The notes beneath the pieces were generated by a model, which made no database searches, was not told where the DNA came from, and saw only the letters and a program-made list of their open reading frames with translations. The position numbers and the translations under genes were made by a program. Shown in pieces: positions 1 through 64,000 of a stretch of 64,000 nt of DNA. The DNA lies in assembly GCA_000004985.1 (NCBI GenBank), contig GG738864.1. The stretch is one strand, 5' to 3'. The stretch is from Naegleria gruberi. Lineage: Eukaryota. Within the stretch, counting starts at the first letter, position 1. Each line of letters opens with the position of its first letter.

Positions 1-1804
1 TAGCCAATCCAGGATGCATCTTGATAACCCACAATGCATTTCTAATTGAGGTTTCTTCAACAACAGAGGTCTTAATTGAGTTCCATGTTAATTTACTTGG
101 ACCCAGAACTGAAAGCTTTGGAAGGAATTCTCCAAGATTTGGACAGGAGCTCTTTAATCTAGCGCTTTCAGAGTTCTTGAATTGATTGACTTGATACTTT
201 AAACGATCCAAAGCTTGTGGGAATTTTTCAATCAAGTAAATTAACCAACGATGGAAGTACATGTAACCGTAGAGAGCTTTGATTGAGGCATGAGTATTAC
301 CTTTCATAATTTCAACAACCATAGTATTCATCAACTTGCACATCAATTCAATATAAATTGTTGCATTATCTAAGGATTCAGAGCTTGAAATTGAAGGATA
401 AGCAATTTGAATTTTCATCACTGACTGTTTCAAAATCTCAAAGTTACCATGCTTTCTGTTGATAAATACTGGGATCCAGTGAGAGAAACATCTTCCCCAG
501 ACACTCTTTCTGACATTCTCCTTATAGAAGGAAGTGTGAGAGAGAAGATCCAGAGGAGTTGAAATTGAGGCAATTGTGCCATCTTTCTTAGTTTCGAAAG
601 ATAGACCAACACCAAGTGTATCCTCATTAAATGTTTCCTTAGAGTGGAAACACACTAATTCTCTGGCTGTAGACAAGAATTTGTGTTCACACAAATCATA
701 GAGATATTTGCTAGACTGTTCAACTCTCTTCAATTCAATAATATTAAGATAGCTGAGAGTGTGTAAAATCAATTCGTTAGGTAAGTCTTTGAGATGCTTC
801 TTTGGTTCAGGAGTTTTCTTCAACATGCTTACAGCAATTAGGTTTTTGGAAGGTTGCGCAGGAGAAGCTGTTTCAATAATGGTTGATGATTCAACTGCAG
901 ACTTTTTCTTTTCCATCTTTTCTTGAACTTTCTTCAATCTGTTCAGTTTCTTTTTCTTGTTCTTTCCAATGTAGTTTGGATCCTTGGCTTCATCTTGAGA
1001 TGGTTTTGGTTGTTCTTCCTTCTTGGCAACAACCTTAGTTGGATCAACATATTGAAAAGGAATATCCCAGGCATTTGTGTTGACTGGAACTGCTTTAGGT
1101 TCTGGTTTGGTTTCTACTGGTTTAGTTTCAGCTATTGTTTTAGGTTCTACAGGTTTAGTTTCAACTTTTGGTTCAACCGTCTTTGGAGTTTCTTTCTTTG
1201 GAACTGGCTTGACCACAGGTTTGTCTTTCTTTAGAACGACAGCTTTAACAGGTTGTGGAACATACTTTGAAGCAAGAATTTCTGAAACATTCCAATAAGG
1301 AGCACATGGATATATGGTTCCCTTTGTTGGATTGTGTCCAGTTGTGGAATTAACATATTTCCTGGAAGCGTCAATATCACTCTGTATATATCTTTCCTGT
1401 CTATCCTCTTCTTCCAATAAGAATGATTGTAATTGCAACAAGATTGACAAACAAGAGTAACTTGTACTCCAACCCATGTATGGAATATCGTCAAAATAGT
1501 GAGCTTTCAACATGTCCAAGCAGATCCACCCACCAAAAACGTGAGAGTGATGCAATTGAGTAAGGCAAGCAATTTGTGGAGGTTCATTAGGATAATCCTT
1601 TGGAAACTTGATATCCAATACAACAATAATTCCATGATACTTGGATGTCTTTGGAGCTAACACAGTTGCATACCAATGAAACATGTCTCCTTGAAATGGC
1701 TCAGCATAGACAGTTTCTAATGGATTCGATTGAATTTCCTTCAAGTCTCTCGTTATTCTTTTGAGAGCAGAAGAAGGGAGAGCCTTCGAGCTGCTGCTAT
1801 TCAT
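1..1804 (-). CDS. UBC (E2 ubiquitin-conjugating) fold protein with a Pro/Lys/Val repeat linker and an F-box-like segment; 5' part only, the gene continues beyond the window start
   Basis: ATG at 1804-1802 (minus) opens a frame with no stop down to position 1: MNSSSSKALPSSALKRITRDLKEIQSNPLETVYAEPFQGDMFHWYATVLAPKTSKYHGIIVVLDIKFPKDYPNEPPQIACLTQLHHSHVFGGWICLDMLKAH... This is a UBC fold with the catalytic Cys in an ICLDML context. It is followed by KPVETKPEPK-type repeats and LPNELILHTLSYLNIIELKRV (F-box-like). It is absent from the ORF track because it is truncated at the window edge. Confidence 0.6.
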   Translation of the reverse strand, partial: MNSSSSKALPSSALKRITRDLKEIQSNPLETVYAEPFQGDMFHWYATVLAPKTSKYHGIIVVLDIKFPKDYPNEPPQIACLTQLHHSHVFGGWICLDMLKAHYFDDIPYMGWSTSYSCLSILLQLQSFLLEEEDRQERYIQSDIDASRKYVNSTTGHNPTKGTIYPCAPYWNVSEILASKYVPQPVKAVVLKKDKPVVKPVPKKETPKTVEPKVETKPVEPKTIAETKPVETKPEPKAVPVNTNAWDIPFQYVDPTKVVAKKEEQPKPSQDEAKDPNYIGKNKKKKLNRLKKVQEKMEKKKSAVESSTIIETASPAQPSKNLIAVSMLKKTPEPKKHLKDLPNELILHTLSYLNIIELKRVEQSSKYLYDLCEHKFLSTARELVCFHSKETFNEDTLGVGLSFETKKDGTIASISTPLDLLSHTSFYKENVRKSVWGRCFSHWIPVFINRKHGNFEILKQSVMKIQIAYPSISSSESLDNATIYIELMCKLMNTMVVEIMKGNTHASIKALYGYMYFHRWLIYLIEKFPQALDRLKYQVNQFKNSESARLKSSCPNLGEFLPKLSVLGPSKLTWNSIKTSVVEETSIRNALWVIKMHPGLA

Positions 1805-2511
1805 TTGTATTTGTTTTTTCTTTGTTGATATTGTTAAAGCATGGAACAGCCTTCCGAGCTATTTAAATAGTTTCAAAATTTGATGAACAGAGTAGAGCTG
1901 AAGTTGAATTTTCAAAGTAAATCCGGATCGATTTGATGAGATGTTATCAAGTAAATTGAATTTTCATCATTTTTTTAAGCGCCAAAAATAGCTTGAAAAG
2001 GTATTTGAAACAAAAAGAAAGAGCTGTGATTACTTCTGGTTTACGGTCTGGAAAATTTTGCAAGTAATAACCTTAATCTTAAATAACTTCCCATGCATGA
2101 TTAATCAATGTGATAATAAATATTTACCAAGAGAAGGTGATTAAAAAATGATTACCACAATCAACCTCATTTTTTCGTCAATAAAAAATTGTGAAGCATC
2201 TTTGCATCCTTTTAGAGCCTAATGATGATCACTAAATCATGACTAGAGTCTCCGAATCCCTGTGAGCGATAACCCAACAAACTCAACTCAACAACTCTGA
2301 CAAGCTTATTATCTTTACATTAATTTAATTGCTAAATATTAAATACACATTAATTTTTTAATTTTGAATCAATTTTCAAAATTGGAAAATCTAAGGAGAT
2401 GACATACTCCTTCAAAACTCCTTGGAGATGGGAGTGAGTATCAAGAAGAAAACCTGGCGTGAAATTTAATGATCCTCTCGCTTGTCAATAGTTTTCATAT
2501 CATAAAAAAAT

Positions 2512-4427
2512 ATGAAACAATCACTCTTGCTAGTTGTTGCTGTTTGTTCCGTGATGGCAATGTTATTGTCATCATTGGCCGTGGCACAAACTGAAAAGGA
2601 TCATCTCGTTACAACTCTCCCTGGTTATAAGGTATGTTTGTTTTATTGCATGGATGCTGATATGCTGAACCATTGACAATAATGCACGGGCAAATTATTC
2701 ACAAATATTCACTCTTGTATGAATTTTAATAATAATTAATAATATAGGATGGTAGAACACCACTTCCATTCAAATCATATACTGGTTATTTATTGGCAAA
2801 TCAAACTAGAGGCCATTACTTGTTTTATTGGTTTTTTGAAGCTCAAACAAATAGTGACACAGCTCCTCTTGTTTTCTGGACAAATGGTGGACCAGGTTAG
2901 TAGTATAATCTGTTGTGGCATTCAATATTTTCTATGAAAATCATGCAATTTTTTTATGATATGGAACTATACAGGCTGTTCAAGTCTTGGAGGAGAAGCC
3001 AGTGAACGTATGTATTTAAAAGTTATTATCAATTGAGGATCATTTAATATTATATAGATGGATTTTTACTTGTCAATGCTGATGGTGCTACTTTGAGAGA
3101 AAATCCATACAGTTGGAATAGAAAGGCCAATATGTTGTACATTGAACAACCTATTGGTGTTGGTTTCAGTTATTCAAATCATACTTCTGATTATGGAGTT
3201 GTCAATGATGTGATGGCTGCTTCTGATATGGCTAATGCTTACAGAGATTTCATTAAGAGATTCCCAAAGTTTTTGAATAGAGATGTTTATTTGTCAGGTG
3301 AAGTAAGTATATTCACACATTGAATGAGATTGAATTTCTTACCAAATAATAGTCTTATGGAGGAGTTTATGTTCCAACTACTGCAGCTGAAATTATTCAA
3401 GGAAACCAAAATGGACAAGTCCCATACATTAATTTGAAGGGTATTTTAGTCGGAAATGGTGTTACAGGTATGTTTACTGAAATGTTAAATTCCATAACAA
3501 TTATTTCTAGATGCTGAGGCTGACGCAAATAGCATTCCACCAATGATGAAATATCACAGTTTGATCTCTATCAAGTATTACGAGCAAGGTTTTGCTGCAT
3601 GCAAGGGTGATTTCTTTAACAATCAAAATGTTCCAGCTTGTGCTCAATTTTTGGACCAAAGTAACAATGTCATGGGTAATATTAACCCATACTACATTTA
3701 TGACAGCTGTCCATGGTTGGGTATTACTTCTCAAAAAGCCAAGATTTCATTCCAAGAAAAGAAATTCAATGTTTTGAATGAACAAGGAAAGAAAGTCGAT
3801 GTTCATCCACTTTTCCAAATGTACAAACATGGTGGTTGGTCAAAGAGAGTTGCATTGCAATCAAATTCTAAGGTTAGAATGGAGTCTGACAGTCCATGTG
3901 TTCCAAATCAATCCATTGCTAAATATTTCAAGAGATTGGATGTCCAAAAAGCCCTTGGTATTCAACACGGAACTGTTGATCCAAATGGTTGGGATATCTG
4001 TACCAATGCCATTAATTATACTCAAGTTTATCCAAGTATTCTTCCATTCTATACAAAGTTGTTGCAACACATTAGAATTCTTGTTTTCTCTGGTGATGTA
4101 GACATGGTAAGTTCTCCATATTTCTAATTGTTTTTAATAATTACTAATTTTAATATTTTAATTCCATAGGTTGTTAACTCTTACGGAACTCAAGCTGCTA
4201 TTGATAAATTGCAATTGCAAGAAACTTCATCTTGGAGAACTTGGGAACATGAAACAGTTACTGGAACAGTTGTTGGAGGATATATCAGAAAGTTTGGACC
4301 AGGCGGAAAGAATGGACAAGGATTGACCTTTATTACCATTAGAGGCGGTTCTCACATGGTTCCTATGGTGAAACCAGAAGCTGCTCTCACCTACTTTACT
4401 AAATTCTTGGATGGTGATTGTTGTTAA
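2512..4427 (+). CDS. Serine carboxypeptidase (peptidase S10), secreted; 7 exons
   Basis: Signal peptide [18 protein letters not shown]. Introns re-derived at about 2632-2747, 2896-2974, 3008-3057, 3304-3352, 3468-3510 and 4107-4169 (all GT..AG). Hallmarks: [35 protein letters not shown] (catalytic Ser), FSGDVDM (Asp), RGGSHMVP (His). Confidence 0.85.
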
Positions 4428-4442
4428 ATAAAGTTAAACATT

Positions 4443-5018
4443 TTATTGAGATGATTCATTTGGATTCTTTAAATATTTAATAACCTTACAAGGATTTCCA
4501 GCAGCAACAACATATGGAGGAATATCCTTAGTGACAACAGAACCAGCTCCAATAGTTGTTCCCTTTCCAATCTTAACTCCTGGAAGAATAATTGCAGCTC
4601 CACCAATCCAAACATCATCTCCAATCTCAATTGGTTTTGCATATTCCAATCCAGATTTTCTCTCCTCTGGATCCACTGGATGAGTTGCAGTATATACATT
4701 TACATTAGGTCCAAATAAAACATTATTTCCAATTCTAATTTCACACACATCCAACATGACACATCCAAAATTAGCAAAAAATGATTTTCCATAATGAATA
4801 TTATATCCATAATCACATCTAAATGTTGGTTCTAGAAAACTTCCCTCACCATGAGTTCCCATCAATTCTTTCAAAATTCCATCCATTACCTTCTTATCTT
4901 GTTCATTATTATAGAGATGAACGAGTTGACGAGCTTTGGCTCTCTCTTGAACTAGCTGTTCATCCATGGCATTGTAGAGCTCTCCAGCGAGCATTTTCTC
5001 CTTTTCACTTCTTTGCAT
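4443..5018 (-). CDS. Maltose/galactoside O-acetyltransferase (Maa/LacA family, left-handed beta-helix hexapeptide repeats); intronless
   Basis: A 191-aa single ORF with an N-terminal Mac domain and hexapeptide repeats (IGNNVLFGPNVNVYTATHPVDPEERKSG...IGDDVWIGGAAIILPGVKIGKGTTIGAGSVVTKDIPPYVVAAGNPCKVI). It closely resembles bacterial Maa. Confidence 0.85.
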   Translation of the reverse strand: MQRSEKEKMLAGELYNAMDEQLVQERAKARQLVHLYNNEQDKKVMDGILKELMGTHGEGSFLEPTFRCDYGYNIHYGKSFFANFGCVMLDVCEIRIGNNVLFGPNVNVYTATHPVDPEERKSGLEYAKPIEIGDDVWIGGAAIILPGVKIGKGTTIGAGSVVTKDIPPYVVAAGNPCKVIKYLKNPNESSQ

Positions 5019-5277
5019 TTTTTTTTGATTGTTTTTTGTAATAATTTAACTTGGATATTAATATTGGACGAATCTTATTTGGAAAGACACGTGTTTTTTC
5101 ATTCTTTTCAGCTGAATTGAAAAAGAAATATCTTTTCAATAAATGTTTAAAGTTTAAAACAACTTACAAAATCCGCCAAATCAAGTTCTTTAAGTTTTGT
5201 AACACAATATGGAGTTTACTTTAGTTATGTAACATGATATGGAGTTTACAATATTATAACACATCCCAACAAAAAAA

Positions 5278-7056
5278 ATGTCAATATTTTCACCACAAAA
5301 CGATAATGATGAAGAATTTCTCATTCAAGATTTGATCAAGGCACATTTAGAAGGAAAATCATCACAAAAAACACTTGAAAAATTCCTAAATGATCCCTTC
5401 TATGGGATGTGTGATCGGATCAGAAGGTGGATTAAACAAGATGAATCGAGAGGATGTTCTGTTGCTTCGGAAGAAGTGATCAATGTGGATTTACTTAGAA
5501 AATTGGATGATAATATCAAGTATGATATTATGGAATTTATTCCAACCTTTTCGAAATGGAAACAATTCAATCTGGAAAGGGAATATTTGAAAAGGATTAA
5601 TTTTCCAAAAGAAATAATTCATTCCAATGAATATTATCTGGATAGCAACTTGGTAACCTTTCACAAAATGAGATTAATTTCCAAATCTTTCAATAGACGA
5701 ATGATGATTAAAATATTGAATATTGAAGAAGTTTTCATTGATATGGAATTACCTAATGCAAGAGAACTAATCGAAGGTTTCAATATATTATTCGCTAAAC
5801 AGACTAAATATGTTAAGGAAAATAGAATATTACCAGATTCAACTTTGTATCTGTATTCAGATAAGACAGTTCCTGATCCTTTAGAAGCTTTGAAAAAGAG
5901 TGTTAAGAAGGTTAAGAAGAAAGCATCCTTGTTCGATGATGAGGATGAGGATGAGATGTTTCCTGTTGGAACGAGTAGCTCAATATTTGATGATTCATCT
6001 GAGGATGATTTCCTTCCGAAAGCATCTCATTCTCAAAAACCAATTGCAACAACCCATTATTCTTCCCTATTTGGTGATGAGGAAGATGACATTTCTGATT
6101 TCTCAGACTTTCTTAAAAAGAATAATCAATCCACAAGTCCTCTTGCTTCTAAAAATGATGTCAGAGCTCCATTCAAAAACAATAGAAGATCATTATCACC
6201 AAGAAGAGTCTCACCAGAAGTGTACTCCAATTTCTGTTACCCAACAGAGTTGAGGCGCCCAGATACTGTATCAAAGCCATCATCACATTCTTCATTCAGT
6301 CTCACTCAAGAAAATTCGACCATTACTCACTTGATTATTAGTGGAAGACTACCACTTGATTTGTTTCAGTTTTCTAATTTGAGAGCTCTTACTTTACTTC
6401 AAAGTTCGACTTGTGAAATACCTAAAACTGTTAAACTTTTTACAATTTCCAATGAAAGAGATCTCCATGGAGGTTCATTATCTTCATTGGAAATGATCAA
6501 ACATTTGATAACAAAGAGATGTATTGGAGCTAATGGAATTCAAGCTATGTTGAAATATGGCACTAAATTCGGGTCATTATTCTCCTCTTCCACACAACTA
6601 ATGGAAAATATACTCTCTGAAACAACTGATCAGAGTATTTTGGATTACTTGTTTGTTGAGTTGGGAATTCCTATTGAGCTAATCGATTGTAGATCCAAAC
6701 AACCAGCTTATCAATATTTAGTATATTTATGTAATAAGGTGAGTTTTATTTGTTCTATTCCAATACCTAATTGAGAAAGTATCAAAATGGAAGAATGTTT
6801 AACATTATGTCAAATAATGAGGAAGGAATATTGGACGAAACCATAGTATATGGTTGGAATTTCAAACAACAACTTTTTGAGATGCCATTTTTGTCTGATT
6901 CTTCACATGTTTGTTTCTGGTGTATTTAATCTCATGAAGAAACTTAGAAATCTTGTGCATGAAAAGAATAATAAGGGTATTTCACCAATTGATATTATTT
7001 CTAATAAGAAAAGAGTTGATCTTCAGACGAAAATTATTCTTTCAGAATTTCGTTAA
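5278..7056 (+). CDS. Hypothetical acidic/Ser-rich protein with an LRR-like segment; probable 3' intron (GTGAGT donor at 6739, CATAG acceptor at 6846) joining an in-frame 70-codon terminal exon 6847-7056
   Basis: Long ORF 5278-6774 (498 aa) with a DDEDEDE tract and LPLDLFQFSNLRALTLL. The ORF tail after aag|gtgagt is poor. The downstream exon is in the same phase and stop-free for 70 codons. The second exon is inference only. Confidence 0.5.
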
Positions 7057-7101
7057 AGAAACACAAAATTTTCTGTAGCAATTAATGAACTATTGATTTA
7101 T

Positions 7102-7863
7102 TTAGAATCTAAATCTCTTTGTTGTTCTCACTCGTGAAATATATGGAATCCAGCCTTGAACCTTTGGATGTTCCATAATTGTTTCCAATGAGTGATACTT
7201 TTCAGCCATTTCGTCCAACGTTATGAATGTATGTACAGCATCGTGACATGGTCTACAAATAAGAATAACCTTATTTAAATGTTCCTTAGAATATTGACCT
7301 CTTTTGAGGAATTTTCTATGTGTCCATCTTGGAATCAAGTGATGTCTTGTCAATTTCATTTCTCTTTCACACATTACACAACAACCATCCTCAACATAGG
7401 CACCATCATCATCGTCAGAATCAATTACAATACCATAATCTTCATATTTACATAATCTCAAATTTTGTAAATGTTCTTGAATTTCATTACAAATTGATTG
7501 AACTTCCTTTTCATCATCTAGAGCCAAATCATAATTTATCAAATGTTCCGACAAGATGTTTGTAATTAGTGTTAAACTCTTTTGTTTCTTTTCACCTTTA
7601 GTATTAGAAATGGCAGAGAATGCCAATGTATGATTAGAAGCCTTGTTTTCACCTTTAGTTGGCAATGTTTCATCAACAGCACCACTTTGTAAAAGTACAT
7701 TTAAATTATCTTGTAATAATTCACCTAGTAAATGTTCCAGAATGTCCTCATCCTCTATCAATTGTGGTAGAGCCTTCATCAGAGCCTTCTTTACACATGT
7801 TTCAATTTGTTCATCGGAGAGTTGATCAAAGGTTACGAGTGGAGTTTCTTCGTTTTGAGACAT
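7102..7863 (-). CDS. Hypothetical protein with a C-terminal Cys/His-rich (zinc-ribbon / His-Me-finger-like) region
   Basis: 253-aa ORF. The C-terminal region CCVMCEREMKLTRHHLIPR...CRPCHDAVH suggests a metal-binding module. Start has A-rich context. Confidence 0.55.
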   Translation of the reverse strand: MSQNEETPLVTFDQLSDEQIETCVKKALMKALPQLIEDEDILEHLLGELLQDNLNVLLQSGAVDETLPTKGENKASNHTLAFSAISNTKGEKKQKSLTLITNILSEHLINYDLALDDEKEVQSICNEIQEHLQNLRLCKYEDYGIVIDSDDDDGAYVEDGCCVMCEREMKLTRHHLIPRWTHRKFLKRGQYSKEHLNKVILICRPCHDAVHTFITLDEMAEKYHSLETIMEHPKVQGWIPYISRVRTTKRFRF

Positions 7864-8659
7864 TTTATTGTTATTTTGATGTTGCTGAGAGGTTGCTCAT
7901 TTGATGATTTAAATAGATTGATATCAATTATGAAGAACATGCTGATTATCAGAGAGAGTTATTTCTAGAGTTGAACTTGCGGAATGAAGGTTCCGTGTTC
8001 GTTTTTCAATTTGAATTGTGTAAGCAACAGCACATTACTAGTTAATAGAATATACCACCTCAAAATATGTTGCACTGAGGAATCAAAGATCCAACCTTGT
8101 GGAAAGCCTTTCTAATTGGCTATTCTAGCATTAATTTTGAAACAAACTAATTGGAAATGTGAAAGATTCTATTGTTCCAACTGTGAAACTAGGACAACTT
8201 ACTAGCAAAGAAGCAAGAATAAGATGACATTGTATTGGAAGTCAATGTGATTAAGGGTGAAGTCTCAAAAGAAATCGAATTAAATCTCTCGATAACTAAC
8301 TAAACTTTCTCCAATCAGTTGCCAATTTTCAAATTGTGAATAGGTACACAACAACTAGGACAACATTGATAAGCTCGGCCAATATTACAATGTCGGATTC
8401 GAGAAGTACAATGTCTTCTAACTCTACTGCAAAGTATATTGACAAGTTAATTTAAAGAATTGATGACAATAATTATTAAAGACAATTACCCTCATGTTGT
8501 GTATTCTTTTTAACGTCAAAAATTCTCCAAATGGTATCTAGATAATTTTCATCATCACGATGAAGAAATAATAAACAATAATATTTAAATATCAAAGGAC
8601 CCTGTTGGTGTGTGGATATTGTATATCCCAGAAATTTATTGGGTAAAAAAGCAGTTAAA

Positions 8660-8985
8660 TTATTGGACATCTTCTCTGAATGACTTCCAATCGACCTTGT
8701 AAACAGATCCGGAGGCAGTGTTATAATCGATTTCATATGGTGGCTTCAAACCTCTGTGTTTACTTTCCAAATACTATTGATATTAGTAAATACAACAACA
8801 AATAAATTTTAAATAATACATACGGAAGCATACTTGTTCTTATTCATGTGATAGTTGAAGTGATAGGCTTCATAGATACCCCAAACCAAAACTACTTCAG
8901 TGACAAGACCAATGAAGATTGGCTTCTTCCACTTCAAGAATAAGTCCTTAGCAACACCGTGAAAATGCATCTTAGCTCCAGTCAT
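8660..8985 (-). CDS. Small two-exon single-TM protein (about 92 aa), function unknown
   Basis: Exon 1 8985-8824: MTGAKMHFHGVAKDLFLKWKKPIFIGLVTEVVLVWGIYEAYHFNYHMNKNKYAS. Then a GTATGT...AATAG intron (about 8774-8823, 50 nt). Exon 2 8773-8660: VYLESKHRGLKPPYEIDYNTASGSVYKVDWKSFREDVQ*. The ORF-track ORF 8476-8736 is a different, unconvincing frame. Confidence 0.4.
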
Positions 8986-9443
8986 TTTTTATTATTTTTT
9001 TTTAAGTTTGCCTTCTGTTGCTTTTGCGACTATTATGGACATTTTTCGAGTTAACTCTTACAATTGCAAAATGGCGCTCAAGATGGTAAAACAAATAGAT
9101 CCACAGCAGGCTCTCAAAGAAAAAGTTGGCAGTTTGTTGTTGAGGTGTTGTTTATGAGATGCGTTATCCACTCACTTTAAAAGATGAATAGACTTCATCA
9201 CGGGTTTTTATTTTCAAGATATTTTAAATGAGTAATTTAGATTGGATGTTGACACAAACAGAATGAATCTATGCAATTTTTGACAAGGAATTCAATAAGT
9301 CTATTTGAAATGCAACCAAGACCAAAAATTGAATGACACCACAATCTCTTCAAAGAAAAACTACTAAACAAGATCAAAGATCAATACTAAAAACATGCCA
9401 ATTCCAATACCAAATATTTCATCCAAATCTTTGAACAAAAAAA

Positions 9444-10595
9444 ATGAAACCACAAAATACTGAGAATGATATTTTATTTGACAAGACATTAAAGTTTACT
9501 CCCGATATTGAAAATTATAAACCATACACCAAGAATCAGGCAAATTCAACATCACTCTCAGAGAAATCAACATTATCAAATATTTGTGTGATTAGTGTGA
9601 TTTCGAAAGAGCATACAATTCCGAATAATAATTCACAAACAATTAAACAAGTCACAATTCCTCAAAAACCAATGAATATGAATAATGAAGTATTATTTGA
9701 TTTGGATAATTTATCTTTTATTCCAGACATGGAAAATTATTTACCATATTCAAAAGGGTTAATGTATAGAATGGGAAGTAAATTATTCGGAGGAATGACA
9801 GAATTTGCTAAAAATCATTACACTGCTAATATTGCAAAATACTGGGAAAAGTTTTTCAAAAAGAATAATGATAAATTCTTTAAAAACAGACAGTGGATGT
9901 TGAGAGAATATCTCCAATTGAAGGATGCTATTGAAAAGAATGAAACATTTACTTTTTGTGAAATTGGATGTGGATGTGGTAACACAATTAATGGAATTTT
10001 ATCCAATGTAAAGTCAATTAATGAAAATTTTGATGCAGCTAAACAGATGGAAATTTATGGATTTGACTGCTCATCTCATGCAGTGGAACTTTTGAAAGAA
10101 ACTTATAAGGAGCATGAAAATATTCACCTCTTTGTTCATGACTTGTTGGAAAAGAAGAGTATCTTGGAAAGTGAGGCAACCAGTGCAAGACACACACCTC
10201 CTCCACCTCATTTCATTCAATATTCGACAATGATATATGTATTGAGTGCATTCAGTTCACTAGAAGATATGAAATACATGCTCAATGTAAAGATTCACGA
10301 GTTACTCTCAAAGGGAGGTATTTTGTTTTTACGTGACTATGCTGTTGAGGATTTAGCTCACAAGAGATACCTAGAAGAGAAGGACATTTACACAAAACAA
10401 TTGAGTGAAACTTGTTTTGTAAGAGGAGATGGAACTTTGGTTTACTTTTTCTCAATTCCTGAACTGACCTCGCTCTTTGATACAGAAAAGTATGACGTAC
10501 TGTCATGTGAATATATCTATAAGGTGGTTGAAAATAGAGGAGAAAGCTTGACAATGAATAGAAAATTTATACAAATCGTTTGCAGGGCTAAATAA
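9444..10595 (+). CDS. Class I SAM-dependent methyltransferase of the METTL2/METTL6/METTL8 (tRNA m3C) type
   Basis: 383 aa. Motif I CEIGCGCGNTINGIL, post-I IYGFDCSSHAVELL, motif II/III region MIYVLSAFSSLEDM...GGILFLRDY. The N-terminus carries a duplicated FDxxLxFxPDxENYxPY motif. Confidence 0.7.
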   Translation: MKPQNTENDILFDKTLKFTPDIENYKPYTKNQANSTSLSEKSTLSNICVISVISKEHTIPNNNSQTIKQVTIPQKPMNMNNEVLFDLDNLSFIPDMENYLPYSKGLMYRMGSKLFGGMTEFAKNHYTANIAKYWEKFFKKNNDKFFKNRQWMLREYLQLKDAIEKNETFTFCEIGCGCGNTINGILSNVKSINENFDAAKQMEIYGFDCSSHAVELLKETYKEHENIHLFVHDLLEKKSILESEATSARHTPPPPHFIQYSTMIYVLSAFSSLEDMKYMLNVKIHELLSKGGILFLRDYAVEDLAHKRYLEEKDIYTKQLSETCFVRGDGTLVYFFSIPELTSLFDTEKYDVLSCEYIYKVVENRGESLTMNRKFIQIVCRAK

Positions 10596-10596
10596 A

Positions 10597-11064
10597 TTAT
10601 TGTTGTTGTTGAGCAGCAGGTCCGAAATAATTCATCAACAATCCCATAACTGAAAACATGATAGTTGTAACAGTTTGTTTGAAATCCATTTCAGAATATT
10701 TCAAATTACACAATCCACTCACGCAGAACAAGGCTCCCAACCATGAAATATATTTCATCTTTAACATTAAACCCATCACACCACAAAATAATGATAACAT
10801 TGAAGGAATATCTGTTGGAGCCTCTTCTTCAGGTATATCATCAGGATACATAAATTCCTTTTCTTCATGTGCTGCCGATCTTCTTGTTCCGTTCGATGGA
10901 ATAATTTTATTTTGTGTTGTTGTAGATGGTGATATAGCAGCTGTGGTTGTGGTTGTTGTTGTGGATGGTGATGTAGTAGTGGTAGATACTTCTTCCGATG
11001 ATGATGAAGCAACAGGTGTACTGTTCTCCTCCAAAGAAATTGTTTCCTCGTTTGATGATGACAT
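10597..11064 (-). CDS. Asterix / WDR83OS (PAT-complex subunit) homolog with a long Ser/Thr-rich N-terminal extension
   Basis: The C-terminal 65 aa, PSMLSLFCGVMGLMLKMKYISWLGALFCVSGLCNLKYSEMDFKQTVTTIMFSVMGLLMNYFGP, align to the conserved Asterix core ([63 protein letters not shown]). Confidence 0.65.
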   Translation of the reverse strand: MSSSNEETISLEENSTPVASSSSEEVSTTTTSPSTTTTTTTAAISPSTTTQNKIIPSNGTRRSAAHEEKEFMYPDDIPEEEAPTDIPSMLSLFCGVMGLMLKMKYISWLGALFCVSGLCNLKYSEMDFKQTVTTIMFSVMGLLMNYFGPAAQQQQ

Positions 11065-11246
11065 TTTTTATTCGGTTTTTTAAAGATTTTCAATATTATT
11101 TATTCTTCTCGACTTGTCAGCTTGTGATGAAAGGCTTTAGAGTTGATACTGCTCTATTGGCTTGAAGCAGTATGTGTCCATTTAATTGTTTTCTAATATC
11201 GTGTTGTTTCTTACCATTCAATTAAAAAGTTATTTAATTTAAAAAA

Positions 11247-11526
11247 ATGAGAGTGTTTACAGGTTTGATGATTGCCGCTGTTATTGGACCAGCTGTCTTT
11301 TTGTTGGAAGATACCGGAAGAGCTTTTATTGATTGGAGAGATGCTAGAGTACGTATTATTTGCAATACGTTTTATTGATTGGAATTTTTAATTATTGTTA
11401 TTATTTTGATGATGATTTTTAATATAATAGAAAGCCAGTCAAGTTGCTGAAATGAAGAAATATCAAGCTGATTTGGCTGTATGGGAAGAAAATGTTAGGA
11501 ATATTGCTGAAAAGTACCAAAAGTAA
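11247..11526 (+). CDS. Small (about 65 aa) single-TM protein, 2 exons, function unknown
   Basis: MRVFTGLMIAAVIGPAVFLLEDTGRAFIDWRDAR | KASQVAEMKKYQADLAVWEENVRNIAEKYQK*. Intron 11349-11430 (GTACGT..AATAG), phase 0. Not in the ORF track because each exon is shorter than 60 aa. Confidence 0.45.
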
Positions 11527-11668
11527 ACGGATAAAACCATTGTACTTTTGATAAAACAACATATAATCGCGATTTAGGACCTTTAATAAAACAAAAACTA
11601 TTTAATTATAATTTATAATACAATGTAGTATTAGTCTGTAGAATCCAATACCAATTAATTAATATTAT

Positions 11669-13365
11669 TTGATGATGAAAACTTTATTAACAACAATAAT
11701 TATAAAAATGTCATCATCAGCATCTCCTCAACCACAACCACAACAAGTGAGCAATAACAACTCCGTGCTGGTGATTCAACTCTCATCTTATGGTATACGG
11801 TATGATTGGAATGATTTAGAGTCGACAGAGCCAAAAACTCTCATCAATTGTATGGCCATTCCAAAACACATTATTCAGTCCTTTGCCAAGCCTTCCCAAT
11901 CACACCCGACAACAACAATAGACGATCATGAGGATGATGAGGTTCCTCTACCGTCCTCTTCATCATCAACTTTAAAGGATCAAACAAAACATTCCTTCCT
12001 AAGTTCTACTTGTGAAAAACAAGTCATGTCAATTAGAGGTAAAATTCTAGTGGATAGAAAAGTACTGCCAGAAAATAGGATTGAAACTGATAATTATTTG
12101 GAACCAGTGACAATGGAAAATAGTAGTACAATCAAACAGAAATATACCTCTCAAGAATATGAATTATCGAGTTTTCTAGTTGGTAAACAAGCCATTGATA
12201 CAAAGAGAATTTATCCAAATGATTTTGTATTATATTTTCCAATCAAGTATGGATTGTTAAATTGTGATTTGACTGGTTATGGACATATTGATGAAAATGT
12301 TGCTTTGGAAATTCAAATTAATTTGTTATCAAGATGTATTGAAGAATTAATTCAAACATCATCTAGTACTAGCTTTTCTTTATTGATGATTTTCAGTGAT
12401 ACATTCCTATCACAACAATTGAAACATTTAAAGAGAATTATTGAGGATTTATTAACTCAATTTACAAATATCGAGAATATTTCCATTCAAAAGGATAGTG
12501 TAATGTCACTTTATGGAAGTGGAATCTCTCATCAACAGAATGAGCTCTATACTGTAGATATGGGTCTGACAAAGACATCTATTTATGCCTATCAACCAAA
12601 TGGAAGATTGGCAAGTGTAATTCATTATCCATATGGAGGATATGATGTATATCATTTAATTATGGAATATTACAAATGTCAAAATTCAATCACAAGATAG
12701 ATATTTTCACAAATTTAGTCGAGTATGATGAAAATGTTAGAAAGTATTGTTTGACACTCAAATCAAACACTCACCAAGAAACAGTTCAGCATTTACACAA
12801 TATTTATTTGGAAGACACTCAAGAATTTGCTTCATCGATATCAGTTTCAACAGATGTTTTCTACATTGCCAGTAATTTATATTTCAATACCAAGTTATTG
12901 CCCTCTCCAAAGAAGAAACTCTACTCTCTATTGAATCCAACACAACAATCCAAGATTGCATCCATTGAAAAATACCTTTCAAAGATTTTCAAAGGAGGAA
13001 CAGGTAGTGTCACCATTTGTTTAACAGGTGGATTTTCAAATATTCAATTCTTCCCAGAACACTTGAAGGAAATGCTTAAAAAGAAGAGAATCAAGATATT
13101 AATTTCGAATGAAAGAGACAAATTAGTTCCATCCCATTGCACCACATGGAAAGGAGGAGTAATTATTACACACATTATGAATCCTGACAATTATCAATAT
13201 GAAGAGGATGATTCCACATCCAATGCCTCCAATACTGACAAATCCAATCTCACCAACAAGTTATTCTTCCACAGAAATGAACTATTCCAGCACTCTTCTC
13301 AATCTTTGGCATCAAACATTCCAAAATTTGTCAATAGTTCCATTCTCTTAGAAAGAACTCTCTAA
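11669..13365 (+). CDS. Divergent actin-related protein (actin/Hsp70-fold ATPase); the two ORF-track ORFs are joined by a 50-nt intron
   Basis: Intron 12647-12696 (GTATAT...CACAAG) removes the apparent -1 frame break, giving ...IHYPYGGYD|IDIFTNLVEYDEN... Actin-fold motifs: VLVIQLSSYGIRYDWND (phosphate 1-like), TVDMGLTKTSIYAY (phosphate 2-like), ICLTGGFSNIQFFPEHLKEML (adenosine motif). Confidence 0.55.
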
Positions 13366-13557
13366 TTTTTTACACAATTTCTTTTTTTGAACTGTTCATA
13401 ATTTATAATACTTTACACAGGTTGTGTGAAGCTACAGTGATCTAAATTCATCTAGTACAATAATAATAGTATCAGTGTGATATTATTCAATAATTTATAA
13501 AATTCAATATAATTTAAAACATAAAATATTTGAACAATTTGAATTTCAATAAAAAAA

Positions 13558-14691
13558 ATGAGCAACAATAATTATCAACTCGGCGATTTGTCCAAACTCT
13601 TCGGATCATCAACAACAACAGAGGAATCAGAAAGTAAAGCATTGTGGGTTACAAAAGCACAAGCTAAAACTGATGATAATGATGAATTAATAACAAAATT
13701 GAAGAAGGAAAAGGAATCGAGCGATGATAAACCAAAGAGACAAAGAAAGGAAAAGAGAGAAAAGAAGAAGGAAAATAAAAAGGACAAAAAGCAAGTAAAT
13801 AACAAGAGAAAGGCTAAAGAAGAATCCGATGGTGAATCAGATGATGAAGATAAACAAGAAGCTAAGAAATCTAAATATGAAGCCAAAGATGGTGAATTAG
13901 ATGAAAAAGATGATGACGATAAGAATGATGAAGAAACAAATGATAAGAATAATGATGAAGATATTTTCAAATCAGTTCCAAAGAGAAAGAAACAAAACAG
14001 ATCAGAAAAGAGAACTAATAATGAAGAAAAAAAGAAGGAAGAAGAAAAGACAATATTCATTTCAAACTTCCCAATTCCACTTGAAGATAAGAATTTAAAG
14101 AAATCGAAGAAATTAGTGACAAAATTGTTCTCTGTTTATGGTGAAATTGAAAGTATAAGATTTAGATCATTGGGATTTGAAAAATCTAAAATTCCAACAA
14201 GAAAAGGTCACTTGGCTGCTGGATTGAGAACGAAAGATTATGGTACTGTATATGTTCACTTTTCTGAAATGACTGCTGAAATGTCAAAGATTATTTCTGA
14301 TCTTAATGGAAAGGTTTTGCACGGAAGACACTTGAATGTTGATACTGCATCTCATAAGGAAACATCAAAGGACGAAAACGATTCATCTATTTTCATTCAA
14401 AACTTGCCTTTTGAAATTGATGATGAAGAGGTTTGGGAAACAATAGGATCAGAACATGAAATTGTCAGAGTTCGTATTGTTAGAGATCCAATTTCAGGTA
14501 AATGCAAAGGATTCGGTTATGTTCAACTCAAGGATAAGGAAACTGTCGAAGAAATTTTGAAGAGTATTAAATCAAGAAAAGCCCACGTTATTCAAGGAAG
14601 AAAGATTGAAATTTTAAGGTGTAAACAATCTACTCCAAAGACTCCAAAGACTCCAAAAACTCCAAAAGCTCCAAAAGCTTCATCCAAGTAA
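13558..14691 (+). CDS. Nucleolar-type RNA-binding protein with a K/E-rich N-terminus and two RRM domains (RBM34/Nop12-like); C-terminal (PKT/APKA) repeats
   Basis: 377 aa. RRM1 TIFISNFPIPL...LFSVYGEIESIRFRS. RRM2 SSIFIQNLPFEIDDEEVWE...IVRDPISGKCKGFGYVQLKDKETVEEIL. C-terminus TPKTPKTPKTPKAPKASSK. Confidence 0.75.
   Translation: MSNNNYQLGDLSKLFGSSTTTEESESKALWVTKAQAKTDDNDELITKLKKEKESSDDKPKRQRKEKREKKKENKKDKKQVNNKRKAKEESDGESDDEDKQEAKKSKYEAKDGELDEKDDDDKNDEETNDKNNDEDIFKSVPKRKKQNRSEKRTNNEEKKKEEEKTIFISNFPIPLEDKNLKKSKKLVTKLFSVYGEIESIRFRSLGFEKSKIPTRKGHLAAGLRTKDYGTVYVHFSEMTAEMSKIISDLNGKVLHGRHLNVDTASHKETSKDENDSSIFIQNLPFEIDDEEVWETIGSEHEIVRVRIVRDPISGKCKGFGYVQLKDKETVEEILKSIKSRKAHVIQGRKIEILRCKQSTPKTPKTPKTPKAPKASSK
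14635..14682 (+). repeat. In-frame tandem repeat (ACTCCAAAG)n encoding (PKT)n-PKAPKA at the C-terminus of the RRM protein
   Basis: ccaaagactccaaagactccaaaaactccaaaagctccaaaagct. Confidence 0.6.
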
Positions 14692-14718
14692 ATATTCTAT
14701 TCATTTACAACTTTGTAA

Positions 14719-16358
14719 TTACGCCTCAATTGGAAAGGTATGAAAACGCTTTGGTATCATTGCATTGCCATAAGCAGTTTCATTTCTTAATATTTTCCAA
14801 GTGTTCAAGTTATCCGACATTAACTCATTCATAAAACCATTTTGAATAATAGCAGTTCTGAAATAGCTCACAAGGTAATCCTCTTTGCTTCGTCTAATTG
14901 CTAATCCTCTTAAACATAGCCCATTCACTTTCAAAAGACTAACACAAAAATCAACATCCTGTTTCAGCTCTTCATCAATAAATAGAGTACAGAGAGGATT
15001 TTCCATGCTTGCTTGAAAAACAAAATCTCTGTCTTTCTTAAGTGATTCATCAACGTAATTCATTATTTCATGATCTTGTTTTAAAAGTGGAAGAATAAAG
15101 GATTTGTCTGTTTTGAATTCTTGGGGCATGAAATAGAGAAGAGATGGAAATGAATTCATTAAGAGTTGAGAGTTGAAATCTCTGTCACTTTTAAGTCTAC
15201 CAGATGCGTGCCTAAAAGCAAAAGTGTTTTGAAGCATTGCTATTTCAAGAGTTTCTAAATCATCCCTCAAATGTTCAGAAGCATATTCCAGTTGATGTCC
15301 ATTTTTAAGTACGCAAGCTTGTACAATTTCCTATCTGGTAGACTTATCAGGAGAAGCTCGTTGGATTCAGCTAATTTCAGAATGTCCTCTCTATCCATAA
15401 ATACTGGAGTCTCCAGAGAATTGGAATGGGTTATTAGTTGGTACTTTGCAAAATATAGATCCGATTTCAATTGATCTGATGCAAATCTGAATGCTCCATT
15501 ACAGTTCTGTACTGCCTTCTCCACAACTTCTCTTTTTCAATATGAATTTTAATTGAAAAATCAAGCTTACCTATCATTTCTCAAACGGTAAGATGCATGT
15601 TCTAATTCCATACCATATTTGCTAACAACATTCAATACTAACTCTTTGTCATCTTTCCACTCTTCTGGTGCATAAGCTAACGGGAAAAAATTATTGAGCT
15701 CTTTTCTCACTCTTTTTAAAAATTCCACATTTTCAGTTAATGATTTAGAGGCATATGTTATCACAAAAGGTGATTGCTTAATAGCATCCATAACAAAATC
15801 AGGATCCTCTCTTAATTGCATAGAAGCCTTTTCCAAATAATTGGCATCTATTTGTATCAATCGTTTCATAAATTTTTGTTTCCTTTTCAAATTACAGAAT
15901 CTAATAGCTGTATGTTTCTCTTCCAATGCCCATTCAAAAAACCGATCCGTTTCTAACACTTTCGTTGAAGTATATAAAAGAATTTTAACATTAACTCTAG
16001 CCAACCTTATCACAAATTCCACATTATTCTGCAAATGTTTCTTCAGGTGAGGAATTGAATAAACTATTGATCTGAAATTTGGTGGAAAATTCTCTATCAA
16101 TCTCATCATGAATTTTTCAATCACTTCCAAATCATTCATAAATTCAATCGGAATAAAAGAATGTTGTCCATATTGATTAAAAGCAATGGATGGAATTTTG
16201 TATAGCAGAAAATTCATTCTCTCCGATAACCACTTGGCCAATCCTCTACATTCTCTTCTGTATTTTCCCTTGAATATTTGGTAGAGGAAATTGTTATTTT
16301 CTTGAGAAAAGTCTTTGAGGATGAATGTAATGGGAAGGCTCGGATCAAGTTGTTTCAT
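14719..16358 (-). CDS. DUF4116-repeat protein (multi-exon; internal junction uncertain)
   Basis: Exon 1 16358-15571 ends RLRND R | with an AG|GTAAGC donor. A 39-nt intron (15532-15570) precedes an in-phase exon encoding REVVEKAVQNCNGAFRFASDQLKSD... A -1 frame break near 15270 is either a 59-nt intron (GTACAAG...TTTGAG, giving ...LPDRKL|DDLETLEIAML...) or a frameshift. DUF4116-type repeats (LKxDxxF...NGxxLxxAS) run throughout. Confidence 0.55.
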
Positions 16359-16397
16359 TTTTTTTTATTGTAAACTTTCGAGTTAAAGATTGGCAAG

Positions 16398-17837
16398 TTA
16401 TTCTTCTATTCCAACCAAGTAGTACCTTAAAGAACCACTGTCTGTTGCAGTGCAGTGAAATGCATCAATAATTGGAAGTTTTTCAAGAAGTGAATCAATT
16501 ACAAATTCTATAAAAGAGATGACTGAATCGAATTGGCTGTCAATTTTCAATTCGTTTAAACTCTTATCTCCCTTTCCCCAAACCACTGTATCGTATGTTC
16601 CATAGGCTATTCCACTTAACCCATAATATTTCTTTGTTTTAGGATCAATGATGGAAAATGAATGTTCACCTTCGTATCCATCACATCCATAGTAGAACAC
16701 TTCCTTAACTTCTAATTCACATTTGTAAATATCATTATTTAAACGCATGTCGAATGTTGTCTGGATAAAGTGCATGTCTTTCCTGAATGCGTTTGAATAG
16801 GCAGCTCCTTTGACATTTGTAATATCAAATAGTGAACCCTCATCTTGGTTAAAATTATTCAAACAATTGGAATACATATTGGAAACTACTCTTTCCATTA
16901 TTGATACAGGTTCGTTCAATTTTTTAACATTTTCAAGAGGTTTTTGAATTAGTCTTTCCCTCAAATCATCCGAATATTTGAATTTAAGCGCATGATTGCA
17001 GACCTGATCTCTTAAAGTCAATTTTGGTTCAGAGGTAAGTTCATGCTTTGGAAAATCAAGGAAAATGCGTAATAACTTAAAGCAGAACGAATCCCCTCTG
17101 AATCGTTCCTCTAAAAGTAAAGAACCAACATAATTAAAGAACGTTGGATTTTGCCAATACTCTACCTCTTGATAAAGTCCAGATTCCTCTCCATCAAGTT
17201 GATGAACAAGAATGTTGTTTACACTTGGGTCAATATTCAGCAAATTCCAATCAAATGTTGGATCTTCATTTTGTTCAACAGTTATATAGACAAGCTCATC
17301 CTCTGTATTCGATAAATGTATGTGTATTCTAATTTTGATACCTTCCTTAATATGAATCATTAATTCAATATGGGAGCCATCATCGACCCAACCAACAGAT
17401 GAAGAGATCACAGTCATTGTTGGATACTTGTCAACCACTAAAGGATTTGGTGTATCACTAAAAAAGCCAGGCTCTTTAGAAGCCAGAGTCAATGAATACA
17501 GCTTTCCATCAATCCACTTCTTTAAACTCACGTACAACTCATCATTTCTCTCAGTGCTTAAACATTCCACACAATAATCCATCAAATTTTTGACAGCATA
17601 AAAAGAGGGAACCCTCCGTGATCCTACAATTTCATTCCAAGTTGTATTAACAAGTCTACAATTCAACAATTCTTCAATGGTCATATAATTCATGATATAA
17701 CCGAGACTATCATAATCTAAATTTGCTAAATGATTTATTTTCAAGCCAAATGATGAGCCTCCTCCTTCAATCTTGCTTCTCTTCTCATCACTTGCATCAG
17801 ATGGCGAAAGAGATTCCGAATCAAAGTGTCGTTTCAT
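16398..17837 (-). CDS. Hypothetical protein with an N-terminal F-box-like motif
   Basis: 479-aa single ORF. LDYDSLGYIMNYMTIEELLNCRLVNTTWNEIV resembles an F-box. The remainder has no recognisable domain. Confidence 0.55.
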   Translation of the reverse strand: MKRHFDSESLSPSDASDEKRSKIEGGGSSFGLKINHLANLDYDSLGYIMNYMTIEELLNCRLVNTTWNEIVGSRRVPSFYAVKNLMDYCVECLSTERNDELYVSLKKWIDGKLYSLTLASKEPGFFSDTPNPLVVDKYPTMTVISSSVGWVDDGSHIELMIHIKEGIKIRIHIHLSNTEDELVYITVEQNEDPTFDWNLLNIDPSVNNILVHQLDGEESGLYQEVEYWQNPTFFNYVGSLLLEERFRGDSFCFKLLRIFLDFPKHELTSEPKLTLRDQVCNHALKFKYSDDLRERLIQKPLENVKKLNEPVSIMERVVSNMYSNCLNNFNQDEGSLFDITNVKGAAYSNAFRKDMHFIQTTFDMRLNNDIYKCELEVKEVFYYGCDGYEGEHSFSIIDPKTKKYYGLSGIAYGTYDTVVWGKGDKSLNELKIDSQFDSVISFIEFVIDSLLEKLPIIDAFHCTATDSGSLRYYLVGIEE

Positions 17838-18142
17838 TTTTTTTTTGGATTTTTTCTCCGTAAATGAGGTATTCTATTGTTTACAATATTGCTGTCCTTG
17901 AAGAGTATTAGGAGGACTAGTTGTGTAAATTAATTTTAACTTTACATCAACATTTTAATCAACCAGTAGTTCAGTATCATTTTCATATCTCGTTGTAATC
18001 CATAAATATTCACATATTATTATTTACAATATTAAAAATCGAATCTTTTTAGAATCTCGCTTCAAATTATTATCTTTGATAAACAATGTATTCATAGGTA
18101 CCTACTTGAACTTATTTAGCGCTCAAAAACATTAGAAAAAAA

Positions 18143-20682
18143 ATGTCTTCACTGTATAGACCAGCTAAGATTATTGATAGAGATGGCAAGGAGGACAAGA
18201 CCTACCTGACTGATGTGATTCATACATCGGATTCTGTGGTGTGGAGTGGTGATGATGAAGATAGCAGCAGCAATAATGGAAAGAGTCATTCTAAGAGGAG
18301 TAATTATTCATTGTTGTTTTTTGCAATGGTTGCCCTCCTGTTATCGGTGTATATTTATCAAAGTGATGGAATTAATACAATGAAGAGTGTTGTGAGTTCT
18401 GTGATACAGGATTCAAATGCTAAAGCTATTAGAAACAAACCACAAAAAGTTCATACAAAAAGATCAAATTTTGTGTCTAAACCAAAAGTTCAAAAATCCG
18501 AGCGTTTATATGATGTAGTTGATTATGTATATAATTGCAGTAATGATCATTCTGTTACTGAATTGCCTGGTTATGGATCTATTTCAAGAGAAGACGAATC
18601 TCTTTATTCATTTGCTGGTCATTTATCAGTCCATAGAGAGGATACTAATAAGGACAGATTTGGAGCTTTGTTTTATTGGTTCTTTGGTAGAAAGGATTCT
18701 GAAAGACCAATCATGCTCTGGCTTCAAGGAGGTCCATCAGCTTCAAGCATGATTGCAGGTATGTTTACAATGAATTTTGAAATAATTTTACAATATTAGC
18801 ATTTGAGGAATTTATTTCACCCTTCTATATTAGTAATTCAACAAATCAATTGAATTTACATTATAATAATCAGTCATGGATTTCACAATGTGATTTATTA
18901 TTTATTGACCAACCTGTTGGAGCTGGTTTCAGCTATGAATATCCTACAAATGATTTTACAACCACTAGACATCAAGTATCAAATGATTTATACAGTGTAT
19001 TACTTAACTTTTTTGATAAATATCCACAATTCAGAAATAGAGATTTGATTTTTGCTGGAGAAAGTTATGCTGGAAAGTATTTGCCTTCTCTTGCTGAGAG
19101 AGTTTATTTACTCAAGATGGAAGGAGACGAACCAACTTATGAACCTGTTCAAAAGCATGGTATTCACAAGAGACTCAAAGGTATTATTATTGGAGATGGG
19201 TTTACTGCACCAATTGTTCAAAGAGTTTTGAAAGCAGATCAAGCTTACTGGAGTGGACTTCTTGGATATCAACAACGTCAACAATTGAAAACCTTGCAAA
19301 GAGATTGTGTCAGACACATTCAAGAGGGAAACACTGTTGAGCTTGGATCTGCATGTGAGGCTGTCAAGTCTTATATTTTAATTGCCTCTGGTGTTATTAA
19401 TATTTATGATATTAGAACCTTTTCTCCTTCAACTGATAAACCTAGATTGGAAGGCTATCTCAATCAACCAGATGTTAAGAAAGCCCTTCACATTCTTGAT
19501 AGAGACATTCCAAACAAACCAGAAGACATCAAATTTTGGTCAACTCGTCCACATCCTGTCTACGACTACCTTAAGGCTGATATTTTGACGGATTTGAGAG
19601 ATTTGTTACCTCAAATTGCAGAAAGAACTAAATTATTACTCTATGGAGGTAATTTCGATTTGCAGGATGGACCTCAACCTATTGAAAGATTTTTATTAAC
19701 AATTAATGACCCAATGATTAAGAGATGGGTTGAAGCTCCAAGAAATCTCTTCTTTGTAAATAACAAAGTTGCTGGATATGAAAAGAGCTCTGGAAACTTT
19801 TCCTTAGTGACAATTTTCGGAAATGGCCACTTTGTACATAGTCAAAAGGACTCTATGAGAGCTTTACTCAAAAAGTTTATTGCCCTAACCTATCAGCCAA
19901 CTGCTGATTTGTCATTCTGTTCTGAAAGTGAAACCATTCCTGTAAGGTTCAAGACTCTAACTCCTTCTACCTTCCTCAAATATTTGTACGATAACGAAAC
20001 TATGGAGCACAGAATTCCATGTCAAAGTCAACAATTGATTTGTGAAAAGATTTTGAAGAATTGTAATGGACACGGTACTTGTGTTCATGGATATTGTAAA
20101 TGTATTCCTGGATATACTGGAGAAACATGTGAAAATGTGGTTCAAGTCATTCCAATTGGATATGAATCTGAGGAACCATTCGTTATGAAACAACAAGAAT
20201 TATTCTATGGAAAAGTTCATTTGGAAGAAAGAAAGGCCATTACAACAGTGCAAGTAAATTGGAGACCAAAGGAAGTGAATGAATTTGACCAACCTCTAAA
20301 AGCACCAAACTACAAGTATGATTCAGTTTCCAAACCATCATCCAAGATGTGTTTGATTATTAAAAGAGGCTCTCTTCCAAAGATGGATGATTATGACAAA
20401 GTTCATTGTAAGGACTCTCATTTGGATGGTCCTCTTTTAGTTGTTTCGAATAGTACTCAAACTGAAGAAATGAAAGGAAGATTATTCTTTGGAATTGTCA
20501 ACACACAACAATATGAAGTTGAGTGTGAATTGAAAGTTTTATCATGGAATCAAGAGTATTCTGTATTCTTACTGGACGAAACTGTTTCAAAGTTAAATAA
20601 CGAGAGAAATTTCCTTCTAGGAAGCACCATTCTTCTGCTAATAATTGTAATTATTGGTGGATTCATGTTAAAATGTAAATAA
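18143..20682 (+). CDS. S10 serine-carboxypeptidase-like protein with a C-terminal EGF-like domain and TM anchor (type I membrane protein); 2 exons
   Basis: Exon 1 18143-18758 ends WLQGGPSASSMIAG. A 41-nt intron (18759-18799, GTATGT..ATTAG, phase 1) precedes exon 2 from 18800 (AFEEFISPFYISN...NNQSWISQCDLLFIDQPVGAGFSY). Catalytic triad candidates retained: GESYAG, GNFDLQDG, GNGHFVHS. Then CEKILKNCNGHGTCVHGYCKCIPGYTGETCENV (EGF) and the TM segment LGSTILLLIIVIIGGFML. Confidence 0.75.
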
Positions 20683-20735
20683 ATTAATTAGAAATTCTAA
20701 ATATTATTTAATGGAAAAATAACTATTATTCGAAA

Positions 20736-22067
20736 TTAAATTAAGTAAACTTGTTCTTCCATAAAACCAAGAGTTGTGTTTTGGTGTGTGAAACATGATT
20801 GTTGGACGCCAAGTTTTAACTTGTTCCACTTGAATTCAGTAAGAGCTTGCTCAGAATTAGTTGATGGATTAATTTTCATGTTTAAGAATAAAAACCAAGC
20901 CATAGCATCATCAGCATGTTGGAAAATCAAATCAATAGTTCTATTCTTTCCTGATTTTGTTTTAACTGAAATGGATAAACAGTTTCCACAATCATAACCA
21001 TTCATTGTCTTTTCCAAATATCTTTGGAATGTGTTTGTTGAAACGCCATGATAAACAGCAGATACTTGTGAAATATTCAAATGTCTATCCAATAATTGAT
21101 TGACATTGTCATCCTCTTCTTGTGACATTTTTGCAGTTGATGAATGAATTGTTTGAGTTCCCCATCTAATAACATTACCATTCTTTGATAATTGTAAAAA
21201 TCTCTTCTTTTCAACACCTGAACAAGCACCTAAATATGGTAATTTCATAACCTTACAACCAAGTTGACATTGATTTAAACTCCAACTATTCCATCGTTTT
21301 GAATTTTCATCAATCTTTGAAGGAACAATTGGTAAATTCTTTGGAGGTAAAGAAGGAGGAGTACTAACAGTAGCAGTACTAGTAGCTGTCAAATGTTTGT
21401 GAACAACATTCAATTTTGATGGAATTGTCAAATTTGGAGAAGAAACAGGAACTGGTTGACTTTCCTTAGTATCATTTAAAATAGCAGTTGATCCTTGTTT
21501 TGCCAAATTCAAATAATTTAACCATTTCTTTTGTTCATTTTCATCATCACAACAAAGGAAATATTCTCTTCCACTTTTAGTAACAATTTTAATACCAAAT
21601 CTTTTAACCTTATTAAATTGAATTGCTTCAACCAATTCAACTCCAAATCTAATACTTATCGAACTGATTGATTCTTGATCAGTTGGATTTTTAAAATAAT
21701 ACAACAAAATATCTGTTGTATTCGAATCGAATGATGTTAATCCGAAACTTGCATTCGATCGACTACTACTTGCTCCACTCACACTTGCTCTTACATTACT
21801 ACTACTAATTCCTAATTGTTGTTGTTGTTGATTTAATATTAAATTTAGTGATGAATTTGCTGTTGTGGTCGTTGTTGTTCCTGTCTTGTAGATTAGAATA
21901 AAAAAACGTTTTCTCCACATGACTCCCATCTTACGATCCTGTTTGTTTAACATGCCAGAAATGATGGCATTAGGTGCTTGGGCTACTTCATAGGCTGGCT
22001 TGGAGAAATTGAAGGGTGGATCCTTTTCACCAACAATGAACGAGGACGATGAAGCTGATGATGACAT
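20736..22067 (-). CDS. PH-domain protein (N-terminal PH domain, poly-Thr/Gln linker, second PH-like domain)
   Basis: 443 aa. The N-terminus ISGMLNKQDRKMGVMWRKRFFIL is a typical PH-domain start. The C-terminal ...IRWGTQTIHSS...AMAWFLFLNM is consistent with a second PH-like fold. Confidence 0.6.
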   Translation of the reverse strand: MSSSASSSSFIVGEKDPPFNFSKPAYEVAQAPNAIISGMLNKQDRKMGVMWRKRFFILIYKTGTTTTTTANSSLNLILNQQQQQLGISSSNVRASVSGASSSRSNASFGLTSFDSNTTDILLYYFKNPTDQESISSISIRFGVELVEAIQFNKVKRFGIKIVTKSGREYFLCCDDENEQKKWLNYLNLAKQGSTAILNDTKESQPVPVSSPNLTIPSKLNVVHKHLTATSTATVSTPPSLPPKNLPIVPSKIDENSKRWNSWSLNQCQLGCKVMKLPYLGACSGVEKKRFLQLSKNGNVIRWGTQTIHSSTAKMSQEEDDNVNQLLDRHLNISQVSAVYHGVSTNTFQRYLEKTMNGYDCGNCLSISVKTKSGKNRTIDLIFQHADDAMAWFLFLNMKINPSTNSEQALTEFKWNKLKLGVQQSCFTHQNTTLGFMEEQVYLI

Positions 22068-22788
22068 TTTTTATTGATTGTTTTTTTAGCCTTGGAGACA
22101 GGAAATGGTTTCTACCATGGGTTAATGATGGATGAAAGATCAATTATTGTGGTGGGAGGTTCATTTGGTGGTTAGTTATGTGTGATCAAGTAACGGTCGA
22201 TTCAGATCTCTTAATATTTAAAAAGTTTTTTGAAAAATTGAAATTGTTTCAATAATTATGAAAATTATTGGTGTTTAAATTATGACGCAAGCAAATTGTC
22301 ATCTTTAGAATTTGATGAGCTGTAATATTTTATTTCACACACTTCCATGAATCCTTTTAGAACTGGTAATTTTGATTTCAATTCTTCATTTGCTGAAAAA
22401 TAGAAGTTATGGAGACAATGGTGCCACGGTTCGCTTGTTGTGGATTTAGGTATTTTTGAAAAATTTCCTTAAATAATACTCCAGTTGAAAAAAATGATAT
22501 CAAAACTTGGTTGATTATCTCAATAAATATAGGAAGGCACACCTTCCTGTTTTTAACGCATGTAGATCAGACTATTATACATCACATTGGTAAGCTATAA
22601 GATCTGAGCATGTGTGGATCCCAAACCAGAGAGATAATGACAGGTACCAAACCCAACACATGACCAAGAGGTGATACATCTACCAATCCAATCCAATTAC
22701 ATTATTAAAGCTATCCTAATTTCCAAAATTTCAGTATCATTCTATATTTTCTAAACTGCAAAAGATTTGAAATAAACTAAAATTTTAT

Positions 22789-22859
22789 CTCGAACGCCGG
22801 GAATTGAACCCGGGTCGCCAGAGTGACAGTCTGGAATGCTACCACTATACCACGCCCGA
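22789..22859 (-). tRNA. tRNA-Asp (anticodon GUC)
   Basis: Minus-strand sequence TCGGGCG TG GTAT AGTGGTA GCAT T CCAGA CTGTCAC TCTGG CGAC CCGGG TTCAATT CCCGG CGTTCGA + G. Cloverleaf with a 7-bp acceptor stem (two G-U pairs), anticodon loop CU-GUC-AC, T-loop TTCAATT. Close to canonical eukaryotic tRNA-Asp. No CCA encoded. Confidence 0.85.
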
Positions 22860-22955
22860 TTACATTGATAACGAAACACGTCCTTAGATCGCCTTACTAA
22901 CAAACCCGCTTGACTTTATTGAGGCAATAATTCTTACCATTTATCAAAAATGAAA

Positions 22956-23807
22956 TTATTGTGCAAATTTTACAACTTGATCAAAGTCAATTCCATGTTC
23001 AGAAACATCATGACTTGGAAAGAATTTCTCCACCTTATCTTTCATTGAATTAACCAATTTCTTTGTGAGTTCAATCGATTCCTTAATATTTGGAGATGAT
23101 ATTGATGGTGAAAATTCCAACTTGTTCTTTAAATTCATAATTAAATCTAATTTCCAATATTAAATGTTTACACAAATATAAATGTCCTCTATTTCAATTA
23201 AAAACTTACCACTCCCAATCAAGACTCTATCTTCCTCATGATAAAAACAACAATGACCTGGTGTATGTCCAGGACAATGACAAAATTTCATCTTTCCACA
23301 TTTCTTTTCCTCACTAGCTCCATAAGCATTCATAATTTCAGAATGCGAAATTCCAGGAATTCCCAATGTTGGTTGTCCAATCAATTTCTTTGACATTTTA
23401 AACACCCAATTATCAGATTTTACATTATCAAAATTCGGATGTACCTCTGCCAAAAAATCCACCTCATCTTGATGACATGAAATATGCATCGACTGATCAG
23501 AGAGTTCATACAAGGCACGTGCACTTCCACAATGATCAACATGATAGTGAGTTAGAATGATGGCATCAATTTCCTTTAAAATTGAAAAATTCTTTTCATC
23601 ATTAATTTCCTTGTCGAAGAATTTGGCCAAAGCTTGAATGATTAATTTTTCCGAATTTGGAGGGCCAGCATCGATGAGATAATAACGTGAATTATCTTGA
23701 ACGAGATAGATAGAAACTGGAATGGAAGGGAAGAGAAAATTGGCCTTGTACACTAAATCCAAACGATGAACGTTGTTGGAGAGTTGGTGAAACTCTGGTT
23801 GAGACAT
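22956..23807 (-). CDS. Metallo-beta-lactamase-fold hydrolase; 2 exons
   Basis: Exon 1 23807-23210 carries IILTHYHVDHCGSARAL (HxHxDH) and HCPGHTPGHCCFYHEEDRVLIGSG. A 63-nt intron (23147-23209, GTAAGT..AATTAG, phase 1) precedes exon 2 23146-22956, beginning D-LIMNLKNK... and restoring the conserved GDL motif. Confidence 0.7.
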
Positions 23808-23984
23808 TTTTTTGTAATCTTTATAGGAAAATATTTTGATTTCTTCCGTTCGTACCGATGGAACTTTTTTATTTCAAATGAAACGCAATGAGACACTATC
23901 AAAAATCTTATTTTGATTTTCTTGATTTTTAAATAATTGTAATATTTTCTTACAAAATTCAATCAAAAAAGTAAATTAAAAAAA

Positions 23985-24941
23985 ATGATTCGTCTCAACA
24001 CCAGCACCAGCACTAACAACAACAATAGTACCAATGGCAGTACTCTAGGAGGAGGAGGACTCAACTCATCACCACAACTCCGATATGGTTGTATTTTCAA
24101 TAATAAAATTCATCCACTCCGACAATATTATCAAAACAATCAAATGAATTATGATTTGGAATTGAAGAGAAGTGATGTATTTTCGGAAAGGCTTCATGTA
24201 CATTTGGTGATTCACTTTTTAAGTTTAAATAATATCATTCCGAATGTTACAAGTATTATTTATATTAATGGAAGGTATTATGGTACAATTGATAAGATGA
24301 ATCAGGCTTTGGAAGTTGATTTATTATATGAAAATAGTATTTTTGTATCTATTAAGGAAATGAATACTTTAATATTTAATAGTACTTTTAAAGAGGAAAA
24401 GTTTCAAAGTATTTTGGGAAAATATAAAAATTCATTCTTTGATAATATTAATTTGAATATGGTAAAGAATTATATTAAAAGTGGAAAATTGGGATTGGAA
24501 TATAATGAATTGGACAAGTTTTTAAATGATGAAAATGTTAAATTGAATAATGAAATGAAAAAATTCAAATCAATTATTCAATTACAAACAAGTGATTTGA
24601 CAGATAAACTCAATTATCAAACTAAGAATGCAAGTCCAAAGGGTGCTACTAATGATGAACAATTGGTTGAATGGGCTACTAGGCAATTTAAATTAATAGA
24701 AGATGATATGATGAATAGATACTTGAATATTTTGCAATGTGTGAATATTATGAAACATTTCAATTCAAATATTTTGCCAAATGCTGACCCAAATACTGCC
24801 AAGCAAATTAAACTATTATTTGAACTTATTCAAGACAAATCACTAGATAAGATTTCATCTCCAGAATTGAAAAATCAAAGAAAAGACATTAATTATCTCA
24901 TTTCTGAAAAACTTGAAATTTTGAAAAGAAGTCAAGAATAA
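23985..24941 (+). CDS. Hypothetical Asn-rich protein
   Basis: 318-aa single ORF with A-rich upstream context. No recognisable domain. Low-complexity N-terminus. Confidence 0.45.
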   Translation: MIRLNTSTSTNNNNSTNGSTLGGGGLNSSPQLRYGCIFNNKIHPLRQYYQNNQMNYDLELKRSDVFSERLHVHLVIHFLSLNNIIPNVTSIIYINGRYYGTIDKMNQALEVDLLYENSIFVSIKEMNTLIFNSTFKEEKFQSILGKYKNSFFDNINLNMVKNYIKSGKLGLEYNELDKFLNDENVKLNNEMKKFKSIIQLQTSDLTDKLNYQTKNASPKGATNDEQLVEWATRQFKLIEDDMMNRYLNILQCVNIMKHFNSNILPNADPNTAKQIKLLFELIQDKSLDKISSPELKNQRKDINYLISEKLEILKRSQE

Positions 24942-25112
24942 CATTTCAATAATTAATAAATTATTCATTTGAATTGTTTCCAAGAAACAAGTGCTTTATT
25001 GTCTGGTCAACTAACTAGCTCAATTTAATCATGCACATAATTCAACTCTTGACCAAAAGTGATTTCTAATCATCATAATGCTCATAATTCCAATAAAATT
25101 ACTCTTTAATTA

Positions 25113-25590
25113 TTATTCATTCTTCATAATCATTACTAATCCAGTCATAATAATAGCATATCCAATATACCACTGATAAGTAATAATTTCACCAAACACG
25201 AAAACTCCAAACAAGGAAGTAAAAACAAAATTACTAGCCAAATTAGTAGTTGTTGCTGTGAGTGTTGATAATCCTTTCAATGCTCTATTTGAATCAATGC
25301 AATCAATACACGTTAGTTCAAATAATGAAAACTCACCTCCCCTGAAATACAATCATAAACACTGTCAGTAATATATTCAAACAAAAGAATAAAATCGTTG
25401 ATTCATTACTGGATATCATCTTGCCGCAAACACTTGATAAACTTCCTAAAAATCCAGCAATTATTGCATTTCCAAAATGGAGTGAAATTTTATCATCTTT
25501 TTTCAAAGAAGTCTCTTGTTCTTCCTCCTGTTGTGATGATAATTTTGATTGTGATGTTTGTGTGGATGGTTTATCTTGTTGTGATGACAT
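25113..25590 (-). CDS. Small multi-pass membrane protein (EamA/DMT-like fragment architecture); 2 exons
   Basis: Exon 1 25590-25337 (MSSQQDKPSTQ...ILLTVFMIVFQG). A 52-nt intron (25285-25336) with an AG|GTGAGT donor and CAAATAG acceptor, phase 2. Exon 2 25284-25113 (RALKGLSTLTATTTNLASNFVFTSLFGVFVFGEIITYQWYIGYAIIMTGLVMIMKNE*). Confidence 0.45.
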
Positions 25591-25593
25591 TTT

Positions 25594-27054
25594 TTATTTT
25601 TTGGTTGCTGATTTTCTACGTTCCTCTCTGATCTTGTACTTTACAATGTCTTCATAGGATTTGTATTGTTTGTCACTTCTATTGACCTTATCATCGAGGT
25701 GTTTGGTTCTTTGAACGTACTTGTTTTGCTTTGTCAAGGTACCCATTTGAATTGTGGATATTTTAATGTGCTTCTTTGGAGCAGTTGACTTTGGTGTTGC
25801 TTGTTTGGATTCAGTTTCAAACTCATCATCATCATTGGAGACTTCTTCCTTTGTTGGTTTGTCTTTTGATTTCTTTTCTGGAGTGGCAATTACTTGTGGA
25901 ATTTCAATTTCCTCCTCTTCATATTCGTCTTCCTCTCCACCGAAAATGGCTCCTCGTTCAGTATCATCTCCTTCCTCAAACTCATTAACAGAAATTTCAG
26001 AAAACTTTGAATTTTCTTCCAATAAATCCAATGATGAAGTCACTGTACTGGCAATAAAGTTTCTAATTTCTGGAATACCATGTCCTCTCTTTGCGCTAGA
26101 AAGAATAATGTTTGGAGAAATGTTGACAGTCTTGGTCATCTTTAACTCTTTCAATTCCCTCAAGAGTAAAATTCTCAAACTCTTGATAACTTCTCCCAAT
26201 ACATTGTAATTTTGCTTATCTACTTTCGTCAGAACTATTGTGTATGGAATTTCATTCTTTACCAAATAATGGAAGAATTCCACGTCAGACTTTTTCAATC
26301 CAAGAGTTGGATTTGTTGCATTTTCTGGATTTTTTGCAATAGCATCTGCAAAATCCTTGATTCTTCTCACATCCAACAACCATAAAGTAATTAAATACTT
26401 GTCATAATTCATCCTATGTTTAAAATAATCTCTAATTAAAACATGCCATCCTCTTAAAAGTGATTTTGGAACTTTAGCGAATCCATAACCTGGCATATCA
26501 ACCAAATATAAATTCAATCTTTTGAGAAGGAAATAATTTAGTGTTTGAGTTCTTCCAGGTGTCTTACTTATTTTCACATCGGTTGCCTTTCCTTTAAATA
26601 TTGATGAAACTAGTGATGATTTTCCGACATTTGACCTTCCAATAATTGCAATTTCAAACTTTTTGTGTGATGTTGTTGGCACTTTATCATAGGATGCCAC
26701 AAATGAATGATCTAGAAAGTAATTATTTCCTATCGAATTTGTCCTATCAATTCCATTCAAAAATTCATTAAATTGAAAACATTTTGAAATAAAATCGGAA
26801 TCTGGAGTCTTGTAATTATTTGCTTTAAAAACATTCCACTCATAATCCTCATTCCTCGTTAAACTATTTGACACACAAGTTTTAAAATTAGCAACCATTT
26901 CCTTCATCATTAAATTGCTCATTGATATCTGAGGATGATGAGTATTGAAACAACCCAACAGATGCTTATTATTCATAAATATTAACTTGGAAACTCTTCT
27001 TGGAACGGAAGAGCACACAGACGAACTCAATCTCTTCATTTTCACTTTTATCAA
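25594..27054 (-). CDS. EngB/YihA-family GTPase (GTPBP8-like, probably organellar) with an acidic/Lys-rich C-terminal tail
   Basis: 486 aa. G1 AIIGRSNVGKSSLVSSIF, G3 LVDMPGYGFAKVP, G4 VLTKVDK. The N-terminal roughly 130 aa may be a targeting/extension region. Confidence 0.75.
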   Translation of the reverse strand: MIKVKMKRLSSSVCSSVPRRVSKLIFMNNKHLLGCFNTHHPQISMSNLMMKEMVANFKTCVSNSLTRNEDYEWNVFKANNYKTPDSDFISKCFQFNEFLNGIDRTNSIGNNYFLDHSFVASYDKVPTTSHKKFEIAIIGRSNVGKSSLVSSIFKGKATDVKISKTPGRTQTLNYFLLKRLNLYLVDMPGYGFAKVPKSLLRGWHVLIRDYFKHRMNYDKYLITLWLLDVRRIKDFADAIAKNPENATNPTLGLKKSDVEFFHYLVKNEIPYTIVLTKVDKQNYNVLGEVIKSLRILLLRELKELKMTKTVNISPNIILSSAKRGHGIPEIRNFIASTVTSSLDLLEENSKFSEISVNEFEEGDDTERGAIFGGEEDEYEEEEIEIPQVIATPEKKSKDKPTKEEVSNDDDEFETESKQATPKSTAPKKHIKISTIQMGTLTKQNKYVQRTKHLDDKVNRSDKQYKSYEDIVKYKIREERRKSATKK

Positions 27055-27394
27055 TATTGTCGTGTTTTATATTTCTCTTGTTCTACCCTGCGTCACTCAC
27101 AGAAGAAAGATTCTTCTATCTAATAGGAATATTTGTCGTTGTTGCCTTCTGTTCTCTTCAACCACAAATGACCCAATGTACAATTTTGGTTGAGGTACTT
27201 GGGTGGTGTTTTTTATTAGACTTGTATTTTATTATATAAAATTAATTAAAAATACAAAAAGTTCTAACAAGAGTGGCTCGAGTTGGATACAACAAAGAAT
27301 CAACTGCCGAAGAATATTATTGCGAGAATTTTATAGTCAAATAGTTTTACTGTTGCTATCCTAGGATTATCATCACAATCACCATCATTATAAA

Positions 27395-27805
27395 ATGCAA
27401 ACTCAAGTACAGGAAAAACCAGTGGAAGATAAGAACGTAGAAGCTGAAGATGACTCATCATCATCCGATGACGAGGAAGAAACCACCAAGGTACCATTGA
27501 AAGAAAGAATTATCAAATATGCCAAAAAGACCAAAAGAGACACAAAATATTTGATTTTCCATAGAACCAAGGGTAGAAGCTATTTCTGTTCAAATACTTG
27601 CGGATTTTGGTGTTCTCAACTTTTCTTCCTGATTTTCCTCTATGTTGTTTTGACTGGATTCTTCCTTGCTTATATGGCTATTGGTTCTGAAATGATGCCA
27701 TTCACATTCTTTTTCTTAAAATACAGAGATCCTAATGATGTACCTGCCCCTCTTGAATCTAGACAATACTTTGGTTCTTCAAACAATACAAACTCCACTA
27801 AATAA
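27395..27805 (+). CDS. Hypothetical single-pass membrane protein with an acidic N-terminus
   Basis: 136 aa. DDSSSSDDEEE tract, then the TM segment LFFLIFLYVVLTGFFLAYMAI. There is a weak resemblance to a Na/K-ATPase beta-subunit N-terminus. This is not relied on. Confidence 0.4.
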   Translation: MQTQVQEKPVEDKNVEAEDDSSSSDDEEETTKVPLKERIIKYAKKTKRDTKYLIFHRTKGRSYFCSNTCGFWCSQLFFLIFLYVVLTGFFLAYMAIGSEMMPFTFFFLKYRDPNDVPAPLESRQYFGSSNNTNSTK

Positions 27806-27828
27806 ACAACTTTATTGAGATAGAAATA

Positions 27829-29845
27829 TTATATGTGGTAGTAGTGACTATTACTGATTCTTTCGTGAGAAAAAATTTGTTTTTCTGCAAGAGCTAATCT
27901 TCTCATTTCACGAATTGGATCAGGCGGAGCAAAATGAATCTTTGGATTTGTAATTTCCTCAATACTTGTTTCTGTATGAGTTTTGGTTGGTTTAGCTCCT
28001 GCAAGAGCAGATGCAACATGTCTCTTACGTAAAATGTCCAACTTGGCTTTTGCAGCTCTATCCTCTTCCACTGCTTTCTGATACATTTCGTCTAATTGAT
28101 TTTTCTCTTCCTGTTTCTTTAACTTTTGAATTAATTTATCTCTCTTGAGAAGAACTTTCTTTGTACTTGTAAGATCAATGTTGTGAACCTTCATTTGCTC
28201 GTCCAAACTTTGTATAACCTCTATGGTATTTGATTCATTCTCTGACATTAGTGATTTCAAAAGGGATTTATCCTTATTTGTCCTATTTGTTAATGAGTCT
28301 GGGTTGACCAAATTATTTTGCAAACCAGCAGAAAATTCAATCAAATCTCTTTCCATCAAATCTTTGTAGTGGAGTGGGTTTTGCTTTTCTAGTTGTTCTA
28401 AAAGGTCCTCGTGTCTAATGGAAATAAGCGGTTCGGTGTACTTCTTATGTCTCTTTGTTCTATCAGAATAGGCTTGGTTTACCAATAAAGTTGGAAGTTG
28501 CATTTGAACTTGAATTTGTTCCAATATATCCTTTGGAACTGAAATATCACTTCTCTTGTCTGCAGACATTACACGGTTGTAGGCTTGGTTTTCATCTTCT
28601 TCCTCTGGATCAATTACTGAATCAGCATCATTAAATGTATTTTCCTCACTAAAATGTTGAACCCTTCCAAAGGATCCAGACTGTGGAGCTTTTCTAGCTA
28701 TTTCTTGGTGCATATTTCTCAGCATATTGACTGTATTGTTGGAAGCAATACTTCTCATTGATTTGGTATGGTTTTGGTTCAATTCAGAGAGCCTCGAAGG
28801 TCTTCCATCTTCGTCATCATCACTGTAATCATCTGTCTTTTTAAGGGCAGTCAAGAAGAAAGACGATTCATCTCCAGTCTTCGATAGCATTGATTGGTTT
28901 TCATCTTCAAATTCATATTCTTCAACTTTTCTCGTTCCATAATACTTAAAATACATTCTTGGATTTTTAGGAAGGGCTAAAGGCGATTGAGAATTGAGTT
29001 CTTTTTCTTCCAAATAGGTGTACAGTTGGGGATATCTTTCAATAAGATTCTTTAAATCTGTTGCCATTTTCAAAACATAATCTGATTCATCGAAAAGATA
29101 GGTATCCCTATCTGTGTCTGTTTGCTTAGCTTTCCATGTTTCTATTTTGAATTAATTGTCAATAACTTTCAAAATACAACTTACCTATATATTCAATAAT
29201 GTACAGACTGACAGTTCTAAATAGGACAATTTCATCACCTAAAAGTTTACCTAATGTTTTAACATCCACAAAACTAGGATCTTTAGGACTGAGAGAACTT
29301 TTTTGACAGATGTTTTTCAAACTCCTCAAACTGTTCTCTCTTTGTTCAATTAATCCCTTAATTCTGAGATCCAACCACCTAATCTCAAATACTCGCATAG
29401 TTTCTTTTGAAATATTCTCGAAATTTTTATGGGCATCATCATTGAAATTTGAATGAGTAAATGTTTCTCTGTGTGCCCAGTTTGTTTCAGAATCTTCCCA
29501 CAATGTTGAGAGAATTCTCTTCTTTGCCTCTAATAATTCCAAAACAGCTGGTGATATCTTTTTTCTTGCTCTATTATGTGAGGAAGTAATTTGTTCCTCT
29601 CTTAAGTGGGAGTTCATAAGATGGTCATCTTCCAAAAACTTTTTCAATCGTTGTTCCATAGCTTGTGATTCCTTATCTATTCCTGCTTTAAAATCATTTT
29701 CAGCCTCCTCTGCTTTCCGATCATTAAGAGAAAACTTTAATAACGAATTGGCTTCATCTACTGTTGTTGAGAATTTTGGTGTATCCTCTTTATGATCATC
29801 ATCTTTCTTGAATGATGGTTTACTTTTTAAAATTCCCTTCTTCAT
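27829..29845 (-). CDS. Hypothetical coiled-coil protein; the ORF-track ORFs 29159-29845 and 27829-29073 are joined by a 43-nt intron
   Basis: ATA G|GTAAGT donor at 29184/29185 and CAAAATAG acceptor (intron 29142-29184), phase 1. This gives ...LYIIEYI|ETWKAKQTDTDRDTYLFDESDYVLKMATDLKNLIERYPQ..., about 670 aa total. Confidence 0.55.
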
Positions 29846-29959
29846 TGCCTCACTGTTTCTCCTTATATAATTCAGTTACTCTTGAGAATGGTAGTGATAA
29901 TGTATTTAGCTCTTTTTTTATTAGTATTACTTCAGTAATTTAAATATTGGCGGCAAAAA

Positions 29960-30577
29960 ATGGATGAAAATACTTTTGTTAGAGAATGTGTAGAGTTGAT
30001 GTCGAGAGACGAAATGAAGAAACAAGGCTGGAATTGGATGGGAGAGTACGCAGAATTAATGACACATATTCATTCTCCACAAATCAATTTTGAAAATATT
30101 TCATCGGCACAATCCGATCATTCTTTTGACAATGAGGAAGATATTGTGGAGGATATTGAAGATGTAACTACCAGCGATACTTCTTGGATAATTAATTCTT
30201 CAAATCAAAATTCTCAAATTTTCTCAATTAGATATCACATTGTTTATAATCAGATATTTAAATGTCCAACACTTTATTTCAATATTTATAATAATAATAA
30301 TGAATTATTATTACCTACTCAACTCATGGAAATATTTCAAAAGATTGGAGAATCTAAAGGACTAATTCCAACTGAAAATTTCAATCCCTATACGTTCATC
30401 ACACAAGGAGAGCATCCAATTCTTGGTACAATTTTCTATTATATCCACCCATGTGAAACTAGAACAGTTATGGAAACTGTTTGCACAAACACTCCAGTCA
30501 ATTATGTTTACACATGGCTTACATTTTTTGGAAAAGTGGTATTGGTAAATACTCCAATAATTACTGAATTTTGTTAA
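29960..30577 (+). CDS. atg10: Autophagy E2-like enzyme Atg10 (candidate)
   Basis: 205 aa. Aromatic-rich N-terminus (GWNWMGEY) and the catalytic motif FYYIHPCETRTVME (HPC active-site Cys) in a protein of Atg10 size. Confidence 0.55.
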   Translation: MDENTFVRECVELMSRDEMKKQGWNWMGEYAELMTHIHSPQINFENISSAQSDHSFDNEEDIVEDIEDVTTSDTSWIINSSNQNSQIFSIRYHIVYNQIFKCPTLYFNIYNNNNELLLPTQLMEIFQKIGESKGLIPTENFNPYTFITQGEHPILGTIFYYIHPCETRTVMETVCTNTPVNYVYTWLTFFGKVVLVNTPIITEFC

Positions 30578-31648
30578 TTCTTTGATGGAGAAATAGTAGA
30601 CTCAATTTCCTCTTCTTCTTGAAGAATGCTCCAAAGAAAGATGCTATAATCACTAGAGGCATCACATGCTAAACCAACTTCATGTAAACTCCAATCAAAT
30701 GTAGTAATAGGTAAAGTATGAGTTTTGTAAGATTTGATACATTCCAATTGTTCCTTTTCTTCCTTTGATTTAAGATGCCATAAATGAAAATAATTATCTG
30801 TACTTGATGTACCAAGAAGTGCTTCATCGTGAGGATTGAATTTGATTTGAGAAACTGCTAAACCATGAGCTTGGTGGCTATGTATTGGCTTTTTCAAAGA
30901 CCTTAAATCCCAAATATAAGCCATACCTTGTTCGTCACCAACTGAGAGCATGAATTCATTATATGGATTAATCGACATGCAGGAAAATATTATGTCATCT
31001 GGTGGTGTAATTGTATAGAGCTTTTTTTGTTCTTGTCTATCCCATAGCTCAATTCTTGTATCTCTGTATTATGTTAATTACCAATAATTATTATTGAGAA
31101 ATTCACTTACAGAGGTGCTGCCAATAAAAGACTTGGGTTTTGAGAATGATAAGTGACACCTAACATTGGAAATGAAGATTCATTGTTTGCGGAAAAGATT
31201 GGCTCACTCTCAGCAATATCCCAAATTGCAAAACTGCTATCTTTACTGCATGAAACAAATTCATTTCCATTAAATGGCGACACACTAACATCCTCTACAC
31301 TCATATTGTGATGTGTATATCTTTTGATTGGTTTTCTCAATTCATTCAAAGTCCATAATCTTAAAATTGGATCTGTGTGGCCAGTAATTAAAAAAGAATC
31401 ATAATGAGAAGTTTCCGAAACACAAACACCACCAGTATCCAATCCTACACTTTGAATTTCATCTAATTGTCCAACACTTGATAATCTCCAATAATTTAAT
31501 TGACCAACACTTAATTTGATTAGTATCCAAATAAATCAACCTACTATTTAGTTTCAAATGTATCGGAAGTTATTCCTATCAAACCCTTCTCATCAAACTT
31601 TGAAAATTTTAAATCGGAACAAATAAACTCAGTCTCCAATCGAAGCAT
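30574..31648 (-). CDS. WD40-repeat protein (at least 3 exons; 5' exon uncertain)
   Basis: Terminal exon 31063-30574 (…LDTRIELWDRQEQKKLYTITPPDDIIFSCMSINPYNEFMLSVGDEQGMAYIWDLRSL...). A 47-nt intron 31064-31110 (CT|GTAAGT..AATACAG, phase 2). Middle exon 31509-31111 (…SVGQLNYWRLSSVGQLDEIQSVGLDTGGVCVSETSHYDSFLITGHTDPILRLWTL...). A candidate first exon starts at ATG 31648, joined through a non-consensus GTTTGA donor. The 3' end overlaps atg10 by 4 nt (convergent). Confidence 0.55.
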
Positions 31649-31943
31649 TTTTTGATAATTTAATTGTGATGATTGTATTTTCTTTTAATATTTAATTCAT
31701 ATAGAGTAGAACCATTGTGTTTTAATTGAAATAACCTTTCATAATTTTGACGATACAAAATGAAGAGTGATTGGTGTATTCTTCATCACCGCACAGTTGT
31801 TATCATCTTCAGCCCTTGCTATTCAATTCTAAAATTACAAAAAAAATAACATCCCATCATCGATTAATACATCGATCATTTTGATTGTTATTAAAATCAT
31901 CATCTCTTTTTAAAAAAGATTTCATATTAGTTTTAAAACACGC

Positions 31944-34532
31944 ATGAAACGTAGTGGTAACAACAATCTGAGTAGTTTAAGTTCAGTTAGTGGTAGCAAT
32001 AACATTGGAAATAGAAAGCCTTTTAATAAAGTGAATGTACCAAAGCCTGTAAATCTTCCAATTGCTGGCAATACCTCTGGTACAATCACTTCAAACAGCA
32101 CCACAACAACAAACACAACTCTAAACAATAGTAATATTGCAACAAGTACAAATCCAGGACCAACTTTGACTGGAAATAACTCGACTACATCAACTCTAAA
32201 TAATGCTAATTCTACTCCAAATAATGCAGGTAATGCTTGGAATACAAGACAATTACAATCATCTTGGTTTCAACATAACCCATCTTCTTCGAACGTTGAA
32301 TCATCAAGTACAGATCCGATTAACGTGAGTCAATCTGATAATAGCAAGCCTACCACCATTAATACAACTCCATCTTTGCCTGTAAGATCAACCCGTACAC
32401 CAATTACACCAACAAAGGATACAAATAATAATAATTCGGCTTCATTGACACCACAAACAACAGCAAATAGTAATAACGAGGAAACTAGCCATCATGAAAA
32501 AAAGCAAACAAATCCAGCAGCTACAACTCATGCTGGACACGACAGTAACTGGGGTGAAATTTATGATGATGATGATGATTTTTATGATTCGGATCTAGAA
32601 GAACTCATAGAAAAGGAAAATAAGACAAATGCTCCAACACAAGCCAAGACTAAGAAACAGAAATATTTGGAAAAGAAGAAGCTTCTCAGAGAACAACAAA
32701 TGATTGCTGAAAAGTCAAACAAATCCGAACATAGTGAACCTAAAACTGTTTCCACTCCTTCCAATACCTCTAATTCTACTCCTTCCAATACATCCCCTCA
32801 AAATTCATTACCATCTTCTCCTCCTTGTTTGAATTTTGCTGATACAATAGAAGAAGAACAACAAATAGAAGAAATAGAAGAAATAGAGCAAACAGAACAA
32901 ACAGAACAAACAGAACAAACAGAGCATACAGAGCAAATAGAAGAACAACACATAGAAAATCCAGTTCATAATTCTCCTCCTTCTCCTCAAGAAGAGGTTC
33001 CTAAACAACATACCGAACCTCAACATCAAACATCAATTCTTCCAAAGAATACCCCTGTTACTTCTCATCGACCACCATCTTTTTTCTCTATTGGACGTAT
33101 TCCAAAGGAAAATACCAGACCTTCTCATCCACTTTCCACTCATCCAATTCATACCACCGATAACCATGTACCAAAAATACTTCCTGCCGAACCTCAACAA
33201 GATACCACCAAGCCAAAAGAAGAACTTATTAAAACAATTAAAGAGCAAGAGGTTTTGTTAAATGAAACTGCTGAAAGAAGAAGAAGAGAAAAAGAGGAGG
33301 AAGAAGATAGAATCGAAAGAGAAAGAAAGGAAAGGGCTCTTTCAAAATTAAAGGAATTAGAAAAAAAGCTTGCCGAGAAAAAACCATCAGTTCCAGAACC
33401 AGTTGCCCAACCAATAGAAAATACTCAACCTGTTGTTGCTGAAACATCGAACACTGAACCAACCAGCTTCAGTAGTCAACAAAACTCAAATGGAGTTAAA
33501 ATTCTCAAATCTCATAACAATGGGGGTCATTCTACTAGAGGAAATCATCATGGAAGAGGAGGTTCAACTCATAAAACTCAAAGACCAACAAGTGAACAAC
33601 CTCCAAAGGTTCAACATGAAAAAGTTGAGGAAAAATCCATAACAGATACTGACAACAATTGGAGAAGTTCAAATGTCAAGTTGACAAAACCACCATTTGG
33701 ACTTCCTCAAACTATGACAAGAGAAGCAACTAATACTACAGCTACTACCCATTCACAGGAAGGTAATGCCCACAACAATTCTGGAGGTAGAGGAGGACAC
33801 TCAACAAGAGGAAGGCCAAACACAAGAGGTGGTCATACTAATCGTAATCCTAGAAAACAAGTTGATAATGAAAATAGTGTTCCAAAATCATCATCTGAAT
33901 CAAATTCAGCAATTGATCTCAGTAATATACTTAAAAATATTAATCCAAACGAGGCAAAGAATAAGATTTCATTTGGTATGTTTGATGACGAACCAAAAGT
34001 TTCACAATTGAACAATGCTCCTCAACCTGCAACAACTCATCCAGAGAATTCAGCAAATCCAAGACCTGAGAGACCTCACACTGGTAAACAATCTCATCAC
34101 CGTGAACATCAACACAAGAGAAATAATCCAGTCCAAGCGAACAATACTGAGCCAGTCCCTAACACTACAACTAGGCAACCACATCAAAACAAGCCTCCAA
34201 GACAAAAACATAATGATAACCGAAACAATGAAAATCAAGCTCATCCAAGACCAAGACGTAATCAAGAATTTGTCAAAACTGCCAATCATGAAGAGGTAAA
34301 ATCAGTCCCTGCCGATAGTGCACCTGACCAAAAAGAAACTCAATCAACCACTGGTAGTGATATTCAAGCAGGTGAAAATCAAAGAATGAATGGATCACAA
34401 CGTTCTAATAATAATAGAAGAGGTAATCATCATAATGGTACTCCAAGAAATCATCATCATGAAAAGCACACTCCTAAAAGTAGAATTTGTTTTGTTAAGG
34501 TAGATAATACAACCACCACCAGTCAAGAGTAA
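31944..34532 (+). CDS. Large low-complexity (Asn/Thr/Ser/Gln/Glu-rich) protein with an internal (EQT)n repeat; probably nuclear
   Basis: 862-aa uninterrupted ORF. EQTEQTEQTEQTEHTEQIEEQ repeat, RRRREKEEEEDRIERERKER charged coiled segment, GRGGHSTRGR repeats. Confidence 0.5.
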   Translation: MKRSGNNNLSSLSSVSGSNNIGNRKPFNKVNVPKPVNLPIAGNTSGTITSNSTTTTNTTLNNSNIATSTNPGPTLTGNNSTTSTLNNANSTPNNAGNAWNTRQLQSSWFQHNPSSSNVESSSTDPINVSQSDNSKPTTINTTPSLPVRSTRTPITPTKDTNNNNSASLTPQTTANSNNEETSHHEKKQTNPAATTHAGHDSNWGEIYDDDDDFYDSDLEELIEKENKTNAPTQAKTKKQKYLEKKKLLREQQMIAEKSNKSEHSEPKTVSTPSNTSNSTPSNTSPQNSLPSSPPCLNFADTIEEEQQIEEIEEIEQTEQTEQTEQTEHTEQIEEQHIENPVHNSPPSPQEEVPKQHTEPQHQTSILPKNTPVTSHRPPSFFSIGRIPKENTRPSHPLSTHPIHTTDNHVPKILPAEPQQDTTKPKEELIKTIKEQEVLLNETAERRRREKEEEEDRIERERKERALSKLKELEKKLAEKKPSVPEPVAQPIENTQPVVAETSNTEPTSFSSQQNSNGVKILKSHNNGGHSTRGNHHGRGGSTHKTQRPTSEQPPKVQHEKVEEKSITDTDNNWRSSNVKLTKPPFGLPQTMTREATNTTATTHSQEGNAHNNSGGRGGHSTRGRPNTRGGHTNRNPRKQVDNENSVPKSSSESNSAIDLSNILKNINPNEAKNKISFGMFDDEPKVSQLNNAPQPATTHPENSANPRPERPHTGKQSHHREHQHKRNNPVQANNTEPVPNTTTRQPHQNKPPRQKHNDNRNNENQAHPRPRRNQEFVKTANHEEVKSVPADSAPDQKETQSTTGSDIQAGENQRMNGSQRSNNNRRGNHHNGTPRNHHHEKHTPKSRICFVKVDNTTTTSQE
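32886..32940 (+). repeat. In-frame tandem hexanucleotide repeat (GAACAAACA)n encoding (EQT)n
   Basis: gaacaaacagaacaaacagaacaaacagagcatacagagcaa at about 32891-32935, inside the 31944-34532 CDS. Confidence 0.6.
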
Positions 34533-34593
34533 TTTCAAATTGGCGCCTAAAGTTTCCCTCCAATAAATTAAACGTAAAAATTTAAAAAAAAGA

Positions 34594-35888
34594 ATGAATG
34601 CTTCGGCGAGTGTAATCGTTCATCAAATTAAACAATTACTCACTCAACATTTGAAGGAATTAAGAGTGTTCGGATCATCATGTAAAGCATACAGGAGATT
34701 TCTAACTAGATTTAAGGGATGTCCTTTTCAATTATTTTCTCTGCATATTTCTCTGAGATGGAATGAAACTATCAAAGCCTGGCACAATCAATTAAAAGAA
34801 CATGAATCATATTGTTTTGTATTGAATGAAGCAATAGCTTTCATGAGATCTCTTCCTAAACATTCCCTCTTTTCCGAATTTCATGAATTGAAGAGATTTA
34901 ATACAGAAATCGGAGCCAATCTACGACTTGCTCTTGATTATGCATTTGAGAAATATAGAAAATTACATGCCTTCATTGCTAGTTTCATGTCCAAAATTAA
35001 GAATCTTGCTGAATGTAAGTCAACTTGAACTAGTTATTGATTTTCAAAATAGTACCAAGAGAAAAGTGGCCAGGTGGTTGGTTTTGTTCAGAACATGATG
35101 ATAAGCACCACAAGAAAATAGATATTGAAATGAGACACCAATTCATATATGTTGTCCCTTATGAAATTGGGCAAAAAGCGAGAATACCAAAGAATAAGTT
35201 CGATCAAGATAAGGCTGCAGCTTATTTGATAGAATTGAAAAGGCAATTGGATAATACGATAAGAAAGTTTGTTGGGAAACAAGGTATTCATCCACCTGAA
35301 ACTACTTTACCAGTTCGAGTGAGTTTTACAGAAAAGAAAGGATTGTTTTTGGATCACACTCACATCAATAGATTGGAAGACAGAGAAAAGAAGAAAGAAA
35401 GCAGAAGAAACTGTACAAGAGTAGAATTAACAAAAACAACTTCAAATGAGAAACCAACAAGAACTATTGAAACTCGAGAGCCTACCCATTACGAATCCTT
35501 TTATTCAGAGCCTAAATCATTTGAGCCTCCTTCTAGGTTTGTAAGAAAATCAGAATTCCATGAAATGACAGACAAGAAACTTGAAAGGGAAAATGCAGAC
35601 ATTAATCCATATGTTTTGTGGAGTTTCCCAACATCTACATTCTTTACAGACGAAAGATTTCAAAGTCATAACGAAAATATGACGAAGCGAAAGAAGATGG
35701 AAAAATTAGGTAAATTCGATTACAACGATGTTATCTCAATGCGGCACTACAAGAGTATGGTACAAGATGTGGAAGATGGTGATGATATTATTCATGCTTT
35801 GCAAGATCAACAACAAAGGTATATGTGTAATTTAGGAGTTCAAGATTGTATTCATGTTGGTAAACATTTGGATTGGTCAAATAAATAA
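34594..35888 (+). CDS. Hypothetical protein; the two ORF-track ORFs are joined by a 38-nt intron
   Basis: GAA T|GTAAGT donor at 35015 and CAAAATAG acceptor ending 35052, phase 1. This gives ...KNLAE-L-PREKWPGGWFCSEHDDKHHKK..., about 420 aa. Confidence 0.5.
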
Positions 35889-35928
35889 AAGTGTAATTAT
35901 ACATAAGTAGTTTTTAATAGTTTACAAG

Positions 35929-36992
35929 TTAATGAGTGTTGAAAAGAGAATCCTTGACTGATTGAGAAATAATTCCTTGTAAAACTTCAGTGCTCAATTT
36001 AACAGCATCCTTTGTCAACTTATCCAATTGAGTTTCTTCCTTCTTCTTTGATTCCTTTTCCATCATGAAACCAGAAAGTTTACCACCACGTCCGATTTCG
36101 TGTTCAGCCTTGTCCATCTTTCTGGCAATATCATTAATAGAATCGTTTGTATAATTTCTATTCTTGATGGCAGCAGATGATGACAAAATGTTGATCCAGT
36201 ACTTATTCCAGAGAACGTTCAACAATTTTGTATCAGTTGAGGACTTGAAAAATTCACATTCCAATTGATAGTACTTGTCATGATAAACACCATAATCTTC
36301 AATCTTATCCATAGGAATTGATTGATATTCTGAACTTGATGAAGCACTTGGAGTGTGACCTTCTGGGTATGTTCTGAAAGCACCAATTTCAACTCTACCA
36401 GCTGAGACAGTTCTGACAGGATCAACAACAATAGCAACAAAAGGATCTTGGTATTGTTGGTTAGTTAATTGAGTGTTAACGTCAATACCTGACAACCAAC
36501 AACCATAACCAGGGTGAGAGTGATACCATCCGACAACGTTTTCTGGTCTTCCAACAAGTTGACTCAAATCCATATATCTACCCATATATTCGATAGCTTC
36601 ATTACCAGCATTAACACGAGTTTCGGTACCTTCAACAGGTAAAGCAAATGCATCCATAACAATGAATGAATCTCCATCAATTTTACCTTGCATCAAACCC
36701 ATAACTTCGAGTGGTTGACCTTTAGTTGTGTGCATAGCCATTTTGAGAAGAGCCAAGGCAGAGATTTTAACCTTCTTGAAGTATTTAACACTATTTTAAA
36801 ATTGATCATCATTTGTATCGTCATCAATTAATTTTCGTGATGATCAAAAAATACTTACTCTTTTTCCCAAGGTCTTTCTTCACGGACCTTTTGTTCCTTT
36901 TCTTCATCATATTTATACAATTGTTCATCAGTAACTTCCTTGACTTTATTTTCAAGTTCCCATTGTTTTTGAGCGTCCTTTGAGCCTAACAT
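35929..36992 (-). CDS. csn5: COP9 signalosome subunit 5 (CSN5/JAB1), JAMM/MPN+ isopeptidase; 2 exons
   Basis: Exon 1 36992-36859 ([45 protein letters not shown]). A 68-nt intron 36791-36858 (GA|GTAAGT..AAAATAG). Exon 2 36790-35929 (…[20 protein letters not shown]..., JAMM motif [15 protein letters not shown], and CSN5-specific ...[25 protein letters not shown]...). Confidence 0.85.
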
Positions 36993-37186
36993 TTTTACAC
37001 TATACTACAATCTGGTGATGAAGAGAATTTTTTTGAGTGATAGAGAAAGTTTTTCATCAGCTAATGCGCAAGCTGTGTTATTTCGAGTTCATTATGGAGG
37101 CTCTAAAAATAACTCTATTTACAATGCTGGTTCTCTCTTGCTTGTCAAAGATTTCCACTGGCTCTCTTCAGCACACAAGACAAAAA

Positions 37187-38051
37187 ATGAGTTCAATGCA
37201 AACCACTGATGAAATTGTAGTCGGTGACCAATCAGTGCCATCATCAGCATCTTCGGGAGAGAGAATCGTTACCCAAACACTTGATTTGGAAAATAAAGAA
37301 CTTTTGGCACAAGGAGCTGAAGGGGTGAGTATTTTAAATATTGTGTGGAAATTTAATGATGGGTAGAGAGTTTTCTTGTTGAAAAATTATTTTGGAAAAC
37401 AAGCAATTATGAAGGAAAGATTTAGTAAAAAATATAGACATCCTACATTGGATAGTAAATTAACAAAACAAAGACTTGTAAAGGAATCAAAGAATATTTC
37501 AAAGTGTAGACAATTAGGAATTGAAGTTCCTACAGTTTATAATGTAGATAAAACAAATAATTTAATTTTTATGGAATATATTGAAGGATGTTCAGTCAAG
37601 GAATATTTTAGGAAATTTGAACAATTAGCAAATGCATCAACTGAACACATTTGGGATGAATCATGTCTTGAAATAGCTCATTCTATGGGTAAAGTTATTG
37701 CCACTATACACAAGAATAAGCTTGTTCATGGTGATTTGACAACATCAAATTTAATGTTGAGAAATGGAGAAAAGGACAAATTGGTTGTTATTGATTTTGG
37801 TCTCAGTTTTGGTACAACTCTTGATGAAGACAAGGCTGTTGATTTATATGTTTTGGAAAGAGCCTTACTTTCAACACATCCAAATTCTGAAAAATTGGTA
37901 AGTATTGTCACATTTATTATTACAATAACCATTTCAGTTTGATCAATTAATAGAAGGTTACAAAATTATTGATGCCACTCAAAGCAAGACAGTTTTGAAA
38001 AAGTTAGATCAAGTCAGACAAAGAGGAAGAAAAAAGTCCATGATTGGATAA
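37187..38051 (+). CDS. bud32: Bud32 / TP53RK (PRPK) atypical kinase of the KEOPS complex; 3 exons
   Basis: Exon 1 37187-37324 (MSSMQTTDEIVVG...LLAQGAEG). A 42-nt intron (GTGAGT..GGGTAG). Exon 2 37367-37897 (RVFLLKNYFGKQAIMKERF...KLVHGDLTTSNLML...LVVIDFGLS...DKAVDLYVLERAL...). A 40-nt intron 37898-37937 (GTAAGT..TTTCAG). Exon 3 37938-38051 (FDQLIEGYKIIDA...RQRGRKKSMIG*). Confidence 0.8.
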
Positions 38052-38086
38052 ATTTATAACAATAAATATCAGAAGCAGTAAAAAAT

Positions 38087-40666
38087 TTGGCGCCCAAAAT
38101 AACTACAAAAAAAATGACTGAAAATATGGAGAGCTCTCAGTTGCTGAATCCAACCTCGCCTGGATTTGATGCCAACTATGTGCTTCAGCAATTAAAGAAG
38201 AGACCCGAGATGGAATCTTTCTATCGGAAGTATGAAAGTACATTCAACGCCTTAGTTTCATCATATACAAATGTTGAGAGATTATCAAAGAAGTGTGAGC
38301 AATTAAATCAAGATATTTTACTGATGGCCACAAAAGTCAAAACTGCTCAAAAACAAGTAACAGAAGATCAACAACAAATGTCTCTCATTAAGAAAGAAAT
38401 AGAGAAACAATGGGGATTTTATGATGCGGCAAAACAAAAGGATAAAGAAGCTCAAGCTAAATTGGACGAACTTCAAGAAAAATGCAATCTTCTTCAAAAA
38501 GAAATACAGCTTGGTGTTGTTAACGACGAAAGAAGGAGAATGATAGAGCAACTTGAGGAAACAGAGGCCAAACTGAAAAAAGAATTTGATTTGGAACAAA
38601 ACATGAAGATTGGTCTGATAAATACTGTAACCAGGTTGCAAACTCAATATGACGAATTAATCAAGCAAAGAGAAGAATTGTTAAAATATATTGAGAATAT
38701 GACAATAGAAATATCTGAAATTGAAAAGAAAACAAAGGAAGAGCAGACAGAACGTGATAAAGCTAAGCTGGAATTAGAAGAGGCTAAAAATCTATTAAGA
38801 AGAAAGCTCAAAGAAATTGAAGAAAAGAAAATTAAACTTGAAGTTGGACAAAAAGATCTTCAAAAGTTTGAACAAAAGGCTGCAGAACAAAGTCAGAAGA
38901 CGATCAAGTCTCAAAAACATATTGAAGAACTCAAACTTAAAATGGAAAAAATTGAAAGAGAATTTAAGGATATTGCCAAACAAACATCTAAGCTTAGCGC
39001 AGATAATGAAAAACTGAGGTCTCTAATTCACACAAAAGAGGCATCCATCGCCTCTACGAAGGAAGAACAACGTCAGATTGTGAAGGTTGTAGCTCAAAAG
39101 ATGAAGGAAAAAAAGAAGAGAGAAGAGAAAAAGCTCACTCTTGAAAGTTATAAACAAGAGATGGATGTCCAGGTTAGAAACTTAAAGGATCATATCATGG
39201 AGATGAAAAGAATTTTGGAATTTGAAAAGTCTAAAATTGAAGATCTGAGCCATCAAAAAGGTCTTCTAGATAAGAGCATCCTCAAAGCAGATAAAAACCT
39301 GGAAGAAGAAGAGAATTCGCTCAAGGTTGTCGACAGTAAGAGAAGAAACGTTCAACTGAAATTCAAAGCATATGTACAAATGATAGAAAAGAAGAGACAG
39401 GATATTTACAGACTGAAGAAAGAAATTGATAAGTACGATAAGGCATTTCTTGATGCAAAGCAAAAACACGATCAATCACAAGAAGAAATTAAAATCAAGA
39501 AACTGGAATCTGACGATTTAAAGAAGAAAATCAGAGATGGAAGAGAACGACACAGACAACAAATGGCACTTTATGATGCTGTGAAGGCTGAAAGAAATAC
39601 CTACAGCAAACGTTTGATTGATGCAGACTCTGAAATCCAAGAGGAGAAGCAAAAATTCAAGATTATGACACAACAAATAGACAAGATACGAGAAGATATT
39701 CAAAACAAGGAAGAAGAATTCTTACACCAAAAATCAGAATACAGCAAGTTATGTTCAAAGAGAGAAGTCCTCACTGAACAATTGAAGAATTTAGAGAAGA
39801 GCATTGAGGAACAGGCAGACGTCAACAAACAATACGAAAAGGAAATCAACAAACTCAATGAAATCATTAAAGAAGCTGAACAGGAAAGAAAGAGACAAGA
39901 GAAGGAACTTGAAGTTGTTGTTGGTGACAGAGACATTCTTGGTTCACAACTCATCAAACGTAACAATGAGCTTGCAGGACTCTATGAAAGAATTAAGAGT
40001 CAACAAAGTTTAATCAGCAAAGGTGCTGTTCAATATCAACAGAGAGTAAATGACATTCAGACATTGCAAGAAAAGATCAACCAACTATCTCAAGAATATG
40101 ACAAACTCTCAGTCCGTCTCAATGATTTTGATCTGAAGCAGAATGAGGTACACTCACTTAGAAGACAGTTGCTTCAGGAGCAATCAAGAGTAAAGGCTCT
40201 AGAAGAGGAGCTCCAAACACCAATGAATGTACATAGATGGAGAAGAATTCAAGGTAGTGATCCAAACTCATTTGAAATGATTGAAAAGATTCAAAAGCTT
40301 CAAAAGCAACTCATTGCCAAGACAGAAGAAGTCATGGAAAAGGATTTGCTTATCAAAGAAAAAGAAAAGCTTTATGCCGAGTTGAAATCAATTCTTACAA
40401 GACAACCTGGTCCAGAAGTGGTTGAACAATATAATGTCTACCAACAGACTCTTAAAGAAAAAACTAAAAAACATCAAGAAATGTTGCGAGAATTGGAAGT
40501 CTACATGATCAAAACAAGAGATTTGGAATATGAAAATCAAAAATATAAGGAAGAATTCTTCGCTCTCAAGAATGAATTCTTCCAAAAGAAACAAGATGAA
40601 AAGAGACAATACAGAGCTTATATCAATTCCCTTAACAGTGATTTACTCGACGACGATTACATGTAA
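38087..40666 (+). CDS. Long coiled-coil protein (859 aa), intronless
   Basis: Uninterrupted ORF. Heptad-rich K/E/Q/L composition throughout. No enzymatic motifs. Confidence 0.6.
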   Translation: MAPKITTKKMTENMESSQLLNPTSPGFDANYVLQQLKKRPEMESFYRKYESTFNALVSSYTNVERLSKKCEQLNQDILLMATKVKTAQKQVTEDQQQMSLIKKEIEKQWGFYDAAKQKDKEAQAKLDELQEKCNLLQKEIQLGVVNDERRRMIEQLEETEAKLKKEFDLEQNMKIGLINTVTRLQTQYDELIKQREELLKYIENMTIEISEIEKKTKEEQTERDKAKLELEEAKNLLRRKLKEIEEKKIKLEVGQKDLQKFEQKAAEQSQKTIKSQKHIEELKLKMEKIEREFKDIAKQTSKLSADNEKLRSLIHTKEASIASTKEEQRQIVKVVAQKMKEKKKREEKKLTLESYKQEMDVQVRNLKDHIMEMKRILEFEKSKIEDLSHQKGLLDKSILKADKNLEEEENSLKVVDSKRRNVQLKFKAYVQMIEKKRQDIYRLKKEIDKYDKAFLDAKQKHDQSQEEIKIKKLESDDLKKKIRDGRERHRQQMALYDAVKAERNTYSKRLIDADSEIQEEKQKFKIMTQQIDKIREDIQNKEEEFLHQKSEYSKLCSKREVLTEQLKNLEKSIEEQADVNKQYEKEINKLNEIIKEAEQERKRQEKELEVVVGDRDILGSQLIKRNNELAGLYERIKSQQSLISKGAVQYQQRVNDIQTLQEKINQLSQEYDKLSVRLNDFDLKQNEVHSLRRQLLQEQSRVKALEEELQTPMNVHRWRRIQGSDPNSFEMIEKIQKLQKQLIAKTEEVMEKDLLIKEKEKLYAELKSILTRQPGPEVVEQYNVYQQTLKEKTKKHQEMLRELEVYMIKTRDLEYENQKYKEEFFALKNEFFQKKQDEKRQYRAYINSLNSDLLDDDYM

Positions 40667-40789
40667 ATATTTGTACATTCACCAACAACTCCCTAATAAA
40701 TTATTGTATCCCAACAACCAAATAAACAACGACTGGTCAATATGAATTGGATTAGTTAATGAAAGGAACATAATATTCATCAAATAAAA

Positions 40790-41456
40790 ATGGACAATAG
40801 CACAAAGGAAACATTGCAAAAAATTCCACTCTTGAAGGAAAAAGTTGGACCAAGAGATGCTGATCAATGGGAAAAACGTCTTAAAGAGGAATATGCAGCT
40901 CTCATTCAATATGTGAAAATGACAAAGGAAAATGATAGTGCTTGGTTTTCTATTCAAAGTAACAAGAGCGGAACAAAGTTAGTATCATTTAATAATTTGA
41001 TTAACTAAAATCATCGCAAAAATCTTCATCACAAAATTAATAGATGGTTCGGAAAGTGTTGGTTTGTCCACAATTTATTGAAATATGAATTTAAAGTAGA
41101 ATTTGAAGTATGTGTGATTTTTGAAATTCATAATTGACAACATTATCAAAATAATATTTATAATAATAATCTGTTAACAGATTCCAGTCACATATCCAAC
41201 AACAGCTCCAGAATTTAAAATTCCAGAATTGATCGGAAAGACAGCTAAAATGTATCATGATGGTCGTGTTTGTCAAACTCTTCACTTCCATCCTCTCTGG
41301 GCTAGAAATGTTCCTCATTTTGGTATTGCTCATGCTTTGGCTCTTGGATTGGGTCCTTGGTTGGCTAGTGAAGTTCCAGATTTAGTTTCTAAAAATTTAA
41401 TTCAAGCTAAGGATACTTCTACTGAAGAATCGACCACTCCAACAACTCAACAATAA
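40790..41456 (+). CDS. ufc1: Ufm1-conjugating enzyme 1 (UFC1); 3 exons
   Basis: Exon 1 40790-40977. Intron 40978-41043 (GTTAGT..AATAG, phase 2). Exon 2 41044-41107 ([22 protein letters not shown]). Intron 41108-41180 (GTATGT..AACAG). Exon 3 41181-41456 ([62 protein letters not shown]...). A near-colinear match to UFC1, including the catalytic Cys in GRVC. Confidence 0.85.
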
Positions 41457-41635
41457 ATTCCTTTTTAAATAATTATTTAAATAAAGAAATATGAAATTAA
41501 TAAATTTCCAGAGCTAGAGAAGAAGAAATCATTTTCCAAAGTTCTAATTGTAGATCCTCCACAAATATAATTAAATAATATTATAATAATAAATCTAAAA
41601 TTTCCAAATCTAGTAATCAAATAAAAATTAAAAAC

Positions 41636-42109
41636 CTACTTTAAAATATTAGAAATATCGCCTCTAAATCCCTTTGTAAAAATATTATGATAAAAGTTTT
41701 TCATTATTAAAATAATTAGGAATAATAAATTATCAATCATTCTATAAATTTGGTGATTTTTAGGAGTTACTCTTTTCATTTTGAAATAGGAATATCCAAT
41801 CAATGACAGAAATACAATGATTTTAAAATTTGTGTGACTCATGAATGGAAAGTAGGTATTTATAATTTGATGAAATTTCCTATTTTTCATTAATCTATTT
41901 CCTTTTAATACAATCATTTTGTGTAATGAATGAGGAAAAGGAGAACGATTAGACAGTAATACTACGTCCAATAGTGTTCGTTCATCATCGGAATTGTTTG
42001 CTGCAATTAATTCAAAGAATCTTTGATTGGGATCTTTTGGTCTTGATTCCTTTTTAGCTTCCGAAGTTGCTGTTGAAGAGGGTGCATTGTTTGATTCATC
42101 TTCAGCCAT
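41636..42109 (-). CDS. Small hypothetical membrane protein (about 157 aa)
   Basis: True ATG at 42109 (MAEDESNNAPSS...). The ORF track extended it upstream with a TTG start. Hydrophobic C-terminal half (FKIIVFLSLIGYSYF..., LLFLIILIMKNF). Only about 40 nt downstream of the stop of the preceding gene on the same strand. Confidence 0.4.
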   Translation of the reverse strand: MAEDESNNAPSSTATSEAKKESRPKDPNQRFFELIAANNSDDERTLLDVVLLSNRSPFPHSLHKMIVLKGNRLMKNRKFHQIINTYFPFMSHTNFKIIVFLSLIGYSYFKMKRVTPKNHQIYRMIDNLLFLIILIMKNFYHNIFTKGFRGDISNILK

Positions 42110-42149
42110 TTTTTTCTTAGTTTCCTTTACAATAAATTTCTTATGAGGT

Positions 42150-44462
42150 TCATTCAATTACACCTTGAATTCTTCTTCTTAATTCCAAGTTTTCAGTCTT
42201 GAGAGTTTTCACTGATTCTTCCATCTTTTCACATTTTTCTAATAAAAAGAAAAATTCACGTTTTGCCTTATCCAAGTTGCTCTTATACTTCAAACAATAT
42301 TTGAAAACTCTGTCATATTCATTGGCTTTGACTTCAAGTTTTTCTTTAGCTTGTTGGAGATCGATAACATCATTCTTGAGCTCCTCTATTCTATTCTTGA
42401 ATGATTGATTTAATTGCTCAAGTTTTTTGCATTGAATGTCCTCCTTGAGTAGTTTTTCTTCTAATTGAGTAATTCTTTCTCTCAACTCATCAACCTGTTT
42501 GTTCTTATCTCTATAGATTCTCTCACATTCGCTTCGAAGGACAGACTCTTTATCTTTAGCCATTTGTTGTCTAAGATTAAGTAGGGCCTTGTTCTTTTCC
42601 TCAATCATTAGCTCCGTTTCCCTTTCTTTTTCTTGTAAATGAGTAGCAAGTTCTTGATTACAAGCTCTGAGCTCAGAATTTGTTCTCTCCTCTTCTTCGA
42701 GTTTTCTTCGCAGTTGATTCAAGTTGCTTGAGTGACTTCCTTCTAGCACTCCAAGATTAGAGCTAAGAGTTTCAATCTCTAATGTTTTATCCGATACAAT
42801 TCTTTCCTTTTCCATTTCATACTCATGTCTATTTCTTTCAATAGCATTTCTGAGCTCTCCATTTTCAATCTCTAGCTTGGAGAATTTCGATTGAAGTTTT
42901 TTCAAATCATCAACGAGTTTTTGATATTCTTTCTTTTGTTGATCTGTCAAAATGATTTCCTCAGATGTTTGAGATGAATTATCAACTGTTAATTGCATAA
43001 CTTGGGATCCCATATCGAATGTTATTCTCTTTTCGTGAGCTTTTTCTTGCAGAGAACCTCTAAGACTCTGAATAGTTTCCTCGTACTCAGCACACGTTCT
43101 TGTCATTTCCTCTTCGTGTTGTTTTCTCATTTTCTGCAGTTTGAATTGATAGGTTTCACTAACTGACCTAGAATAGTCATCAATTACGATTCTTGATTGT
43201 GATGTATCTTCTGCTCTCTTCAGTCTGTCTTGATAATCTTCGAGAGAGGATTTCAATTCCAAATAGTTTTTTTCCAGAAGAGATTTTTCCTTCTTTACCA
43301 AGGACAGATCTTCAACAGCTGCTCTAGCCCTCTTGTCCAAATCTATCTTATCCCTTTTCAGAGTATCCACAAGTTTCTCAAGAGATTGAATCCTTTCCTG
43401 ACTTTTGAGAGATATTCCTTCAAATTCCATGTTTTCATTCTGTTTTGTTACGTATTTTGCTCTAAGGAGTGAAATAGTTTCTTCTAATTGTTTAATTTTC
43501 AAATTTCTTGATGATAATAAAGTCTCTGATTGAGATTGAAGAGATGCAAGTCTTTCCACTTCATTTGAAATTGATTTGATTTTGTTGTTCTTTTGAAATT
43601 GTAAATTTTCCTTTTCGTTCATTAATAACGTATACTTTTCATTGAGGGTGTTAATATCGTTTCTAAGAGATTCCACTTCCAGACTTTTTTGTTGAAGATA
43701 ATCTCCTCTCAATTTCTCAAGAGAATTATTTGACCATGCTGTATTTAGGGCAAAGAATTCCTCATTCTTTCGTATCCTTTCCTTTGCGTTGATTAATTCT
43801 TTTGTAAGTGTGCGTACGGTTTGACTGAGCTGCTCTTCTTGTTCCGAAAGTCTTTTTCTTTCTCGTATGGATGTTTCATATTGAATATTTAAAGATGAAA
43901 CATGTTGCATCAATCTTTCTGGATCCATTGAAGGACAAATTTGAAGAGCATGAGAAGGAATCATGTTTTCAGAAGCAATTTCAGAATCATGCTCCTTAAC
44001 CATGTTATTCCCTTTGATTGGTGAATTTGCAAAGGCCTTTCCGATTGGTGTTATTGATTCAAGTCTATCTAAACTACCGAAATCCGAACTGCTTCCACTA
44101 CTATTTCCTTTTGATGATGAGAATAATTCATTCTTTTTTGAAAAAGTTTTTGATTCCTGAATGCTCGGAAATTCCTCAATTTCAGGATCAATCATTTCGT
44201 CAATCATATCCCTGAGTTCATTTTCTCTATCATTATCAAAATCACTCAGCATTGAAAATAACTTGTTGTGTGGCGACAAGGTAGAACTATTATTCATTTC
44301 CAAATTTCCAGACTTTCTTATTGTTTGTGATGGTAATCTAGACTCTTCCAATGAAGTATTATGTCTATTAAAGTTTGTTGCAGAACTGTGTTTTTGGTGA
44401 TGTGTTTTGTATGGTGAATTTGTTTTTGAATTTGTAACTTGGTTTGTTGTTGACCAGTTCAT
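42150..44462 (-). CDS. Large coiled-coil protein (770 aa) with an S/N-rich N-terminus
   Basis: Single ORF. Extensive heptad-type E/K/L/Q/R composition. No catalytic motifs. Confidence 0.55.
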   Translation of the reverse strand: MNWSTTNQVTNSKTNSPYKTHHQKHSSATNFNRHNTSLEESRLPSQTIRKSGNLEMNNSSTLSPHNKLFSMLSDFDNDRENELRDMIDEMIDPEIEEFPSIQESKTFSKKNELFSSSKGNSSGSSSDFGSLDRLESITPIGKAFANSPIKGNNMVKEHDSEIASENMIPSHALQICPSMDPERLMQHVSSLNIQYETSIRERKRLSEQEEQLSQTVRTLTKELINAKERIRKNEEFFALNTAWSNNSLEKLRGDYLQQKSLEVESLRNDINTLNEKYTLLMNEKENLQFQKNNKIKSISNEVERLASLQSQSETLLSSRNLKIKQLEETISLLRAKYVTKQNENMEFEGISLKSQERIQSLEKLVDTLKRDKIDLDKRARAAVEDLSLVKKEKSLLEKNYLELKSSLEDYQDRLKRAEDTSQSRIVIDDYSRSVSETYQFKLQKMRKQHEEEMTRTCAEYEETIQSLRGSLQEKAHEKRITFDMGSQVMQLTVDNSSQTSEEIILTDQQKKEYQKLVDDLKKLQSKFSKLEIENGELRNAIERNRHEYEMEKERIVSDKTLEIETLSSNLGVLEGSHSSNLNQLRRKLEEEERTNSELRACNQELATHLQEKERETELMIEEKNKALLNLRQQMAKDKESVLRSECERIYRDKNKQVDELRERITQLEEKLLKEDIQCKKLEQLNQSFKNRIEELKNDVIDLQQAKEKLEVKANEYDRVFKYCLKYKSNLDKAKREFFFLLEKCEKMEESVKTLKTENLELRRRIQGVIE

Positions 44463-44653
44463 ATCGACATTTTTTTTGTAGTATTTTTGGAGGGAAAATT
44501 TTGCACAAAGCCTTCTTCTTCCATGTTAGCACAGATTTCTATTAATATATTAAAAAGAATAAAAGTTATTATTTTTATATTTATTAATATTCAGAATAAT
44601 TAAAATATTAACAATAACAATAATGATGATAATATAAATACTCTAATAAAAAA

Positions 44654-45628
44654 ATGACACTAGCACCTGTGATGGAAGTTATTGAAAAGGATCAACAGAA
44701 TCATCCTCATCATAATTATATTTATAAAATAGAGACCAATACGAATGAATTGTTATCGGCAGCATCTTCATCATCAACTCAAATATTAACACCATCACCT
44801 TCTGTTCGTTATTTATTGTTACATAGGGATTTGGTATTCAAATGTTGGAAAGGCTTTGTTGGAATTTTGAGTCATCAGAAATTTCAATCATTATCGGAAT
44901 CATTTTCATTATCATCATCAACACCATCACTATTGAATTTATCATCAACTGGTACTAATACTGTTAAACCATCACCATTAATTGGATTAGAACATGGTGA
45001 TTTAAATGAAGAATATTTCTATGAATTGAATAATTTTGAAAAACCAATTGAATATTCAGGATTTACAAAGACAATATTTAACAAGTTGAATATTAATCAT
45101 TTGACAAATAGTGATAAATCAATTTCATCGGGTGAATTAGATAGCGTTGAAAAGGAGACTAGCTCCGATTCTAAAGAAGAATTAAACAATTCACTTCAAT
45201 TTATTGAAATGAATGAACAAGAAATTGAGCATTTCAAACAGTATATGAATGAAATTTATTGGATTGGATTTGACTGTAATCACTCACTTGCCTTAAACTT
45301 GTTTGTATTAAATAATATGAATACCAATAGTGATGATCCAGATGCTGTTTATGAAATGCTTATGGAATTATTGGAATCATCACCAATTGATTTTATTGAC
45401 ATTTCACCAATTGAATATATTCAGGATGAATCTATTCAAGAAGTAAGAAAACTCATTGATGAATTTATACCAGAGAGATCCTACAAAACTCATCAAAGCT
45501 GTTTAGAATATGCAACATTACTCAATCAATTATTATATTTCTATGAAGAAATTCTGAGACAACAATCAAACATTCAAGTGAATACTGGTAAATTAATTTC
45601 TCTCAATGATTTATTCAATAAAAAGTAA
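44654..45628 (+). CDS. Hypothetical protein (324 aa)
   Basis: Single ORF. No recognisable domain. Confidence 0.45.
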   Translation: MTLAPVMEVIEKDQQNHPHHNYIYKIETNTNELLSAASSSSTQILTPSPSVRYLLLHRDLVFKCWKGFVGILSHQKFQSLSESFSLSSSTPSLLNLSSTGTNTVKPSPLIGLEHGDLNEEYFYELNNFEKPIEYSGFTKTIFNKLNINHLTNSDKSISSGELDSVEKETSSDSKEELNNSLQFIEMNEQEIEHFKQYMNEIYWIGFDCNHSLALNLFVLNNMNTNSDDPDAVYEMLMELLESSPIDFIDISPIEYIQDESIQEVRKLIDEFIPERSYKTHQSCLEYATLLNQLLYFYEEILRQQSNIQVNTGKLISLNDLFNKK

Positions 45629-45739
45629 AATCCAATAATCCAACCCTTTGTATCAGTTGGTGATTGATTTTGTAAGAATCTTTCAAAGATCTTCAAAATT
45701 TGAAATCTCCAAAAGCACTTTGGAAATTTAAAAAAAAAA

Positions 45740-46969
45740 ATGCTTCACCAAACCACCAAGAAAATCTCATCACAAATTTTATTGTCATCTTCATTGAACA
45801 GAATCGGAATGATGCAACAAGCTGCTACAAGATCATTCTCTACTTTTAATGTTGCTAGATCGGAGGCTTCTGTTATTTTCCATGAAAAGACTGAACCATC
45901 TGTTCAAGTAGTTACTCTCAACAGACCAAAGGCTTTAAATTCACTCAACTTGGAAATGGTTAGAGAAATGACACCAAAATATGAAGAATTATTAAAATCA
46001 GAAACTAAAATGATTATTTTAAAGGGTTCTGGTGATAAAGCTTTCTGTGCTGGTGGTGATATTAAAGCAATTTATGAATCAAAAGATCCAAAATTCTTTG
46101 CTGAAGAATATCAATTGAATTACTTGATTGGTTCTCTCTATGAAAAACATAAGAAGGTTCAAGTAGCATTGTTAAATGGTATTACTATGGGAGGTGGTGT
46201 TGGAGTGAGTGTTCAACCAGATACTTTGAGAATTGCAACTGAAAAGACAATGTTTGCCATGCCAGAAACAGCTATTGGTTTCTTTTGTGATGTTGGTGGA
46301 AGTTATTTCTTACCAAGAATTCCAATTAAGGGACTTGGTATGTATTTGGCATTGACAGGTTCAAGATTGAAGGGGGAACAATGTGTTGTTGCTGGTGTTG
46401 CTACTCATTTTGTTCCAAGTGAAAAATTGGGTGAATTGGAAGAATTACTTGTAAAGATTGCTCGTGAAAGTACTGGACCAATTGATAAGGAATTCATTGC
46501 CAAGGAAATTGAAAAGCATTTCCCACAACATCAATATATTCATTCCAAGCATGCTAATTCATTCATGGAACATGAAAAGGAAATTTCATTGTTTGATCCA
46601 TCTCAAAGTCCTTCAGTTCATGATATCGTTGAAGGATTGAAGAAATTGGATACTGCTCATGCCCATCATACTCTCAAGACTTTGGAACAAATGTCACCAA
46701 CTAGTTTGAGAGTTGTTCACAGACAATTGAGAATGGGAAGTGTTTTAGGATATAAGGAATGTTTTGATATGGAATATGGAATGGCTAAACAAATGATGAA
46801 TGGTAATGATTTCTTTGAAGGTGTTAGAGCTTTACTTGTTGATAAGGATAAGAATCCAAAGTGGAATCCTGCTACTCTTGATCAAGTTAAACAAAAGGAT
46901 GTAGACATGTATTTTGAATCATTTATGACAACATCTTCAAAAATTGTAAATGGAAATGAACTTGCCTAA
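45740..46969 (+). CDS. hibch: 3-hydroxyisobutyryl-CoA hydrolase (HIBCH; enoyl-CoA hydratase/isomerase superfamily), mitochondrial type
   Basis: 409 aa. VVTLNRPKALNSLNLEMV...ILKGSGDKAFCAGGDIKAIYE...ITMGGGVGVSV...ETAIGFFCDVGGSYFL. Presequence-like N-terminus. Confidence 0.8.
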   Translation: MLHQTTKKISSQILLSSSLNRIGMMQQAATRSFSTFNVARSEASVIFHEKTEPSVQVVTLNRPKALNSLNLEMVREMTPKYEELLKSETKMIILKGSGDKAFCAGGDIKAIYESKDPKFFAEEYQLNYLIGSLYEKHKKVQVALLNGITMGGGVGVSVQPDTLRIATEKTMFAMPETAIGFFCDVGGSYFLPRIPIKGLGMYLALTGSRLKGEQCVVAGVATHFVPSEKLGELEELLVKIARESTGPIDKEFIAKEIEKHFPQHQYIHSKHANSFMEHEKEISLFDPSQSPSVHDIVEGLKKLDTAHAHHTLKTLEQMSPTSLRVVHRQLRMGSVLGYKECFDMEYGMAKQMMNGNDFFEGVRALLVDKDKNPKWNPATLDQVKQKDVDMYFESFMTTSSKIVNGNELA

Positions 46970-47018
46970 GTCCAATAAATTATTATTTCAATAACTTTAA
47001 ATTAGTGAGCTTAATGTA

Positions 47019-47926
47019 TTATTCTACATTTGTGCTTTCATCAGCTCTATTTCTCTTATGAAGAGATTCTGAAATATTTACATCTTGGTCAGCAATATTG
47101 ACATCATCTTCCTTAATTTCTTCAACAGGTTGATTATTTTCTTCTCTGAGATCAGCTTGGTGTTCTCTCATTCTTTCCTCTTCTTCATTTTGATCAACAT
47201 CAAAAAAGTCTTGAGGATCACGATAAACTGGAGGATGTGCTTGAAGATCATGATCACCTGGGAATAATTTAGAAATTAAAAGAGGAGTTTTAAGTGGATC
47301 AACTCCATCAAATTCACCTGGTATAACATCTTTGAGATAAAAGTAAATATGTCCAACTGCAATTCCTACCAAATCCACAACAGGACTCATTCCCATCAAT
47401 AATCCAACTCCTAATAAAACCCAAGCCAAATATCCTGCTCCAACAGTGAAAATTCCATAAATACGAAATTGTTCATGTGGATTTCTTCTACTCCAAATAT
47501 AAAGTAACATTATAACAAGTGCATGACTCATGAACGGAAGTTGAAGAAGAGGTGAAATGCAAAGCATCATCACACATCCGAATAAAATCAAGTAAAAGAA
47601 GTCTCCAGTTTTTCTATGGAATGAATGTTCTTCCAATCTTCTACAATAAAAGTACAGAAAATACAAATGTAATATAAAATTAATACTAAATCGATCAAAG
47701 AATAGAAAATTAGTAGCAAGTCGCCAGAACTATATTCTGTTTTAAAATAGATCTTGATATCTTTGAAACATACCTGATATTGGAAAAATACATTTTGGAA
47801 ATTTAAATATAATTGCAAGGGATTTAGTAAATCAAAAGTAACAGCAAAGCTAGTAATTGTTGAGAGGGTGAGAAATGTTCTTGTTATCACCGGAATGGAA
47901 AAGTACCATTGTTCAAGGTTAGTCAT
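47019..47926 (-). CDS. Derlin (Der1-like ERAD protein); 2 exons
   Basis: Exon 1 47926-47774 (MTNLEQWYFSIPVITRTFLTLSTITSFAVTFDLLNPLQLYLNFQNVFFQYQ). A 44-nt intron 47730-47773 (CAG|GTATGT..AATATAG). Exon 2 47729-47019 (FWRLATNFLFFDRFSINFILHLYFLYFYCRRLEEHSF...IMLLYIWSRRNPHEQFRIYGIFTVGAGYLAWVLLG...GHIYFYL...). Colinear with Derlin-1/2. Confidence 0.8.
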
Positions 47927-48133
47927 TATTTAATAATACAGTTTTAAAAAGAGTCGTGGGGTGAGAATGTATGATGTGATTGGGTGATTTTTTTTTACTT
48001 GAAATCTTCAAACACGTGTTCTATTTTTTGTTTTTTCAATAAGAACGGAATCTGAAGTGGAAGTTGACAGTGAAAACTATTTTGTTTTACAAAACCTTGT
48101 TTTCCTCATACGGTGCTTGGATTTGATAATTAT

Positions 48134-50253
48134 TCACAAATAATCTAAATTATCAATTTGAGTCTTTTCTTTGGATTCTTCAATATTTTCATTTGATTTC
48201 TCTATAGAATTAGTTAATTGTTGCTCATCAACTTGTTGAATGGGCGAATTGTGATTAGATTCCAATTTGATATCTTTCAATTCTTCCTGATTATTATTAT
48301 TATTAGTATCATTGCTTGTAATGTTATGAAGAGTAACTTGTTGAGAAGTGGTTAAATCATTAAGGGATGCAACTTTCCATTGCTTTAGAATATTTCTTAC
48401 TTCCTTATTTTGACTCTTCAACCTTTCGAATACATCTGTCATATCCTCAATACAATGCCATTGAATATTATCAAAAAAGTTTGTTTCCAATAGTGGTGTA
48501 GTTTCAATTGCTTTGGATATTTGTTCAAACATTTGAGAAAGTTTTGGAAAGTTCAATTCGAGAGGTGAATTTGGTTTCAGATAAGTTTTAGTAATGTGAA
48601 GTGCAGCTTGCTTTCTATTTTTCTTACTTGTCAATTTAAATCTTTCAATATCTTGATAACATAACACAGATTCAGGACAGTAACTTGAAATCGTTATTAG
48701 AAACTAAACTAATTTAACACTTACCTTCTTCTTGCAAAATCCAATAAAATATTAAAAGTTTTCTTACTTTTTAAAAAGTGTTCCAGTTCAGACTCTTCCA
48801 CTCTTTCCTTTTTCGTGCGATTCAATAATACTATAGAATATAATATTGGCAACAAGACACATATCACAACCTCAGTAAATGAATAAACCATTAAGGTAAA
48901 CCCAAATGGAACAAAAAAATCAGTCAACTTGGTCACCTGTACCAAAAATCCACAAATGGCAAATAAAATAATTGAAAAGAATTGCAATAATGTCAATAAT
49001 AATGTCTCTCTCTTAATAAACCACGTATCTCTAGGAATGATAAAACACAACACTAAAAAGACAATCTCCACCACAATATAAAACAATGATTCAATGGCTA
49101 CAATAATTGTAATGGCATTGGTAATGACACATCCTCTCGAGGATACAAAGAAACCACCATCTCCCATGAAAATTCTTTGATTATTTGATTTGATTGGATC
49201 TTGATTGTAAATTCCCTCCTCAACAGCTCCAAAAAATATGAATAGTAAAATGTGAATAATGAATGAAGTGAGATAGGTGGCAATTACAAATTTCTGACTC
49301 AGTAAAATGTTGAAAATCTTTTGAATTTTGACATTCTTTTTCATTTCCAATTCATTTTCAATCCAATATGAATAATTATCACCATCAGATGAAGTGGCAT
49401 CATTCGAATCTTGATTATTATTGAAAATGCTTTCAACATTTGACAATTGACTTTTTGGAGAATTCATATTTGAATTATTTGGAACTACTTTCATTGAAGA
49501 TTTCAAATTTTCATGATTAGTTTCCTTTCTATTCGAATCCATTTTAGTTTTTTGTAAATTCAACTTGTGCATAAAAAACAATCTCCACAATCTAAACACA
49601 CTTGGAAGTAATATTCCAGGTGGAACAATAAAAAACGATAAAATATAAATACTACAAGGATAAATACGTCTTCCTATAATAAACCTTAAACATGTCAAAA
49701 TAATAAATCCAGAATTTGACAGAATGGTCATGAACAAGTAAGTTATATTTCTAGCCTTTATATGTGGAGAATTTCTTCTCAAATATAATCCAATTCCACT
49801 CACAATTAATACTATTATATATACCAATAAAAATACAATTGAAACAGCAGATGTCAACCAAGTGTCAGGACAAATAGAATAAAGTAGATTAGGTCCATCT
49901 CTACTGAAATCACCTAATTGAAATAATATTGGATTACATGTTCCATAATTTGTAGAATTGGTAGAATTAAATAACATTGTGTCATTATAAATGTCATATT
50001 TGTTTTTAATGGAGATTAAATTAAACATTGTCTTTTCGTAGTAATAAATATAATGATGACCATTCATAGATGCAGATAATTCACCACCAAAGTTCATAGA
50101 TAGTGGATTTATGGCCATAACTTGTTGATAATTAGGTACAAGAAATAACGATACTAGTAAGAGAAGAATAATTTGATGTTGTTGTTGTTGGCGTTGTTGG
50201 AGAAGACACTTTTTGAAAGAATGCAACAAGTGTTGATGAGATAAGAGGTGCAT
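48134..50253 (-). CDS. Seven-transmembrane receptor fused to a C-terminal RGS domain (7TM-RGS); 2 exons
   Basis: Exon 1 50253-48725 encodes a signal/TM-like N-terminus, a Cys-containing ectodomain (CNPILFQLGDFSRDGPNLLYSICPDTWLT) and 7 hydrophobic helices, ending ...LEHFLKSKKTFNILLDFARRR. A 41-nt intron 48684-48724 (AG|GTAAGT..TTTCAAG, phase 2). Exon 2 48683-48134 continues the RGS domain (S-YCPESVLCYQDIERFKLTSKKNRKQAALHITKTYL...FDNIQWHCIEDMTDVFERLKSQ). Confidence 0.7.
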
Positions 50254-50435
50254 TTTTTGATTGTGTCAATTATTTGCCGGCATCTTTTCAAAGTGTCATC
50301 AACATTCAGTCTGAACGCTCACAAACCATTTTGGTTGATTGGGTCTTTTATGAAATAAAATAAGAATGGATTTTAACTTGGGTTTCTAATAAATTACACA
50401 TGTCAAACACAAAATCATATGGCTCGCCACGTTAA

Positions 50436-50506
50436 CCGTCTCGGGAGGAATCGAACCTCCGTCAATGGATTCAAAGTCCACTATGCTACCATTACACCAC
50501 GAGACG
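50436..50506 (-). tRNA. tRNA-Gln (anticodon UUG)
   Basis: Minus-strand sequence CGTCTCG TG GTGT AATGGTA GCAT A GTGGA CTTTGAA TCCAT TGAC GGAGG TTCGATT CCTCC CGAGACG + G. Perfect 7-bp acceptor stem. Anticodon loop CU-UUG-AA. Close to the eukaryotic tRNA-Gln consensus. Confidence 0.85.
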
Positions 50507-50580
50507 AGCACATTCATGATGAAAATAAACCTCATTTGCACGCGAAAAAATTGGGTTCAAGATTTTAACCCGAGTCTTAT

Positions 50581-52518
50581 TTACTTTATTATGATATCAG
50601 TTAATTGTTTGTCATTAGAGTGTTTTAACAGTTTCATTACAAACTTTTCCACACTCTGATATATTCCCTTATTAAATTTCCAATACAATAAAATAAAAGT
50701 TTCTGGTCTCCAAAAACGTAGTTCATTCAATCTGTCACATGCCAATTCATAAATACATCCATTATTAGGATAACAAATAGGACTTGACAATTTGTATGAA
50801 TAATATACACCTCTATATTTGATATCAATAGAATAATTATCATATATTAAAATATCACAGTCAGCATGACGTAAATATTTGATTAGTTTCTTTTCTTCTG
50901 CCTGGTTTCCAATATCTTTTTCATCATCCTCCTCATCTTCACTATCATCTCTTGAATAATTCTTCAATTGAATATCTTTTTCAAATATTTTCCTGACATT
51001 TCCTCCTCTTTCAATTATTATTCCACAATTATCATCACTAATAAATCCAGTTATACCATTAGTAGTATCAAAATCCATATCAGTAAAATAGTAAGGTAAT
51101 TCCAATTCTTTAAACGCGTAAACATTACGACGTGATTTCTCACCCATAAATGGTAAAACATCTTGCAAATATTATTGAACTATTCCAATACCTGAACAAC
51201 TCACCTTCTCCACATAAAAAAATTCTTCCATTATCAGTAAGTGCAGCTACCTTATTTTTATATCCAAGAACCTTAATAAATTTTGGCTTTTGACATTTTT
51301 TACCTTTCAACTTGATTTCACATTCACCCAATTCAACATCTTGAACATTTTTCATACCTCTTGCAGCAGCTCCATCTCCATTATATCCAATACTATATAA
51401 ATTTCCAATAGATGATAAAATAAAAAGAGCCCACATATTAGCTGATATGAATTCAATATTATTAAATAATATATTATTACCAGTATTAATCTCAAAGATA
51501 TTATAACAAGATGGTGGCTTTGAAATTATTGGTTGTGAGGGATTGATATTCTTTTCAATTATTTTACCATGAGTTGAAATACATTTCGTAAATGGTTTAA
51601 CCTTCTCATCATACAAGTCACTTTCCCTTCTAATTCCAAATAATTTGTTAGAATGTGTGCAAATGAATAGAAATTGTTTTGAAATTGCTAAATGTAGACC
51701 GAGGGAGGTGAGCTAAAAAATGTTACATCACGGTAATTTCGCGCCAACCAATAACCGCTGAAAGTTGTCTGTTCTGACCGTTAAATATTCAACAAAAAAA
51801 AACAACAAACAACAATTACTCATCATGATTTCATCATCACCCTGCTAAATAGGTATATTGGTTGGTATTCCCACCTTCAGCATGCTACCTTGAGAAGCCA
51901 CCATGAGGAGAGTTCTCCCTTTGCTTCCTTCCTCACCAGCCATTACTACATTCACCTCACCAAAACATCATCTAGATAAGTGCCTGCCCATTTACTTGAA
52001 ATTGTTGGTACATTAAAGCGAAGGTTCATGTACAAGAACCCAGAAGTACTTGTTTCTAGAAGAACAAGTGGTAATTGATACTTTGAACACACTGTCTCAC
52101 TCTTGGTCCAATAAACCTTCGGCTCGACTTTAACAAATTTTTGTTTTTTGAGTGACTTCTTAATTTTTTAAAAATATTTGTCAATCCTTCTCACCTCCCA
52201 CGGTCTAGCTAAATGTTTAACATGTTTCCATTCAAATTTCAATGGATCATGATTTTTAAATTCAATCACTAATTCACATATTTTTAAATCAAGAGGCTTG
52301 CTAGTATTATGATTATCATTTATAATGATACATTTAATTTCATTGGGATTTTCACTTAAATTTAATCCTAAACATGCAATAGTACCATATCTGAAACAAT
52401 CCGAAACTGCATAATGAATTTGCCAATTTGATAAATAATTAGAAATAATTCGCGTTTCTAATTTTTGATTCAGGAGTGAAATGCTCCCAATAAAACCATA
52501 CTTCTCTCGTTGTGCCAT
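50581..52518 (-). CDS. RCC1-like repeat protein; 3 exons with one atypically long intron
   Basis: Exon 1 52518-52195 (ATG in aaaaATGg context; ...KHVKHLARPWE). Donor GAG|GTGAGA. A 482-nt intron 51713-52194. Exon 2 51712-51205 (LTSLGLHLAISKQFLFICTHSNKLFGIRRESDLYDEKVKPFTKCISTHGK...VAALTDNGRIFLCGEG). A 43-nt intron 51162-51204 (G|GTGAGT..TTGCAAG). Exon 3 51161-50581. Both junctions are in phase and stop-free. Joining exon 1 across the long intron is inference. Confidence 0.5.
51693..51712. repeat. Inverted-repeat arm A (pairs with 52190-52209), lying at the acceptor end of the long intron
   Basis: Plus strand tgtagaccgagggaggtgag. Its reverse complement ctcacctccctcggtctaca matches ctcacctcccacggtctagc at 52190-52209 in 17 of the first 18 positions. 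Confidence 0.55.
51795..52130 (-). ncRNA. Candidate structured ncRNA (SRP/7SL-like?) embedded in the long intron, same strand as the host gene
   Basis: A 450-bp ORF-free, GC-richer block. The minus-strand reading shows a 5' strand (GCCGAAGG), two hairpins (CTTGTTCT-TCTAGA-AACAAG and GGGTTC-TTGTACATG-GAACC, loop resembling UGUAAY), then the complementary 3' strand (CCTTCGC). This is Alu-domain-like topology. It also carries GGTGAGGAAGGAAGCAAAGG, an 11/11 match to the SRP-RNA helix-8 core GGAAGGAAGCA, and ends in a T9 run (plus 51794-51802). Not verified by a covariance model. Confidence 0.3.
52190..52209. repeat. Inverted-repeat arm B, spanning the 5' splice site (GTGAG) plus the last 15 nt of exon 1
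   Basis: Plus strand ctcacctcccacggtctagc. See arm A for the match. Confidence 0.55.
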
Positions 52519-52590
52519 TTTTTTTAACTAAATTGTAAATTTCGATATTGATCAAATTTATTTTGAAGATTTAAAGAAAATATAAAATTA

Positions 52591-53133
52591 CTACTTTGCT
52601 GATTCATTAATTAAATCATCTCTAATCTGTGTAATAATTCTACCTAATAAATTCAAACCTTTCCATTGAGATCTATCATGAGCTCTCTGATCCTTCTCTT
52701 CCAATCCAATTCCCCAAATTTTATCATATGGAGAAGCTTCAACATATTCAACATCCAATCTGGAAAGTAAATCTCTTCTCATTTCTTCATTTTGTGTGAA
52801 TTTTGCATAATTTCCCTCATAAACAATTCGATCTCTATTGGCTTCCCATTGATTGGTATCAAAATTCTTGACTTTTCTACCAAATTCTTTACATTGCTTT
52901 GGATCGGAGGTTTTTAAAATCTTTTCTGCCATTTCATGATCATTGAATAATTGTGCCTTCTGATACATCATGTATTGTTCACAAGTTACAAATGTTTTAC
53001 CATCAATTTTCATTGGTGCTTTAACCCATTGTGAATAGTAACCTCCTTTAGTACCCCAAAAGAAGTGAAATTTGGAATATTTTGTTGCTGGGCAGAGGTA
53101 TTGTTTAATTGTGTTGTTGTTGGATGAAGACAT
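52591..53133 (-). CDS. NADAR-domain protein (YbiA/DUF1768 family)
   Basis: 180 aa. FFWGTKGGYYSQW...FVTCEQYMMYQKAQLF...YAKFTQNEEMRRDLLSRLDVEYVEASPYDKIWGIGLEE...GLNLLGRIITQIRDDL matches the NADAR signature (F[YF]...SN[FW]...WE..R...[YF].KF.QN...L..T......E.SP.D..WGIG). Confidence 0.7.
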   Translation of the reverse strand: MSSSNNNTIKQYLCPATKYSKFHFFWGTKGGYYSQWVKAPMKIDGKTFVTCEQYMMYQKAQLFNDHEMAEKILKTSDPKQCKEFGRKVKNFDTNQWEANRDRIVYEGNYAKFTQNEEMRRDLLSRLDVEYVEASPYDKIWGIGLEEKDQRAHDRSQWKGLNLLGRIITQIRDDLINESAK

Positions 53134-53408
53134 GTTTTTTTTATTATTGTTGCTATTATTAGAACTTTGAATCCAGAAAAATGAATATTATTGAAACAAT
53201 TTCAGAAGTGAAATCAATTGGTTCATTCTGTACTCTGAACAGCATTCCTTAAAAAAGTGGAAAGTGTTTTACAATATTGTGAAGAAATCTAAGAAAATGA
53301 CTTTGCATCAATTTCGATTTGAAAATTCAGTTTCCAGTAGATACTATTAATTGGATATTCAAAAAAACTTACTTATTAGAGAAAGTTTAAAAACAATTCT
53401 AAAAAAAA

Positions 53409-54346
53409 ATGCCAAGCTTATTTAGGCCAGGAATTGATCAATTAAGGCTTCATGATGAAGAAATTCTATACTATGATAGGTCTCCCACTGTAGAGCAAAG
53501 TATTTTATCATTCTGGATTGGATCAGCCGTGAAAATGACATCATTACACTAAAAATTTCAGATACTTTTGCATTAAGGTATATCAGAGAAACAACTTTAT
53601 ATTTCCCTAAGGAGTGGTTTGACACTTTCAATAACTCTTGTATTGTTTCTGAAATAATGTCTGGATCTTTTAAAGGCTACACTGTACAAATTTGGCTTGC
53701 AATTATGCTCCTTAATCAAAACTCCACTCTCAGTACCCAAATCCAAAATATTATCAAAGACAAAAAGAAGTTCTCATCAATATTCATTGATTCTACAAAC
53801 AGAAATTACACCTCATTAGAAGGAAAACCTGAGGATATAGATGTGATTGGACCAATGATTGCAAAAAATGTAGAGGACGATACATCTTTAGATGTAATTT
53901 TACCATATTCTGCCATTGATTATTGCAAAGAGAGGGTTGATTTCAATTTGGTTGTCCAAATTACATGTAAGAAGGAGTTGGATCAAACTCTTAAAGCAAC
54001 AAAAAATTGTGACCAATTACTGAACTATACCAAAAGCAAGTCAAACGAGAGAAACTTGTGGAAGGTCAAAAAAACGAAAGGCACAAGACAAGAACCAGTT
54101 GACATTTCAGATTTGGATGAAAAGGAACTTTCTACATTCTTAACAAAAGCTTACCAAAACAACCAGTTGAAAATTAAGGAAGATTACTTTAAAATATTAT
54201 TACAATACTTGCAAGAAAATGATTTCAATGGTGATGCTCTCTTTTCTATTGAAGAGTCAATCCTTAGACAATCTTTGAAAAATGCAAATTTAAAAGAAGG
54301 ACCTATTCAAAATATTTGTTCTTTTATTAAAAGAGTAAAGCAATAA
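53409..54346 (+). CDS. Hypothetical protein with a C-terminal SAM (sterile alpha motif)-like domain; probable 2 exons
   Basis: Main exon 53562-54346 (ORF track 53657-54346). The C-terminal ...FLTKAYQNNQLKIKEDYFKILLQYLQENDFNGDALFSIEESILRQSLKN... is SAM-like. A candidate 5' exon 53409-53499 (MPSLFRPGIDQLRLHDEEILYYDRSPTVEQ) is joined via an A|GTATTT donor and TTTCAG acceptor (62-nt intron, phase 1). Exon 1 is inference. Confidence 0.45.
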
Positions 54347-54355
54347 GGAGGATAA

Positions 54356-55780
54356 TTATTTATGCTGTTTGGTTTTTGCAGCACTTCTACCAGTTTTTTC
54401 TGAAATCTTTTTGATTAAATTCTTTTGACAAAAGTGACATGTCTGGGCAAGTCCTTGTTCTCTTGAGCAATATCCACAAATCATTTTTCTACCCATAATG
54501 TCAGAAGATGGAGCAGTGCATTCCAGTTCATGGCAAATATCACATGGATAGGCACGTCCACAACAATCGAACCTGAACCATCTCTTTGAATTCTTGTAAT
54601 GTTCACATGTTCCAAAGAATGGAAGTGGTGCACCTACTGAAATACCTTTGAGTGGTTTCTTCTTTTTGTTGGTTGAGGAAGAACTCTTATTTTCATCATG
54701 CTTATTACCACTGTTATGTGTTACCATTGCTAGATATTCACCAACAGTTCTCTTTTGTAATTGATTGATTTGAACAGTTATCAACTCATGACAATGTGTG
54801 CAATTCATCTCATTCACACTTTTAATCTTTAAATTTTTCAAATCATTGGCACGACTACAATTAAAACACAAAACTTGAATAATATTTCCCATTGGAATTA
54901 AATCAAAAAATGTACAATTCATCAATTCCAAATAAACAAATGGTGTTCCAGCTTGAAGTTCGTTTCCTTTTTTACCTTCAGTAGATAAACTTTCACTTGT
55001 CATACCAAATGGTTTCATTGTAATGTTAAGTGTCTTGGCACATTTTGGACAATTCTTTTCAATAGATTCACCTGGTTTTACATTTCTAATTTCACAATCA
55101 TTAGAACATCTATCACATTTAGCTAAAAAGCTTAATTGTTTCATCTCAAAGATTGAACAATTCTTAACTTCTCCCTGATTAATAAGTAATAAATAATCAG
55201 AACTATTGGATTCTAATAATTCTGGTGGAGCATAAATCAATGAATAAAAATCCAAATCAGGAATTTCATCATCATTGTCATCTTCATCAGATTCCTTTGG
55301 ATATTTACTAAAATCAATTTGATATCTTCTTTCCGATATTCCATGCATTCCTTCCACAAGATAATTAGTAAAATATTCCGTATTACCAGTTAATATTATT
55401 GTTGTAATATTATTTTCAGCCCATTTCATGAATTTCAAAATCACTTCCACAGCACTTGCATGAAATATTTTGTGAAATTGTTTGTTAGCAAATTTCATCA
55501 TATTTTCCAACATGATAAAAGCTAATTTAGGTGATTTTTCTGTGGAACTATAATTTTCAATACTTTTTAATTTACAGCAGCCTTCAATGGTATGATTGGG
55601 ATATTGTTCACTCATTTCAAATACAAAAATAATACCATCAAGAGTAGGATCAATTTTAATATCATTCTCCGGAATAAGAACAAGTGAAAATTCAAGTGGC
55701 CATTTACCCTTCTCACTTCTAATTTTAAATTTGTACTTGTTTTTTAATTCAATTAATTCCTCTTTAGCCTTTTGAGACAT
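54356..55780 (-). CDS. RWD/UEV-like N-terminal domain protein with a C-terminal CHY-type zinc finger (E3-ligase-like)
   Basis: 474 aa. N-terminus ELIELKNKYKFKIRSEKGKWPLEFSLVLIPEN...IIFVFEMSEQYPNHTIEG (RWD-like). C-terminus GTCEHYKNSKRWFRFDCCGRAYPCDICHELECTAP...CGYCSREQGLAQTCHFC (CHY zinc finger). Confidence 0.6.
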   Translation of the reverse strand: MSQKAKEELIELKNKYKFKIRSEKGKWPLEFSLVLIPENDIKIDPTLDGIIFVFEMSEQYPNHTIEGCCKLKSIENYSSTEKSPKLAFIMLENMMKFANKQFHKIFHASAVEVILKFMKWAENNITTIILTGNTEYFTNYLVEGMHGISERRYQIDFSKYPKESDEDDNDDEIPDLDFYSLIYAPPELLESNSSDYLLLINQGEVKNCSIFEMKQLSFLAKCDRCSNDCEIRNVKPGESIEKNCPKCAKTLNITMKPFGMTSESLSTEGKKGNELQAGTPFVYLELMNCTFFDLIPMGNIIQVLCFNCSRANDLKNLKIKSVNEMNCTHCHELITVQINQLQKRTVGEYLAMVTHNSGNKHDENKSSSSTNKKKKPLKGISVGAPLPFFGTCEHYKNSKRWFRFDCCGRAYPCDICHELECTAPSSDIMGRKMICGYCSREQGLAQTCHFCQKNLIKKISEKTGRSAAKTKQHK

Positions 55781-55916
55781 TTTTTTTTAAATGATCTCAA
55801 CCAATCAGAAGGCAAAAAGCATTGGTATTTAACTGAGATGCTCTCTATGAAATTTTATCATTCCATGAAGAGTTTAAATTTTTATTAGCAATGACCTGTG
55901 CTTTAGTTTCAAGACA

Positions 55917-56200
55917 ATGGTTAACTTTTGTTGTGCAAAGAAGAAAACTGATATTGAGGTTGACAAGAAAATGAAATGGCAATTGTTACAATATATTAAA
56001 GAAAAGAACATGATCGCATTTGGTTTAATGATACTGTTGATGAATGGAGAGGGAGCAAGGTTTATTGATATTGGCTCAAATGAAATTGATATTGAAGGAG
56101 CAAAATTTATTAGTCAACTGAAACAATTAACAATACTTATCTAAGCAAAAATGATATCAAAGACGAAGGAACCAAATATATTTGTGATCAATTAACCTCT
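55917..56200 (+). pseudogene. Short LRR (RNI-like) gene fragment with an internal frameshift; probable remnant
   Basis: ...GARFIDIGSNEIDIEGAKFISQLKQLTILI* continues in the +1 frame as YLSKNDIKDEGTKYICDQL, giving three RNI-type LRR units interrupted near 56140. There is no plausible intron and no obvious full-length context. Confidence 0.3.
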
Positions 56201-56254
56201 CATGTTATGCGTTATCAATTGATGCTAGTCATTTCAGTTTTAAATTATTTTTTA

Positions 56255-58615
56255 TTAAACAATTTGTGCAGCTGTTTTTGGATGTAAATTTGCTTGATTT
56301 GGATCAACAGTTTCTAATTCTTCACCATGATAAACATATTTAACATTTGAAACATCAATAGGTGGAATATATTTATCAAATCCATTTCTGTAATCATTAA
56401 TAGATTTTTCACCATTTTTAGTAATATAATTTGGATGTCTAAATCTAGGACAACAAAAATATTTTTGTACAAAATTAGTACCAGTTGTAAAGAAATGAAT
56501 AATTAAATAAATAATATAAAGTAAAAATGCAGAAAAGAAACAAATATGATAAGGAGTAATAATAGAAAGTACAGGTTGACTAGTATTTGATGGATCATAA
56601 TTTAAACTTATTGTAAAGTAAATTCTTGTAATTGACATTAAAATATATCTTATTAAAAATGCAATTGATAAAAAATTGAGTGCAGTAGGTGATAACAAGT
56701 CAACTTCTTTACCTTCAGCTCTATAAATTTTTAAAATATTAAATTTATCAACAAAATAACATGCCATTAATCCACCTGTTATTATAAATAATGATACTGG
56801 AAATAATCCACTAAATACAATACCAATAAACATATTTTTTAATTGATATGAATATCTATCTATATATATTTATATTTATATTAAAATTAAATTAAAAAAT
56901 AAATTAAAAAATATTAAAATATTAAAATATTAAAATGATAAAATTTAAAAAAAAACATACATTCATAAGAATAAACAGGTGGTTCATGTGCCTTATTTAA
57001 ATCTTCTTGTGTAACACTTGTTGCAATTCTATATCTTTTTAAAAAATAATGATAAATTCCTAATAAGGCATCCTTAATAGTATTTGATGCAACACTTGTA
57101 CATGTTACAAAAAATAATGAACTGTACCATGCTGAACTTTCAACTAGAATTGGAATATTAGCATTACCAATTGTAAATGCTCCTTTTGGTATAATAACAC
57201 TATTATCTGTCATTTCAGAATAATAACTGCCAACTGTCGGTGATGTTAAATATACAAATAAATAGGCTATTGTTGTTAAGAAGGAACCAAATGTTACTTT
57301 CATCATTAAACTTTGTTTAGCATTTAATTGAAAACGATGTTTTTCAAAATTAGATAATACTATTATTATTGTAATATTATTGTAAAGTATTTAATATTTA
57401 ATATTAAATAAAACTTACAATATAAAATATAGGTCATTACTTGTACAAGAATAAAAACCAAAACTGACAATCCGAGACTCGCAAAAATTTGCCAATTTTG
57501 GAAGGAAGGATTTTCAATCCAATCAGAAATGGAAATACTTGAAAATTTGTCCTTTTTCAAAACTTCTAAAACAACAGCTACTGCAACCACTGCACCTGAA
57601 AATAGTACTGTTGCTAAAAATGATACTGAACGTCTACTATATTTGGAAATTACTGAATATTCTCTAAAAATATTAAAAATAAATATAAAATAAATATAAA
57701 ATAAATATTTAAATTAAATTAAAAATAACATACAAATTTTCCCAAATAATATCATGAGGTTCATGTGCAGGTTCAACTCTAATTCTATGTTTCTTTTTAG
57801 AATAAGTACCAGATTTAGAACAAATTCTCTGAATCATTGGTCTATTAAATGTATGAAGACATTTAAATCTAGACTTTTCATTTTCAAATGCTGAATTCAT
57901 TACCATTTTAATAATAAAATAAATATTAAAATAAATATAAAAATATAAAAATATAAAAATAAATATAAATATTAAATATATAAATATATAAAGATATAAA
58001 TAACATACTAATAAAAGCATCACCTGTACATCTATAAGCTTTCTTTCTCATACTTTTAGCAATATCTTTTTGAATAAAATTTAAATAAATTGAAAAGTAA
58101 ATTCTCTTAATTTTTTCAATTAAAACAAAACAACCACCTCTACTAATTACAATATCACATTTTTCAATTTCCTTAATTAGTTCATCTTTCTTTTTTATAG
58201 ATTTACTTATATCACCACAATCTAAGGCTAGTGCAATATTATCTAATTTACCAAATTTACTAAAATGTTTATATAATCGTTTTTTACCATGTGCTGCTTC
58301 TGTTGATGGTAAATCACGAATATGTACTCTAATTATTATTAAATATTATTTAAATAGTATATATATGGTAATATTTAAATAATATTATATTTAAATAATT
58401 TAATTATATTTAATAAATTAAAAAATAAAACTAACTACTTACGAATAATCAGCTACTGAAATAGTTCTCTTTGCAACTTTATCATTAATTCTATTAGTTA
58501 TCCAAAAAAGGAAACGTAAATAAACAATAGAAAATAAAGCAATTACAACTTCAAGAGTACCAAATGCAATATTAACACCACCACTTGCATTTAAATCATA
58601 GTTAGCCATACTCAT
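56255..58615 (-). CDS. OSCA/TMEM63/CSC1-type (DUF221) stress-gated cation channel; at least 6 exons
   Basis: Exon 1 58615-58443 (MSMANYDLNASGGVNIAFGTLEVVIALFSIVYLRFLFWITNRINDKVAKRTISVADYS, i.e. TM0). Introns on the plus strand are 58329-58442, 57891-58008, 57664-57733, 57360-57418 and 56860-56960 (donors GTAAGT/GTATGT). Exons 58328-58009 (cytosolic domain ...GDAFI), 57890-57734 (TFENEKSRF...RIRVEPAHEPHDIIWENL, the PHM7_cyt hallmark), 57663-57419, 57359-56961 and 56859-56255 (7TM region ...FIGIVFSGLFPVSLFIITGG...). The ORF-track ORF 57709-58023 reads through an intron. Confidence 0.7.
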
Positions 58616-59122
58616 TTGAAAAAATGTTGAAGGATTAGTTTTCTTTATAAATATTAAATATTATTGTAAAATATATTATTAAATATATTATTATTAAATA
58701 TAAACATACTTGTGCATAAAAATACAAATAAGGAGCGTGTAAAGCAGATAAAATTACAAAAAATATAACAATTAATAAACTAATATATAAATATAACATG
58801 GATGATCTACCCAATGATGTTAATTTCCAAAATGGTGTACATAGAAATGAATATTTCTTTTTACTTTTAGAATTTGTCTATTATTAAATATTATTAAATA
58901 TTATTCATGATGTTAAATAGTGTTTGACATTTGATTATTAATAATGATGATAATAATAATGATGTTAATGATGATGATGAAAATAATGACATACATAGTA
59001 CATCCGATTGCCATATTCTCTGGCATGTTTTTTATTTAACGTGCCAGATAATGTCATTTTTTTTGTAGTGAAAATGAAAATTAATTCGTTGGCAGCTGAC
59101 AAGTGACAGTTCTAAGAACGAA

Positions 59123-59228
59123 NNNNNNNNNNNNNNNNNNNNNNNNNNNNNNNNNNNNNNNNNNNNNNNNNNNNNNNNNNNNNNNNNNNNNNNNNNNNNN
59201 NNNNNNNNNNNNNNNNNNNNNNNNNNNN
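59123..59228. other. Assembly gap (106 N)
   Basis: Run of n in the sequence. Confidence 0.95.
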
Positions 59229-59692
59229 TTTGATGATGATTGTTGAGTAATAATATTTTGATTATTAATCATTTTTTTTTTGTAATTAATATTTACATAT
59301 TATTGTAATTGAAAACAAACACTTTTTATTTTGTAATAATTACATATTACTAATTGAATTTGAGATTTAACTAATACATATAGATTGGAAATTATTAAGA
59401 AATACTTTTAGTTTGAAATATGACATTGCTCATTGACGTGCATGACAATAAAAGTACCAATTTTAGAGTTTCATTTCTGTAATCCATTAAAATCTATAAT
59501 TCTATTGTACTAATCTTCAGGATTCTCAAATCCATGATCCAAATTCAAAAAATCAATCGTTAAAAAATTTCCATTCTCAAAGATGAATTTTACAATTTGT
59601 ATCAAACATGTCAGACTCAAAAATAGTCAATTACTAATTTAGAGTGTTTAAGCATTATTGGCAACTGACATGAATACCTTATCAATCGCACT

Positions 59693-61877
59693 ATGGTAAT
59701 TAAAAAACTTTTCAACATGCACACTCCTCCAACAACCTTCATCATATTTCATAAACAATTCAAAAAAAATCAACACAATATGACAACACCACTTATATTA
59801 CATCACCAAGAGAAACAACATTTTAGAGCAACAGCAGCAGTTATAAGAATTATTGTAATATTTTCATGTATTTTATTTTTTTTATCTCTATTAGTTCAAT
59901 GTAGTAGTGATAATGATCTTTATGAAACTCAACTATTTAATAGAATATATAATACTAATTTTATGTGGTTACAAAATGTTGAATCATCTTCGTCATCATA
60001 TATATCATCATCATATCAATCATTATCTCTTGATATGAACTATCAAAATAATTCAACATTAAATTCAACATCATCTTTAAATTATGGTGATTGTAATCCA
60101 ATATTATTTGAATTGGGTAATTTTAGTAGAGATGGTACAAATGTAATGTATTCAATATGTCCAGATACATGGTTGACTCCTGCTGTTTCAATTGTATTTT
60201 TAACAGGTTATTTAATTGCATTGTTATTGTGTGGAATATTTTTATTCCTCAAAAGGAAATCACCACATGTTAAAGCTAGAAATTTATCATATATGGTAAT
60301 GACTATTTTATCTAATTCTGGATTTATTATTATTATTTGTTTAAGATTTATTATAGGTAGAAGAATATATCCATGTTCTATATATATTTTATCCTATTTT
60401 ATTATTCCACCTGGTATTTTATTACCTTCCATATTTAGATTATGGAGATTGTATTTCATGTATAAGGAAAATTTACAAAAAATGAAAATGAATGAATATA
60501 AAAAGGATGAAAAAATTACAACTACTAATAATAATCAATTATCTCAAATTTCAAATAATACTACTACTAATACAACTACTAATACAATTAGTTCACTTTC
60601 GAATAAGAAAATAAATTCATCCTCATCTAACAATTTAACCTATGATAATGATACAGAAAGTACAGATGATACAAATTCATATTGGAATGATTATGAATTG
60701 GAATTTAAAAAACATGAAAAACTTCATAAATTATATTCCTTTCTATTAAGTAACAAATTTGTAATAGTTTCCTATTTAGTATCATTTTGTTTACATATAT
60801 TACTATTTATAATATTAGGTTCAATTGAGGAAGGTATTTACAGTAGAGATTCATCAAAGCCTAGAGTTTTTTTAGGTGATGGCGGATTTTTTGTATCAAC
60901 TCGTGGTTGTGTTATTAATAATTCAATTGTAATAATTTTGGCGGTAGAAGCTATTTTCTACATTGTAGTGGAAATTGTATTCCTAGTATTGAGTTTTATT
61001 ACACCGAGAGATACTTGGTTTATTAAGAGAGAAACATTGGTTTTAATTACTTTACAATTTTTAGCAATTATTTTATTTGCAATTTGTGGATTTTTAGATG
61101 CTATTGCTAATTTTACAGATTATTTTGTTCCATTTGGATTTGTTTTAATGACCTATTCATTTGTGGAAGTTATTGTTTGTGTTTTATTTCCAATTTTAGT
61201 ATATTCTAATGGGAAAATTAAAAATGGAAAGGATTCTGAATTGGAACAATTTTTAATGAATAAGAGAACTTTTACAATTTTACTTGATTTTGCAAGAAGA
61301 AGGTTTGTTTATTTAAATTAATTTTATTTAATTTATGTATTTTAATTTTTTTTTTAATTTAAATTAATTTATATTTTTAATTTAATTTAAAATAGTTATT
61401 GTCCAGAATCAGTATTATGTTATAGAGATATAGAAAGATATAAATTAACAAGTAAAAAGAATAGAAAGAAAGCAGCATTAAAAATTACAAAAACCTATTT
61501 AAAAACAGGTTCACCATTAGAATTAAATTTTCCAAAATTGAATCAAACATTTGAAGAATATTCACAAATAATTAATAATTCCAATAATAATCAATCATTA
61601 TTAGAAACTAGTTTATTTGAATCAATTCAATTACATTGTCTAGATGATATGAGAGATGTATTCGATCGATTGAAAAATCAAAGTAAGGAAACTAGAAATA
61701 TTTTAGAACAATGGAAATTACAACAACAATTAAAGGAAATGGATGATATTAATATTAATATGAATAATAATAATAGTACTACTATTACAATGCAACAACA
61801 ATTTGAAGATGACTCATATTTACCAAATGTAGAATCAATTGATTTATCAAATATTAATAATAATCAAAATAGTCTTN
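59693..61877 (+). CDS. Second 7TM-RGS receptor (paralog of 48134-50253, opposite orientation); 3' end lost in a scaffold gap
   Basis: Exon 1 59693-61302 (same ectodomain motif CNPILFELGNFSRDGTNVMYSICPDTWLTP, 7 TM helices, ...LEQFLMNKRTFTILLDFARRR). A 93-nt intron 61303-61395 (AG|GTTTGT..AAAATAG, same phase-2 position as the paralog). Exon 2 from 61396 (S-YCPESVLCYRDIERYKLTSKKNRKKAALKITKTYL...FESIQLHCLDDMRDVFDRLKNQ...) runs into N at 61878. The start may instead be the internal ATG (MTTPLILHHQ...). Confidence 0.65.
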
Positions 61878-62504
61878 NNNNNNNNNNNNNNNNNNNNNNN
61901 NNNNNNNNNNNNNNNNNNNNNNNNNNNNNNNNNNNNNNNNNNNNNNNNNNNNNNNNNNNNNNNNNNNNNNNNNNNNNNNNNNNNNNNNNNNNNNNNNNNN
62001 NNNNNNNNNNNNNNNNNNNNNNNNNNNNNNNNNNNNNNNNNNNNNNNNNNNNNNNNNNNNNNNNNNNNNNNNNNNNNNNNNNNNNNNNNNNNNNNNNNNN
62101 NNNNNNNNNNNNNNNNNNNNNNNNNNNNNNNNNNNNNNNNNNNNNNNNNNNNNNNNNNNNNNNNNNNNNNNNNNNNNNNNNNNNNNNNNNNNNNNNNNNN
62201 NNNNNNNNNNNNNNNNNNNNNNNNNNNNNNNNNNNNNNNNNNNNNNNNNNNNNNNNNNNNNNNNNNNNNNNNNNNNNNNNNNNNNNNNNNNNNNNNNNNN
62301 NNNNNNNNNNNNNNNNNNNNNNNNNNNNNNNNNNNNNNNNNNNNNNNNNNNNNNNNNNNNNNNNNNNNNNNNNNNNNNNNNNNNNNNNNNNNNNNNNNNN
62401 NNNNNNNNNNNNNNNNNNNNNNNNNNNNNNNNNNNNNNNNNNNNNNNNNNNNNNNNNNNNNNNNNNNNNNNNNNNNNNNNNNNNNNNNNNNNNNNNNNNN
62501 NNNN
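61878..62504. other. Assembly gap (627 N)
   Basis: Run of n. ORF-track entries spanning it (61538-62521, 61839-62597, 61864-62517) are artefacts of translating N. Confidence 0.95.
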
Positions 62505-62719
62505 TCCTTAGAAACAATTAAATGTTATTTACATAAAATAATTTATCAATTAAAACAATTTTCAAAATATTTACAATTATTTGATTACATTAAATAAATA
62601 CTATTCAATAAAATATTAATTTGATAAATTTAATAAAACTTAAAATAAACTTGAATTGATAAAATTAATAAAATAATAATAACTTGATAAAAATAAAAAA
62701 TTTATTTAAAAATTTATTA

Positions 62720-64000
62720 TTAATAATTAAAATTATTTCCTCTTCTACATTTTTCACTTCCTTTTTGAATAAAATCTTGTAAAATATCATCGAATGGATA
62801 ATTTAAATCAATTAAATTAAAAGTATTTAAAATAATATTACCAATTGGAGTATTTGAAATTGATAATTTAACAATATGATTATTATTTCTACTTATTAGT
62901 AAATTAATTTCAGTTTTAAATTCTCTTTCAAATAATTGTAATGTATTAATTGTCCATTCTTCACAATGTATTCCATTTATATTTTTAAATCCATTAAATT
63001 TAATTGAATAAATTTCATTTTTAATTTCTTTTAATTTTAATTCTAATGGAATTTGTAATAAATGTAATTGACTTGATAAAATTGAACATTTATCATTGGT
63101 TATTAAATATACTGATAAAAATTTTGTAAAATAATTTGGTAATATTATAAATTCAAATATTTTTGTAGAATTTTCATTTTCTATATTTGCATATAATTTC
63201 CTTTTTAGGTAATCCATTATTAAATAACCTTCAAATTTATGTACATTTCCATTTTGATCATTTTCAATTTTAATTTTTGTAAAAAATGATGATTTTACAA
63301 TAGGTTCAATAGTTGTATTTAAATTTTGTTTAATTTCCTTTTCACATTGATTTCCATTTATAGAAAAATCAATTGGTGCTAATCCTAAAGAACCAATTGC
63401 TAATAATTTTAATGATTTTTTATCAATTAAACCAATTGATCTTCCTAATATATCTGAAAATAATAAATTATTTAATTTATATTTAAAAATATTTTTAAAA
63501 ATATTAATTTTATAAATTATTTTACCTAAATTAGAAATATCACCACCATTAAAAAATACTAATTGATATTCATTATTTTCAAATTCATTTAAATTACAAA
63601 TTTTAATTTCTAAATTATTTTCTTTAATATGAACAAATATTTCAATTGGTTGATAAATTAAATTATTACCTTCCATTTTTGAAATTAATGAATATTTTAA
63701 ATTATTATTTATATTATTTATATTATTTAAATTATTTAAATTTAAATTATAATCTAAAATAGAAATTAAACATTGACCAATTCTATTTTTACCATTATCT
63801 TTATAATCATGTATAATTAAAGATCTACCAATTAAATCAATTAAATTTAATTTAGTATTATTATGTGAATATAAATGGAAATTAATTATATTATTAACTT
63901 TTAATTGATCTGAAATTGAATATAAATCAATTGTTGCACCTAAATCTTCATTTCCATTTTTAGAATTAAATAATAATTGTGAAGATAATAAATGTCCACC
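62720..64000 (-). CDS. Hypothetical Asn-rich protein, 3' part; the ORF continues upstream beyond the window end
   Basis: The ORF 62720-63676 extends without a stop to position 64000 (...GGHLLSSQLLFNSKNGNEDLGATIDLYSISDQ...LIGRSLIIHDYKDNGKNRIGQCLIS...EYQLVFFNGGDISNLGKIIY...LLAIGSLGLAPIDFSING...). There are weak hints of an actin-like/sugar-kinase (ASKHA) fold. This is not relied on. Confidence 0.45.
   Translation of the reverse strand, partial: GGHLLSSQLLFNSKNGNEDLGATIDLYSISDQLKVNNIINFHLYSHNNTKLNLIDLIGRSLIIHDYKDNGKNRIGQCLISILDYNLNLNNLNNINNINNNLKYSLISKMEGNNLIYQPIEIFVHIKENNLEIKICNLNEFENNEYQLVFFNGGDISNLGKIIYKINIFKNIFKYKLNNLLFSDILGRSIGLIDKKSLKLLAIGSLGLAPIDFSINGNQCEKEIKQNLNTTIEPIVKSSFFTKIKIENDQNGNVHKFEGYLIMDYLKRKLYANIENENSTKIFEFIILPNYFTKFLSVYLITNDKCSILSSQLHLLQIPLELKLKEIKNEIYSIKFNGFKNINGIHCEEWTINTLQLFEREFKTEINLLISRNNNHIVKLSISNTPIGNIILNTFNLIDLNYPFDDILQDFIQKGSEKCRRGNNFNY

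What the first reader, a model, noticed from the sequence alone, without database searches (positions are those of the whole stretch)
4443..5018. Intronless bacterial-type Maa/LacA hexapeptide O-acetyltransferase in an intron-rich eukaryotic neighbourhood
The 191-aa ORF is a near-textbook maltose/galactoside O-acetyltransferase: an N-terminal Mac domain, left-handed beta-helix hexapeptide repeats, and the C-terminal ...GNPCKVI motif. It has no intron, while both flanking genes are spliced. This is the pattern expected for a relatively recent horizontal acquisition from bacteria, or for an ancient retained bacterial-type enzyme.
Basis: partly seen in the sequence, partly recalled or inferred. 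Interest (0 to 1): 0.5.

Follow-up and report, generated by a model that had tools for sequence, protein, structure and literature searches.

The report
Old bacterial sugar acetyltransferase gene in Naegleria
The amoeba Naegleria gruberi carries an intact bacterial-type sugar O-acetyltransferase gene that its lineage took from bacteria long ago, an ordinary kind of old gene transfer, notable mainly for a short DNA box conserved in front of every eukaryotic copy.

Summary
The ORF is real: 4443-5018 on the minus strand, 191 aa, uninterrupted. It is a full-length Maa/LacA-type hexapeptide O-acetyltransferase (Mac cap, left-handed beta-helix, catalytic His113). It is 55-60% identical to solved bacterial Maa structures, and the model superposes at 1.0 Å.

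The host is Naegleria gruberi. A bacterial origin is supported. The family is overwhelmingly bacterial, and the closest bacterial genomes found, Opitutaceae MAGs, are 64-65% identical.

"Recent" transfer is not supported:
- Codon usage is fully host-like.
- N. fowleri, N. lovaniensis and Willaertia magna carry the gene, as do several eukaryote-like environmental contigs.
- The Willaertia copy has gained a 48-nt spliceosomal intron.
- Maximum-likelihood placement puts the window protein beside the N. lovaniensis one.

Lack of an intron says little here, because about half of the window is long unspliced ORFs.

One new observation: a palindromic ACACGTGT box lies 46-125 nt upstream of the start codon in 10 of 10 eukaryotic copies, against 4 of 151 bacterial or metagenomic controls. 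The only other copy in the window sits upstream of a Derlin gene. The box resembles fungal Hac1/HacA unfolded-protein-response sites, which is a hypothesis only.

Verdict: a new member of a known kind, of modest interest.

The parts
4443..5018 (-). Complete intronless coding sequence (191 codons plus TAA) of a Maa/LacA-type sugar O-acetyltransferase
   Evidence: ORF list; Pfam Mac + Hexapep; PDB Maa matches at E 1e-66 to 1e-72; AlphaFold model pLDDT 96.7, superposing on Maa crystal structures at TM 0.93-0.97, rmsd 1.0 Å
4848..4997 (-). N-terminal helical Mac capping domain (residues 8-57)
   Evidence: Pfam PF12464, E 1.5e-16, profile positions 1-53 of 53; helices 5-10, 20-37 and 42-52 in the model
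4473..4835 (-). Left-handed beta-helix body built of hexapeptide repeats (residues about 62-182), ending in GNPCKVI
   Evidence: Pfam Hexapep/Hexapep_2; short beta strands recur from residue 66 to 182 in the model; gap-free alignment to 1ocx and 2ic7 over this stretch
4680..4682 (-). Codon for His113, in the ATHP loop; aligns with the conserved histidine of the family, taken to be the general base
   Evidence: Aligned with the ATHP histidine of all five solved Maa proteins; invariant in 54 of 54 aligned homologs. The catalytic role is from established knowledge of LacA/Maa, not tested here.
5087..5094 (.). Palindromic ACACGTGT box, 69 nt upstream of the Maa start codon, inside the 259-nt divergent intergenic region; candidate cis-regulatory element
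   Evidence: A CACGTG core with A/T flanks is present 46-125 nt upstream of the ATG in 10 of 10 eukaryote-like Maa loci, with unconserved flanks. Controls: 4 of 151 loci, Fisher p = 4e-13. ACACGTGT occurs twice in the window against 0.10 expected.
5019..5277 (.). Divergent intergenic region shared with ORF 5278 (plus strand); presumed promoter region of both genes
   Evidence: Read directly from the sequence. It holds the ACACGTGT box and a 2 x 30-nt tandem repeat at 5190-5249.
4428..4442 (.). Only 15 nt separate the stop codons of the convergent carboxypeptidase and Maa genes, so their 3' UTRs must overlap; this shows tight integration into host DNA
   Evidence: Read directly from the sequence; carboxypeptidase gene model

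Best explanation
The ORF is a functional, cytosolic sugar O-acetyltransferase of the Maa/LacA family in the Naegleria gruberi nuclear genome.

By homology, the enzyme is a trimer of left-handed beta-helices. Active sites lie between subunits. There His113 deprotonates a sugar hydroxyl (the 6-OH in the characterised bacterial enzymes), which then takes the acetyl group from acetyl-CoA.

The gene came from bacteria by horizontal transfer. The closest bacterial relatives found are Opitutaceae/Opitutales (Verrucomicrobiota). The transfer went into an ancestor shared at least by Naegleria and Willaertia, not into N. gruberi recently.

Since then the gene has been fully domesticated: host codon usage, eukaryotic flanks, an intron gained in Willaertia, and a conserved ACACGTGT promoter box.

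- Shown: gene identity, fold, residue conservation, host context, codon usage, distribution in relatives, the intron, and conservation of the box.
- Inferred: catalytic activity, trimer, acceptor substrate, donor lineage, single origin, and function of the box.
For: Identity and integrity:
- Family and structure matches.
- AlphaFold model pLDDT 96.7; top Foldseek hits are Maa structures at TM 0.93-0.97, rmsd 1.0 Å.
- 59 of the 60 columns that are at least 90% conserved in 53 homologs are kept, including His113.

Host: the window's HIBCH ORF is 100% identical to an N. gruberi protein. It is 73-74% identical to N. fowleri and N. lovaniensis and 71% to Willaertia.

Integration: the neighbouring stop codon is 15 nt away and the divergent neighbour's start is 259 nt away. 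GC3 and CAI are host-like.

Bacterial origin:
- 19,208 50%-identity clusters match at E <= 1e-10, and nearly all named hits in the hit lists are bacterial.
- Opitutaceae MAGs are 64-65% identical.

Age and single clade:
- Homologs occur in N. lovaniensis and N. fowleri, which are syntenic with each other, and in Willaertia. They also occur on contigs carrying eukaryotic neighbour genes: cullin, F-box, V-ATPase d, RCC1.
- Leave-one-out profile scoring gives the window protein 333.7 bits against the other nine eukaryote-like sequences, 289.6 against Opitutales and 299.4 against other bacteria.
- Maximum-likelihood placement puts it on the stem of (P0002 + N. lovaniensis), 22 lnL units better than any branch outside the eukaryote-like clade. 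54 of 60 bootstrap replicates place it inside that clade.
- The Willaertia gene has a 48-nt phase-1 GTAAGT..AG intron, which carries an in-frame stop if retained.
- The upstream box is conserved in 10 of 10 eukaryotic copies.
Against: - Distance trees are poorly resolved. Bootstrap support for the eukaryote-like clade is 4-26%, and in one reduced NJ tree the window sequence fell outside it.
- No clade-specific signature residue was found.
- There is no synteny between the N. gruberi locus and the N. lovaniensis, N. fowleri or Willaertia loci. Orthology therefore rests on the placement and on the box.
- The ML placement used a home-made BLOSUM62-derived model on NJ backbones, not a full tree search.
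- The donor assignment rests on best identities, weak NJ grouping (54%) and second-best placements.
- The NCBIfam equivalog cut-offs for Maa and LacA are not reached, so acceptor specificity is open.
- No expression data were available.
Confidence: 0.85

Rival explanations
1. Recent horizontal transfer from a bacterium into the N. gruberi lineage alone.
For: The gene is intronless. It is 64-65% identical to Opitutaceae proteins, only a little below its identity to other eukaryotic copies at 62-73%. It is not syntenic with the N. lovaniensis or N. fowleri copies.
Against: GC3 is 0.198 and CAI 0.797, inside or above the host range, while the closest bacterial genes have GC3 of 0.70 and CAI of 0.27. 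ML placement puts it next to N. lovaniensis. It shares the upstream ACACGTGT box with all other eukaryotic copies, and bacteria lack that box.
Confidence: 0.04
2. Several independent transfers from similar bacterial donors into different heterolobosean or protist lineages, rather than one ancestral transfer.
For: Gene neighbourhoods differ between N. gruberi, N. fowleri/N. lovaniensis, Willaertia and the environmental contigs. NJ support for one eukaryote clade is low. Maa-type genes are known to enter eukaryotes repeatedly: Candida orthopsilosis (PMC3338533), anaerobic gut fungi (bioRxiv 10.1101/487215), and a Bemisia tabaci homolog that groups elsewhere in the NJ tree.
Against: All ten eukaryote-like sequences score 10-60 bits better against the profile of the others than against the bacterial profiles. 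The same ACACGTGT box sits at a similar distance upstream in all ten, which independent transfers would not produce. The ML placement also argues against it.
Confidence: 0.07
3. Ancient vertical inheritance from the first eukaryotes or the mitochondrial ancestor, followed by loss in most lineages.
For: Codon usage is host-like, the protein clusters with other eukaryotic sequences, and one relative has an intron.
Against: Identity to bacterial proteins (64-65%) exceeds what a conserved vertically inherited enzyme of this genome shows to any non-heterolobosean eukaryote (at most 54%). Named eukaryotic hits among the top homologs are only Naegleria, Willaertia and the insect Bemisia, and the last groups apart. 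The nearest bacteria found are Verrucomicrobiota and Bacillota, not Alphaproteobacteria.
Confidence: 0.03
4. Bacterial contamination or assembly chimera, or a decaying pseudogene.
For: None beyond the bacterial-like protein sequence. The exact protein is not in the protein collection, although other N. gruberi proteins are.
Against: The gene lies 15 nt and 259 nt from spliced or eukaryotic genes on continuous sequence, and the nearest N run is 57 kb away. Composition is host-like. The ORF is intact, with 59 of 60 conserved columns kept.
Confidence: 0.01

Closest known systems
Bacterial maltose O-acetyltransferase (Maa; E. coli 1ocx, Geobacillus kaustophilus 2ic7/2p2o, Bacillus anthracis 3hjj, Clostridioides difficile 3srt)
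   Same: Same length and architecture: Mac cap plus left-handed beta-helix. 54-60% identity. The model superposes at rmsd 0.9-1.5 Å, and the ATHP histidine and 59 of 60 conserved columns are kept.
   Different: It is encoded in a eukaryotic nucleus with host codon usage and a eukaryotic-type upstream box. It scores below the NCBIfam equivalog cut-off (250.5 against 314 bits). A near-invariant Arg is Met at position 45. The Met that the NeuO paper links to di- and oligosaccharide acceptors (E. coli Met100; PMC3046976) is Leu101 here. Substrate preference may therefore differ.
E. coli galactoside O-acetyltransferase LacA (1kqa/1kru)
   Same: Same family and fold. 43-44% identity, TM 0.90-0.91. 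It shares the proposed role of acetylating non-metabolisable glycosides.
   Different: It is clearly more distant than Maa (166.6 against 250.5 bits in NCBIfam). LacA has a C-terminal extension that is absent here.
Maa/LacA-type genes transferred from bacteria into fungi (Candida orthopsilosis CORT0E04740; Neocallimastigomycota)
   Same: A bacterial MAT/GAT gene resident in a eukaryotic genome, about 65-68% identical to bacterial proteins (PMC3338533; bioRxiv 10.1101/487215).
   Different: The recipient (Heterolobosea) and the apparent donor group (Opitutales rather than Bacteroidetes) both differ. Here the transfer is old enough to be shared by two genera, to have gained an intron in one of them, and to carry a conserved promoter box.
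Annotated homologs in N. fowleri (FDP41_013448), N. lovaniensis (C9374_013274) and Willaertia magna (ABK040_005060)
   Same: Same clade by ML placement and profile scoring, and the same upstream ACACGTGT box.
   Different: Only 62-67% identical to the window protein. The N. fowleri and N. lovaniensis proteins carry 25-50 extra low-complexity N-terminal residues. Their chromosomal neighbourhoods differ from the window's. The Willaertia copy has an intron.
UPRE-2-like Hac1/HacA binding site of fungi (ACGTG(T/G)(C/A); A. niger ACACGTGTCCT)
   Same: In gene orientation the N. gruberi box reads ACACGTGTC. Two environmental copies read CACGTGTCC. The motif description is taken from PMC12310822. The second copy in the window lies upstream of a Derlin gene, and Derlins are classic unfolded-protein-response targets in other eukaryotes.
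   Different: No binding factor, induction data or genome-wide enrichment is known for Naegleria. Most copies read ACACGTGTT, which is outside the strict fungal consensus. A CACGTG core is equally a bHLH E-box/G-box.

Membership tests
Maa/LacA sugar O-acetyltransferase family (hexapeptide acyltransferases with a Mac cap) | N-terminal Mac capping domain | tested here: met
   PF12464, 60.8 bits against a cut-off of 22.1, profile 1-53 of 53
Maa/LacA sugar O-acetyltransferase family (hexapeptide acyltransferases with a Mac cap) | Left-handed beta-helix built of hexapeptide repeats | tested here: met
   PF00132, 49.9 bits against a cut-off of 27; model pLDDT 96.7 superposes on Maa and LacA structures at TM 0.90-0.97
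Maa/LacA sugar O-acetyltransferase family (hexapeptide acyltransferases with a Mac cap) | Conserved histidine in the extended loop (ATHP), taken to be the general base | tested here: met
   His113 aligns with the histidine of all five solved Maa proteins and is invariant in 54 sequences
Maa/LacA sugar O-acetyltransferase family (hexapeptide acyltransferases with a Mac cap) | Homotrimer with acetyl-CoA and acceptor sites between subunits | not tested
   Only a monomer was modelled; the trimer is inferred from 54-60% identity to trimeric crystal structures
Maa/LacA sugar O-acetyltransferase family (hexapeptide acyltransferases with a Mac cap) | Acetyl-CoA-dependent O-acetylation of a sugar hydroxyl | not testable with these tools
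   Needs an enzyme assay
Maltose O-acetyltransferase in the strict sense (NCBIfam equivalog NF007499 / PRK10092) | Score at or above the curated equivalog cut-off (314 bits) | tested here: not met
   250.5 bits. It should be called a sugar O-acetyltransferase of the Maa subgroup, not 'the' maltose enzyme.
Galactoside O-acetyltransferase LacA (NCBIfam NF007076) | Score at or above the curated cut-off (347 bits) | tested here: not met
   166.6 bits
Bacterium-to-eukaryote horizontally transferred gene | Physically linked to bona fide eukaryotic genes on uninterrupted sequence | tested here: met
   A spliced serine carboxypeptidase ends 15 nt away. N. gruberi HIBCH, CFAP58 and Derlin lie on the same sequence.
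Bacterium-to-eukaryote horizontally transferred gene | Family overwhelmingly prokaryotic, with the eukaryotic sequences a narrow clade inside it | tested here: met
   Named eukaryotic hits are only Naegleria, Willaertia and Bemisia among about 195 top homologs. Bacterial identities reach 64-65%. Profile scoring and ML placement support the clade.
Bacterium-to-eukaryote horizontally transferred gene | Identified donor lineage as a well-supported sister group | tested here: inconclusive
   Opitutales is the nearest group by identity. NJ grouping has 54% bootstrap at best. The best non-eukaryote ML placement is on the Opitutales stem. Support is weak and sampling was capped.
Recent transfer (compositionally foreign gene) | Codon usage or GC3 deviating from the host | tested here: not met
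   GC3 0.198 and CAI 0.797, against a host mean of 0.718 +/- 0.054
Hac1/HacA-type UPR element (UPRE-2-like) | Sequence ACGTG(T/G)(C/A) in the promoter | tested here: met
   The N. gruberi box reads ACACGTGTC in gene orientation. The consensus is taken from PMC12310822. Most other copies end in T rather than C or A.
Hac1/HacA-type UPR element (UPRE-2-like) | Bound by a UPR bZIP factor and conferring induction by ER stress | not testable with these tools
   Needs expression and binding experiments

The most novel reading that the evidence does not exclude
The transferred acetyltransferase has been wired into a host stress regulon through the conserved ACACGTGT box. The box resembles the fungal Hac1/HacA UPRE-2 site, and in this window it also sits upstream of a Derlin gene. 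On this reading the enzyme is induced together with ER-quality-control genes and acetylates harmful glycosides that the bacterivorous amoeba takes up. This would be the first defined cis-regulatory element of Heterolobosea, and a clear case of promoter acquisition by a bacterial gene kept across genera.
Probability: 0.2. Interest if true: 0.65.

Novelty: new member of a known kind. Interest (0 to 1): 0.33.

Why it matters
The gene itself adds one more well-documented case to the many bacterial genes in Naegleria. N. gruberi was already reported to hold many laterally acquired bacterial genes (PMC4053784).

It is a useful teaching case for dating a transfer. Intron absence misleads here. Codon usage, presence in sister genera, an intron gained in Willaertia and a conserved promoter box all show that the gene is old and domesticated.

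The part that could matter more is the ACACGTGT box. If it is a real transcription-factor site, it gives a handle on gene regulation in Naegleria, where promoter elements are essentially undescribed. It also shows how a foreign gene is plugged into a host regulon. The gene is present in the pathogen N. fowleri, so a bacterial-type enzyme absent from humans may be of minor interest as a marker or target.

Tried and rejected
- **Neighbour-joining trees** (Kimura distances) of 121, 195 and 60-66 sequences gave unstable positions and bootstraps of 0-54%. In one reduced set the window sequence left the eukaryote-like clade, and the chosen outgroups scattered. I replaced these with leave-one-out profile scoring and ML placement.
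- **Clade-specific signature residues:** only one column passed (G151), and it is shared with the Opitutales group. GNPC is not specific.
- **Synteny:** tblastx of the Willaertia, N. lovaniensis and environmental loci against the 64-kb window found nothing beyond the gene itself.
- **Representative-library search** (50% clusters) gave family size but no close relatives, because they collapse into one cluster.
I used them as controls for the box. L102 looked spliced but is a tandem partial duplicate.
- **Exact look-up** of the window protein found no record.
- **Literature:** no paper links Naegleria with this enzyme or with CACGTG motifs. The T. cruzi marinkellei acetyltransferase paper concerns an unrelated Cas1p-type enzyme. 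The N. gruberi genome paper is not held, so I could not check its list of transfer candidates or cite its intron density.
- **Paralogs:** none in the window.

Full report
**1. Observation.** The window has an ATG-initiated ORF of 191 codons on the minus strand at 4443-5018.
- Pfam finds a complete Mac capping domain (residues 8-57, E 1.5e-16) and hexapeptide repeats (E 2e-13).
- NCBIfam ranks maltose O-acetyltransferase first (250.5 bits, aligned 4-183 of 183) and LacA second (166.6 bits). Both are below the curated equivalog cut-offs.
- Five solved bacterial Maa proteins match at E 1e-66 to 1e-72. The alignments run end to end, with indels only in the N-terminal cap.
- An AlphaFold model built on 54 homologs has pLDDT 96.7. 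It superposes on Maa crystal structures at TM 0.93-0.97 and about 1.0 Å.
- The window protein keeps 59 of the 60 columns that are at least 90% conserved in 53 homologs, including the ATHP histidine (His113). The one exception is Arg to Met at position 45.

**2. Host and neighbourhood.** A 409-aa HIBCH ORF at 45740-46966 is 100% identical to an N. gruberi protein. It is 73-74% identical to N. fowleri and N. lovaniensis, 71% to Willaertia magna, and at most 54% to other eukaryotes. CFAP58, Derlin, Asterix and F-box genes confirm a flagellate eukaryote.
- The upstream serine carboxypeptidase gene needs six GT..AG introns (43-116 nt). Spliced, it covers the whole Peptidase_S10 profile at E 2.4e-122.
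- The downstream ORF probably has a 41-nt intron near its 3' end, which I could not verify.
- However, 23 uninterrupted ORFs of at least 250 aa cover 49% of the window. Lack of an intron in a 576-nt gene is therefore not informative.
- The gene is tightly embedded. It lies 15 nt from the neighbour's stop codon and 259 nt from the divergent neighbour's start.

**3. Origin.** The family is huge: 19,208 50%-identity clusters match at E <= 1e-10. Nearly all named hits in the hit lists are bacterial.
- The closest bacterial genomes found are Opitutaceae MAGs (65% and 64% identity). Bacillota follow at 54-61% and Pelagicoccus at 60%.
- That identity is higher than a vertically inherited enzyme of this genome shows to any non-heterolobosean eukaryote. 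This argues against descent from the first eukaryotes.
- Transfers of this family into eukaryotes are already documented for Candida orthopsilosis and anaerobic gut fungi. N. gruberi is reported to hold many bacterial genes.

**4. Age.**
- Codon usage is fully host-like. GC3 is 0.198, against 0.195-0.34 for host ORFs. CAI is 0.797, against 0.718 +/- 0.054, ranking above 20 of 22 host ORFs. The Opitutaceae gene has GC3 0.70 and CAI 0.27.
- Homologs exist in N. lovaniensis and N. fowleri. These two fall in one 90% cluster and have syntenic loci. Willaertia magna also has one. So do contigs carrying eukaryotic neighbour genes (L003, L009, L090) and four short contigs (L004-L007); L005 comes from the same organism as L090.
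- The Willaertia gene contains a 48-nt phase-1 GTAAGT..AG intron inside the WIGG|G repeat. Removing it reproduces the annotated protein exactly. Retaining it gives an in-frame stop.

**5. Phylogeny.** Neighbour-joining trees were unstable, so I used two other tests.
- Leave-one-out profile scoring. Each of the ten eukaryote-like sequences scores 10-60 bits higher against the profile of the other nine than against the Opitutales or other-bacteria profiles. The window protein scores 333.7, 289.6 and 299.4 bits respectively. Most controls behaved as expected. P0314 and the Bemisia protein scored about equally on the eukaryote-like and bacterial profiles.
- ML placement. I used a BLOSUM62-derived rate matrix with four gamma categories on an optimised backbone. 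The window protein falls on the stem of (P0002 + N. lovaniensis) with essentially all the likelihood weight. This is 22 lnL units better than the best branch outside the eukaryote-like clade, which is the Opitutales stem. 54 of 60 bootstrap replicates stay on eukaryote-only branches, and 49 of 60 stay next to P0002 or N. lovaniensis.

I conclude that the gene entered before Naegleria and Willaertia diverged. The donor assignment to Opitutales is tentative. No synteny links the N. gruberi locus to the others.

**6. A conserved upstream box.** While inspecting the promoter region I found ACACGTGT at 5087-5094.
- A CACGTG core, nearly always flanked by A and T, lies 46-125 nt upstream of the start codon in all ten eukaryote-like loci. 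The flanks are otherwise unalignable.
- CACGTG is rare in these genomes. There are three in the 64-kb window, one in 20.6 kb of Willaertia DNA (this one), and two in each of the N. lovaniensis and N. fowleri loci.
- Among 151 bacterial or metagenomic Maa loci, only four have CACGTG in the 150 nt upstream. Fisher p = 4e-13, or 6e-11 when close relatives are counted once.
- ACACGTGT occurs twice in the window against 0.10 expected. The second copy is 86 nt upstream of a Derlin gene.
- In N. fowleri and N. lovaniensis, the other CACGTG in each locus lies upstream of PHAF1.
- The box matches what PMC12310822 describes as a strong Hac1/HacA site: UPRE-2-like ACGTG(T/G)(C/A), and A. niger ACACGTGTCCT.

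That the box is a conserved cis-element of this gene is well supported. That it is an unfolded-protein-response element is a hypothesis, since a bHLH E-box is an equally simple reading.

**7. Mechanism.**
- From homology: a trimeric left-handed beta-helix enzyme that transfers acetyl from acetyl-CoA to a sugar hydroxyl, with His113 as the general base. There is no N-terminal targeting extension, so the protein is probably cytosolic.
- The acceptor is unknown. The equivalog cut-offs are not met. The Met that the NeuO paper associates with di- and oligosaccharide acceptors is Leu101 here.
- The family's proposed role, acetylating non-metabolisable glycosides so that they are not retained, would suit a bacterivore. 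This is inference.

**8. Verdict.** This is a real, intact, domesticated bacterial-type gene. It is ordinary as a class and wrongly suspected of being recent. The conserved promoter box is an unexpected and testable extra.

Noticed in passing
window 48012-48019 (gene at 47019-47926, minus strand): The only other ACACGTGT in the window lies 86 nt upstream of a two-exon Derlin (DER1 family) gene, a typical ER-quality-control gene. This hints at a shared regulon with the acetyltransferase.
   Followed up: partly
L008 14040 and L171 11060: In N. lovaniensis and N. fowleri, the only other CACGTG in each locus lies 56 and 193 nt upstream of the PHAF1 gene, which sits two genes away from the Maa gene.
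   Followed up: no
L001 10446-10493 (Willaertia magna): A 48-nt phase-1 spliceosomal intron sits inside the bacterial-derived gene, within a hexapeptide repeat. It is absent from the Naegleria copies and from every environmental copy whose called gene translates directly. This is a clear case of intron gain after transfer.
   Followed up: yes
window 4443-5018: The exact 191-aa protein, and anything more than 73% identical to it, is missing from the 5.8-billion-protein collection, although other N. gruberi proteins are present. The gene may be unannotated in the reference annotation, or simply not held.
   Followed up: partly
window 5190-5249: Two tandem 30-nt copies (87% identical; TTAAGTTTTGTAACACAATATGGAGTTTAC) lie in the divergent intergenic region, 29-88 nt upstream of ORF 5278.
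   Followed up: no
window 4425-4447: The convergent carboxypeptidase and Maa genes end 15 nt apart. Each has an AATAAA overlapping its own stop codon, so the transcripts must overlap at their 3' ends.
   Followed up: no
window 61878-62504 and 56000-64000: There is an assembly gap (run of N). From about 56 kb onward GC drops to about 0.16-0.24, against 0.28-0.33 in the preceding 6 kb. ORFs there have very AT-rich codons and no Pfam match.
   Followed up: partly
window 18850-20682: A second serine carboxypeptidase gene, this one a single long ORF fused to a C-terminal EGF-like domain. It contrasts with the six-intron paralog next to the Maa gene.
   Followed up: no
P0303 / P0470 (Bemisia tabaci): The whitefly genome encodes a Maa homolog, 59% identical to the window protein, that groups with Bacillota sequences in the NJ tree. 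This looks like a separate transfer into an insect.
   Followed up: no
P0121-P0127 (representative library): Proteins of 520-600 aa contain three tandem Maa-like units. Their origin is unknown, and they could be fusions or gene-calling artefacts.
   Followed up: no
L003 628-1170 and L007 3-404: Two environmental eukaryote-like contigs share a DJ-1/ThiJ-like gene directly upstream of the Maa gene. Local synteny is therefore kept within that sub-lineage.
   Followed up: partly
window 22789-22859 and 50435-50507: tRNA-Asp(GTC) and tRNA-Gln(TTG) genes, both on the minus strand.
   Followed up: no

What the first reader, a model, noticed from the sequence alone, without database searches (positions are those of the whole stretch)
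51693..52209. Atypically long, GC-richer intron bounded by an 18-bp inverted repeat and carrying a candidate SRP-like ncRNA
Every other intron I could define here is 38-120 nt and A/T-rich. The RCC1-like gene instead has a 482-nt intron (51713-52194) with higher GC. There is no ORF on either strand. Its two boundaries carry an imperfect inverted repeat: ctcacctcccacggtctagc at 52190-52209, and the reverse complement of 51693-51712 (ctcacctccctcggtctaca), matching 17/18. One arm contains the GTGAG donor plus the last 15 nt of exon 1. The other arm is the first 20 nt of exon 2, directly after the AG. In the pre-mRNA these could form a stem that sequesters the 5' splice site and juxtaposes both junctions. 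A repeat like this is also the footprint expected of a MITE or introner-type element that became an intron. Independently, the interior read on the gene's strand shows an SRP Alu-domain-like arrangement. It has 5' strand GCCGAAGG, hairpin CTTGTTCT/AACAAG, hairpin GGGTTC-TTGTACATG-GAACC with a UGUAAY-like loop, then CCTTCGC. It also has GGTGAGGAAGGAAGCAAAGG, whose GGAAGGAAGCA core is identical to the most conserved SRP-RNA helix-8 segment. It ends in a T9 run typical of Pol III termination. The candidate RNA is about 335 nt, which is SRP-RNA sized. Either reading (an intron-embedded Pol III ncRNA or a transposon-derived intron with splice-site-containing TIRs) would be unusual.
Basis: partly seen in the sequence, partly recalled or inferred. 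Interest (0 to 1): 0.72.

Follow-up and report, generated by a model that had tools for sequence, protein, structure and literature searches.

The report
Small transposon posing as an intron
The odd long "intron" in this Naegleria gruberi gene is a 513-bp miniature DNA transposon that landed inside a coding exon and appears to carry its own splice signals, so it can probably be cut out of the RNA. It is not an SRP-like RNA gene.

Summary
An 18-nt inverted repeat (17/18 matching) sits at 51695-51712 and 52190-52207, and it bounds a 482-nt GT-AG interval. That interval is 4-12 times longer and more GC-rich than the 12 clear introns in the window.

Each arm is flanked on the outside by a perfect 8-bp direct repeat, CATTTAGC on the gene strand (52215-52208 and 51694-51687). 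This is the signature of a cut-and-paste transposon: TIR, 513-bp body, TIR, plus a target-site duplication. Deleting the element and one repeat copy restores a continuous reading frame. That restored frame aligns without a gap to the only paralogue.

The window is Naegleria gruberi. The element has no coding capacity. Its 5' inverted repeat contains GAG|GTGAG. UGUAAC-A-U6-AG sits directly against its 3' inverted repeat. Predicted splicing leaves 31 + 8 = 39 nt, or 13 codons, in frame. Splicing is inferred, not shown.

The SRP / Pol III RNA reading fails. No Rfam family matches at E<=10, and the interior folds no better than shuffled sequence.

Copy number in the genome could not be tested. The closest known cases are maize Ds1 and the Aureococcus introners. 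This is a new member of a known kind.

The parts
51695..52207 (-). Whole non-autonomous transposon (MITE), 513 bp, GC 0.388, in sense orientation relative to the host gene
   Evidence: It is bounded by 18-nt inverted repeats and an 8-bp target-site duplication. There is no ORF above 46 aa. The six-frame translation has no homologue at E<=10 among 5.8 billion proteins. The window holds no second copy.
52208..52215 (-). Target-site duplication, upstream copy (CATTTAGC on the gene strand). It encodes part of ..H L A in exon 1.
   Evidence: Read directly from the sequence. It is the only 8-bp flanking duplication among 24 inverted repeats in the window, and shuffles never reach 6 bp.
52190..52207 (-). 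5' terminal inverted repeat, TAGACCGTGGGAGGTGAG. It contains the predicted 5' splice site GAG|GTGAG(A). The last exon base is 52195 and the GT is 52194-52193, so the donor lies 13 nt inside the element.
   Evidence: The donor matches the local GTRAG consensus and differs only at +6 (A where 11 of 12 local introns have T).
51713..52194 (-). Predicted spliceosomal intron, 482 nt, GT-AG, phase 0, made entirely of element DNA
   Evidence: Joining 52195 to 51712 gives a 470-aa ORF with no stop codon. It is the only GT-AG pair found from this donor that reaches the full downstream exon-2 ORF, entering right at the 3' repeat; two later acceptors inside exon 2 also keep the frame. Splicing itself has not been shown.
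51713..51727 (-). 3' splice region carried by the element: UGUAAC (51727-51722, branch-point-like), A, U6 (51720-51715), AG (51714-51713). It directly abuts the 3' TIR.
   Evidence: Read directly from the sequence. Base-pairing probability here is low to moderate, so the region is accessible.
51695..51712 (-). 3' terminal inverted repeat, CTCACCTCCCTCGGTCTA on the gene strand. It is predicted to be retained in the mRNA as the first 18 nt of exon 2.
51687..51694 (-). Target-site duplication, downstream copy (CATTTAGC)
52195..52518 (-). Exon 1 of the host gene (108 codons). The last 13 nt are element DNA and the 8 nt before them are the upstream duplication copy.
   Evidence: It aligns with the N-terminus of paralogue P0003.
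52168..52170 (-). Stop codon reached if the element is not spliced. The truncated product would be 116 aa, ending ..ARPWEVRRIDKYF*.
51205..51712 (-). Exon 2 of the host gene. Its first 18 nt are the 3' TIR and the next 8 nt are the downstream duplication copy.
   Evidence: From MWALF onward it is identical to the NCBI N. gruberi protein P0001 for 226 aa, reading across the next intron.
51162..51204 (-). Ordinary second intron, 43 nt, GTGAGT..CAAG
   Evidence: The junction ..LCGE|DVLPF.. is present in the NCBI models P0001 and P0002.
50581..51161 (-). Exon 3 of the host gene, through the stop codon
51795..52130 (-). It is interior element sequence with no support as an RNA gene.
   Evidence: No Rfam match at E<=10. 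Fold z = +0.54, with 69 of 100 shuffles folding at least as well.

Best explanation
A 513-bp non-autonomous cut-and-paste DNA transposon (a MITE) is inserted in sense orientation into what used to be one continuous coding exon. Its 8-bp target-site duplication and TAG... termini make it hAT-like. The host is a Naegleria gruberi gene that carries RCC1-like repeats.

The element carries both splice signals close to its ends. A donor, GAG|GTGAGA, lies 13 nt inside its 5' inverted repeat. A branch-like UGUAAC, a U6 tract and an AG sit directly against the inner edge of its 3' inverted repeat. The spliceosome can therefore remove 482 of the 521 inserted bases as a GT-AG intron.

The remaining 39 nt stay in frame: 13 nt of the 5' repeat, 18 nt of the 3' repeat, and the 8-bp duplication. 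They add 13 residues (RPWELTSLGLHLA). The duplicated 'HLA' leaves the flanking strand sequence available on either side of what would be an enlarged loop.

Shown: the repeats, the duplication, the restored ancestral ORF, the lack of coding or RNA-family content, and the presence and in-frame geometry of the splice signals.

Inferred: that the signals are actually used, that the superfamily is hAT, and that the element belongs to a multi-copy family.
For: The inverted repeat is 17/18 with 0 matches expected by chance. The perfect 8-bp flanking duplication is unique among 24 inverted repeats in the window and is never reached in 30 shuffles.

Deleting the element plus one duplication copy gives a 457-aa ORF. 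Over the first 200 residues that ORF aligns with paralogue P0003 ungapped across the insertion point (WKHVKHLAISKQFLFICT against WKDVKHMAYSQGFLFLST). It scores 68.2 bits, against 53.1 bits with a shifted, gapped alignment for the version carrying the insert.

The element has no ORF above 46 aa and no protein homologue in any of its six frames at E<=10.

The donor matches the local GTRAG consensus, and the acceptor has a U6 tract followed by AG. Predicted splicing is in frame with no stop and yields a 470-aa protein.

Mechanistic precedents exist. An exonic maize Ds1 is a hAT element with an 8-bp duplication that begins with TAG. It supplies donors 12-33 nt from one end and acceptors within 24 nt of the other (PMC5432752). 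Aureococcus introners carry both splice sites and add 4 + 8 = 12 nt (PMC9860276).
Against: No transcript evidence is available. The NCBI/JGI gene models (P0001, P0002) do not use this intron; they start at the first ATG downstream of the element.

At equilibrium the 5' splice site is fully paired with the 3' repeat (-32.4 kcal/mol, p about 1.0), which could block U1 binding. The intron is 4-12 times longer than any other in the window, and its +6 base is atypical.

The perfect duplication and the near-perfect repeats indicate a young insertion. The intact ORFs on both sides therefore do not prove that the gene still works.

No second copy was found anywhere I could search. A published survey found no introner family in N. 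gruberi NEG-M.

For hAT membership, the fifth base of the repeat (C) departs from YARNG, and the duplication does not fit nTnnnnAn. Both consensuses are quoted from my own knowledge.
Confidence: 0.6

Rival explanations
1. The same MITE insertion, but it is not spliced, or only poorly. The allele is then simply knocked out. Translation stops 8 codons into the element, giving a 116-aa fragment, and the rest of the gene is silent or expressed from an internal start. The splice-like signals are fortuitous.
For: All the transposon evidence applies here too. The published gene models start downstream of the element and ignore exon 1. The 5' splice site is locked in a -32.4 kcal/mol stem at equilibrium. 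The intron would be far longer than any other in the window. Because the insertion looks young, intact ORFs carry little weight. A paralogue exists that could cover loss of function.
Against: A consensus-like donor lies 13 nt from one end, and a UGUAAC-U6-AG acceptor sits exactly at the inner edge of the other repeat. Together they give an in-frame, stop-free product. That combination is improbable for random sequence, and it mirrors elements known to be spliced. The 3' arm is transcribed about 480 nt after the donor, so U1 could bind before the stem can form (inference). The published models are themselves unreliable, because they fuse this gene to its neighbour across a tRNA gene.
Confidence: 0.33
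2. An ordinary old spliceosomal intron that happens to be long, with the inverted and direct repeats at its borders arising by chance or by local duplication.
For: The borders are GT-AG and the frame is preserved.
Against: An 18-nt inverted repeat and a perfect 8-bp direct repeat in exact transposon geometry have zero expectation in shuffles. The repeat arms extend into what would be exon sequence. The paralogue has neither the 13 residues nor a gap at this position.
Confidence: 0.03
3. The interior encodes a functional small RNA hosted in the intron: an SRP-like or other Pol III transcript, or a snoRNA.
For: Hairpin-forming segments are present, together with an 11-mer GGAAGGAAGCA and a T9 run. 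By my own recollection the 11-mer also occurs in bacterial 4.5S RNA. There is a weak SNORD113-like match at 51758-51833 (17.3 bits, E = 2.6, gathering score 36) that contains a C-box-like AUGAUGA.
Against: No SRP, RNase P/MRP or snRNA model matches at E<=10 on either strand, and nothing reaches gathering score. The 341-nt candidate has fold z = +0.54. The significant folding of the whole element (z = -3.7) comes with the terminal inverted-repeat stem closing the structure. No CUGA D box exists in 51713-51830 on the gene strand.
Confidence: 0.02
4. The element is removed from the RNA by a non-spliceosomal route that depends on end-pairing, like the nonconventional introns of euglenids. Those are also thought to derive from MITEs and occur in the same supergroup, Discoba.
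For: The inverted repeats would bring the two ends together in a strong stem. Euglenid nonconventional introns pair their ends and carry duplication-like repeats at their borders (PMC11282704).
Against: No such intron class is reported in Heterolobosea, as far as my searches and knowledge go. Canonical GT-AG signals are present and are sufficient to explain removal. The euglenid pairing pattern (+4..+6 with -8..-6) does not correspond to an 18-bp terminal stem.
Confidence: 0.02

Closest known systems
Maize Ds1 / Ac-Ds non-autonomous hAT elements spliced out of exons (Wessler 1991, as summarised in PMC5432752)
   Same: Both are small non-coding elements of about 400-500 bp with short terminal inverted repeats beginning TAG and an 8-bp target-site duplication. 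Both carry donor sites a dozen or so nucleotides inside one terminus and acceptors within about 24 nt of the other. An exonic insertion can therefore be removed as an intron that leaves a short element-derived footprint.
   Different: The host is a heterolobosean amoeboflagellate, not a plant. The terminal sequences are unrelated (TAGACCGTGGG.. against TAGGGATGAAA, the latter from my own knowledge). No autonomous partner or transposase is known here, and neither splicing nor mobility has been demonstrated.
Aureococcus introners (family 4; Gozashti et al. 2022, PMC9860276, Fig. 2F-G)
   Same: Both are DNA-transposon-type elements with an 8-bp duplication that carry both splice sites. Both leave a footprint divisible by three. 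There it is 4 nt of element plus the 8-nt duplication, adding 4 residues. Here it is 31 + 8 nt, adding 13 residues.
   Different: Those are multi-copy families defined by many similar annotated introns of roughly 30-650 nt. Here a single copy is known, and the same survey scored N. gruberi NEG-M as lacking introners. The footprint here is three times longer, and the donor lies inside the inverted repeat.
Micromonas pusilla introner elements (Huff, Zilberman & Roy 2016, as described in PMC11282704)
   Same: Both are MITE-like, with terminal inverted repeats, a target-site duplication and built-in splice capacity.
   Different: The Micromonas elements have a 3-bp duplication, carry only one splice site and recruit the other from the duplication, so the mRNA length does not change. 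Here both sites are carried by the element and 39 nt are added.
Nonconventional introns of euglenids and MITE-derived non-canonical introns of Fritillaria borealis (PMC11282704)
   Same: All show inverted-repeat pairing that brings the intron ends together, duplication-like repeats at the borders and a presumed MITE origin. Euglenids are Discoba, like Naegleria.
   Different: Those introns lack GT-AG borders and use an altered or unknown excision route. This element has canonical GT-AG signals placed inside the paired ends.

Membership tests
MITE / non-autonomous cut-and-paste DNA transposon | Terminal inverted repeats at both ends | tested here: met
   18 nt, 17/18 complementary, 0 expected by chance
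MITE / non-autonomous cut-and-paste DNA transposon | Target-site duplication immediately outside the repeats | tested here: met
   A perfect 8-bp CATTTAGC at 52215-52208 and 51694-51687. It is unique in the window, and shuffles never reach 6 bp.
MITE / non-autonomous cut-and-paste DNA transposon | Small size and no coding capacity | tested here: met
   513 bp. The longest ORF is 46 aa. The six-frame translation has no homologue at E<=10.
MITE / non-autonomous cut-and-paste DNA transposon | A reconstructable empty site (the sequence is continuous without the element) | tested here: met
   Removing the element plus one duplication copy gives a continuous 457-aa ORF. It aligns ungapped with paralogue P0003 across the site. 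No true allelic or orthologous empty site was available.
MITE / non-autonomous cut-and-paste DNA transposon | Multiple dispersed copies in the genome | not testable with these tools
   The N. gruberi genome is not in any searchable collection. There is no second copy in the 64-kb window. Viral, metagenome and prokaryote scans gave only chance single-arm hits or nothing.
hAT superfamily | 8-bp target-site duplication | tested here: met
   8 bp. It could be read as 9 bp if the terminal A of the repeat is counted, but that makes the termini asymmetric.
hAT superfamily | Termini matching 5'-YARNG (consensus from my own knowledge) | tested here: inconclusive
   TAGAC matches 4 of 5 positions. It shares the TAG start with Ds1.
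hAT superfamily | Autonomous partner encoding a hAT transposase with the same termini | not testable with these tools
   No transposase domain was found in the ten largest ORFs of the window.
Introner (intron-generating transposon family, in the sense of Huff 2016 and Gozashti 2022) | The element supplies splice site(s), so an insertion into an exon is removable as an intron | tested here: inconclusive
   Both signals are present and give an in-frame product. Their use has not been shown. The donor is sequestered in a stem at equilibrium.
Introner (intron-generating transposon family, in the sense of Huff 2016 and Gozashti 2022) | A family of at least 4 sequence-similar introns at unrelated positions | not testable with these tools
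   Only one copy is known. The published survey scored N. gruberi NEG-M and N. fowleri as having no introner family. That pipeline depends on annotated introns, and this one is not annotated.
U2-type GT-AG spliceosomal intron | GT..AG borders, branch-like motif, pyrimidine tract, frame preserved | tested here: met
   GAG|GTGAGA ... UGUAAC-A-U6-AG|C. The spliced ORF is 470 aa.
U2-type GT-AG spliceosomal intron | Observed spliced transcript | not testable with these tools
   No transcript data are available. No protein in the databases spans the junction.
SRP RNA (Rfam SRP clan: RF00017 and relatives) | A match to an SRP covariance model (Alu and S domains) | tested here: not met
   No SRP family matches at E<=10 in 51500-52400 on either strand, and none reaches gathering score in the window. 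Fold z = +0.54.
Box C/D snoRNA | C box (RUGAUGA) and D box (CUGA) brought together by a terminal stem | tested here: not met
   The SNORD113-like match scores 17.3 bits (gathering score 36, E = 2.6). A C-box-like AUGAUGA is present, but there is no CUGA in 51713-51830 on the gene strand.

The most novel reading that the evidence does not exclude
This copy is the visible tip of an unannotated family of intron-generating transposons in Naegleria, which would be the first in Heterolobosea / Discoba. The 5' splice site is built into the terminal inverted repeat, so it is present at both ends. Every sense insertion would add the same 39-nt, frame-neutral footprint. Pairing of the repeats would juxtapose the splice sites in the pre-mRNA. 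Such a family would be a possible mechanistic bridge between canonical introners and the end-paired nonconventional introns of the related euglenids.
Probability: 0.15. Interest if true: 0.65.

Novelty: new member of a known kind. Interest (0 to 1): 0.45.

Why it matters
If the predicted splicing is real, this is an intron gain caught young. The duplication is perfect, the repeats are nearly perfect, and the ancestral exon can still be reconstructed. The lineage, Heterolobosea, is one in which a systematic survey reported no transposon-derived introns.

It would show that a MITE can neutralise its own exonic insertion at the cost of a fixed 13-residue loop. It would also give a simple experimental handle for asking whether repeat pairing helps or hinders splice-site use: a single junction RT-PCR, or presence/absence typing across strains.

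If it is not spliced, it is an ordinary gene-disrupting MITE insertion. In either case the published gene models at this locus are wrong, and the SRP-RNA lead can be dropped.

Tried and rejected
1. SRP / Pol III RNA. An Rfam search at gathering score over the whole window found only two tRNAs. A permissive search of 51500-52400 on both strands returned five chance-level hits and no SRP, RNase P/MRP or snRNA model. The interior fold has z = +0.54. Rejected.

2. Intronic snoRNA. The SNORD113-like hit has E = 2.6 and the region has no D box. Rejected.

3. Other copies in the window. blastn with word size 7 found only the self-match and low-complexity noise.

4. Other copies elsewhere.
- A scan of viral contigs for the repeat gave 5 loci. 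All belong to one phage lineage at about 50% GC, with a single arm and no interior similarity, so this is a chance match.
- Two scans with subterminal 20-23-mers gave 0 hits.
- The metagenome scan gave 2 hits at 45% and 68% GC, each with a single arm, which is chance.
- A two-arm pattern against prokaryote genomes gave 0 hits.

5. A search of 5.8 billion proteins for translated copies or spliced footprints, using a six-frame composite query, found nothing at E<=10.

6. Exact-sequence look-ups intended to fetch N. gruberi contigs, including the alternate-haplotype contig that encodes P0002, all failed.

7. A wider family search with P0003 against 1.84 billion representatives was meant to find orthologues spanning the insertion site. 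Beyond the query itself and the window gene's own allele model (P0002), which starts downstream of the insertion site, it found only generic RCC1-repeat hits to residues about 120-310 (one further hit, P0010, matches the C-terminal part, 387-478). No additional protein covers the insertion site.

8. Literature searches for Naegleria introners, MITEs or hAT elements found nothing specific.

9. Precise restoration of the original mRNA by canonical splicing is impossible. No GT occurs in or next to the upstream duplication copy.
Full report
**Where the window comes from.** The spliced product of the gene that carries the feature matches two NCBI "predicted protein [Naegleria gruberi]" entries. 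P0001 is identical to the window translation for 226 consecutive residues starting at MWALF, and this stretch reads across a 43-nt intron. The window is 30.9% GC and contains two runs of N, which is consistent with a draft scaffold. Neighbouring ORFs are ordinary eukaryotic genes: NADAR, CFAP58, a serine carboxypeptidase, and F-box and PH-domain proteins.

**Checking the observation.**
- Allowing up to 3 mismatches, those two arms are the only matches in 64 kb, and shuffles give none.
- The interval between the proposed splice sites (52194..51713 on the minus strand) is 482 nt at GC 0.37.
- Twelve introns that I could define from ORF continuity are 38-114 nt with GC 0.07-0.33, and they begin GTRAGT.
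- The composition profile shows a GC bump of 0.40-0.42 centred on the element.
- No ORF longer than 46 aa lies inside it.

On the gene strand the borders read ..aaaCATTTAGC|TAGACCGTGGGAGGTGAG...CTCACCTCCCTCGGTCTA|CATTTAGCaatt... The two arms are therefore flanked on the outside by a perfect 8-bp direct repeat, at 52215-52208 and 51694-51687. An inverted repeat with a flanking direct repeat is the signature of a cut-and-paste DNA transposon with its target-site duplication.

I scanned the window for this geometry. Of 24 inverted repeats of at least 16 nt with at most one mismatch and lying within 3 kb of each other, this is the only one with a duplication longer than 2 bp. It also has the most GC-rich arms of the 24 (0.61). 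In 30 composition-preserving shuffles the longest flanking duplication was 5 bp.

The element is thus 51695-52207, 513 bp, and the insertion totals 521 bp.

**The ancestral exon can be rebuilt.** Removing the element and one duplication copy joins ..AAA CAT TTA GC|A ATT TCA.. in frame and gives a continuous 457-aa ORF. The only full-length relative in 5.8 billion proteins is an N. gruberi paralogue, P0003 (32% identity, 91% coverage). Over the first 200 residues, the rebuilt protein aligns to it without a gap across the insertion point: WKHVKHLAISKQFLFICT against WKDVKHMAYSQGFLFLST, 68.2 bits. The version carrying the insert scores 53.1 bits and forces a shifted, gapped alignment. The insertion therefore interrupted a pre-existing coding exon. 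Exon 1 and exon 2 are two halves of one gene, not two genes.

**How it probably works.** The element brings splice signals with it.
- The donor GAG|GTGAGA lies inside the 5' repeat, 13 nt from the element's end. It matches the local consensus except at +6.
- At the other end, UGUAAC, then A, then U6, then AG sit directly against the inner edge of the 3' repeat.
- Using these sites removes 482 nt and leaves 13 + 18 nt of the repeats plus the 8-nt duplication. That is 39 nt, or 13 codons (RPWELTSLGLHLA), with no stop, for a 470-aa product.
- The footprint is 39 nt for any sense insertion, so the frame is always kept. The leading TAG would make one of the three codon phases a nonsense insertion. 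The present copy sits in a permissive phase.
- Without splicing, translation ends 8 codons into the element, giving a 116-aa product.

This is the behaviour described for exonic maize Ds1. Ds1 is a hAT element with an 8-bp duplication that begins with TAG, has donors 12-33 nt from one terminus, and has acceptors within 24 nt of the other (PMC5432752). It is also the behaviour of the Aureococcus introners, which carry both splice sites and add 4 + 8 = 12 nt (PMC9860276).

**What weakens the splicing step.**
- There is no transcript evidence.
- The deposited gene models start at the first ATG after the element. They also run on into the neighbouring 7TM-RGS gene across a tRNA-Gln gene. They neither support nor credibly oppose the intron.
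- The two arms form a -32.4 kcal/mol duplex. In a 701-nt pre-mRNA context the donor positions -3 to +5 are paired with probability about 1.0. The whole element folds significantly better than shuffles (z = -3.7), with the terminal stem closing the structure. Such a stem could hide the donor from U1.
- Against that, the 3' arm is transcribed about 480 nt after the donor, so co-transcriptional recognition is possible (inference).
- The insertion looks young, so the intact flanking ORFs do not prove continued function.

I put the transposon insertion at about 0.93 and actual splicing at roughly 0.6.

**The RNA-gene reading.**
- At gathering score, Rfam finds only two tRNAs in the window.
- A permissive search of 51500-52400 on both strands returns five chance-level hits with E between 0.28 and 9.6. 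None is an SRP, RNase P/MRP or snRNA model.
- The 341-nt candidate folds at -83.7 kcal/mol against a shuffle mean of -86.4 (z = +0.54).
- The best RNA-like hit inside the element is SNORD113-like (E = 2.6). It has a C-box-like AUGAUGA but no CUGA D box.
- The 11-mer GGAAGGAAGCA does, from my recollection, occur in bacterial 4.5S RNA. An isolated purine 11-mer without its helix partner is not evidence of an SRP RNA.

This reading is rejected.

**Is it a family?** This is the main open point. I found no second copy in any of the following:
- the window itself;
- viral contigs, where five hits all belong to one 50%-GC phage lineage with a single arm, and two further scans returned nothing;
- the metagenome collection, where two unrelated single-arm hits appeared;
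- prokaryote genomes;
- translated form among 5.8 billion proteins.

None of these collections contains the N. gruberi genome, and exact look-ups for its proteins all fail. These negatives therefore say little.

Gozashti et al. scored N. gruberi NEG-M and N. fowleri as lacking introners. Their method needs at least four similar annotated introns, and this intron is not annotated.

**Classification.**
- As a MITE, every feature I could test is met: the repeats, the duplication, the small size, the lack of coding capacity, and a rebuildable empty site.
- As a hAT element, the 8-bp duplication fits and the TAGAC terminus fits YARNG at 4 of 5 positions. No transposase partner is known, so "hAT-like" is an inference.
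- As an introner in the strict sense, meaning a proliferating intron-generating family, membership is unproven.

The closest functional analogues are Ds1 and the Aureococcus introners. The end-paired nonconventional introns of euglenids (PMC11282704) are an intriguing relative within Discoba, but they differ in lacking GT-AG borders.

**Verdict.** The feature is a transposon with splice-site-bearing inverted repeats and not an SRP-like RNA. It is a new member of a known kind and of moderate interest. The interest would rise if RNA data show the predicted junction or if the genome holds further copies in genes.

Noticed in passing
window 48721-51205 (minus strand), with tRNA-Gln at 50435-50507: The NCBI/JGI N. 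gruberi models P0001 (804 aa) and P0002 (755 aa) start inside exon 2 of the RCC1-like gene. They then run on into the downstream 7TM-RGS gene (ORF 48721-50253), skipping the real C-terminus and spanning a tRNA-Gln gene. These look like mis-fused gene models.
   Followed up: partly
window 52159-52194 and 51713-51960 (minus strand): An alternative in-frame path exists. It runs from the repeat's donor to an AG at 52159 (a 36-nt mini-intron), then through a 198-nt open segment of the element (52158-51961), then from a second GGTGAG donor at 51960 to the same acceptor at 51713. This would exonize 66 element codons. The sense strand carries three GGTGAG motifs (52195, 51961, 51937). The 36-nt intron's acceptor is A-rich and weak.
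   Followed up: partly
window 51695-51712 (plus strand reading): Because the donor motif is part of the inverted repeat, the antisense orientation also begins TAGACCGAGGGAG|GTGAGC. In that orientation the far terminus ..GGTCTA followed by a G-initial duplication would create an AG. The element might therefore offer splice signals in both orientations. This was not analysed further.
   Followed up: no
window 48964-48988 and 51542-51566: A 25-nt inverted repeat (92% complementary, 19 nt perfect: TAAAATAATTGAAAAGAAT) links the coding regions of the 7TM-RGS gene and exon 2 of the RCC1-like gene. It is AT-rich and has no flanking duplication. Its significance is unknown.
   Followed up: no
window 57360-57418 and 58329-58442 (minus strand): Two introns have extremely low GC (0.10 and 0.07). 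They lie in a very AT-rich stretch (about 56.8-58.9 kb) that is full of low-complexity inverted repeats.
   Followed up: no
window 59123-59228 and 61877-62504: Runs of N (106 and 628 bases) mark assembly gaps. ORFs listed around 61.5-62.6 kb overlap the second gap and are unreliable.
   Followed up: no
L001-L005 (IMG/VR contigs), e.g. L002 4227-4249: One lineage of phage contigs at about 50% GC shares a 23-nt match (22/23, 95.7% identity; its first 18 nt, the repeat itself, are exact) with the element's 3' repeat region: TAGACCGAGGGAGGTGAGCGAAA in the phage against TAGACCGAGGGAGGTGAGCTAAA in the window. It looks like a ribosome-binding-site context. Only a single arm is present, so I judged it coincidental.
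   Followed up: yes
window 52519-52590: Only 72 bp separate the stop codon of the upstream NADAR-domain gene (52591-53133, minus strand; Pfam E = 4e-52) from the ATG of the RCC1-like gene. Any promoter must be tiny or must lie within the NADAR gene.
   Followed up: no
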